Positions 1 through 37,873 of a DNA stretch of 37,873 bases are shown here, one piece after another. This stretch comes from a virus. Lineage: Duplodnaviria; Caudoviricetes. The DNA lies in IMG/VR virus record IMGVR_UViG_3300033076_000188, positions 1 to 37,873 of that record; one strand, written 5' to 3'. The notes under the pieces were generated by a model that saw only the letters and a list, made by a program, of their open reading frames with translations, was not told the DNA's origin and made no database searches. Each line of letters starts with the position of its first letter. Position 1 is the first letter of the stretch. Both the position numbers and the translations under genes were made by a program.

Positions 1-58
1 GCGACCCCGGCACGAATGTCAGCTACGGCATCAAGTTCATCAACCAGCAGCAGTATGA
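1..58. repeat. Terminal direct repeat / circular overlap with 37816-37873
   Basis: 58 nt identical to 37816-37873 except position 32 (C) versus 37847 (T). The reading frame runs through the junction. Confidence 0.95.
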
Positions 59-443
59 CGGCATCGCGGTCAAGACGGTTACGTCTACATACCCGCAGGT
101 CATGTTTACCAACATGACTTACCCCGACATTGAGATGGTCGTTTACCCTAAGCCGACCCGCGATCTGGAATGGCATTTCATTTCGGTTGAAGAACTGACG
201 CAGCCTGCGTCGCTGTCAACTGAACTGCATTTTCCGCCCGGCTATCTTCGTGCGTTCCGCTATAACTTGGCGTGCGAAATGGCGCCTGAGTTTGGGATTG
301 AACCGCCCCCGACGATTATGCGCATCGCGATGGCGTCCAAGCGCGACCTGAAGCGCATCAACAACCCAGACGATATTATGTCGATGCCGTATAGCTTGGT
401 AACGCAGCGGCAGCGGTATAACATCTACGCGGGCAACTTCTAA
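3..443 (+). CDS. P22 gp4-like head-tail adaptor, 3' part (gene begins at 37548 and wraps the join; 236 aa in total)
   Basis: In frame with ATG 37548 across the overlap. Contains LHFPPGYLRAFRYNLACEMAPEFG and lies directly upstream of the gp10-like gene. Confidence 0.8.
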   Translation, partial: DPGTNVSYGIKFINQQQYDGIAVKTVTSTYPQVMFTNMTYPDIEMVVYPKPTRDLEWHFISVEELTQPASLSTELHFPPGYLRAFRYNLACEMAPEFGIEPPPTIMRIAMASKRDLKRINNPDDIMSMPYSLVTQRQRYNIYAGNF

Positions 444-1975
444 TGAAGTCGCCGATCCTTGGGTCGGCGTATGTCGCTCGTAGCGTCAACGCCGCTGCTA
501 ATCGCATGATTAACGTGTTCCCTGAGGTTGTACCTGAGGGTGGCATGGAGCCTGCGTATCTGCAACGCTGTCCCGGCCTTAAATTGCAGCGCGCGGTTGG
601 CACCGGCCCTATTCGTGGGCTTTGGGCACACCAGACGCGCGGCGACGACTATTATGTCGTGTCGGGCTTTGAAGTCTATAAGATGACGAGCCTTGACGGC
701 GTACCCGTCAAGCTGGGCGATGTGACGGGCACAGGCCCTGTGTCCATCGCAGATAACGGCACGCAGATTTTCTTTGCGTGCAATCCAGATGCGTTCATCT
801 ACGATGAATCTACGGGGTCGTTTACGCAGATCACGGACCCCGACTTCCCCGGCGCTGTCACCGTGGGTTATCTGGATGGCTATTTCGTGTTCAACGAACC
901 GAACAGCCAAAAGATTTGGGTCACGCAGCTTTACGACGGTTTTCAGGTTGACCCGCTCGACTTCGCCAGCGCCGAAGGCAGCCCTGACGGCGTGGTCGGC
1001 GTTCTGGTCGATCACCGCGAATGCTGGGTGTTTGGCACGGACAGCACGGAAGTCTGGTATAACGCAGGCAACCAAGACTTTCCGCTGTCGCCGATCCAAG
1101 GCGCGTTCAACGAAATCGGCTGCGCCGCACCGCATTCCATCGCCAAGATGGACAACACCGTGTTCTGGTTGGGCGCCGATGCGCGCGGCCAAGGTATCAT
1201 CTACCGGGCGTCTGGCTACACGGCGCAGCGCATTTCAACGCACGCGGTCGAATGGCGCATCCAGAGCTATCTGGATATGTCGGACGCTGTTGGCTACACA
1301 TACCAGCAGGACGGCCACGCTTTCTACGTCCTTTCGTTCCCTTCGGCGGACGAGACTTGGGTATTTGATGCGGCCACGGGTGCATGGCACCAGCGGTCGT
1401 CATATTCAGCGCAGGCGACATCCGAAGGTGCGTTCGACCCGACAGCGTTCTACGAAGATGCTTTCTACACTGCGTCCTTCGTTAACCCGTCGAGCAGCAG
1501 CGGCTCTTTCTCCCGCCACCGCAGCATCTGTCAGTGTAATTTCCAAGGCAATATCGTCGTAGGCGATTACGCTAATGGCAACGTCTACACGCTTGACCTG
1601 ACCACATACCAAGACAACGGCATCGCCCAGCGCTGGCTGCGGTCTTGGCGCGCGCTTCCGGCAGGGCAGAATAACCTCCTGCGCACGGCGCAGCATTTCC
1701 TTCAGATTGAATTTGAGTCCGGCGTGGGCTTGACGGAGGGCCTTGGTTCTGATCCGCAGGTCATGCTGCGCTGGTCGGACGATGGCGGCCATACTTGGTC
1801 TAACGAGCATTGGACTTCTATGGGCAAGATCGGTGCGACCGGAACCCGCGCCTTGTGGCGGCGTCTTGGGATGACGCTGAAATTGCGCGACCGCGTGTAT
1901 GAGGTGTCCGGCAGCGATCCGGTGCCTTTGTATATTATGGGGGCTGAACTATTGATGACGGGTACTCGTGCCTAA
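443..1975 (+). CDS. P22 gp10-like tail hub / packaged-DNA stabilisation protein
   Basis: 510 aa, beta-propeller-like. Motifs DGYFVFNEPNSQ, FASAEGSPDG, LRWSDDGGHTWSNE and WRRLG; synteny after the gp4-like gene. Confidence 0.85.
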   Translation: MKSPILGSAYVARSVNAAANRMINVFPEVVPEGGMEPAYLQRCPGLKLQRAVGTGPIRGLWAHQTRGDDYYVVSGFEVYKMTSLDGVPVKLGDVTGTGPVSIADNGTQIFFACNPDAFIYDESTGSFTQITDPDFPGAVTVGYLDGYFVFNEPNSQKIWVTQLYDGFQVDPLDFASAEGSPDGVVGVLVDHRECWVFGTDSTEVWYNAGNQDFPLSPIQGAFNEIGCAAPHSIAKMDNTVFWLGADARGQGIIYRASGYTAQRISTHAVEWRIQSYLDMSDAVGYTYQQDGHAFYVLSFPSADETWVFDAATGAWHQRSSYSAQATSEGAFDPTAFYEDAFYTASFVNPSSSSGSFSRHRSICQCNFQGNIVVGDYANGNVYTLDLTTYQDNGIAQRWLRSWRALPAGQNNLLRTAQHFLQIEFESGVGLTEGLGSDPQVMLRWSDDGGHTWSNEHWTSMGKIGATGTRALWRRLGMTLKLRDRVYEVSGSDPVPLYIMGAELLMTGTRA

Positions 1976-2606
1976 TCCGACGCTCACCAACATCCCCGCA
2001 TCGCGCGTTCCGATTACGAACGACGCGAATAGCATCGTGTCGCGCGAATGGTATCGGTTCTTCTTCAATCTGTTCGGTGCGGCAGGCAGCGGTGAAGCCA
2101 ATTCAAACGTAACTGAACAAAGCATCGCGCCGATCTACACGCCGCATACCGACTTTAAGCGTTACGGATCGTTTTACGACACATCGACGCAAACCGCTGC
2201 CGTAATCAACACCGCTTACCCGATTACGATCAACTCCACGACGATCACAAATGGCGTGTATATTGGATCACCTACGTCGCGGGTTTATGTTGACCGACCG
2301 GGCATCTATAATTTCCAATTCTCAATCCAGCTTATTAAAACAACCGCGAGCGCCAAAAACGTTTACATCTGGTATCGCGTAAACGGCGTTGATGCGACAA
2401 ATTCAGCCACTAGCGTAACTTTGGTCGGCAACAGCGCGGCGACTGTCGCCGCGTGGAATTTTGTGCTAAACATGAACGCTGGTGATTATTTTGAACTTGT
2501 ATGGTCTACTGACGACACAAGCTGCCAAATTCTAGCAGCCGCCGCCGTAGCCCCCGTGCCCGCGATCCCATCCGTCATATTGACGGTGACGGACAACATT
2601 AACTGA
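1968..2606 (+). CDS. Tail protein in the P22 gp26 (needle) position with a beta-rich C-terminal domain
   Basis: N-terminus IPASRVP..VSREWYRFF, beta-sandwich-like C-terminus, GTG start overlapping the upstream stop. Confidence 0.55.
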   Translation: MPNPTLTNIPASRVPITNDANSIVSREWYRFFFNLFGAAGSGEANSNVTEQSIAPIYTPHTDFKRYGSFYDTSTQTAAVINTAYPITINSTTITNGVYIGSPTSRVYVDRPGIYNFQFSIQLIKTTASAKNVYIWYRVNGVDATNSATSVTLVGNSAATVAAWNFVLNMNAGDYFELVWSTDDTSCQILAAAAVAPVPAIPSVILTVTDNIN

Positions 2607-2614
2607 GGTAGATT

Positions 2615-3403
2615 ATGGCTGTTCTTGCTCCAGCACCTAAAGCGCAGTTCTTTGACGCTACGGGCGCGCCGTTAGTTGGCGGTAAAGTGTACACTTACGC
2701 GGCGGGGACGACTACGCCGCTGGCGACGTTTACCGACGCTTCGGCCACCACGCCAAACACCAATCCGGTCATTCTTGACTCTCGCGGCGAGTGTAACCTG
2801 TGGTTCTCCACGGCGACCAGCTACAAAGTTGTCCTGAAGAACGCCGACGATGTGACGCAATGGACGGTCGATAACATCTCCACTTACGGTACGATTGCGT
2901 CGCAGAACGCCAATAACGTCAGCATTACGGGCGGTACGATCACCGGGATTACTGCGACGTTTAACGTCACAGGCAACGTGTCCGGCAACGCAGGCACCGT
3001 CACCAATGGCGTCTATTTGACGGCCACGCAGACGCTGACCAACAAGACCCTCACGGGGCTTGCCAGCGCGTCCACCGTCAACGACAGCGCAGGCACGGGC
3101 TACACAATCGGCTATCGTAAGTTCCCGCAGAGCACGAACACCACGGTCGCCGCATCGGATGTCAATAAGCATCTTTACGTTGGCGCCACGACCACCGTGC
3201 CGTCGGGCGTCTTTACGGCGGGCGATAACTTCATCGTCGTCAACAGCACCAGCGGTAGCATCACCATCACGCAGGGCGCAGGCACCACGCTGCGTCTGGC
3301 GGGTTCGGCCACCACGGGCAGCCGCACGCTGGCTGCTTACGGCGTCGCTAACGTGCTGTGCGTCGGCAGCGAAACCTTTTACGTCAGCGGCAACGTCACC
3401 TAG
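2615..3403 (+). CDS. Tail fibre / tailspike-like protein with N-terminal virion-binding domain
   Basis: N-terminus QFFDATGAPLVGGKVYTYAAGTTTPLATFTD..NPVILDSRGE typical of podovirus spike attachment domains. Thr/Gly-rich shaft. RBS GAGGT. Confidence 0.75.
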   Translation: MAVLAPAPKAQFFDATGAPLVGGKVYTYAAGTTTPLATFTDASATTPNTNPVILDSRGECNLWFSTATSYKVVLKNADDVTQWTVDNISTYGTIASQNANNVSITGGTITGITATFNVTGNVSGNAGTVTNGVYLTATQTLTNKTLTGLASASTVNDSAGTGYTIGYRKFPQSTNTTVAASDVNKHLYVGATTTVPSGVFTAGDNFIVVNSTSGSITITQGAGTTLRLAGSATTGSRTLAAYGVANVLCVGSETFYVSGNVT

Positions 3404-3415
3404 TAGGATCGCAAC

Positions 3416-3751
3416 ATGACTGTTACGGCCAAAAATATTATCCCCGCGAAGAACGCTGAGAACGCGCAGACGACGCAATATGTTGCGACGGACGTGACGA
3501 CGATCATCGACAAGTTCACCGCTACGAACTTCAGCAGCGGCATGGTCAATATCAGTGTGAACCTCGCGGCAGTCGGCACGGCCACGGGTAACGACAACCT
3601 GATCGTCAAGCAGAAGACTTTGCAGGCGGGCGAGACGTACACGTTCCCTGAATTGGTCGGCCATATTCTGCCGCCGGGCGGCTTCATCTCGACACTGGCT
3701 TCGGCGGCGGCTGCCGTCAACATTCGTGCGTCAGGCCGCGAGATTAGCTAA
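3416..3751 (+). CDS. Small virion structural protein
   Basis: 111 aa, beta-rich, AGGA RBS, within the tail operon. Confidence 0.6.
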   Translation: MTVTAKNIIPAKNAENAQTTQYVATDVTTIIDKFTATNFSSGMVNISVNLAAVGTATGNDNLIVKQKTLQAGETYTFPELVGHILPPGGFISTLASAAAAVNIRASGREIS

Positions 3752-4170
3752 TGTTGACGCGGTGTTACGATGCGGCGCAAGTAAACGCCATCGTAAACCA
3801 CCCGGAAGTGCGTCCGCACGTCGGCGCACCTGAACTTGGCGACCTTGATTTGACGGACGCCGTGCGCCGGCCAGAGCATTGGTTTTTGATGGGCGAGCAT
3901 GGCGGGTTCATGCTGGGTTGGTCAGCCCCCGAAGTCCGCGAAGTCCATACATTTATCTTGCCTTCGGGGCGCGGGAAATGGGCGGAAGCCGCGCGGCGGT
4001 CGATGCTGAACTACGCCAAATACCACGGCGCAAAGATGCTTTGGACAAAGATTTACGAAAAAGACCGCCACGTTATTCGCTACGCACGACAAGGGGGTAT
4101 GCAATTCACCGGAGACGTGCTAGAAACCTTCGGTAAACCATACCGAATTTACAGGATGGAGTTAAGCTAA
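3751..4170 (+). CDS. GNAT-fold acetyltransferase-like protein (P22 gp14 position)
   Basis: EVHTFILPSGRGKW acetyl-CoA-binding-like motif; directly precedes the ejection proteins. Confidence 0.6.
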   Translation: MLTRCYDAAQVNAIVNHPEVRPHVGAPELGDLDLTDAVRRPEHWFLMGEHGGFMLGWSAPEVREVHTFILPSGRGKWAEAARRSMLNYAKYHGAKMLWTKIYEKDRHVIRYARQGGMQFTGDVLETFGKPYRIYRMELS

Positions 4171-4964
4171 TGCCAGTTGCTGCTGTTCTTGGGGCGGCTG
4201 TTGTCGGGGCGGGTGTAAACGCATATACCGCCAGCAAAGCAGCCAAAGCACAAAAAAATGCCGCGAACGCTGCCACCGCCGCGCAGCAAGAGATGTTCAA
4301 CAAACAGCTTGAACTTCAAGAGCCGTTTCGTCAGGGCGGCCTGACTGCGCAACAGCAGATCATGCAGTTGCTCGGTCTTGGTGGCGACGCGAACGCCGAA
4401 GGTTATGGCAGCCTTGCCAAGCCTTTCGGCATGGAGCAGTTCCAAGCTGACCCCGGCTACGCTTTTCGTCAGGCCGAGGCGCAGAAGGCGTTGGAGCGGT
4501 CTGCGTCTGCGCGAGGTATGCTGTTGTCTGGTTCGACGCTGAAGGGTATTGAACGCTACAGTCAAGACTTGGCGAGCCAAGAATACCAGAACGCATTTAA
4601 CCGCTATCAGATTGAACGCGCTGCGCGGCTTAACCCGCTTCAGTCGCTCATGGGTTCGGGGCAGTCGTCAGCCAACACCATGACCAACGCCGCCGCCAAT
4701 TTTGGTAATCAGAAAGCACAAAACCTTATGAACGCGGGGCAAGCCCGCGCATCTGGGTATGTCGGCGTAGGTAACGCCATATCTGGCGCGCTTAACAGCG
4801 CCGCTAACGCCTACGCTATGCAACCAATCTACAACGCGCAGATCAATGCGCTGAATAGGTTAAACGCACCTTCATACGGCAGCGGCTACGGTGATTTTGG
4901 GTCTATATCGTCTACTACACCGAACAACTATATGTACGGCGGGCTTAACCCCTACGCTGGATAA
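4170..4964 (+). CDS. DNA ejection/transfer protein (P22 gp7-like)
   Basis: Ala/Gly/Gln-rich with hydrophobic N-terminus. Motif DPGYAFR..ALERSASARG.LLSGSTLK. Confidence 0.75.
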   Translation: MPVAAVLGAAVVGAGVNAYTASKAAKAQKNAANAATAAQQEMFNKQLELQEPFRQGGLTAQQQIMQLLGLGGDANAEGYGSLAKPFGMEQFQADPGYAFRQAEAQKALERSASARGMLLSGSTLKGIERYSQDLASQEYQNAFNRYQIERAARLNPLQSLMGSGQSSANTMTNAAANFGNQKAQNLMNAGQARASGYVGVGNAISGALNSAANAYAMQPIYNAQINALNRLNAPSYGSGYGDFGSISSTTPNNYMYGGLNPYAG

Positions 4965-4973
4965 GGTTTAAAC

Positions 4974-6644
4974 ATGGCTAATAACATGATCGCCCTTCAG
5001 GCCCGCGCCCCGCAATCTAGCGGGTTGGGCGGTATCATCCAGCAGAACGCTCAACTCATCAATATGATGACGCAGCAGCGCGCGGCTGAAGCCGAACGCG
5101 CCCAGCGTCAGGCGAAGATGGAGCAGGACGCGGCGGTCGCCAAACAGGCGCTGGAAGAGGGCGGGTATAAAACCATGTCTGCCCAGCAGAAAGCCGTTAA
5201 GGACTTTATGGAGTTGTCGTACGAAGGTATTCGTCAGTCGCGAAACCCTGAAGACGTGATGTTGATCGCAAATGCGCTGAAGCAGCAGTTTAACAATCCT
5301 GTTTTTCACCAAATGATTGACGTGACTGTCGGCCAACTGCCTAAAGACCCTGCGCAGTTTTCTGCGTGGAAGGATCAGTCGCTGTTTAATACGATGTCCA
5401 ATGCGGAGCAGATGGGCTTTAAGATTGCCAAGCCTAAATCTGAAGTCATCTACGACGCTGGCGGCGGCGCTTATGAGGCGCGAATTGGTGGCGTTCCGGG
5501 CAGCGGTCAAGGTGCATACGCGCTTGAAACCTACACTCTTGACAACGCGCCTGCGACGCCGACGCGCAAAGGCGAGGTCACGCTTGAGCCGTCGGTTACT
5601 GTCGAAGGCGGCGAAGGGGGTCCGTACGAACCGGCGCCGCAGGCTATTGCGCCCGGCGCTACGCCGTCGGACCCAGTTGTTGACTTGCGCAATGCGCTAG
5701 CGAACGTCCGTAATGATGCCGAATATCAGCAATGGCTGAACGCAGCCGGACGTATATTCCCTGACTTCGCTGCGGAAGCGCGTCAATATACACCCAAATT
5801 TAACCCAGCCGTCGTGCAAAGGATGATCGCTGCGGCAGATGGTTATATTAAGGGGCAAGACCCTGACCAAGCCGCCGCCGCCGCGCCCCCTGCTACGGCA
5901 GCAGCAGACTTTCCTATGGTCGCAGGCCCTCGTGGTGGTCCGTATGTTGCAACAGGGAAACAGTTCGTGGGACGCAACCCGTCGATGGGCCAGTACCCCG
6001 GCTCGGCGCTTGTCGCGCCTGCGGTTTTGGGTCGACAAGCCGCTGCTGAAGAGGCAGGCAAGCAAGGCGTGCGAGTGTCCACAGAGCCTTTGATCGCGGG
6101 TGGTACGGCAAAAGCCACTGAACGCGCGAAAAGTGACACTGCATTTCTTGACGCATACCCCGGTGCTAAAGACAGCGCACAGCAAATGCTTTCGCTTATT
6201 GACCAAATGATTGGCGATCTTAGCGTCAAAAACGGTCGGATGGTTAAAGGCAAACGCCCACCGCATCCCGGCTTTGAAGATGTCATCGGCGCTACATGGC
6301 GCCCCGGCGCGCGGTTTTTCCCCGCGACTAACGCCGCTGATTTTGACGCGCTATTTGAGCAAGTCGGAGGGGGCGCGTTCATGGACGCGTATAAAACCCT
6401 TAAAGGTACAGGCCAAATCACCGAAAAAGAAGGTGAAAAGGCAACTGCCGCTATTACGCGCATGAGCCGCAGCCAATCCGAAGTTGGGTTTGTACAAGCC
6501 GCGCGCGAATTTGCAAATGTAATTCGCACTGCGGTTGCCCGAGCTGACGCGCGTGCAGCTAAACTGCAAGGTAAAACACCGACTTCAGCCAGCCAGCGCG
6601 GACGTATTTTGAGATACAATCCCGCTACGGGAGAACTTGAATAA
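4974..6644 (+). CDS. Putative DNA ejection protein (gp20 position)
   Basis: 556 aa, helical, Ala/Gln-rich; synteny only. Confidence 0.55.
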   Translation: MANNMIALQARAPQSSGLGGIIQQNAQLINMMTQQRAAEAERAQRQAKMEQDAAVAKQALEEGGYKTMSAQQKAVKDFMELSYEGIRQSRNPEDVMLIANALKQQFNNPVFHQMIDVTVGQLPKDPAQFSAWKDQSLFNTMSNAEQMGFKIAKPKSEVIYDAGGGAYEARIGGVPGSGQGAYALETYTLDNAPATPTRKGEVTLEPSVTVEGGEGGPYEPAPQAIAPGATPSDPVVDLRNALANVRNDAEYQQWLNAAGRIFPDFAAEARQYTPKFNPAVVQRMIAAADGYIKGQDPDQAAAAAPPATAAADFPMVAGPRGGPYVATGKQFVGRNPSMGQYPGSALVAPAVLGRQAAAEEAGKQGVRVSTEPLIAGGTAKATERAKSDTAFLDAYPGAKDSAQQMLSLIDQMIGDLSVKNGRMVKGKRPPHPGFEDVIGATWRPGARFFPATNAADFDALFEQVGGGAFMDAYKTLKGTGQITEKEGEKATAAITRMSRSQSEVGFVQAAREFANVIRTAVARADARAAKLQGKTPTSASQRGRILRYNPATGELE

Positions 6645-8905
6645 TGACTATTAGGGTTTACGCGCCTAATGGGGACATTGCAGAGTTTCCAAACGGGACA
6701 TCGCCTGCCACGATTAAGAAAGTCATGGCGGCTAAGTATGGCGCGCCTAAAGGCGGTAAGAAAGCAGCGCCTAAAGAAGCCGGAACGGTCGAATCGTTGC
6801 TGTCGGGTTTTCGGTCGGGTCTGCAAGATGTTACGTCTAACATCCCCAATCCTTTAGAGTACATCACTAACCTAACGCTTTCGCCAGAAAAACAAGCCGC
6901 TATCGCTAAAGGCCGTAAGGCTCTTGATGTACGCGCACGCGAAATTGAAAAACAAAGTCCGTATCTGTACGGTGGCGGACGCGTTGGTGGCCAAATTGTA
7001 GCGACGGCGCCAATCCTTAATGCGTTGGCGGCTGGCGTCGGTGGCGCGGGACAAGTAATATTTAAAGTCGCGCCGCGCGCTGGTAAGATTGTGGCGGAAA
7101 CAGGTCGCGTTATTCCTGCTGGCGGCTTTGGTGCTAAGTCGAAAGTCGCGCGCATTGCGGCTGGCGCTGCGGCTGGCGGTGCAACCGCTGCCGCTACCAA
7201 TCAGGACGTAACGACAGGCGCTGGCGTCGGCGCGGCTATCCCCGTGATCGGCGGTGTCCTCGGAAAAACTTTTGGCGCAGGTTATGATGTCGTGGCGAAG
7301 CGCGTCGGTAAAGTTAAAGCCGCGCAAATGCTGCGTAAGTCTATTGGCGATAACCTCGACAAAGTTAAAGCTACGTTAGCGCAAGCTACCGACGATGAGC
7401 GCGCGTCGCTGCTTTCATTCTTGGAATCCAAAGGCGTTCGCATCCCACAACTTGCAGCGCTTGAAAAAAATGTGCGCCAAAGCCCGTCTAACGCACCGCT
7501 GCTTCAGACTTCGGCTGCGATGGAGCAAGAACTGTCTGCTTTGCGTAAGCAAGCACGCCGCGGCGGCGCTACGGCTACGGAAGCCGAAAACATTGTGGCT
7601 CAGCGTCGCAAAGAACTGATGGACGCAACCGAGCCTATGCGTCAGGCAGGGCTTGAAGCCGCCGACATCGGGCGTACCCAAGTGCTTCCGTTAGAGCGCC
7701 AAGCGGCTGGACAAGTAAACCAAGCAAACGCAATGACTGCTTCAGGGCTTGTCCCGCGTATGCGCGGGCTAGAAGGGCGGTCGCAAGAGCAAATATCTAT
7801 GACGTTTCAAAACCCTGAATTATTTACGCTAGGTGGCCCGCTGGTGCGAACTGGTCAAATAGCTGAAGGTGCTGGTCAGCGCGCTGACGATGCTATTGAA
7901 TTGCAAACAGCGTTGCGTGACGCAGCCCGCGAAAGCGAACAGCAGGCGGCGCAGCTTCGCGCGCAAGGCAACAAACCGATTGACGTTAACCCTCTGCTGT
8001 CAAAACTGCGCGGCGACGCAGCACAAGCACAGCACGTTAACCCAGATCGGTTTGCTATTCTCAGTGATTTTGCAAACCGAATTGAAGCCCGCGCACAACA
8101 GATGGGCGGCGTTATTGACGCTAATGGCTTGTATGAACTGCGTAAGAACCTTAACCAGAGCATTGAGAAATTGCTGGCCGGACGCGATCCGTCGTCGATC
8201 CAAAAAGCCACATCGTCAATTCTCAGCGAAGTCCGGCCAAATATCGACCAAGCGTTTAAGGCGGCTGGCGGCGATGAACTGCTTCAGTCGATTGACGTGG
8301 TGGCGAAAGGTCTTGACGATCTGGAGCAGCAGACCGTCGCTAACGCGCTAACCCGCTTGCAGCAGCGCCGCCCCGATACCTTTGTACGGATTATGGGTGG
8401 CGAGGAACCGGGCGCGGTGCGTATTCTCACCCAAGGTAAAACTGGCGATATTAATCAAGCACTCGGCGCGCGGTTTACCGACGTGCAAAAGTTGACGCGT
8501 CCAACCGAAGATATTGCCAGCCGAAATAAATTTTACATTCCTGACGAAATGCCGTTTGCCGCCGACTACCGCAAAGGTATCGCGTCGGAAGTCGGCGACA
8601 TTATGCAGGCAGGTGTGCCAATGCCTGTGCGCGCCACTAGCCGTTTGATGGAGGCTAAACTTCCCGGCGGCGGTCGCGCAGGCGCGGTGTTAGAAGGCCG
8701 CTACGGCGAATATATGAAGAATAAAATTCTCAACGAATTGGCGCCGATGCTGGCGTCGCCGCAAAACGCTATGGCTGGTTTAGGTGTGCAACCGACATCG
8801 GAAGTTCTGTCTAACTATTTGCAAGGGTTGTCGCCTGCCGCGCGCAACACGTTTGCACGTTCATTGCTTTCAGGTGCTATGTACGGCACGCAACCCAACT
8901 ATTAA
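6644..8905 (+). CDS. Putative large DNA ejection protein (gp16 position)
   Basis: 753 aa with a Gly/Ala-rich hydrophobic segment (GAAAGGATAAA..GAGVGAAIPVIGG) and coiled coils; synteny. Confidence 0.55.
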   Translation: MTIRVYAPNGDIAEFPNGTSPATIKKVMAAKYGAPKGGKKAAPKEAGTVESLLSGFRSGLQDVTSNIPNPLEYITNLTLSPEKQAAIAKGRKALDVRAREIEKQSPYLYGGGRVGGQIVATAPILNALAAGVGGAGQVIFKVAPRAGKIVAETGRVIPAGGFGAKSKVARIAAGAAAGGATAAATNQDVTTGAGVGAAIPVIGGVLGKTFGAGYDVVAKRVGKVKAAQMLRKSIGDNLDKVKATLAQATDDERASLLSFLESKGVRIPQLAALEKNVRQSPSNAPLLQTSAAMEQELSALRKQARRGGATATEAENIVAQRRKELMDATEPMRQAGLEAADIGRTQVLPLERQAAGQVNQANAMTASGLVPRMRGLEGRSQEQISMTFQNPELFTLGGPLVRTGQIAEGAGQRADDAIELQTALRDAARESEQQAAQLRAQGNKPIDVNPLLSKLRGDAAQAQHVNPDRFAILSDFANRIEARAQQMGGVIDANGLYELRKNLNQSIEKLLAGRDPSSIQKATSSILSEVRPNIDQAFKAAGGDELLQSIDVVAKGLDDLEQQTVANALTRLQQRRPDTFVRIMGGEEPGAVRILTQGKTGDINQALGARFTDVQKLTRPTEDIASRNKFYIPDEMPFAADYRKGIASEVGDIMQAGVPMPVRATSRLMEAKLPGGGRAGAVLEGRYGEYMKNKILNELAPMLASPQNAMAGLGVQPTSEVLSNYLQGLSPAARNTFARSLLSGAMYGTQPNY

Positions 8906-8919
8906 CGCAGGGGCTAGAA

Positions 8920-9090
8920 GTGAACACCATCGACCAGACCGAAGCACGTCTCAACACCCATGAGGAGGTTTGCGCCCTGCGTTACGAAAGTATCTGCGCT
9001 CGTTTAAAGCGTCTTGAAGGCGTCGGCGTCACTGTCGCTGGCGCCATCATCGTGCTTCTCGTCAACATTGTAATAAAGATGAACGGATAA
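8920..9090 (+). CDS. Small coiled-coil + transmembrane protein, holin/XhlA-like (not in the ORF track)
   Basis: GTG start, 56 aa MNTIDQTEARLNTHEEVCALRYESICARLKRLEGVGVTVAGAIIVLLVNIVIKMNG. Its stop overlaps the next ATG (TAATG). Confidence 0.7.
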   Translation: MNTIDQTEARLNTHEEVCALRYESICARLKRLEGVGVTVAGAIIVLLVNIVIKMNG

Positions 9091-10043
9091 TGGCTGTCTC
9101 TGACGAAGAGTTTATCGCCGCTTGGGAGGCCGGGCGGCGCAGTCCGTCAATAGTTGCCCAAATCCTCAACATTAACCCGCGCAACGTCCACAAACGTCGC
9201 AATGCGCTCGCCAAAAAAGGCGTCGTACTAAGCACGGTTGATTACGCCAACCGCCGGGACAACCACGGCTGGCGTGACGTAGGCCGCGCGTATAAGCGCC
9301 AGAACGACTACAGCATCGACACGGGCTGCATCATCGTGTTCTCGGACGCGCACTGGTGGCCTGACCAACCCAAGTCGGCGTCGCATGAGGCGCTGCTGAC
9401 GCTCATTAAAGAACTGAAGCCGCAGGCTGTCATCGCTAACGGCGACGTGTTCGACGGTGCGCGGGTGTCGCGTCACGCGCCGCTCGGCTGGGTCGATCTG
9501 CCGACTGTCAAGCAGGAACTCGACATCTGCGACGAATACCTGCACGAAATTCAGATGGCGTCAAAGACCAAGGCTTGCTCGTTTTTCTGGAACGTCGGCA
9601 ACCACGATCAACGCTTTGACCGTATGCTGGTGCAGAACGCTGCCGAATATGAAGGCGTCGTGTCGCGTCTGGAAGACCGCTTCTCGACGTGGAACTTTGC
9701 GTGGAGCCTGAACGTCAACGATCACACGATGGTCAAGCACCGCTACCATAACGGCATTCACGCAGGCTATAATAACACCCTGAAGTCAGGCCGCAGCATC
9801 GTCACGGGGCACCTGCACCGCCTGCTGGTGACGCCGTGGGGCGACTATAACGGTCGGCGCTACGGCGTGGACACCGGGACGTTGAGCGATCCGCTGGCAC
9901 CGCAGTTTGAGTATGGCGAAAACAACCCGACGCCGCATTGCTCTGGTTTTGCCGTGCTGTCCTTCAAGGACGGAATGTTGTTGCCGCCCGAACTTTGCGA
10001 AGTTATAAACGGCGACGCTTATTTTAGAGGGCAGCAAATCTAA
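9090..10043 (+). CDS. Calcineurin-like metallophosphoesterase with N-terminal HTH-like segment
   Basis: Motifs SDAH, NGDVFD, GNHD, KH and GHLH in the canonical order. Confidence 0.85.
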   Translation: MAVSDEEFIAAWEAGRRSPSIVAQILNINPRNVHKRRNALAKKGVVLSTVDYANRRDNHGWRDVGRAYKRQNDYSIDTGCIIVFSDAHWWPDQPKSASHEALLTLIKELKPQAVIANGDVFDGARVSRHAPLGWVDLPTVKQELDICDEYLHEIQMASKTKACSFFWNVGNHDQRFDRMLVQNAAEYEGVVSRLEDRFSTWNFAWSLNVNDHTMVKHRYHNGIHAGYNNTLKSGRSIVTGHLHRLLVTPWGDYNGRRYGVDTGTLSDPLAPQFEYGENNPTPHCSGFAVLSFKDGMLLPPELCEVINGDAYFRGQQI

Positions 10044-10474
10044 TGGCAAAGCTAGGCCCCGTCAAATACCTGACCATTCACTGCGCCGCGACGCCAGAAG
10101 GTCGTCATGTGACGGCTGAACAGATCACGGAATGGGACAAGGCCAAGTTCGGTCAGACCAGCTACCATTGGGTTGTTGAGTTGGACGGCGTGATGCGTCG
10201 CACACTGCGCGACGACCAGAAGGGCGCGCACGTCGGCGGCCACAACACAGGTAATATCGGCATCTGCTATGTCGGCGGCGTCGATAAGAAGCTGAACCCG
10301 AAGGACACGCGCACCGAAGCGCAAAAGAAATCGCTCCTGACGCTCATTCGGACGTACAAGGAACGATACCCCGGCATCATCATTCGCGGTCACCGCGACT
10401 GGCCGGGCGTCAGGAAAGCCTGCCCGTCGTTTGACGCGACGGCGTGGCTTAAAGAAACAGGAGATTTGAAATGA
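10043..10474 (+). CDS. Endolysin, N-acetylmuramoyl-L-alanine amidase (T7 lysozyme-like)
   Basis: Zn ligands in IHCAAT, SYHWVV, GAHVGGHN..IGICYVGG and GHRD..KACPSF. Confidence 0.92.
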   Translation: MAKLGPVKYLTIHCAATPEGRHVTAEQITEWDKAKFGQTSYHWVVELDGVMRRTLRDDQKGAHVGGHNTGNIGICYVGGVDKKLNPKDTRTEAQKKSLLTLIRTYKERYPGIIIRGHRDWPGVRKACPSFDATAWLKETGDLK

Positions 10475-10629
10475 AATTCCTCAAAGGCAAGAAGACCTAC
10501 CTGACCGCTGCCGTCACTGGTGGCGTGGCAGCGGCGCAGGTTCTGGGTGTCGAAGTGCCACCCTACGTTCTCACGCTACTTGGTGCGTTTGGTCTTTACG
10601 GTATCCGCGCCGCTTTGCCGCGCGTCTAA
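10471..10629 (+). CDS. Putative holin, 52 aa (not in the ORF track)
   Basis: MKFLKGKKTYLTAAVTGGVAAAQVLGVEVPPYVLTLLGAFGLYGIRAALPRV has two hydrophobic segments. AGGAG RBS and ATGA overlap with the endolysin. Confidence 0.7.
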   Translation: MKFLKGKKTYLTAAVTGGVAAAQVLGVEVPPYVLTLLGAFGLYGIRAALPRV

Positions 10630-10824
10630 CCAACGCTGCCCATACCATAGGGCCTTTTCCATTTCTTGAGCCGCTTCGTCCTTATGGCCGAGGCGGCTCA
10701 AGTATTTTAGCATATTGCCACGGCAATACCCCGCGAATTCTTCTGGCGTCAGCTTTGATTGGATGTAGTCAATGGCTTCGATGCCGCCCTTCTTATAGTG
10801 GTCGGGGTTGATTGCGTCGCTCAT
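10576..10824 (-). CDS. DUF3310 family protein (T7 gp1.7-like nucleotide kinase domain)
   Basis: INPDHYKKGGIEAIDYI..GYCRGNMLKYLSR..KALWY. Confidence 0.8.
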   Translation of the reverse strand: MSDAINPDHYKKGGIEAIDYIQSKLTPEEFAGYCRGNMLKYLSRLGHKDEAAQEMEKALWYGQRWLDARQSGADTVKTKRTK

Positions 10825-11021
10825 TTTGTCACCGTCTTAATCTTAGCCATAATTTCCGCGCGCTCACGGGCGGCGCGAACCGTCGTGTAGCGTTGGTGCA
10901 GCCGCCGCGCAAAGGCGACGCGCTTATGCTCGACGATCTCTTCGTGCAGGCGTTCTTCGATCTCATCTTCGGTCATGCTGGTCAAATCCGCGCACAACTC
11001 ATGCCATCTAATTTTAGCCAT
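10821..11021 (-). CDS. Hypothetical protein
   Basis: 66 aa, translationally coupled to both neighbours, GAGGAG RBS. Confidence 0.7.
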   Translation of the reverse strand: MAKIRWHELCADLTSMTEDEIEERLHEEIVEHKRVAFARRLHQRYTTVRAARERAEIMAKIKTVTK

Positions 11022-12333
11022 TTTTTAACTCCTCAATTGCGGTTTCGGACACCGTGCGTTTGCTGTGCAACGCTGCCCAGATACGTTCGTCAATCGTCTT
11101 TTCCGTCATCATGACGTAGACCCAAACGTCGTGCGTCTGACCGCTGCGGTGCAGGCGTCCGACTGTCTGTTCGTAAAGTTCAAGCGACCACGGCAGCGAC
11201 AAGAACACCATGTGGCATCCGCCGTGCTGTAGGTTCAGCCCGTGCCCTGCGGACTTGGGATGGACCAGCAGCAACTCGACTTCGCCCTTGTTCCAGCGTT
11301 CGATCACGTTGGCGTCGTCAATCGTCTGCGCGTGCGGAAAACGGCGCTTCAACTCGGACAGTTCTTCCTGATAGTTGTAGACGATGATCGTGTTCGCCCG
11401 CTGGTTCTCGTCTATCAGTTCTTCCAGCCGATCAAACTTATGGCCGCTGAACCAGATGCTGTCCGTCGCGCCTTCGCGGTTGTAGACGAAGCCCGACGCC
11501 ATCTGTTGCAGTTTGGTCGTCACCGACGCGGCGTTCTGCGCAATGACGCGTTCGTCGCCAAAGCGCACGACATACTCGGCCTTCATCTTTTCGTAGGGCT
11601 TGCGGTCTGCAAGGCTGACCCGCAGTTCGACCGCGTGGCAGGGCGGCAGCTTGTCCTTATATTCGCCCGGCTCAAGGACGTAGGTTGCAGGACGAATGCG
11701 CTGCATGACCTGTTCCAGCGCCAACGGCGCAGGCGTCCACTGCCCAAAGTCGCGGTTGATGCAGATGAAATACTGTTGCAAAAATGCACCTTTGGACCGG
11801 CCCAGCAATCCTTGGTCAATGATCTTGCACTGGCCGAACACATCTTCAAGGCCGTTGGACGTGAACGATCCGGTCAGGCCCCAGCGGATGTTCGTCTTGG
11901 TGATGACTTTCTCCAGCGCCTTAAAGCGTTTGCCGGACGGGTTCTTGAGCCGCGTCAGTTCGTCAAACACGATGCCGTCAAAGCGGTCGCAGTTATGCGC
12001 GACAGTCGGCAGGTTATCGTAGTTCGTCACGACAACTTCGGCGTCGCTGTCAAACGCTGCTTGACGCTGGCGCGGCGTGCCGACGGCCACGGCGACCTTC
12101 AGGCTTGGCGCCCACTTCGGCGCTTCCACAGGCCACACGTCCGTACAGACGCGCTTGGGGGCCAGCACGATCCAACGCCGGGCATGACCGTCGCGCACCA
12201 TCTCAGCCATCGCCGTCAGCGTGATGGCAGTCTTGCCAGCGCCGACGGGGGCCAAGATCATCGCGCGGTCACGCTCGTATAGGAACGTCGCCGCTTCTTG
12301 TTGATATGGCCTTAGCTGAAGCGGCTGCACCAT
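11014..12333 (-). CDS. SNF2-like superfamily 2 helicase
   Basis: LRPYQ, GAGKT, FDELT, LTG, SAGHGLNLQ and QTVGRLHRSGQ motifs. Confidence 0.92.
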   Translation of the reverse strand: MVQPLQLRPYQQEAATFLYERDRAMILAPVGAGKTAITLTAMAEMVRDGHARRWIVLAPKRVCTDVWPVEAPKWAPSLKVAVAVGTPRQRQAAFDSDAEVVVTNYDNLPTVAHNCDRFDGIVFDELTRLKNPSGKRFKALEKVITKTNIRWGLTGSFTSNGLEDVFGQCKIIDQGLLGRSKGAFLQQYFICINRDFGQWTPAPLALEQVMQRIRPATYVLEPGEYKDKLPPCHAVELRVSLADRKPYEKMKAEYVVRFGDERVIAQNAASVTTKLQQMASGFVYNREGATDSIWFSGHKFDRLEELIDENQRANTIIVYNYQEELSELKRRFPHAQTIDDANVIERWNKGEVELLLVHPKSAGHGLNLQHGGCHMVFLSLPWSLELYEQTVGRLHRSGQTHDVWVYVMMTEKTIDERIWAALHSKRTVSETAIEELKNG

Positions 12334-12587
12334 AAATCCACATCCTGTTTAGACCAAAGGCAGGCGTAGTGCTGCTTGGTGTGCGCCATCTCTTCGGCAA
12401 ATATCTCTTGCAACGCGGACAGTCGCCCGCCTTCCTTTTTCAGCTCCACGAACCACGCCTCGCCATTCGGCATACAGGCAATGCGGTCAGCCACGCCGCG
12501 CTGGGTCACGCTGCGGAACTTATACGCATAGCCGCCCATCGCCTTGACGCGCTTGACGAAATAAGTCTCAATTTCTTTCTCAGTCAT
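12312..12587 (-). CDS. VRR-NUC domain nuclease
   Basis: MTEKEIE..GVADRI..FVELKKEGGRLSALQ (PD-(D/E)xK). Confidence 0.88.
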   Translation of the reverse strand: MTEKEIETYFVKRVKAMGGYAYKFRSVTQRGVADRIACMPNGEAWFVELKKEGGRLSALQEIFAEEMAHTKQHYACLWSKQDVDLWCSRFS

Positions 12588-12593
12588 ATCGTC

Positions 12594-12653
12594 GGGCTAC
12601 ATCAAAATTTTTTAACGATCAACCCTTGATTAGCATTTTTTATTGTGTATGGT
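12594..12653. promoter_or_regulatory. Divergent sigma70-like promoters
   Basis: Plus strand: TTGATT (12626-31), 16 nt, extended TG-N-TATGGT (12648-53). Minus strand: TTGATC (12622-17), 17 nt, TAGCCC (12599-94). AT-rich gap between divergent operons. Confidence 0.5.
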
Positions 12654-12686
12654 CGGCCTTCCAAACAATTCAGTGAGGTAAACGAT

Positions 12687-13826
12687 ATGGCTGCACATAG
12701 CCGCATTGTCGGCGGATCAACCGCCAAGCGCGTCATCGCCTGCCCCGGCAGCGTGGCGCTCGTAAATAAGATGCCACCCCAGCCGTCCAGCAAGTATGCC
12801 GATGAAGGCACGCTGCTGCACGACGTGATCGCTAAAATTCTGGACAGCGATAACGCCAAGCCAGAAGATTATCTGGGTACGCAATACGAAGACGTGGTGC
12901 TGACCGAAGACCTGATCGAACGCAAGCTGCGTCCAGCACTAGCGCGGTTCGACGAACTGTGCGGAGAAGAGGGGATGGATTATGCGGTCGAAAGCGTTGT
13001 GGACTTTGGCGATTTTCTGCCTGACGTTTTTGGCTCTGCTGACGTTCTTGGTCGTATCGGTAGCCGCGCTTACGTTATTGACTGGAAGTTTGGCGACGGC
13101 GTTCCTGTTGAAGCTAAAGAAAATTATCAGCTAATGTTTTACGCAGCGGCTGCCATGCGCACCAAGCCGATCCAATGGGTGTTCAAGGATTGTGCCGACG
13201 TTGAGATGGTCATCATCCAGCCGCCCGGCATTAAGCGTTGGGTCACGTCGGTCGAGCGCATCAAGCAGTTCGAAAGCCAGTTGTTCGCAGCGGTCAACGT
13301 GGCCCTCAAGCCCGACGCACCGCTGGCGGCAGGCGACCATTGTCGCTGGTGCGCAGCCAAGCCTGTCTGCCCTGTGATGACTGGCGCTGTTGATCGCATT
13401 CGCAAGGAAGCGCTCGACATCATGCCTGTCGATCAGATCGCGCACTATCTTGACCAAGTTCCGATGCTGGAAAACTTCATCAAGGAATTGCAGCAGTTGG
13501 CGCACGGCCTGATCGAAGAAGGCAAAGCCATTCCGGGCTGGAAGTTGGTCAATAAGCGCGCTACACGTCAATGGAATAAGCCCGACATGGAAGTCGCGCA
13601 GCACCTGATCGAATTGGGTGTGTCGCCCGACGAGACGATGACGGAACCCAAGATTATTTCGCCCGCAGCGGCTGAGAAGCTGCTCAAGAAGGCGAAGAAG
13701 GACTTGCCCAGTGACCTTGTGGTCGCTGTGTCAAGCGGCAGCACCTTGGCCCCGGAAGATGATCCGCGCCAAAGTGTTGTCCCCATCAGCCAGACGCTTA
13801 AAAAAGCTATGGCTAAAATCCAGTAA
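12687..13826 (+). CDS. Cas4-like / DUF2800 PD-(D/E)xK exonuclease
   Basis: HS..GGSTAKR..CPGS, EGTLLH, FGSAD, IDWKFGDG, NYQLMFYA and HCRWCAAKPVCP. Start placed at ATG 12687 after a GAGGT RBS. Confidence 0.85.
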   Translation: MAAHSRIVGGSTAKRVIACPGSVALVNKMPPQPSSKYADEGTLLHDVIAKILDSDNAKPEDYLGTQYEDVVLTEDLIERKLRPALARFDELCGEEGMDYAVESVVDFGDFLPDVFGSADVLGRIGSRAYVIDWKFGDGVPVEAKENYQLMFYAAAAMRTKPIQWVFKDCADVEMVIIQPPGIKRWVTSVERIKQFESQLFAAVNVALKPDAPLAAGDHCRWCAAKPVCPVMTGAVDRIRKEALDIMPVDQIAHYLDQVPMLENFIKELQQLAHGLIEEGKAIPGWKLVNKRATRQWNKPDMEVAQHLIELGVSPDETMTEPKIISPAAAEKLLKKAKKDLPSDLVVAVSSGSTLAPEDDPRQSVVPISQTLKKAMAKIQ

Positions 13827-13843
13827 GAAGAAAGGTTACTATA

Positions 13844-14515
13844 ATGTCTAATGAAATCTCTAAGTTCGCCGGCGCTGGTTTGCCGTCGGTTCAGTCGCTG
13901 TCCTCGGCTCTGCGTAAGATCGAAGCCGATGTCGGCCCCACAGGCATGGTCATCATTAAGATGGACAAGGCCGGGCATTGGGTCTTCGGCGCTGACCAGA
14001 CCGAAGTCGAGGATGGCAGCCTGTGGGCAGTCAATCCCTTCTCGTTCGTTCACGGCTATATCGCTTGGGGCGACGGCGTGGTTCTCGCTGAGAAGATGGC
14101 GCCGGTTTCTGAACCGCTGCCGGAAACTGGCCCGGCCCCCGAAGGCGCAAAGCGCGGCTGGGAAATGCAGATCGGTATGTCGCTGGCCTGCACGAACGGC
14201 GAAGACGAAGGGATGCAAGCCCGCTACACGGTGACTTCGGTCGGCGGTAAGCGTGCCGTGCAGGGTCTGGCTTTGGCTATTGCCGATCAGGCCGACAAGA
14301 ACCCTGACAAGCCCGTGCCGCTGGTCGAACTGAAGAAGGAACACTATCAGCACAAGTCCTACGGGCGCATCTATACGCCGGTCTTCAATATTGTTGACTG
14401 GAAGCCGTTGGACGCTAATGATGCTTCCCCTGCTGACGCAGATGATGCTGACGAGCAGAACGACGACGTGGTGGAACAGGCAGCACCCGTTCGTCGCCGT
14501 CGCGTCGCAGGCTAA
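13844..14515 (+). CDS. Putative single-stranded DNA-binding protein
   Basis: Lies between exonuclease and polymerase. Motif YQHKSYGRIYTPVF and an acidic C-terminal tail. Confidence 0.6.
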   Translation: MSNEISKFAGAGLPSVQSLSSALRKIEADVGPTGMVIIKMDKAGHWVFGADQTEVEDGSLWAVNPFSFVHGYIAWGDGVVLAEKMAPVSEPLPETGPAPEGAKRGWEMQIGMSLACTNGEDEGMQARYTVTSVGGKRAVQGLALAIADQADKNPDKPVPLVELKKEHYQHKSYGRIYTPVFNIVDWKPLDANDASPADADDADEQNDDVVEQAAPVRRRRVAG

Positions 14516-14530
14516 ACGGGGGTGGTGAAA

Positions 14531-14564
14531 GCCGGGTGGTGGTTGTCGCTAAGCGCCACCCGGC
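14531..14564 (+). promoter_or_regulatory. GC-rich hairpin between the SSB-like gene and the polymerase
   Basis: GCCGGGTGGTG...CGCCACCCGGC, with no following U tract. Confidence 0.45.
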
Positions 14565-14590
14565 AAGTAGCCGGATGAAGTGAGGCATCC

Positions 14591-17419
14591 GTGACAATTC
14601 TTTGGATTGACTTTGAGACGCGAAGCCGCTGCGACCTACGCAGCAAGGGCGTCTACAACTACGCACAGGACATCAGCACCGAAGTGCTGTGTATGTCCTA
14701 CGCATTCGACGACGAGGAAGTTAGGACGTGGTTGCCGTCGCAGCCTTTCCCTAGCGCCGTCCGCAATCATACAGGCCAGATCAGAGCGCACAACGCCGCC
14801 TTTGAGCGGTTGATGTTCTGGTATGTCCTGCAAATCCCGTTCAAGCTGGAGCAGTTCTATTGCACCGCAGCGCAAGCCCGTGCCAATTGCGCGCCGGGTA
14901 GCCTTGAGGACGTGGGGCGCTTCGCTGGCACGACGATGAAAAAAGACCATCGCGGCGCGCAGCTAATTAGGCTATTGTCCATCCCGCAGTCAGACGGCAC
15001 GTTCCGCGAAGACGCAGACTTGATGGCCGAGATGATCCGTTATTGCGAGACAGACGTTCTTGCCATGCGGGAGATCAGCAAGGCCCAACGGGGGTTGTCG
15101 CTAGATGAACTGCACGACTATCACGTTAATGAGCGCATCAATGATCGCGGTGTCTTGCTTGACAAACCTTTGGCTTTGGCGGCGGTGCGCTATGCTGAAG
15201 CGGAGTCAATCGAAATACAAGAGATTGTGCGTGAGGTTACTGGTGGCGAAATTACGTCCGTCCGCAGCCCGAAGATGCGGTCGTGGGTTCTCTCGCGCGT
15301 CGGTCCCGAAGCCCTGAAGCTGGCGACAGTCCACAAGGACGGCGAAGCCAAGCTATCCATTGACAAGAACGTGCGCGCCAACTTGCTGGCACTTGCAGAG
15401 GAGAACCCCGATGAAGTCCCGTCAGAAGTTGCGGAAGTCATCCAGTGCGCGGACGATCTGTGGGCATCGTCCGTGGCTAAGTTTTCGCGGGCCGCTAACT
15501 TGGCAGATGAGGAAGATAGCCGAGTTAGAGGAGCGTTTGTATTTGCTGGAGGCAGCGCAACTGGCCGTGCTTCGTCATTTGGGCTTCAAGTCCACAACTT
15601 CCCCCGTCGTTGCGCCGAGGACCCTTCACTAGTCCGTCAGGCTATGGTGCGCGGTCACAAGATCGTGCCGCAATATGGCCGCCGCGTAACGGACGTGCTG
15701 AAGGGTATGCTGCGTCCGTCGCTGACGGCAGCGCCCGGCAAGCATCTGGTCGTCGCTGATTGGGCCGCTATCGAAGCCCGCGTGACGCCGTGGGCGTCCA
15801 ACACCAACAGCGGCGCGGCCAAGCTGGACATCTTCGCTAAGGGCGAGGATGTCTACAAGCACAACGCGGCTGCGACGTTCCGCGTCGCCTACGATCAGGT
15901 TGACAAGGACCAACGCCAGATCGGCAAGGTGCAGGAATTGGCCTGCGTAGCTGAAGATACGTTAGTATTTACATCTAACGGGCTTAAAGCTATTGTGGAT
16001 GTTCAATTAACCGATCTTTTATGGGATGGATCACAGTGGGTAAATCATCAAGGGGTGGTAGCAAGAGGTGTGAAGCCGGTTGTCAATGTGGAAGGCATCG
16101 CGGCGACAAAGGACCATTTGTTCCTAGTCGGCAATTCGTGGATGCAGGCGCAGCAACTCAGTTCAAACGAAAAATTGCGCCGCCGAGCGTTGGAGACCGG
16201 TTCGGAGAGCTTACAGTTGTTGGGTTTGAGTATGGCGCGGCAGGCGGTATCCGATACGCTTTGGCGCAATGCTCTTGCGGGGCTAAACCCAACCGCGTTG
16301 CGCTCTACAACTTACGGCGCGGCGCGTCTACGCGTTGCCCATCATGCGCGCGGAAACAATCTGGTTTTTGGCGAAAAGACTATTTTAAATACGCAGACGC
16401 TTGCCCTGACGATGCCCACAGGCGGCGCCTGCTCAATCGTCTGTCGGCCTGCAAAAACAGATGCCATAACCCAAAAGATCGCGCGTATAAAAGCTATGGT
16501 GGGCGCGGTATTCATGTTTACAAACCTTGGCTCACAGACAAAGCCGCGTTTTTACGGTATGTCCTTTCTCTCAATGGGTGGGATCAACCGCACTTGGAGT
16601 TGGATCGTATCGACGTTAACAAAGGTTACGAACCGGGTAATCTACGGTTCATTACCAGACGCGAAAATTGTAACAACAAACGATCCCTTGCCGAGTTGCA
16701 ACAGCGCGTCATTGAACTTGAGGCACGTCTACGATATTGCACATGCGGGGCCTAACAATCGTTTTATGGTGATGTCGGGCGAAGGCCCAATGATAATCCA
16801 CAACTGCGGCTTTGCGGGCGGCGTGGGTGCGTTTGCGGCGATGGGTCGCATCTACAACATCATCCTGCCCGAAAGCGAAGCCCGCAAGATGGTTGACGCA
16901 TGGCGCAGGGCTAATTCGTGGTCGGTTCCCTATTGGTCGAAGCTGGAGCAATCCTATTTGGCCGCTATGCGTAATCCGGGGCAGGAGTTTTCCGCCGGGC
17001 GCGTGACATATTTATTTGACAAACAGCATCTTTGGTATGCCCTCCCTAGCGGACGTGTGCTATGTTACCCGTTCGCCCGCTTCGATGAAGAGGGCAATGT
17101 CACCTACGCAAAGGCGTCGTGGAAGCCCGCAGCCGATGCGAAGGAATGGCCGCGCGCTCGTCTGTGGCGTGGTCTGGCCTGCGAAAATATCACGCAAGCG
17201 GTGGCGAACGATCTGTTGCGCCATTCGCTGGCGCGGCTTGACGATATGGGGCTTGATGTAGTATTAACAGTTCACGATGAAATTGTTCTTGAGGTATCAA
17301 AAGATCAGTCGGATTGGGCCGCAGAACAACTCGTAAAAGTTATGTGTGATGCGCCTGTGTGGTGCGGTGGTCTTCCGCTTAATGCAGAAGTCGCGGTTAT
17401 GGAAAGATATGGGAAGTGA
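14591..17419 (+). CDS. polA: Family A DNA polymerase precursor (942 aa; 655 aa after removal of a 287-aa intein)
   Basis: Exonuclease motifs IDFETRS, AHNAAFE and YCETDV; TGRAS; motif A DWAAIEAR; motif B RQIGKVQELA|CGFAGG split by the intein; ENITQAVAND; motif C VHDEIV. Confidence 0.95.
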   Translation: MTILWIDFETRSRCDLRSKGVYNYAQDISTEVLCMSYAFDDEEVRTWLPSQPFPSAVRNHTGQIRAHNAAFERLMFWYVLQIPFKLEQFYCTAAQARANCAPGSLEDVGRFAGTTMKKDHRGAQLIRLLSIPQSDGTFREDADLMAEMIRYCETDVLAMREISKAQRGLSLDELHDYHVNERINDRGVLLDKPLALAAVRYAEAESIEIQEIVREVTGGEITSVRSPKMRSWVLSRVGPEALKLATVHKDGEAKLSIDKNVRANLLALAEENPDEVPSEVAEVIQCADDLWASSVAKFSRAANLADEEDSRVRGAFVFAGGSATGRASSFGLQVHNFPRRCAEDPSLVRQAMVRGHKIVPQYGRRVTDVLKGMLRPSLTAAPGKHLVVADWAAIEARVTPWASNTNSGAAKLDIFAKGEDVYKHNAAATFRVAYDQVDKDQRQIGKVQELACVAEDTLVFTSNGLKAIVDVQLTDLLWDGSQWVNHQGVVARGVKPVVNVEGIAATKDHLFLVGNSWMQAQQLSSNEKLRRRALETGSESLQLLGLSMARQAVSDTLWRNALAGLNPTALRSTTYGAARLRVAHHARGNNLVFGEKTILNTQTLALTMPTGGACSIVCRPAKTDAITQKIARIKAMVGAVFMFTNLGSQTKPRFYGMSFLSMGGINRTWSWIVSTLTKVTNRVIYGSLPDAKIVTTNDPLPSCNSASLNLRHVYDIAHAGPNNRFMVMSGEGPMIIHNCGFAGGVGAFAAMGRIYNIILPESEARKMVDAWRRANSWSVPYWSKLEQSYLAAMRNPGQEFSAGRVTYLFDKQHLWYALPSGRVLCYPFARFDEEGNVTYAKASWKPAADAKEWPRARLWRGLACENITQAVANDLLRHSLARLDDMGLDVVLTVHDEIVLEVSKDQSDWAAEQLVKVMCDAPVWCGGLPLNAEVAVMERYGK
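15944..16804 (+). mobile_element. Intein in polymerase motif B (precursor aa 452-738)
   Basis: Block A CVAEDTLVFT, block B ATKDHLFLV (TxxH), block F VYDIAHAGPNNRF, block G IIHN followed by Cys+1. Removal restores KVQELA-CGFAGGVGAF. Confidence 0.93.
16021..16755 (+). CDS. HNH-like homing endonuclease nested in the intein in an alternative frame (true start may be GTG 16138)
   Basis: GDRFGELTVV..QCSCG..LRRG..RCPSC Zn-binding N-terminus; KNRCHNPKDRAYKSYGGRGI; LDRIDVNKGYEPGNLRFITRRENCNNKR nuclease motif. Confidence 0.88.
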   Translation: MGWITVGKSSRGGSKRCEAGCQCGRHRGDKGPFVPSRQFVDAGAATQFKRKIAPPSVGDRFGELTVVGFEYGAAGGIRYALAQCSCGAKPNRVALYNLRRGASTRCPSCARKQSGFWRKDYFKYADACPDDAHRRRLLNRLSACKNRCHNPKDRAYKSYGGRGIHVYKPWLTDKAAFLRYVLSLNGWDQPHLELDRIDVNKGYEPGNLRFITRRENCNNKRSLAELQQRVIELEARLRYCTCGA

Positions 17420-17934
17420 TTTGGCAAACCATACCGAATTGGGACAGATACGAAATTAGCTACACGGGGCGTATTCGTTCGCGCGACATGAAAGTCGGTG
17501 CTAGAAACGGGGCTGTTGCTATGCGTAAAGGCCGCGAACTTGCATTGGTGCGAAAAACAAATGGTTATTGGGCTGTAACGTTGACTGCGGGTAAAAAACG
17601 CAGACAAGAATGCGTTCATAGATTAGTCGCATTAGTATTTCACGGCCCACCGCCGCATCCGAATGCGCACGTTTTGCATAGTGACGGCGACAAAAACAAT
17701 AATGCGGCAAATAACCTTCGTTGGGGGACTCCTGCCGATAACCATGCAGATACTGAGCGGCATGGGCGGCGCTTAAAAGGTGAACGACACCCCCACGCAA
17801 AATTAACTGAGGCTGCTGTGCGAGATATTCGCAGTTCGGATATAGATTCGTCTGCGCTAGCAACGCAATATAATGTGACGCGAGAACATATTTGGGCCGT
17901 GCGGCGCGGGCGCGTTTGGCATCATGTCAACTAA
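17416..17934 (+). CDS. NUMOD4-HNH homing endonuclease
   Basis: WQTIPNWDRYEISYTGRIRS (NUMOD4), VHRLVA..HSDGDKNNNAANNLRWGTPADN (HNH), C-terminal HTH (GERHPHAKLTE). Confidence 0.9.
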   Translation: MIWQTIPNWDRYEISYTGRIRSRDMKVGARNGAVAMRKGRELALVRKTNGYWAVTLTAGKKRRQECVHRLVALVFHGPPPHPNAHVLHSDGDKNNNAANNLRWGTPADNHADTERHGRRLKGERHPHAKLTEAAVRDIRSSDIDSSALATQYNVTREHIWAVRRGRVWHHVN

Positions 17935-20302
17935 GGAGATTAAAGCGGTGAGTGAGGATCGCACTAAATTTATCGAGTTTATCACAGGGCTTGTCGATAC
18001 CAACGGCGAGACGGCCTTGCTGCTGAAGCAGAAGCCGACGCTGGTCAACGGCGAGATCGTCTACCACGGCGATGGAGCGCCCAAGGCGACGTTCCCTGCG
18101 TTCATGCCTGCCAAGGCCCGCATCAAGGACGATGAGGCTTGGTATATCAACACCGGGTCTTTCATCATCGACCGCTTCAAGGACGGCAAGCCCAGCGCCC
18201 GCGCTGAGAATACCGAATATGTCCTGTTTATGATGCTGGACGACATCGGCACGAAATCCAAGACGCCGCCGCTAGACCCGACATGGGTTATGGAAACGTC
18301 CGAAGGGTCGTTCCAATGGGGCTACGTCTTTTCGGAACAGCCAACCAAGCATGAGTTCACGGCAGCAGTCAAGGCCATTGCTGACGCAGGCTATACCGAT
18401 CCGGGCGCGACCAATGCCGTGCGCAATTGCCGCATCCCCGGCAGCGTCAACTTGAAGCAGGGCCGCGATCTGTTCGCCACGCGGCTGGTCGAGTTTCACC
18501 CAGAGCGCGAATATACGCTGGCGCAGATTTGCGAGGCGCTGGATGTTACGCCCGCCGAAGCCGATACAGCGGACTATAAGTCACTGACAATCCGCGACAC
18601 GGGCGGCGATACGGTCCTGCAATGGCTGTCCGATCACAGTCTGGTGTTGTCAAATGTCAACAACGAAGGCTGGTGCGGCATCATCTGCCCCAATTACGAA
18701 GCGCACACGGACGGCGTGCCAGAGGCTCGCTACAAGCCGCTGGATCGGTCGTTCTGCTGCTATCACGGCCACTGCCAAGACATTGACAGTCGCGCGTTTC
18801 TTAACTGGGTCGCAGAGAATGACGGCCCCAAGGTCATGCCGGGCTTGCGCGATGAATTGATCGCAGAGCGTATGCGCCAGATGTCGGACAAAATCATGCC
18901 GACCGAAGACTATCCCGACGAAGCGGCAGCGGTCGTCAAGGAAGTAGAACGCAAGGAAGCTGGACGGCTGGAAAAAAACGAATGGTTTAGCCGCTACGCC
19001 TACGTTCAATCGGACGATAGCTATTTCGACATGGTGCTGCGGCGTGAAATCCCGCGCCATGTGTTCAACGCGCTTTATCGTCACATTGACTGCAAGACGA
19101 TGCACGGCACAAAGAAGAACCGCATCCAAGCGTCGATCTATTTTGATGAAAGGCGGCAGGAATATGGCGCGCCTGCGGTGTCGGGCATCACTTTCGCGCC
19201 GGGCGAAAGCGTCCTTGTGGCGCGTGACGGGCTTGTTTACGCAAACCGCTGGGTCAACCACCGGCCTGATATGTCCGCCAGCGATACGATTGGCGACAGC
19301 GACGTTCAGCGTTGGGTTGACCATTGCCGCAATCTTGTGCCGGAAGAAAAAGAACTGGACCACATCTTCAATGTGATGGCCTACAAGGTTCAACACCCGA
19401 ATGTGAAGATCAATCACGCGATCCTGCACGGCGGTGACGAGGGCTGCGGCAAGGACACCATGTGGGCCCCGCTCATGTGGGCTATTGGCGGTCCTCACCA
19501 ATATAACCGCTCGATCATGGAGACGAAGGGGCTGGAAAGCCAATGGGGTTATGCCCTTGAGGCTGAATTGGTCGTTCTGAACGAATTGAAAGAGCCAGAG
19601 GCGCGGGAGCGTCGGGCCCTAGCGAACAAGTTGAAGCCGATCATCGCAGCGCCACCGGAAACGCTCGTCATTAACCGCAAGGGCTTGCATCCGTATGAGA
19701 TGCTGAACCGCCTTCTGGTGCTGGCGTTTACGAATGATCCCGTGCCGATCTCCATCCCGACGCAGGATCGTCGCTGGATGTGCGTTTGGAGCCACGCGCC
19801 GCGCATGGATGCTGCCGAAAGCGCAAGCCTGTGGGCTTGGTATAAGTCCGGTGGCTTTGAGAAGATCGCCGCTTGGCTGCACCAGCGTGACGTTGCTGCG
19901 TTCAATCCAGCAGCGGCCCCGCCTGTGACTGAATGGAAGATCAACATGGTTGAGCATGGTATGTCCATGTCCGAAAGCCACATGGTCGAGATGATGCAAA
20001 AGCGCATGGGTCCGTTTGCGAAGGGCGTTGTCGGCGGTCCGTTTCATCGCGTCTGCGATGCGGTCGCAATGGCGATGAACACATCTGCCGCTAAGGTTCC
20101 GCAAGCGGCTCTGCTTCATGCGTTCAAGGAAGCTGGATGGGTTGACGTTGGGCGTCTGCACTGCCGTGAATACCCAACCAAGCGTCACATCTTTGCAGAG
20201 CGCAGCGTAAGCCAGCGGTATAGCAAGTCCGAATTGCGCCGTATGGTTGAAGACGATGAGGGGCTTGCATCTTCTGGGCAAAAGGTGGTAAGCATCCGCT
20301 GA
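17924..20302 (+). CDS. Primase-helicase (RepB/prim-pol-like N-terminus, Zn motif, SF3/D5-like ATPase); probable start GTG 17948
   Basis: MLDDIG, ETSEGSFQWGY, RIPGSVN, CPNYEAH..CYHGHC, Walker A GDEGCGKDT, Walker B VVLNE, AFTN. AAGGAG at 17933-38. Confidence 0.85.
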   Translation: MSTKEIKAVSEDRTKFIEFITGLVDTNGETALLLKQKPTLVNGEIVYHGDGAPKATFPAFMPAKARIKDDEAWYINTGSFIIDRFKDGKPSARAENTEYVLFMMLDDIGTKSKTPPLDPTWVMETSEGSFQWGYVFSEQPTKHEFTAAVKAIADAGYTDPGATNAVRNCRIPGSVNLKQGRDLFATRLVEFHPEREYTLAQICEALDVTPAEADTADYKSLTIRDTGGDTVLQWLSDHSLVLSNVNNEGWCGIICPNYEAHTDGVPEARYKPLDRSFCCYHGHCQDIDSRAFLNWVAENDGPKVMPGLRDELIAERMRQMSDKIMPTEDYPDEAAAVVKEVERKEAGRLEKNEWFSRYAYVQSDDSYFDMVLRREIPRHVFNALYRHIDCKTMHGTKKNRIQASIYFDERRQEYGAPAVSGITFAPGESVLVARDGLVYANRWVNHRPDMSASDTIGDSDVQRWVDHCRNLVPEEKELDHIFNVMAYKVQHPNVKINHAILHGGDEGCGKDTMWAPLMWAIGGPHQYNRSIMETKGLESQWGYALEAELVVLNELKEPEARERRALANKLKPIIAAPPETLVINRKGLHPYEMLNRLLVLAFTNDPVPISIPTQDRRWMCVWSHAPRMDAAESASLWAWYKSGGFEKIAAWLHQRDVAAFNPAAAPPVTEWKINMVEHGMSMSESHMVEMMQKRMGPFAKGVVGGPFHRVCDAVAMAMNTSAAKVPQAALLHAFKEAGWVDVGRLHCREYPTKRHIFAERSVSQRYSKSELRRMVEDDEGLASSGQKVVSIR

Positions 20303-20336
20303 CTGACGTTTGCTCCACTGCGTTTGTCATGCAATC

Positions 20337-20376
20337 AGCCCCCGGCGGTCCTCACTCCGCCGGGGGCTTTATTTTT
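20337..20376 (+). terminator. Rho-independent terminator between convergent operons
   Basis: AGCCCCCGGCGG, 8-nt loop, CCGCCGGGGGCT, followed by TTATTTTT. Confidence 0.85.
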
Positions 20377-20617
20377 ACCCAAGATATTTGCGCTTCTCTT
20401 CTGGCGAACAGAATTGTTCAATCAGCGCCCGCTTGTCGTCGTCCGGCATGGGGCCGTATAGCTTGCCCGTGGCGACAATGGCTTTTAGCATATTGTCAGA
20501 GGCTCGACGCATCTGCGTTGCAAAGGCGTTATCTTGCGTGGTCTTATAGATCGCATCTTCGCGTAGCAACTTGGAATTAGGCGGCACGCGGTTCGTATTT
20601 CGTTTTGTCATCGTCAT
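20375..20617 (-). CDS. Hypothetical early protein
   Basis: Start placed at ATG 20617 after AAGGAAAATAAA. Confidence 0.6.
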   Translation of the reverse strand: MTMTKRNTNRVPPNSKLLREDAIYKTTQDNAFATQMRRASDNMLKAIVATGKLYGPMPDDDKRALIEQFCSPEEKRKYLG

Positions 20618-20618
20618 T

Positions 20619-20717
20619 TTATTTTCCTTTATGCTCTGCGCCAGCGTCATAGCCAAGAATGTAACCCACCAGCGTCCACAAGGCGCAGGTGATGATGCCA
20701 GCGATGATGTTAGCCAT
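20619..20717 (-). CDS. 32-aa single-TM protein (not in the ORF track)
   Basis: MANIIAGIITCALWTLVGYILGYDAGAEHKGK; GGAGG RBS; fills the gap between neighbours. Confidence 0.55.
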   Translation of the reverse strand: MANIIAGIITCALWTLVGYILGYDAGAEHKGK

Positions 20718-20931
20718 TGTCCGCCTCCCTCTTTAACCGCAGGATGGTGGTGGCCTCCATTATGTCAGGCCAGCATGAACGGCAGACATCGACCACTGTG
20801 CTGTCATGCTTCAGCGTTACGTCCGTCTGGATGATCTGCGGAATGCACTGCGCGGGGACGCGCTGCTCCAAGCGGCGCACCTCTTCTCCGCACAAGTCGC
20901 AGGAATATACTTGCGTCAGGTGAACGGTCAT
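20710..20931 (-). CDS. Small Zn-finger protein
   Basis: CDLC...CRSC; AAGGAG RBS; coupled to the upstream gene. Confidence 0.65.
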   Translation of the reverse strand: MTVHLTQVYSCDLCGEEVRRLEQRVPAQCIPQIIQTDVTLKHDSTVVDVCRSCWPDIMEATTILRLKREADNG

Positions 20932-21296
20932 TTGCCCTTCTCCTTGATCTCAAGTCCACGCTTGGCGAGTGCGGCGTGATATGCTTTTGCGGTTTCAACA
21001 GCCAACTCGCCGTCAACCATCTCCACTTCTTTAACCACCTCCACCAGCGGGTCAGGCTTGGCGATGATGAAGCGGCTAAGTTCTTGGATGGCTACTTCTT
21101 CTTCGCCATTGTCGATAATCGCAATCGCGTCCGTCACGGCATCGCTTACCTCTTGGCGGAATGCTTCGTGGCGTTCGATGGCGCGGAGCAGTGCGGCAGA
21201 TACGCAACCTTGGGGAACATGATCCCAATCTTTGTAATAAGGTTCGCGGAACGTTGCATTCACCAGTTCCAGCGCCTTTTGTTCAATGTTAGTCAT
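20928..21296 (-). CDS. Hypothetical early protein
   Basis: 122 aa, overlapping start/stop coupling, AAGGA RBS. Confidence 0.7.
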   Translation of the reverse strand: MTNIEQKALELVNATFREPYYKDWDHVPQGCVSAALLRAIERHEAFRQEVSDAVTDAIAIIDNGEEEVAIQELSRFIIAKPDPLVEVVKEVEMVDGELAVETAKAYHAALAKRGLEIKEKGK

Positions 21297-21543
21297 TGTT
21301 GCGTTTCCTTTTCTTGCTCTTCGCCAGCGTCCCCAACATATTCAGGACAGTCGAGGGGTGTCGGTTGAGATACTTGGCGATCTGAACGCTATCCAGCCCA
21401 ATGTCGGCCAGCGCATGGGCGGCAGCTTGCCGGGCCATGAATGATACCCGGTCGCGGGCTGTCCCAGTCAGTCGTTCAAGGCTGACATAGTGCGCGTGGC
21501 TAATGCGTTGCAGGATTGCGTTTGCTTGTTCTTTGCGTGTCAT
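21289..21543 (-). CDS. DnaA domain IV-like helix-turn-helix protein
   Basis: LTGTARDR..ARQAAAHAL..IAKYLNRHPSTVL resembles the Bac_DnaA_C signature (ARQ.A..IG..F.RDHTTV). Confidence 0.6.
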   Translation of the reverse strand: MTRKEQANAILQRISHAHYVSLERLTGTARDRVSFMARQAAAHALADIGLDSVQIAKYLNRHPSTVLNMLGTLAKSKKRKRNND

Positions 21544-21704
21544 TCGATCTCTTCCAGAAAATATTGAAGGTCAGTCGGCATTGCGCCGTTGTCGTCTAGC
21601 CGTCCCTGAGACGGCAGGAAGCGTTTTAGATAGCTGGCGGGTATCTTGTTCCCGCCATACCAAGGAACGGCCTGTGCGTCCGTCTGAGGGGCGTTTTCAG
21701 ACAT
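21540..21704 (-). CDS. 54-aa hypothetical protein (not in the ORF track)
   Basis: MSENAPQTDAQAVPWYGGNKIPASYLKRFLPSQGRLDDNGAMPTDLQYFLEEIE; ATGA overlap with the next gene; GAGGG RBS. Confidence 0.55.
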   Translation of the reverse strand: MSENAPQTDAQAVPWYGGNKIPASYLKRFLPSQGRLDDNGAMPTDLQYFLEEIE

Positions 21705-21969
21705 AATAGTCGCCCTCTTCTATTATGTTGGCTTCTTCTTCCATGATGGATGCGACCAACGTCCATTTGTCGTCATAGTGATCCGACATTCGCTCAAATT
21801 CCACGGCGTTGAAACGTAGCCGTTCAATGATGCGTTTGCGTTCATAGGCACGGCCTTCCGAGAAGGCTTCCGCCCGTTCGGACCCAGTTTGACCAATGCC
21901 GCAATCGCACCATGCGCGAATGTCGCCTGTGCGCACGATAGCGCACGATGGATCGTGGGCTTGCGGCAT
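21697..21969 (-). CDS. Hypothetical early protein
   Basis: 90 aa, HDPSC..CDC, TAATG coupling. Confidence 0.65.
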   Translation of the reverse strand: MPQAHDPSCAIVRTGDIRAWCDCGIGQTGSERAEAFSEGRAYERKRIIERLRFNAVEFERMSDHYDDKWTLVASIMEEEANIIEEGDYYV

Positions 21970-22184
21970 TAGATCAGCCCTCGCGCTTCACAAGCCCGGC
22001 GCAAATGGACGGGCGAGAAGCCCCATACGCCCGCTGCAACGCCGTAATCGCGGCATAGGCGGCTTAGGTCGGCCTCAATGTCCTTTAGCGTCTTCTTGGC
22101 GCTGTCATGGCGCTGCAAGGCGTCCACGGCTTCGCGCAGGATCGCCAATTCGTCAGGCTTGGTTTGGGTAAGTGTTGCGGTCAT
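21969..22184 (-). CDS. Hypothetical early protein
   Basis: 71 aa, GGAGGA RBS. Confidence 0.7.
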   Translation of the reverse strand: MTATLTQTKPDELAILREAVDALQRHDSAKKTLKDIEADLSRLCRDYGVAAGVWGFSPVHLRRACEARGLI

Positions 22185-22250
22185 GGGTTAATCCTCCAGA
22201 AATAGGGTTATGATGGTTAGAACGACCAAGGCTAGGATTGCTGGCATGGG

Positions 22251-22499
22251 TTAAAACTTTGCCGCAAAGCGCAATTGGTCGATTTCGGATTGCAATTCGC
22301 TGATTGCTTTTTCCAGCCCGGCAACGTCGCGGGCCAAAGCCTTATTGTCTTGCAGCAAGTCGTCTATTGTATCGGACGTGTCCTGATACTCGCTTAGGCG
22401 TTCACCTAGGGCGATTGCCAATTCATCCGCGCTGTCTTTAGCGGCTTCGATTAGCGTCTTAGTGGCGCAAGCGCGCCAATAGGTGCGGTCGTGTGTCAT
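22251..22499 (-). CDS. Coiled-coil hypothetical protein
   Basis: Start placed at ATG 22499 after AAGGACAATAAA; heptad-rich C-terminus. Confidence 0.65.
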   Translation of the reverse strand: MTHDRTYWRACATKTLIEAAKDSADELAIALGERLSEYQDTSDTIDDLLQDNKALARDVAGLEKAISELQSEIDQLRFAAKF

Positions 22500-22500
22500 T

Positions 22501-22731
22501 TTATTGTCCTTTCGCTTTGGCGATTGCGGCGCGGGCTTGCTGTTTTGCTTCTGCTTGACGCAAAGGCCAATCGCCGCGCTGGCTTTCAAGCAGTTCTTCA
22601 AGCGCAGCCAGCAGATCAGGCGCAGCGGCGACTAGGTCGAACTCGCGGTCTAATTGTTCAGCGTCGATGCTAAGCGAATAACCGCCTTGCTTTAAGAATT
22701 CATGGATCAGGCGTTGGGTATTGTAAGTCAT
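22501..22731 (-). CDS. Hypothetical phage protein
   Basis: LVAAAPDLLAALEEL..ARAAIAKAKG, a motif common in small phage early proteins. Confidence 0.7.
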   Translation of the reverse strand: MTYNTQRLIHEFLKQGGYSLSIDAEQLDREFDLVAAAPDLLAALEELLESQRGDWPLRQAEAKQQARAAIAKAKGQ

Positions 22732-22734
22732 GGC

Positions 22735-23016
22735 TCAAGCGTCCTCTTCGGCTGTGCGGTAATCTTCGATCATGTGCGTGGCGATCTCGTGCCAATTCAC
22801 GTCAGATAGGAAGGCCAGCGCATAGTCGCGCGCAAAGCCCTCGCGTGCGCTTTCGCAGATCAATTCTTCGGCGGTGTCGCGCAAGACATAGCCAAGGTCG
22901 ATTGCGTCTAGGCTATTATCGCTGGCATAGTCCGCGCCGTCGAACATTTCGAGATTGACGCGCCATGTGGCATAATTGGTCCAGCCATTATATTTAGTGT
23001 CTTGTGTCATTGTCAT
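22735..23016 (-). CDS. Conserved hypothetical phage protein
   Basis: YNGWTNYATWRVNL..VNWHEIA; AGGAG RBS. Confidence 0.75.
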   Translation of the reverse strand: MTMTQDTKYNGWTNYATWRVNLEMFDGADYASDNSLDAIDLGYVLRDTAEELICESAREGFARDYALAFLSDVNWHEIATHMIEDYRTAEEDA

Positions 23017-23037
23017 TTGCTCCTGTTGGTTAGTTGG

Positions 23038-23235
23038 TCAGTTGGGCCGAACCCAACCGCCCGCGATTGCATATCGCTCTAGGTCGGCCAAAGCTTCTGT
23101 TTTGGTGCGATAGATAGGCCCTACTTGCGCATTGCGATTGTCCGTTGTGTCCACATATTGCCAATGGTTCGACGCGAAGCGCCCTAATGCTAGCGGTTCA
23201 ATGCGTGTTTGCGTGTATGTAATTGTCATTGTCAT
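23038..23235 (-). CDS. Hypothetical early protein
   Basis: Start at ATG 23235 within the GGAGCAAATGACAATGAC motif. Confidence 0.65.
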   Translation of the reverse strand: MTMTITYTQTRIEPLALGRFASNHWQYVDTTDNRNAQVGPIYRTKTEALADLERYAIAGGWVRPN

Positions 23236-23305
23236 TTGCTCCATTTCGTTTCAGGCACTAGCGCCATGATAACGGTGCGCCTAACAAGCGCACCGTTATC
23301 GGGCG

Positions 23306-23518
23306 TTAGGCTGCGCTGCGCAGTCGTTTCATTTCGTCCAGCCAAGCGATGTCGGCGGCAATCTTTGCGGCTGCCAAATCGTCCAGCTTAGGTGTTGCTG
23401 TTGATTTGGTGTAATCGTATCGCGCATCGGCAGCGCCTTTGCCATAAACAGCGACCAATTCAGCGTGAAACGCTTTGTCGGCTTCAACGGCTGCGATGTA
23501 TAGTGGGTGTTGGATCAT
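23306..23518 (-). CDS. Hypothetical early protein
   Basis: 70 aa, preceded by AAGGGGACAATAAG. Confidence 0.65.
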   Translation of the reverse strand: MIQHPLYIAAVEADKAFHAELVAVYGKGAADARYDYTKSTATPKLDDLAAAKIAADIAWLDEMKRLRSAA

Positions 23519-23531
23519 CTTATTGTCCCCT

Positions 23532-23627
23532 TCACTTAGCGTTGCGGATTGCGTCGATCACACCATAAGCGCCGATCAGAAGCCCAGCTGCGAGTAGCGT
23601 TTGCATGGCGATATAAAGCATTGTCAT
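23532..23627 (-). CDS. 31-aa single-TM protein (not in the ORF track)
   Basis: MTMLYIAMQTLLAAGLLIGAYGVIDAIRNAK; start lies in AAAGGAGCAAATG. Confidence 0.6.
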   Translation of the reverse strand: MTMLYIAMQTLLAAGLLIGAYGVIDAIRNAK

Positions 23628-23639
23628 TTGCTCCTTTGG

Positions 23640-23843
23640 TTATGCGTCGAGTGATCGGCGGATCGAGGCGCGCACGCTGTCGCTGTCGATCAATTCAAGC
23701 CCCATGCGCGTTTGCATGGATATCAACCAATCGCCATAGATTTGGATGCCAGCGTCATCGGATGCCACAAGCGCCTCACGATAGATTGCATAGGCGTGCG
23801 CTAGTTCGGCGGCGTCTGTTTTCAGGATAGTGTCGTTTGTCAT
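23640..23843 (-). CDS. Hypothetical early protein
   Basis: 67 aa; start lies in AAAGGAGCAAACGACATG. Confidence 0.7.
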   Translation of the reverse strand: MTNDTILKTDAAELAHAYAIYREALVASDDAGIQIYGDWLISMQTRMGLELIDSDSVRASIRRSLDA

Positions 23844-23871
23844 GTCGTTTGCTCCTTTGGTTATGAGTTAA

Positions 23872-24207
23872 TTATGCCGCGCGAATGTCGGCGGCATAAT
23901 CGTCCATTGTGCGCCAATGGCGTTCAAGCGCCACGCGATATTGGCCGGGCGTTTGACGGCGCAATTCAATGACGTGGCGTTCGGTGGGCGTAGTTTCGAC
24001 AACCCAATGCGCACCGGCGTTGTAGTTGTCATAAAGCCACGCCTCGATTGCTTTCACTTCGGCCAGCTCGTCCGGCGTTGCGTCCGGTGCTTCGGTGACG
24101 ACCCATGTCTTGGCGTCCTCGCGCCAAAACGCGGCATCGTCGGCGCTGTCGGTCACTTCGACAATATCGTCGGGAAAGCTGGCGCTGGTCACTACGTAGA
24201 TAGTCAT
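23872..24207 (-). CDS. Hypothetical acidic early protein (first gene of the leftward operon)
   Basis: 111 aa; start lies in AGGAGCAAACGACATG. Confidence 0.7.
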   Translation of the reverse strand: MTIYVVTSASFPDDIVEVTDSADDAAFWREDAKTWVVTEAPDATPDELAEVKAIEAWLYDNYNAGAHWVVETTPTERHVIELRRQTPGQYRVALERHWRTMDDYAADIRAA

Positions 24208-24303
24208 GTCGTTTGCTCCTGTTTGTTGAGTCCTCGTTATCCACTTTTACTGTCTGGCGATATTGTATAAATCCGACACGATAGCGAATAAATTTAGGGC
24301 AAA

Positions 24304-24840
24304 ATTTGTGGGTCATCCTGTTGCGCCAAATGACCCACAAATCGCGGCGATTTAATCTTATTTGTTACGCTATTAACATCGGTGTTAATAAGGGGCTAAA
24401 TTTGTGGGTCTTGTGGGTTTTTTGTGGGTCAAAAAACGTGGTGCCATGACCCACGCTAAGACCCGCAGAAAAGCTAAGGGAATTTAGCTTTGTGGGTCAT
24501 TTGGGTCATTGTCTGCATATTAACAGTAAAACTAAAATTATTGAGAATGGTTCGCAATAAGGTTTGAGTTTATGAGACTTATATGTTGATGCCCAAATGA
24601 CCCACAACGCCCACAAGCCCCTTCGACCCCACGCAAAACGCCCCACGCAAATTGTAAAAATGCGACTTGCCCCTAAAAGCCATTTTAAAGCCCTTACAGC
24701 ACAATTTGCTAAATTGGCTGGTCTACTACCTAGAAATTAATCTTCCCGATTTGTTTATGGTTTGTTCTATTTGTGAGAACAAACATGATAGCGCGGCCCC
24801 GACTTGGATCGCGTGGCCACATTGCCCACAACGCCCACAA
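24304..24840. repeat. Non-coding cluster of TGTGGGTC / (GA/GC)CCCACA repeats in both orientations; candidate origin or control region
   Basis: About 15 exact or near copies. Perfect 13-bp inverted repeat at 24304-24316 / 24330-24342. AT-rich spacers. Confidence 0.75.
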
Positions 24841-25108
24841 CATTTGTGTCGCGCAATTAGACCGCCAGACTAGAATGTGTTTTTAGACTGTTGGTCTAGT
24901 CCTGACAGGGAAAGGCCAACCCAAATTAGACTGACAGTCTAGACTCAGCTCCCAGCAAAATTCTGAGGGGAGGGGGTGGGGCCGACGGTTTGGGTGATCG
25001 AAAGCGGTAGGTCCGCAAACAATTTTTTGTAGCCTGCATTTTTGCTATGAAATTTTTTAAAATTTATTTTTTGCAAAACGCAACACACCCCTAAATTTTT
25101 TGCTGCAC

Positions 25109-25137
25109 TTGCCAAGACGGCCTTCTGCAATTATTAT
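25109..25137 (+). promoter_or_regulatory. Sigma70-like promoter for the packaging/late operon
   Basis: TTGCCA, 17 nt, TATTAT, with upstream A/T tracts. The terS ATG follows 7 nt after the -10 element. Confidence 0.65.
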
Positions 25138-25144
25138 GCGGCAC

Positions 25145-25651
25145 ATGACATTCTATTCCCTGCCCTTCACCCCGGAGCGCCCACAGGCGACCGAGGCGCG
25201 GTTGGAAGCGATCTATGCCGCCGCCAAATACGGTCTTAAAGGCGACAGCTTGGCAATGGCCGCTGGCTTGACCCCAGCGCAGTATCGGCGCCTGCATGAG
25301 TTCGACCCGCTGGTGGAGATGGCCGAGATGAAGGGCCGCGCTGATGGTGAGTACGCCGCCGCCAAGACGCTGCACGACGCGGCAGCCGACGGCGACAGCA
25401 AGGCGGCCCTTGAGATACTGAAGCACCAGCACGGCTGGAAGGCCGCTCAGTCTGTAGAGATAACCGTAGAGGGCCAAATTTCTGTTCTTGCTGCCTTGGA
25501 AAAAGCGCAACAACGTGTTATAGAAGGCATCTATTCGGAAGTGGAGAGCGCGCCAACGCCCTCCAGCTTCCTGACCGACCAACAAGAGGAATTTGTTGAT
25601 GGCTTCCAACTTGATAACGCAAGAACGCCTGAAAAGTCTACTGACTTATGA
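25145..25651 (+). CDS. terS: Terminase small subunit
   Basis: HTH-like N-terminus and GDSKAALEILKHQHGW motif, upstream of terL. Start placed at ATG 25145. Confidence 0.7.
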   Translation: MTFYSLPFTPERPQATEARLEAIYAAAKYGLKGDSLAMAAGLTPAQYRRLHEFDPLVEMAEMKGRADGEYAAAKTLHDAAADGDSKAALEILKHQHGWKAAQSVEITVEGQISVLAALEKAQQRVIEGIYSEVESAPTPSSFLTDQQEEFVDGFQLDNARTPEKSTDL

Positions 25652-26126
25652 CCCGGACACCGGCGAATTTCGCTGGCGTGTTACTTCCTCTAGTCGCCGT
25701 ACTGCTGGAAGTTTGGCTGGTTGCAGAGATCATTACGGCTATGTCGTGATCCGAATCGACGGAAAACTATACAAAGCTCATAGGTTAGCTTGGCTGTATT
25801 GCTACGGGGTATGGCCGGCTAAAAATTTAGACCACATAAGTCAAACGCCTGACGATAACCGAATAGCTAATTTGCGCGAAGTTGACCAACACGAAAACAA
25901 TCAAAACCGACGCACGCAGAAAAATTCATCTTCTGGCGTTACTGGTGTATCTCTGCATAAAGCTAGCCAACGCTGGCACGCACGCATACATACCCGCGAT
26001 GGTTGTCGTAGCCTTGGCTACTATGCTACCAAGGAAGAAGCTGCTTTAGCGCGGCGCGCAGCCGAACAAACCTACTATTCGTTTAGGACCGAAAATGCAG
26101 ACGCCAGTTTACAGCCCGCAAGATGA
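25599..26126 (+). CDS. HNH-AP2 homing endonuclease
   Basis: LTYDPDTGEFRW, YKAHRLAWLY, LDHI..DNRIANLR..ENNQN, SGVTGVS..RWHARI..LGYY (AP2). GAGGA RBS 8 nt before ATG 25599. Confidence 0.9.
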   Translation: MASNLITQERLKSLLTYDPDTGEFRWRVTSSSRRTAGSLAGCRDHYGYVVIRIDGKLYKAHRLAWLYCYGVWPAKNLDHISQTPDDNRIANLREVDQHENNQNRRTQKNSSSGVTGVSLHKASQRWHARIHTRDGCRSLGYYATKEEAALARRAAEQTYYSFRTENADASLQPAR

Positions 26127-27621
26127 GACGGAACTTATGGCGCGGCTATGGTCGCCCGCTATAAAAGACGATCCTCTAGCATTTGTACTTCTTGTGTTTC
26201 CTTGGGGCGAACCCGGCACTCCACTAGAAAAACACACAGGCCCTCGTAAATGGCAAAAAGCTATTTTGGCGGATATTAGGGACCACATTAAGGAAAACAA
26301 AGGGAAGGTAGATTACGATACTTTTAGAGAAGCCGTTGCGTCAGGCCGTGGTATCGGTAAATCTGCGTTAGTTTCTTGGCTTGTCGTATGGATGATGTCT
26401 ACCCGCATAGGGGGTTCTGTTATTGTATCGGCTAACTCGGAGGCGCAGTTAAGATCGGTTACTTGGGCAGAAATTACTAAGTGGTTGGCCATGTCGTTGA
26501 ATAGCCATTGGTTTGAAGTGGCTGCTACTCGTATTATGCCCGCCAGATGGCTTACCGAAATTGTTGAGCGTGAACTGAAAAAAGGTACGCGATATTGGTC
26601 ATGTGAAGGACGACTGTGGTCTGAAGAAAATCCAGACGCCTACGCGGGGTTACACAATGAAGACGGCGTGATGCTGGTATTCGACGAAGCCAGCGGTATT
26701 CCAGACAGTATCTGGTCGGTCGCAAACGGGTTCTTCACCGAAAACACGCCGCATCGCTTTCATTTGGCCTTCTCCAACCCGCGTCGCAACACGGGGTATT
26801 TCTACGAAGCGTTCAACTCCAAGCGGGCATTCTGGCGCACGCGCAACATTGACGCCAGAGACGTGGAAGGTACAGACAAGAACCTGTACCAGCAGATCAT
26901 CGACGAATATGGTCCTGACAGCTATCAGGCCAACGTCGAAGTGTACGGCAGCTTTCCGTCAGAAGGCGACGATCAGTTTATAGGCGTGCATCTGGTAGAC
27001 GACGCTATGAAGCGGCCACGGCACAAAGACGAGACCGCACCCATCGCTATCGGCGTGGACCCGGCGCGCTTCGGGTCAGACGCTACTGTCATCGCCGTGC
27101 GGCAGGGCCGCGACCTCATCGAGATACGGCGCCTGCGCGGCGCGGACACCATGGAAGTCGTCGGGCACGTCATTGACGCCATCGAAGAGTTCAAGCCGAC
27201 GATGACCGTCATCGACGAAGGCGGGCTAGGCGCAGGCATCGTGGATCGACTGAAAGAGCAGCGGTACAAGATCAGAGGCGTCAACTTCGGCAATAAGGCC
27301 CAGAAGCAGCTAATGTACGGCAACAAGCGGGCTGAGATGTGGGGCGCGATGCGAGAATGGCTCAAGGATGCCCACCTGCCCAACGATAGGTTCCTGAAAA
27401 CGGACTTGATCGGGCCTCGCGTCAAGCCCGACAGCAAGGGGACTATCTTCTTGGAAAGCAAGAAGGATATGAAGGCCCGTGGACTGGCCTCGCCAGACGC
27501 TGCGGACGCTATCGCTGTGACTTTCGCATTTCCGCTGGCGTCACGCGAAGCACGAGTTGACAAGAAACGCCCCACAAGCTACTCTGTGGGCGGGGTTTCT
27601 AATAGCTGGATGGGAAGCTAA
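26095..27621 (+). CDS. terL: Terminase large subunit
   Basis: Walker A SGRGIGKS, Walker B VFDEASG, SNP, nuclease IGVDPARFGSD and SPDAADA. Confidence 0.93.
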   Translation: MQTPVYSPQDETELMARLWSPAIKDDPLAFVLLVFPWGEPGTPLEKHTGPRKWQKAILADIRDHIKENKGKVDYDTFREAVASGRGIGKSALVSWLVVWMMSTRIGGSVIVSANSEAQLRSVTWAEITKWLAMSLNSHWFEVAATRIMPARWLTEIVERELKKGTRYWSCEGRLWSEENPDAYAGLHNEDGVMLVFDEASGIPDSIWSVANGFFTENTPHRFHLAFSNPRRNTGYFYEAFNSKRAFWRTRNIDARDVEGTDKNLYQQIIDEYGPDSYQANVEVYGSFPSEGDDQFIGVHLVDDAMKRPRHKDETAPIAIGVDPARFGSDATVIAVRQGRDLIEIRRLRGADTMEVVGHVIDAIEEFKPTMTVIDEGGLGAGIVDRLKEQRYKIRGVNFGNKAQKQLMYGNKRAEMWGAMREWLKDAHLPNDRFLKTDLIGPRVKPDSKGTIFLESKKDMKARGLASPDAADAIAVTFAFPLASREARVDKKRPTSYSVGGVSNSWMGS

Positions 27622-27622
27622 A

Positions 27623-27799
27623 ATGCCTGCATATAAGGGTACGAAACAAATTCGTCCGGGTAAACTGCCGCCGACGCCTGCGCAAAGCAATGAAGCGCTG
27701 CAAGCGGCGCTCAAGGCCGTCGAAGAGAACAAACGCCTCGGCATCACCCGCACGACGGTCAATTTTCGGCCCACGCCGATGAAAAAAGGCACGAAATAA
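27623..27799 (+). CDS. Small basic hypothetical protein
   Basis: MPAYKGTKQIRPGK..; starts just after the terL stop; TAATG coupling downstream. Confidence 0.55.
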   Translation: MPAYKGTKQIRPGKLPPTPAQSNEALQAALKAVEENKRLGITRTTVNFRPTPMKKGTK

Positions 27800-27939
27800 T
27801 GCCTCTCGTAAAGTCAACTGGTAAAACGGCCTTCCGTAAGAATATTAAGGCCGAAATGGCGGCAGGCAAAAAACGTGACCAAGCGGTTGCCATCGCCTAT
27901 AGCGTGAAACGCGAAGCCGCGAAGGGCAAAAAGAAGTAA
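27799..27939 (+). CDS. 46-aa basic protein (not in the ORF track)
   Basis: MPLVKSTGKTAFRKNIKAEMAAGKKRDQAVAIAYSVKREAAKGKKK; the QAVAIA motif is common in small phage head-region proteins. Confidence 0.75.
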   Translation: MPLVKSTGKTAFRKNIKAEMAAGKKRDQAVAIAYSVKREAAKGKKK

Positions 27940-27940
27940 A

Positions 27941-30184
27941 ATGGCTGATCCTACAGGCATCAACGGGGCGGGTAAGGTCGCCAACATCGGCTCTAACCCA
28001 GCGAATGCGTCTGGCGACGACAATAAGATGGCGACCATGCGCCAGCGCCTGCAAATGGCGCAGGCAGCGTACTCTGACAGCCGCGAAGATGAACTGGATG
28101 ACCTGCGTTTCATGGCAGGCAGCCCTGACAACCAGTGGCAATGGCCTGCCGACGTGCTGGCAACGCGCGGATCGGTGCAAGGGCAGACGATCAACGCGCG
28201 TCCGTGCCTCACGATCAACAAGCTACCGCAGCACGTCCGTCAGGTAACGAACGAACAGCGTCAAAATCGTCCGTCTGGTAAGGTCATCCCGGTCGATGAC
28301 AACGCTGACGTTGAGGTTGCGGAGATTTTCAGCGGCATCGTGCGGCATATTGAGTATATGTCGGACGCCGACGTGGCCTACGACACCGCCTGCGACAACC
28401 AAGTGACCTACGGCGAAGGTTATATCCGCCTGCTGACGGAATATTGCAACGAAGAGACGTTCGATCAGGACATCAAGATCGGGCGCATCCGCAATGCGTT
28501 CAGCGTCTACATGGACCCCACCATCCAAGACCCCTGCGGCGCGGATGCTGAATGGTGCTTCATCTCGGAAGACATCCTCAAGACCGACTATGAGCGTATG
28601 TTCCCCGACGCGACGCCTATTTCGACGCTGTACAGCCAAGGCGTAGGCGATCAGGGCATCTCGTCATGGTTGCAGGAAGATACGATCCGCATTGCGGAGT
28701 ATTTCTACAAGACCTATAGCCGTGAAACGCTGAACCTTTACCCCGACAATCAGACTGCGTTCGCTAATACGCCGCAGGACAAGCAGCTAAAGCGTATGTT
28801 CGGCGCACCGCTGCGTAGCCGTCAGGTTGACCGCACCAAGGTCATGTGGATGAAGACGAACGGCTTTGACGTGCTGGATGAGCGCGAATGGCCGGGCAAA
28901 TGGATTCCCGTCGTGCGTGTCGTCGGCAACGAATGGGAAGTTGACGGCCAAATCTACATCTCTGGCCTTGTGCGTAACGCCAAGGACGCCCAGCGGATGT
29001 ATAACTACTGGACAAGCCAAGAGGCTGAAATGCTGGCTCTGGCCCCCAAAGCACCGTTTATCGGCTATGGCGGCCAGTTTGAGGGCTACGAAACGCAGTG
29101 GAAGACTGCCAACACGACCAACTGGCCGTATCTGGAAGTCAATCCCGATGTGACGGATGGTGCCGGAAATGTGCTGCCTCTCCCTCAGCGCGCACCGCCT
29201 CCATTGCCCCAAACAGGTCTTATTCAGGCCAAAATGGGGGCTGCTGACGACATTAAGGGCACGACAGGGCAATATGACGCCTCGCTGGGTCAGCAGGGCA
29301 ATGAGCGCTCGGCTAAGGCCATTGTGGCCCGTGAAAAGCAGGGTGATGTCGGCACCTACCACTATGTCGATAACTTGGCGCGCGCGATCCGGCACATCAC
29401 GCGCCAGATCGTCGATCTGATCCCGAAGATTTACGATACGCAGCGCGTGGCCCGCATCATTGGGGTCGATGGCGAAGTGTCGATGGTCAAGTTCAACCCA
29501 GAACAGCAAGAGCCGGTCAAGGAAATTCGTGACCAAACCGGCGCGCTGATCGACAAGATTTATAACCCCGGCGTCGGCACTTACGACGTGATGGTTACGA
29601 CTGGCCCCGGCTATATGACCAAGCGTCAGGAAGCCCTCGACGCCATGAGCCAGATTTTGCAGTCGAACCCGCAGCTTTGGACCGTTGCAGGCGATTTGTT
29701 CATCAAGAACATGGATTGGCCCGGCGCGCAGGAGATGGCAGATCGGTTCAAGAAGATTCTCGACCCGAAGGTCTTGGCTAAGGACGATCAATCGCCTGAA
29801 ATGATGGCTGCACAGCAGCAGATCGAAGCGATGACGCAAGAACTGAACCGGATGTCGGACATCATTAAGCACGTCCAAGATAGCGTCGCACAGCGCGAAG
29901 TTGACGTTAAGGAGTTCAAGGCGCAAGTTGACGCATATGATGCTGAAACGAAGCGTATTTCCGCTGTCCAGAACAGCATGACGCCTGAACAAATTCAGGA
30001 TATTGTCATGGGGACCATCGCAGCCGCGCTCGATACGGGCGATTTGATCGGTCAAGCCCCTGAAATGCGCGAAATGCCAGAAGCGGCAGAGATGCCCGAG
30101 ATGAACGAACCCCAAGAAGCCCCGGAGATGCCCCAGCAGGCGGCTCCGGAGGCCCCAGAAGCCCCTGAAGGAATGATGCAATGA
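27941..30184 (+). CDS. P22-like portal protein
   Basis: DLRF..QW, RPCLTINKL, GLVRNAKDAQRMYNYW, YDVMVTTGPGYMTKRQEA and a C-terminal coiled-coil barrel. Confidence 0.92.
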   Translation: MADPTGINGAGKVANIGSNPANASGDDNKMATMRQRLQMAQAAYSDSREDELDDLRFMAGSPDNQWQWPADVLATRGSVQGQTINARPCLTINKLPQHVRQVTNEQRQNRPSGKVIPVDDNADVEVAEIFSGIVRHIEYMSDADVAYDTACDNQVTYGEGYIRLLTEYCNEETFDQDIKIGRIRNAFSVYMDPTIQDPCGADAEWCFISEDILKTDYERMFPDATPISTLYSQGVGDQGISSWLQEDTIRIAEYFYKTYSRETLNLYPDNQTAFANTPQDKQLKRMFGAPLRSRQVDRTKVMWMKTNGFDVLDEREWPGKWIPVVRVVGNEWEVDGQIYISGLVRNAKDAQRMYNYWTSQEAEMLALAPKAPFIGYGGQFEGYETQWKTANTTNWPYLEVNPDVTDGAGNVLPLPQRAPPPLPQTGLIQAKMGAADDIKGTTGQYDASLGQQGNERSAKAIVAREKQGDVGTYHYVDNLARAIRHITRQIVDLIPKIYDTQRVARIIGVDGEVSMVKFNPEQQEPVKEIRDQTGALIDKIYNPGVGTYDVMVTTGPGYMTKRQEALDAMSQILQSNPQLWTVAGDLFIKNMDWPGAQEMADRFKKILDPKVLAKDDQSPEMMAAQQQIEAMTQELNRMSDIIKHVQDSVAQREVDVKEFKAQVDAYDAETKRISAVQNSMTPEQIQDIVMGTIAAALDTGDLIGQAPEMREMPEAAEMPEMNEPQEAPEMPQQAAPEAPEAPEGMMQ

Positions 30185-30543
30185 ACGCCGCCGACTTTGT
30201 AGGAACGCTCTTCCTAGCCCGTGATGTCGCCCATTCCGTGCATTTGAACACACGTTCGTTTGCCAAGCATAGCGCGCTGAACACGTTCTACGACGAAGTT
30301 GTTGATTTGGCAGACAAATTTGCGGAAGCCTACCAAGGTAAATACGGACTGATCGGCCCTATCTCGCTAATGTCAGCCAAAAAGACCAATAATATTGTCG
30401 AGTTTTTGGAAGGTCAGGTAGATGATCTGACTGAAATGCGCTATAAGGTCGTCGATAAGGACTGCACCCCGCTTCAGAACATCATCGACGAGATCATGGG
30501 GCTGTATTACTCAACGCTGTACAAGCTGAAATTTTTGGCTTGA
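30181..30543 (+). CDS. Ferritin/Dps-like four-helix protein
   Basis: AHSVHL..SFAKHSALNTFYD..DKFAEAYQGKYG..LQNIIDEI..LYKL. Confidence 0.7.
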   Translation: MNAADFVGTLFLARDVAHSVHLNTRSFAKHSALNTFYDEVVDLADKFAEAYQGKYGLIGPISLMSAKKTNNIVEFLEGQVDDLTEMRYKVVDKDCTPLQNIIDEIMGLYYSTLYKLKFLA

Positions 30544-30559
30544 CGCATAGGATTTTGAG

Positions 30560-31201
30560 ATGACTGTTAGCCTTAAACACGCATTTACGTCTGCCAAGCC
30601 CGATGGGCCTGACGCCACGCAGGTTCAGCCGTCCAATTGGAATGCTGAACACACCTTGACTTGTGCCACGGCGACCATTTTGGGCCGCACGACGGCAGGC
30701 ACGGGGGCTGTTGAAGAACTTACGGCTGGTACGGGCATCACGCTGTCTGGTGGCTCTGTGAGCGTCACTACGGGCACTTACGCCACACTGACAGGCACTG
30801 AAAACCTTTCGAATAAAACCCTGACCACAGGCAATACGATTGACGCCGGTACGACGATCAGCAGCACGGGCACGATCTCGGCTACGTCGCCCGGCTTTCG
30901 TGGTCTGCCGCAAAGCACCAAGACGACATCATACACGCTGGCGCTGACCGACGCAGGCACGCACGTTTCAACAACTGCCAACGTCGTCATCCCGGCAAAC
31001 TCGTCAGTTGCGTTCCCTATCGGCACGGCCATTTCGGTCTACAACGATAGCGCGTCTACGATCTCCATTTCCATCACAACGGACACCATTCGTCTGGCAG
31101 GCACGACCACTACGGGCACGCGCACTTTGGCTACCTACGGCGTGGCTACGCTGCTTAAAGTCAAAGCGACCACATGGGTCGTCATGGGTAACGTCACCTA
31201 A
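30560..31201 (+). CDS. Short fibre protein; C-terminal domain paralogous to 2615-3403
   Basis: Thr-rich. N-terminus KHAFTSAKPDG..VQPSNWNAEH. C-terminus RLAGTTTTGTRTLATYGVA..GNVT. Confidence 0.7.
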   Translation: MTVSLKHAFTSAKPDGPDATQVQPSNWNAEHTLTCATATILGRTTAGTGAVEELTAGTGITLSGGSVSVTTGTYATLTGTENLSNKTLTTGNTIDAGTTISSTGTISATSPGFRGLPQSTKTTSYTLALTDAGTHVSTTANVVIPANSSVAFPIGTAISVYNDSASTISISITTDTIRLAGTTTTGTRTLATYGVATLLKVKATTWVVMGNVT

Positions 31202-31605
31202 TGTCTGGCATTTTGATGACCTTTGTATCTTCGGGGGTCACGCCGGGGCCGCCCCTTGAGACGCATACGCTGACCACGGGGTCATTTGGCGCGTCGCCAA
31301 ATCGCCTTCGCGGCTATCGTTTGTCTGTCATGGGGTCATTAAGCCCTACAGCTACGTCGCTGTCTGGCGCCACGCAAATGACAGGCATCTACTATGATGA
31401 AAGCGGCTCCACGTATAACCTTGTGTTTAACGCAGGCACAAATACGGGTTGGACGTACATGACCGTAGATTCGGTCACTGTCTTTACCCGCGCCGCCGCA
31501 ACCTACGACCCCGCGCTATATACATGGACGTGGGGAACGTCTGATACGATTGCCAGCCAAATCTTTGGGGCGGCGGGGTCTGTCCACACAATTGTATTCT
31601 CATAA
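31201..31605 (+). CDS. Putative fibre tip / adhesin partner
   Basis: TAATG-coupled to the fibre gene; beta-rich, Thr/Gly/Ser/aromatic. Confidence 0.5.
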   Translation: MSGILMTFVSSGVTPGPPLETHTLTTGSFGASPNRLRGYRLSVMGSLSPTATSLSGATQMTGIYYDESGSTYNLVFNAGTNTGWTYMTVDSVTVFTRAAATYDPALYTWTWGTSDTIASQIFGAAGSVHTIVFS

Positions 31606-31668
31606 CAAGGCTAGTTTTATGCCGCGTTTTGCGTTAAACATACGAAATTATTGGTGTAAGGATTAAAC

Positions 31669-31971
31669 ATGGAACTTCTTCGCCCTTGTAATGACGCAGG
31701 TTTTGCGACGCAAAGCGTTGCATATACCGGAACGGCAGGGTCTGTAACGGGTTGGAACGCAGGGCCGCAAGGTGTTCTGGTGTGGTCCACGACTGACGCA
31801 TATATCCGCGTCGGCGAAGGCGCCACGGCTACGACTTCCGACACGCCGATCCCGGCCTACACGCCTGTGCCGATCTACGTCCCGCAGACGACTGGTGCTG
31901 TTTGGCGCGTCAGCGCGATCCAAGTCAGCAGCGGCGGTACTCTCTACGCAAAGCCGATTAACATCCGATGA
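31669..31971 (+). CDS. Small virion protein, possible head-spike base
   Basis: 100 aa, beta-rich, AAGGA RBS, ATGA overlap with the long fibre gene. Confidence 0.5.
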   Translation: MELLRPCNDAGFATQSVAYTGTAGSVTGWNAGPQGVLVWSTTDAYIRVGEGATATTSDTPIPAYTPVPIYVPQTTGAVWRVSAIQVSSGGTLYAKPINIR

Positions 31972-34352
31972 GTTTTGGCATCCCCGTCCGTAACGGCCTT
32001 GCAATTGGCCTTTTGTCTTCGACAATGCTGTCGTCACGGGCTGGGATGTCGGCGGCCCTCATGCTGAATTTCTTGACGGGGTCACTTGATCCCCGCATCA
32101 CATTCAGCCGTGGTTCGCAAGCCACGCTGACGGACAGCACGGGCAAAATCACCTACGCACCGAATAACCTGCTGACGAACAGCGAGAGTTTTGAGAATGC
32201 GGCTTGGGCAGTAGCTGACACTACTGTAACTTCCAATTTTTCTACCGCTCCTAATGGCAGCACCACCGCAGATCGCTTGACTGAAGCAGCAACGACTGCC
32301 GTCCACGCAATTTCGCAGACAGTAGCGACATTGGCAGCTACAAGCCATGTTTTTTCTGTCTATTTGAAAAAAGGCTCAGGTGCTACCGCGCCGGATTGGG
32401 TGCAGTTGACCTTCGGCGGGGCGTCTACTGGTTACGCAAACTTTAATATCTCCACTGGGGTTGTTGGCGTTACCTCATCGGCTACAGCCTCTATCTCCAG
32501 CGTCGGTTCTGGCTGGTATAGGTGTTCAATTGCCGTAACTGTGGCTACTGCTGGTTCAGCAAGCGTTCAAGTCGTCTTCACTAACAACACCGACAGCGCA
32601 ACGCGACGCCCGTCTTACGCAGGCGCGACGACTTCCGACGTTCTCGTTTGGGGCGCTCAACTTGAGCAGGTCACCTACCAGACAACCCCCGGCACCTATA
32701 ACAGCACGACCCCGAAGAACCTGCTCGGCTACACGCAGGAGTTTGACAACGCTGCGTGGACGAAGACGGCTGCAACAATAACCGCAAACTCCGTCGCTGC
32801 GCCTGACGGGACGTTAACCGCTGACACCATTACGGAAGACACGACAGCAGCTTCCGCGCATCGGGTTTTCCAAAGCATTACGACTGTCGCGGCCCCATAC
32901 ACCGCTTCAATGTATGTGAAGGCTGGAACGCGCTCTTGGTTTTATATCCGACTGACGGACAGCGGCAACACGCAACGCTACGCATATTTCAATGTCAGCA
33001 CGGGGGCATTGGGAACAGTAGAGACAAATCTTACGGCAAGCATAACGTCCGTTGGCAATGGTTGGTATCGGTGTGCAGCTACAGTCAACGCGGCCCTCGC
33101 TGGATCAAACCCAATTATTTTCGCCATTACAGATGCAAACGGAAATTCTGTTTACAATGGGAATGGCACGGGAAGCATCTACATCTGGGGCGCACAGCTT
33201 TCCAACTCTGCCAGCGTTGACCCGTATGTCTACAACCCCGGCGCGGCTCCGACGAGCGCGGCCTATTACGGCCCTCGCTTTGACTATGACCCCGTAACGC
33301 TGGCGGCTAAGGGCCTCCTGATCGAAGAGCAGCGGAGCAACCTTGTCCTTTATTCTCAAGACTTTACCAATGCTGCATGGACTAAAACTGACACCACAGT
33401 GACCGCAGCATCTGGCACGGCTCCAGATGGGACTAACACTGCAACTTTGCTGACGCAGGGGTCCGCTGGAACTGCTGAAGTATGGCAGTCGTTTACGATT
33501 ACCGCTGGCAATACGCTAACCTATTCTCGGTATGTAAAGCCGGGCAGTGCGCGTTGGTATATGATGCAAGTCCGCAATGGCGGGTCAACCAGTTTTGCTT
33601 ACGCTTGGTTCGATCTCACCAATGGCGTTGTCGGAAGCACCTCTTCCACTGGCGGTTTTGCAACAATTTCCGGCTCAACAATGACGGCTGTCGGGAATGG
33701 GTGGTTCCGTCTTACGTTCACTGTGATGATTGGCGCATCGTTTAGTTCTGCCGTTCTTAGCGGCAATTCTGTTACAGCAAATAGCACTGGCACACCTGTT
33801 AATGGCGGAACACGCTATGAATGGGGTAGCCAAGCAGAGGTAGGCGCTTTCGCCACCAGCTACATCCCGACAGTGGCTTCACAGGTCACGCGGTCGGCTG
33901 ATGTTGCCACGATGACGGGCGCGAACTTCTCAAGCTGGTATAACCAGAACGAGGGGACGTTTGCTACAAGCTATATTCCGTTTAACGTCAGCGGAACTTA
34001 CGGGGTTCTGTCTGCAAATGGCGGATCAAGCACCAACGGAACTGACATCCGCGCAGCCGGGACGAGCAATGTCGTCACAGGCGGCGTGTTGCAAGCCCAG
34101 CTAACAGCCACAGGCATAACGGCAAACGCCGTGGACAAGCTGGTGCTTTCCTACGCAACCAATAACTTCTGGTTGTCAGGGAATGGCGGAAGCCCTGTTG
34201 GCGATACTAGCGGAACAGTTCCGACTGTAGACAGGTTGCAAATCGGCAATCTCGTCGGCCTGACAGCCTATGCGCTCAACGGATACATCCGCAGCATCAC
34301 CTACTACAACTATCGTATGCCCAACGCGCTTCTCCAGAGGATCACAGTATGA
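31968..34352 (+). CDS. Long fibre / head-spike-like protein with three carbohydrate-binding-like repeats and a lectin-like C-terminus
   Basis: ITFSRGSQAT; three NL...F.NAAW..AP(N/D)G..VG.GW(Y/F)R..WG.Q repeats; GLLIEEQRSN; FATSYIPT..VTRSAD. Confidence 0.75.
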   Translation: MSFGIPVRNGLAIGLLSSTMLSSRAGMSAALMLNFLTGSLDPRITFSRGSQATLTDSTGKITYAPNNLLTNSESFENAAWAVADTTVTSNFSTAPNGSTTADRLTEAATTAVHAISQTVATLAATSHVFSVYLKKGSGATAPDWVQLTFGGASTGYANFNISTGVVGVTSSATASISSVGSGWYRCSIAVTVATAGSASVQVVFTNNTDSATRRPSYAGATTSDVLVWGAQLEQVTYQTTPGTYNSTTPKNLLGYTQEFDNAAWTKTAATITANSVAAPDGTLTADTITEDTTAASAHRVFQSITTVAAPYTASMYVKAGTRSWFYIRLTDSGNTQRYAYFNVSTGALGTVETNLTASITSVGNGWYRCAATVNAALAGSNPIIFAITDANGNSVYNGNGTGSIYIWGAQLSNSASVDPYVYNPGAAPTSAAYYGPRFDYDPVTLAAKGLLIEEQRSNLVLYSQDFTNAAWTKTDTTVTAASGTAPDGTNTATLLTQGSAGTAEVWQSFTITAGNTLTYSRYVKPGSARWYMMQVRNGGSTSFAYAWFDLTNGVVGSTSSTGGFATISGSTMTAVGNGWFRLTFTVMIGASFSSAVLSGNSVTANSTGTPVNGGTRYEWGSQAEVGAFATSYIPTVASQVTRSADVATMTGANFSSWYNQNEGTFATSYIPFNVSGTYGVLSANGGSSTNGTDIRAAGTSNVVTGGVLQAQLTATGITANAVDKLVLSYATNNFWLSGNGGSPVGDTSGTVPTVDRLQIGNLVGLTAYALNGYIRSITYYNYRMPNALLQRITV

Positions 34353-34696
34353 AGTTGATCGGCGGCGTCATCGCGGCTTTCGTCGCATTGGCAAGCCCCG
34401 CGAAGGCCGACGGCTTTCGCGACCGCGAGGTTGCGTTCCAAGTGCTGAACGCCGTCGATACAGCCCAGACGTGCTACATTGTCGGAAGCGGGCGTGGAGT
34501 TGAAGCTAACCCGCTGTTCGGCGCGCGGCCCAAGTGCGCTAAGTTAATCGCAATTAAGGCTGGCGCCGGTTTGGCGCACTATTTGATCGCAAATGAACTG
34601 CAAAAGTCCAACGAGGGCAGCGCAAAGTTCTTTCAGGTGTTTACGATTGCTATTTACGGAACAGTTGTCGCAGCGAATTTTAGGTTGGTATTCTAA
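34349..34696 (+). CDS. Membrane or secreted hypothetical protein
   Basis: Signal peptide (ASPAKA), D..QT..EANPL motif, hydrophobic C-terminus. Confidence 0.65.
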   Translation: MKLIGGVIAAFVALASPAKADGFRDREVAFQVLNAVDTAQTCYIVGSGRGVEANPLFGARPKCAKLIAIKAGAGLAHYLIANELQKSNEGSAKFFQVFTIAIYGTVVAANFRLVF

Positions 34697-34797
34697 CGCT
34701 GTTGGCTCAAGATTTGACTGAACTGCACTAAATGGTGTATTTCAGTCTGTAACCGTACTGGTGCGGATCATCAGGTGACTTTAAAGGGTCAAAACAC

Positions 34798-35592
34798 ATG
34801 GACGAAAACGTCCCTATTGAAGCGGAAGCACCCGCGCCGGAACTGGAAACCACGGCGGCTCCAGAACCCGCAGTAACTGATACGCCGGAAGAGCAGCCTG
34901 CCGAGCAGGAAGCATCTAAGACCTTCACGCAAGAAGAACTTGATGCGATTGTCGGTAAGCGTCTCGCAAGAGAACAGCGCAAATGGGAACGCGAACAGGC
35001 TCAACGGCTTGCGGACGTTCAAGCCCAGCAGGCGGCATCGCCGTCTACGGACTTGGCACCGGAACAGTTTGAGACTTACGAGGATTACGCAGAGGCGTTA
35101 GCCGAACGTAAAGCCGAGGAGTTGTTGCGGCAGCGGGAAACCAAGCAGCAGCACCAAGCAATTCTTGAGCAGTACCACGAACTAGAAGAGACGGCGCGCG
35201 ATAAATATGATGATTTCGATCAGATCGCGTACAACCCGAACCTTCCCGTTACGGAGTACATGGCTCAAAGCATTCAGGCTTCTGACATTGGCCCTGATGT
35301 CCTTTATTGGCTAGGGACCAACCCAAAAGAAGCGGATCGCATCGCCCGTTTGAACCCGATCTTGCAAGCCAAGGAAATCGGAAAGATTGAGGCGTCTTTG
35401 TCGTCCAATCCCCCGGTTCGGAAAACATCAACCGCCCCGGCACCGATTGCACCTGTTACGCCGCGCGCTTCTGGCGCATCTGTATTGGATACGACTGACC
35501 CTCGGTCTATTAAGACCATGAGTACGTCAGAATGGATCGAAGCAGAACGGCAACGGCAGATCAAGAGGTACGAGGCACTACGCAACCGCTAA
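34798..35592 (+). CDS. Scaffolding protein
   Basis: Acidic N-terminus, KTFTQEELDAIVGKRLARE, coiled coils, C-terminal MSTSEWIEAER helix; directly before the coat gene. Confidence 0.85.
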   Translation: MDENVPIEAEAPAPELETTAAPEPAVTDTPEEQPAEQEASKTFTQEELDAIVGKRLAREQRKWEREQAQRLADVQAQQAASPSTDLAPEQFETYEDYAEALAERKAEELLRQRETKQQHQAILEQYHELEETARDKYDDFDQIAYNPNLPVTEYMAQSIQASDIGPDVLYWLGTNPKEADRIARLNPILQAKEIGKIEASLSSNPPVRKTSTAPAPIAPVTPRASGASVLDTTDPRSIKTMSTSEWIEAERQRQIKRYEALRNR

Positions 35593-35607
35593 TTTGGGAT
35601 TTTAACC

Positions 35608-36816
35608 ATGTCTAACTCGATTCTTACTATTGACATGATTACGCGGAAGGCTCTGGAAATTCTGGAGAACAACCTCGTACTCACCCGTAACGTGAACCGC
35701 CAGTACGACGACAGCTTTGCCGTCGAAGGCGCGAAGATCGGCTCGACCCTGCGCATCCGTCTGCCCGACCGTGCGCTCGTCACCGACGGTGCTGCGCTTC
35801 AGGTGCAGGACGACAACGAACAGTACACCACGCTGACCGTTGCCAGCCAGAAGCACATCGGCGTGAACTTCACGACCGCTGAAATGACCATGCAGTTGGA
35901 CGACTTCGCCGAGCGCGTTCTGAAGCCGCGTATTTCGCAGCTTGCCGCCAGCATCGACGCTGACGTTGCGAACGCCTTCAAGACCGTCGGCAACTCGGTC
36001 GGCACGCCCGGCACTGTCCCCGGCACGTCGGCTGTTCTGTTGGCCGCCCAGCAGAAGCTGAACGAAAACGCCGCCGTCATGTCGCCGCGCTACGCGACCG
36101 TTAACCCGGCTGCGAACGCTGGCCTCGTTGAAGGTCTGAAGGGCCTGTTCAACCCGACCGACACGATCAGCCGTCAGTTCAAGAACGGCTTGATGGGCAC
36201 CGGCGTCCTTGGCTTTGAAGAAGTCAATATGTCGCAGTCGATCAAGAACTTCACGACTGGTTCGCGTACCGCAACGGGCGGCACGACTTCGGCGGCTATC
36301 ACCACCGAAGGCGCTACGGCCATCAGCATCACCGGTGCTGGCGCTGCTGCCACCATCAAGGCTGGCGACGTGTTTACCGTGGCTGACTGCTATGCCGTCA
36401 ACCCGCAGACCCGCGAAAGCACGGGTTCGCTGTTCCAGTTCGTCGCGCTTGCCGACGTTACGCTGAACGGCTCCGGTGCTGGTGACGTGACCGTGGCTCC
36501 GATCTATTCGGCCAACCACGCGCTCGCCACCGTCAACGCTCTGCCGGGCAACAGCAAGGCCGTCGTGTTCGTCGGCGCTGCTTCGACGCAGTATCCGCAG
36601 AACATGATCTACCACAAGGACGCGATTACTTTCGCTACCGCCGACCTTTTGATGCCGCAGGGCGTCGATATGGCGTCGCGTCAGGTCCACAACGGCATCA
36701 GCTTGCGTGTTGTTCGTCAGTACGACATCAACAACGACCGTCTGCCTTGCCGTATTGACGTTCTGTACGGCTACAGCACGATCCGTCCGCAGATGGCTTG
36801 CCGTCTCTGGGGCTAA
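35608..36816 (+). CDS. Major capsid protein (P22 gp5 coat family)
   Basis: MSNSILTIDMITRKAL..KIGSTLRIRLP..RIDVLYG; strongly biased codon usage. Confidence 0.93.
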   Translation: MSNSILTIDMITRKALEILENNLVLTRNVNRQYDDSFAVEGAKIGSTLRIRLPDRALVTDGAALQVQDDNEQYTTLTVASQKHIGVNFTTAEMTMQLDDFAERVLKPRISQLAASIDADVANAFKTVGNSVGTPGTVPGTSAVLLAAQQKLNENAAVMSPRYATVNPAANAGLVEGLKGLFNPTDTISRQFKNGLMGTGVLGFEEVNMSQSIKNFTTGSRTATGGTTSAAITTEGATAISITGAGAAATIKAGDVFTVADCYAVNPQTRESTGSLFQFVALADVTLNGSGAGDVTVAPIYSANHALATVNALPGNSKAVVFVGAASTQYPQNMIYHKDAITFATADLLMPQGVDMASRQVHNGISLRVVRQYDINNDRLPCRIDVLYGYSTIRPQMACRLWG

Positions 36817-36825
36817 TTAAGTAAC

Positions 36826-36847
36826 GGCCCCCGGTTCGCTGGGGGCC
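36826..36847 (+). terminator. Hairpin after the capsid gene (weak terminator or mRNA stabiliser)
   Basis: GGCCCCCGG-TTCG-CTGGGGGCC with a poor U tract. Confidence 0.6.
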
Positions 36848-36869
36848 ACCTATTTGAAAGGACAATATT

Positions 36870-37283
36870 ATGGCTCTCCCTAATGGTGCTGGTGGTTTCC
36901 AGCTTGGCGATGGCAACCTGAACGAGCCGGTTATCGGCTACGCTCCTGCCCCCGCCACGGCCACTGTAACGGCCACGCTGACGGCGGCTCAGGTCACGTC
37001 GGGCATTCTGCTCGGCAGCCCCGGCACGTCGGCTGCTTCCTATACGCTCCCGACTGTCGCTTCGCTTGAAGCGGGTCAGTTGTCGAGCGCGAAGGTCGGC
37101 AGCACGTTTGACCTGTCGGTCGTCAACGTCGATGGTTCGTCTTCGGGCGTCATCACGCTGGTTGCTGGCACAGGCTGGACGCTGGTCGGTTTGATGACCG
37201 TCGCTGCTACCGCTGGTACGGCGCAGTTGTTCCGCGCTCGTAAGACGGGCGACGGCGCTTGGACGCTGTATCGCGTTGCGTAA
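36870..37283 (+). CDS. Putative capsid decoration protein
   Basis: 137 aa, Ala/Thr/Gly-rich and beta-rich, follows the coat gene, AAGGA RBS. Confidence 0.65.
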   Translation: MALPNGAGGFQLGDGNLNEPVIGYAPAPATATVTATLTAAQVTSGILLGSPGTSAASYTLPTVASLEAGQLSSAKVGSTFDLSVVNVDGSSSGVITLVAGTGWTLVGLMTVAATAGTAQLFRARKTGDGAWTLYRVA

Positions 37284-37288
37284 TTGGT

Positions 37289-37320
37289 TTGCCCCGGCTA
37301 AACGCCGGGGCAACCTTTTT
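37289..37320 (+). terminator. Rho-independent terminator
   Basis: TTGCCCCGGC-TAAAC-GCCGGGGCAA followed by CCTTTTT. Confidence 0.8.
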
Positions 37321-37331
37321 AGGGTGATCTC

Positions 37332-37544
37332 ATGGTAATCTATCTCATTCATCCCGTGCATGGCGCTAAAGTCGCAATTAGCGATCAAGAAGCGATTTAT
37401 GATGAAAGTTTTGGCTGGGTGCGCTATGATCCGACCACGCCTGTAGCGGCGGAACCTTCGAGCGATGACGAAAAAGCGTCTGTCGCTAACGAAATGGCGG
37501 AACCGATGCGCCGTGGACGCCGACGCGCAACGCAGGAAGACTAA
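37332..37544 (+). CDS. Hypothetical protein
   Basis: 70 aa, HPVHGAKVA..GWVRYDP, basic C-terminus. Confidence 0.65.
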   Translation: MVIYLIHPVHGAKVAISDQEAIYDESFGWVRYDPTTPVAAEPSSDDEKASVANEMAEPMRRGRRRATQED

Positions 37545-37547
37545 TCA

Positions 37548-37873
37548 ATGGCGACGGCTGGCGACATCATTAACGGCTCTCTAAGGCTTCTCGGCGTTCT
37601 GGCTGAAGGCGAAACGCCGTCTGCCGAAACATCGCAAGATGCGCTGACCGCAATGAACCAGATGATTGATAGCTGGAACACGGAACGGCTGTCGGTTTTC
37701 TCTACGCAAGATCAAGTTTTTACATGGCCTGCGGGCGTTATTAACCGCACGCTGGGGCCTTCGGGTGACTTTGTGGGCAACCGCCCCGTGCTGCTGGACG
37801 ACGCGACCTATTTCCGCGACCCCGGCACGAATGTCAGCTACGGCATTAAGTTCATCAACCAGCAGCAGTATGA
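37548..37873 (+). CDS. P22 gp4-like head-tail adaptor, 5' part (continues at nt 1-443; not in the ORF track)
   Basis: MATAGDIINGSLRLLGVLAEGETPSAETSQDALTAMNQMIDSW; open to the end of the window. Confidence 0.8.
   Translation, partial: MATAGDIINGSLRLLGVLAEGETPSAETSQDALTAMNQMIDSWNTERLSVFSTQDQVFTWPAGVINRTLGPSGDFVGNRPVLLDDATYFRDPGTNVSYGIKFINQQQY

What the first reader, a model, noticed from the sequence alone, without database searches (positions are those of the whole stretch)
16210..16617. Synonymous codon choice in the nested nuclease keeps the intein frame open
Seen: a stop appears in the intein frame whenever the HNH frame has NTG followed by A, or NTA followed by A/G. At each Leu/Val followed by an A-starting codon in this stretch the safe codon is used: CTT-ACA (16210), CTC-AAT (16432), CTC-ACA (16531), CTC-AAT (16570) and GTT-AAC (16615). 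CTG is abundant elsewhere in the genome, and CTG/TTG are used in this ORF where harmless (CTG-CTC, CTG-TCG, TTG-GAG, TTG-GAT). Inference: both frames are under selection at once, which argues against chance or an assembly error. The sample is small.
Basis: partly seen in the sequence, partly recalled or inferred. Interest (0 to 1): 0.75.

Follow-up and report, generated by a model that had tools for sequence, protein, structure and literature searches.

The report
Intein hiding a self-expressed nuclease gene
A phage DNA polymerase gene carries a predicted self-splicing insert (intein) whose DNA also encodes, one base out of step, a conserved and likely DNA-cutting protein; that gene's codons avoid every stop in the polymerase frame, and a likely promoter and start codon for it are written into the intein's own codons, although the two-genes-in-one layout itself was described in 2025-26.

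Summary
All five codon pairs are as stated. With the nuclease protein fixed, genome-usage resampling keeps the intein frame open in 0.34% of trials (0.1% for the whole ORF). Nine free-standing nuclease genes carry 6-25 stops in that frame.

An open intein frame and 'safe codons' are the same fact, so the decisive evidence is comparative. Of 91 distinct frame-3 relatives, 89 keep the host frame open. In the overlap core, selection acts on the nuclease protein (dN/dS 0.16), and the intein frame shows no constraint beyond having no stop. One broken, probably split relative has six stops, all at the predicted contexts.

New here: the nested gene likely starts at GTG 16036 (ATG/GTG in 82 of 85 relatives). 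Upstream lies a sigma70-like promoter (15968-15996) kept by synonymous choices in intein codons. The active site looks PacI-like (D-R...Y...N). All 80 closest polymerases lack the intein, and near-identical inteins sit in diverged flanks, which fits recent homing.

The layout is known (Gosselin 2025, Phillips 2026; GenBank SO-1, APSE-1), and this scan noted it in at least 26 genomes. Nothing is shown experimentally.

The parts
14591..17419 (+). Family A DNA polymerase gene, one open frame of 942 codons including the intein
   Evidence: PF00476, E 1.7e-16; phrog_17
15944..16804 (+). Predicted intein, 287 aa: Cys1, T55-x-x-H58, terminal His-Asn, then Cys+1 at 16805; inserted at KVQELA|CGFAGG
   Evidence: 80 of 80 closest polymerases read ...KVQEL[AS]|CGF.. 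with no insert; profile of the N-part hits the Neq polymerase split intein, 5oxw, E 0.005
15968..15973 (+). Likely -35 box TTTACA (family TTGACN) in intein codons 9-10
   Evidence: Leu codon 9 is TTG in 63 of 72, against 28 of 218 other Leu codons in intein codons 1-31
15991..15996 (+). Likely -10 box TATTGT (family TATAGT), 17 nt after the -35 box, in intein codons 16-18
   Evidence: third base of codon 16 is T in 69 of 84, against 436 of 1360 elsewhere
16023..16029 (+). Shine-Dalgarno-like GGGATGG, supplied by the conserved intein W-D-G codons
   Evidence: -6.4 kcal/mol duplex with a recalled anti-SD; family mean -6.9, background mean -1.9; largely forced by the intein peptide, so weak evidence
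16036..16038 (+). Likely start codon GTG, made of the last base of intein codon 31 plus TG of Trp32
   Evidence: ATG in 29 of 30, with the preceding codon ending in A across five amino acids; ATG 70, GTG 12 of 85; 23 of 85 have a nuclease-frame stop between the upstream ATG position (window 16021) and this one
16036..16755 (+). Nested nuclease gene in frame 3 relative to the intein, 239 aa: variable N-tail, small beta domain with CxCG...CxxC, His-Me finger core, C-terminal helix
   Evidence: (phrog_374 HNH endonuclease, E 7e-38)
16603..16677 (+). Predicted active site D190 R191 ... G197 Y198 ... N202 ... N211 .. N214, with no catalytic His
   Evidence: D190, R191, Y198, N202, N211 and N214 invariant in 30 of 30; motif in 82 of 86 by strict pattern, the other 4 differ at the residue before Tyr; PacI 3m7k rank 1, Z 5.5
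16210..16617 (+).

Best explanation
A predicted intein in the phage polymerase gene carries a second, conserved gene in frame 3 that likely encodes its homing endonuclease, likely made from its own promoter, ribosome site and GTG start written into the intein's first 32 codons. Any nuclease codon change that would put a stop in the polymerase frame is likely removed by selection, because it would truncate the polymerase. Shown from sequence: the overlap; stop avoidance; purifying selection on the nuclease protein; no amino-acid constraint on the intein-frame linker; position-specific synonymous conservation of the promoter-like boxes and start codon; a patchy, recently transferred distribution. 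Inferred: protein splicing; transcription from 15968-15996; translation from 16036; cutting of the empty polA site by a PacI-like site in which Tyr would stand in for His; and homing by gene conversion.
For: Stop avoidance. In 30 distinct inteins, 0 of 168 Leu/Val-before-A codons end in G, against 249 of 751 elsewhere. Counted as distinct column/codon states, 0 of 47 end in A/G before A, against 80 of 141 before C/T, p 2e-14. Nine free-standing genes use the risky codons freely: 22 of 81 NTG before A. Met followed by I/M/T/N/K, which the overlap forbids, occurs 3 times among 204 internal Met in 120 protein homologues, against 37 expected (the context of those proteins was not checked). Natural control: L294 has an intact nuclease but 6 stops in the intein frame, all at predicted contexts (GTA-A, CTA-A, ATA-G, CTG-A, ATG-A, TTA-A). 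Selection on the nuclease: dN/dS 0.16; 10 of 15 variants among near-identical copies are silent for the nuclease and all 10 change the intein linker. Expression signals: mean promoter match 9.3 of 12 in 85 relatives, 7.6 after synonymous resampling (maximum 8.1 in 2000), and 6.1 in 20 mini or frame-2 inteins. It is the best of 1020 position/spacer/strand combinations (next 6.1) and holds after clustering to 43 representatives. Homing: 80 of 80 closest polymerases are empty, and the window's polymerase sits with 26 empty alleles at SH-aLRT 98 in a quick tree. One contig of run X4 differs at 13 of 861 intein bases but about 46 of 498 flank bases. Inteins 60-66% identical in their N-part sit in exteins 28-72% identical.
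Against: There is no experimental or RNA evidence. The fold match to PacI is modest (Z 5.5, rmsd 3.1, 84 residues; Foldseek found nothing at E<=0.001), and the PacI residue numbers are recalled. The window's own promoter is 9 of 12 and is not individually significant (P 0.06-0.55). Part of the -35 box, the -10 box and the SD is forced by intein residues. The ATA codon at position 17 is not enriched (41 of 85 against 13 of 30). The mini-intein controls come from other hosts with other codon usage. Family members are related, so pooled p-values are overstated. The empty alleles were chosen by closeness to the window only, and the tree is a quick one. Some relatives have a dead nuclease (premature stops in L176, L167 and L168; internal deletion in L309).
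Confidence: 0.75

Rival explanations
1. The nested nuclease is real and selected, but it is made from the polymerase mRNA alone (internal ribosome entry at 16036 or a -1 frameshift), and the promoter-like boxes are a by-product of intein residues.
For: L-T, I-V and W-D-G residues already give a 7.6 of 12 match. The SD-like site is supplied by W-D-G codons. The window's boxes are not individually significant.
Against: Synonymous positions of codons 9 and 16 are conserved towards the consensus, and frame-2 and mini inteins with the same residues score 6.1. The A before Trp32 is kept across five amino acids, which points to initiation rather than frameshifting. 76 of 85 have a nuclease-frame stop upstream inside the intein.
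Confidence: 0.17
2. The nested ORF is a catalytically dead relic or a DNA-binding protein; only the open intein frame is selected, and the element is inherited vertically.
For: It lacks the canonical His general base. Some relatives carry premature stops or deletions. No solved homologue was found by sequence.
Against: dN/dS 0.16. D/R/Y/N residues are invariant in 30 of 30. PacI uses Tyr instead of His (passages of PMC5714182 and PMC4081073). The distribution is patchy, and near-identical inteins sit in diverged flanks.
Confidence: 0.06
3. The insert is a self-splicing RNA intron with an intron-encoded nuclease, as the GenBank note for Sodalis phage SO-1 says, or an assembly artefact.
For: The SO-1 record calls it a 'type I self-splicing intron'. 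Curated intein HMMs are below cut-off (TIGR01445 E 0.21).
Against: No Rfam match. The insert is in frame, stop-free, bounded by C1/TxxH/HN/C+1, and conserved as protein at both ends. An intron would not need stop avoidance. Contigs of three other runs span it.
Confidence: 0.02

Closest known systems
[quoted passage not shown]
   Same: Contiguous intein; nuclease on the same strand in frame 3; unstructured in-frame filler; proposed origin by invasion of a free-standing HEN.
   Different: Here the nuclease is a DR..Y His-Me finger protein (phrog_374), the host is family A polymerase, and the ORF starts inside the splicing domain. The parts I read give no expression mechanism; a promoter and start are proposed here.
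Cyanobacterial dnaX intein with an out-of-frame LAGLIDADG HE (Phillips, DeSimone, Gogarten, bioRxiv 10.64898/2026.09.14.751524; read: passages)
   Same: Same division of selection: dN/dS low in the nuclease frame and high in the intein frame; putative SD; coexisting empty, mini and full alleles.
   Different: Different nuclease family and a chromosomal host; no stop-avoidance test or promoter in the passages seen ('stop codon' occurs 0 times).
ShiLan domain, a hidden HNH in a phage methylase (Arsenault 2025, PMC11855218; read: abstract, Discussion)
   Same: Out-of-frame HNH with a GTG start inside an open host frame; asks how such genes are translated.
   Different: It has no intein and proposes leaderless initiation; here there is a predicted intein plus SD-like and promoter-like sites.
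Polymerase inteins of Jerseyvirus (SETP3, Ent1), Dhillonvirus (SO-1, EP23) and APSE phages
   Same: Jerseyvirus and SO-1 carry the same element: same frame, start and motifs, about 48-50% nuclease identity. GenBank annotates the nested ORF in SO-1 (gp39) and in APSE-1 (P46).
   Different: The Ent1 record describes only 'splicing domains' and SO-1 calls it an intron. APSE-2 uses another polA site and frame 2.
PacI restriction endonuclease (PDB 3M7K; His-Me finger group 20 of PMC5714182, passages read)
   Same: Top of 48,161 chains (Z 5.5); His absent, with a conserved Tyr in the loop after D-R; Cys clusters.
   Different: 18% identity; extra N-terminal beta domain and C-terminal helix; activity and oligomer state untested.
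Fractured genes: split inteins with an endonuclease gene between the halves (Dassa 2009, PMC2677866; read: passages)
   Same: Relatives L294 and L234 look like this state, with the same nuclease family.
   Different: The window's intein is contiguous, so stop avoidance applies.

Membership tests
Class 1 intein | In-frame precise insertion absent from close alleles | tested here: met
   80 of 80 closest polymerases join ELA/ELS to CGF directly
Class 1 intein | Cys/Ser1, block B TxxH, terminal His-Asn, Cys/Ser/Thr +1 (motif definitions recalled) | tested here: met
   C1, T55 and H58 invariant in 19 of 19; HN|C or HN|S in the 31 distinct inteins
Class 1 intein | Match to curated intein/Hint models or fold | tested here: inconclusive
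   Pfam none; TIGR01445 E 0.21, below cut-off; profile hit to Neq split intein E 0.005; single-sequence model unusable, pLDDT 30
Class 1 intein | Protein splicing activity | not testable with these tools
   needs expression
Non-canonical intein with an out-of-frame HEN (Gosselin 2025 type) | Nuclease ORF on the same strand in frame 3, with the host frame open | tested here: met
   89 of 91 distinct frame-3 loci have the host frame open (L234 and L294 do not; for L154 openness was checked only to a mis-called end at codon 216)
Non-canonical intein with an out-of-frame HEN (Gosselin 2025 type) | Endonuclease VII-like nuclease | tested here: inconclusive
   best family match is phrog_374 HNH and best fold PacI; EndoVII is not among the listed hits, which does not exclude it
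Canonical HNH homing endonuclease (I-HmuI type) | Catalytic His general base after the metal-binding Asp | tested here: not met
   Arg at that position in 30 of 30 and in 109 of 109 motif-matching proteins among 120; no HNH_3 hit
PacI-like His-Me finger nuclease | beta-beta-alpha core with Tyr replacing His, Asp and Asn as metal ligands | tested here: inconclusive
   D190, Y198 and N211 invariant; PacI rank 1 at Z 5.5 only; residue-level equivalence rests on recalled PacI numbering, and the primary paper is not held
Homing endonuclease | Patchy distribution and element less diverged than its flanks | tested here: met
Homing endonuclease | Cleaves the empty cognate site | not testable with these tools
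   needs an assay
Group I intron | Rfam group I structure | tested here: inconclusive
   no Rfam match at E<=0.1 over 15500-17300; protein-level intein motifs and stop avoidance argue against an intron

The most novel reading that the evidence does not exclude
The N-terminal codons of this intein lineage form a ready-made expression cassette (-35 in L-T, -10 in x-I-V, SD in W-D-G, start on N-Trp). A few synonymous changes switched it on and let a captured nuclease be expressed out of frame as a separately transcribed gene. The nuclease is a tyrosine-dependent, PacI-type homing endonuclease, hidden in well over a hundred sequenced Salmonella and E. coli phage records whose intein is usually annotated without it.
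Probability: 0.5. Interest if true: 0.7.

Novelty: new variant of a known kind. Interest (0 to 1): 0.5.

Why it matters
It turns a published open question, how out-of-frame intein nucleases are expressed and whether they still home, into a concrete test. The predicted promoter, start and catalytic Tyr can be mutated silently in one frame. The same element is present in cultured Jerseyvirus and Dhillonvirus phages. It also corrects annotation (an intein seemingly without endonuclease, or a 'type I intron') and gives a clean natural example of 'stay open' selection on an overlapping frame, with a probably split relative as control.

Tried and rejected
ATG 16021 (the longest-ORF start) was rejected as the family start: 23 of 85 relatives have a stop right after it and it has no SD. 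GTG 16138 was rejected: it is not conserved.

Amino-acid selection on the intein-frame linker was not found. ATA at codon 17 first looked enriched, but is not against other intein Ile codons; ACA at codon 10 is borderline, p 0.05-0.14. No start-masking hairpin: z 0.01.

Pfam gave nothing for the intein or nested nuclease and NCBIfam nothing above cut-off. Sequence searches of solved structures gave only noise for the nuclease. Foldseek against PDB gave no hit at E<=0.001; I-HmuI and PacI appear only as weak rows. The single-sequence intein model was unusable. No RNA holder was listed. Run X1 may be the source sample and was not counted as support. The tree is the unfinished quick version.

Literature searches found no paper on this polA element's nested nuclease or on an intein-internal promoter: SETP3+intein+DNA polymerase; Jerseyvirus+intein (one of two papers checked by passages); Salmonella phage+mini-intein (0 papers); intein+internal promoter+homing endonuclease+phage (two unrelated listings); out-of-frame searches. 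The library lacks most subscription papers, including the original Ent1, SETP3 and APSE-1 genome papers as far as these searches show. The supplements of the bioRxiv preprints were not seen and may list related loci.

Rows dropped before the count of 85: L234, L294, L300, L176, L309 and L293 from the 91. Loci without a matched intein N-terminus were left out; among them the close homologues still showed 0 stops in the shifted frame.
Full report
Setting. The window is a complete-looking phage record with P22-like portal and coat genes, a terminase and a family A DNA polymerase at 14591-17419. The polymerase carries a 287-codon insert at 15944-16804 that begins with Cys and ends His-Asn before Cys. 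All 80 closest polymerases from IMG/VR (the best 80 of 351) lack it and join the two sides directly. Its block B T-x-x-H is invariant in 19 aligned relatives, and a profile of its N-part hits the Nanoarchaeum polymerase split intein at E 0.005. Curated intein HMMs stay below cut-off. It is a predicted class 1 intein; splicing is inferred. A second ORF in frame 3 runs through it to 16755 and matches phrog_374, HNH endonuclease.

The observation. Other usage tables give 0.4% or less. The two free-standing HNH genes of the window have 11 stops each in that frame, and seven free-standing homologues have 6-25. The reverse test, with the intein peptide fixed, leaves the nuclease frame open in 0.02%. 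An open polymerase frame and safe codons at risk sites are one fact, so this alone does not show that the nuclease is selected.

Relatives. 28 of 28 first loci have the same nesting, offset and two open frames. GenBank holds the element in Jerseyvirus, Dhillonvirus, Pseudomonas, Vibrio and EBPR phages; 207 records match the nuclease at E<=1e-12, of which 147 are Salmonella phages, and the weakest ones are free-standing genes. With further scans there are 111 distinct inteins: 91 with the nuclease in frame 3, 10 in frame 2 and 10 with none. Among 30 distinct inteins, no Leu/Val codon before A ends in G (0 of 168, against 249 of 751 elsewhere). As distinct column states, 0 of 47 end in a purine before A, against 80 of 141 before C/T. 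Locus L294 keeps the nuclease but has six stops in the intein frame, each at a predicted context, and a possible SD plus TTG restart before the C-terminal intein part. It is probably a split intein in which the constraint has lapsed (the split is my inference).

Which frame is selected for what. In the overlap core, mean identity is 66% for the nuclease and 35% for the intein frame. dN/dS in 15 close pairs is 0.16 against 1.3, and nuclease-synonymous divergence (0.32) is not below that of the non-overlapping intein start (0.19). Where the nuclease N-tail overlaps block B the pattern reverses. Among near-identical copies in public runs, 10 of 15 overlap variants are silent for the nuclease and change the linker. 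So the nuclease is under protein-level selection, and the linker needs only to stay open. Phillips et al. 2026 report the same contrast for the dnaX intein (passages).

How the nested gene is likely expressed. In 29 of 30 relatives the last base of intein codon 31 plus Trp32 spells ATG; the window has GTG at 16036. Codon 31 ends in A whether it is Glu, Ser, Ala, Gln or Lys. In 85 intact relatives the triplet is ATG 70, GTG 12; in 20 control inteins ATG 4, GTG 7. The W-D-G codons give an SD-like site, which the peptide largely forces. A consensus scan found TTTACA-17-TATTGT at 15968-15996. The family reads TTGACN-17-TATAGT at exactly this place: mean match 9.3 of 12, against 7.6 after synonymous resampling and 6.1 in controls. 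It is the top of 1020 position/spacer/strand combinations. The signal sits in TTG at codon 9 and T at codon 16, not in ATA at codon 17, and it survives clustering to 43 representatives. The window's copy alone is not significant, and no RNA data were found.

The nuclease. The model (pLDDT 70, first 46 residues unresolved) has PacI as best match among 48,161 chains, at a modest Z 5.5 over residues 113-217. Foldseek found nothing significant in PDB but many phage HNH-annotated proteins in BFVD. The His of HNH is Arg throughout, and D190, R191, Y198, N202, N211 and N214 are invariant. Reviews state that PacI uses Tyr in place of His (passages). The residue-level match rests on recalled numbering.

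Homing. The window's polymerase falls among empty alleles (quick tree, SH-aLRT 98). One contig differs by 1.5% inside the intein and about 9% in the flanks. Similar inteins sit in exteins 28-72% identical to the window's. Decayed forms exist: premature nuclease stops in L176, L167 and L168, an internal deletion in L309, and mini-inteins at the same site such as L046.

Prior knowledge and verdict. Inteins with a nuclease in frame 3 were described by Gosselin et al. 2025 (sections read), and hidden HNH genes by Arsenault et al. 2025. GenBank already annotates the nested ORF in SO-1 and APSE-1. This scan noted the layout in at least 26 genomes, and embedded promoters in other inteins (AI notes, not evidence). 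My searches found no paper on this polA lineage's nuclease, start or promoter, in a library that lacks most subscription journals and the preprint supplements. Verdict: real, a new variant of a known kind. The added value is the testable expression cassette, the PacI-like site and the split control. Interest 0.5.

Noticed in passing
L294:776-1900: Same nuclease family at the same polA motif, with six stops in the intein frame and a possible GGAG+TTG restart before the C-terminal intein part: probably a split intein (fractured gene).
   Followed up: partly
L234:1032-2280: Split intein at a second polA site with a related nuclease between the halves; the C-part begins MKVYDL in another frame.
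   Followed up: partly
L044 (APSE-2), L045 (Caulobacter phage RW), L035 and L226: Related nucleases nested in frame 2, at a second polA site (L044, L045) or at the window's site (L035, L226); this suggests several independent captures. Their promoter match at the frame-3 position is mostly low.
   Followed up: partly
L309:1040-1500: A 153-aa intein formed by internal deletion of the nuclease core, with both frames still open and the ATG kept: a decay intermediate.
   Followed up: partly
L036 (Salmonella phage SS3e): Frameshifts place the nuclease in frame with part of the intein N-terminus and break the polymerase into three annotated ORFs; could be sequencing error.
   Followed up: no
window 17416-17934: Free-standing NUMOD4-HNH gene overlapping the polymerase stop; found at the same place in only 2 of the 80 closest polymerase loci (some loci are truncated), so probably a second mobile nuclease.
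   Followed up: partly
window 25593-26126: Free-standing HNH-AP2 gene overlapping the start of the terminase large subunit gene (26095).
   Followed up: no
L029 (Sodalis phage SO-1): GenBank labels this element a 'type I self-splicing intron'; the sequence has intein motifs instead.
   Followed up: yes
L037:884-1498 and L038:354-1034: Free-standing homologues are unannotated (Salmonella phage SAP012) or annotated with a truncated start (Ralstonia phage Gerry).
   Followed up: no
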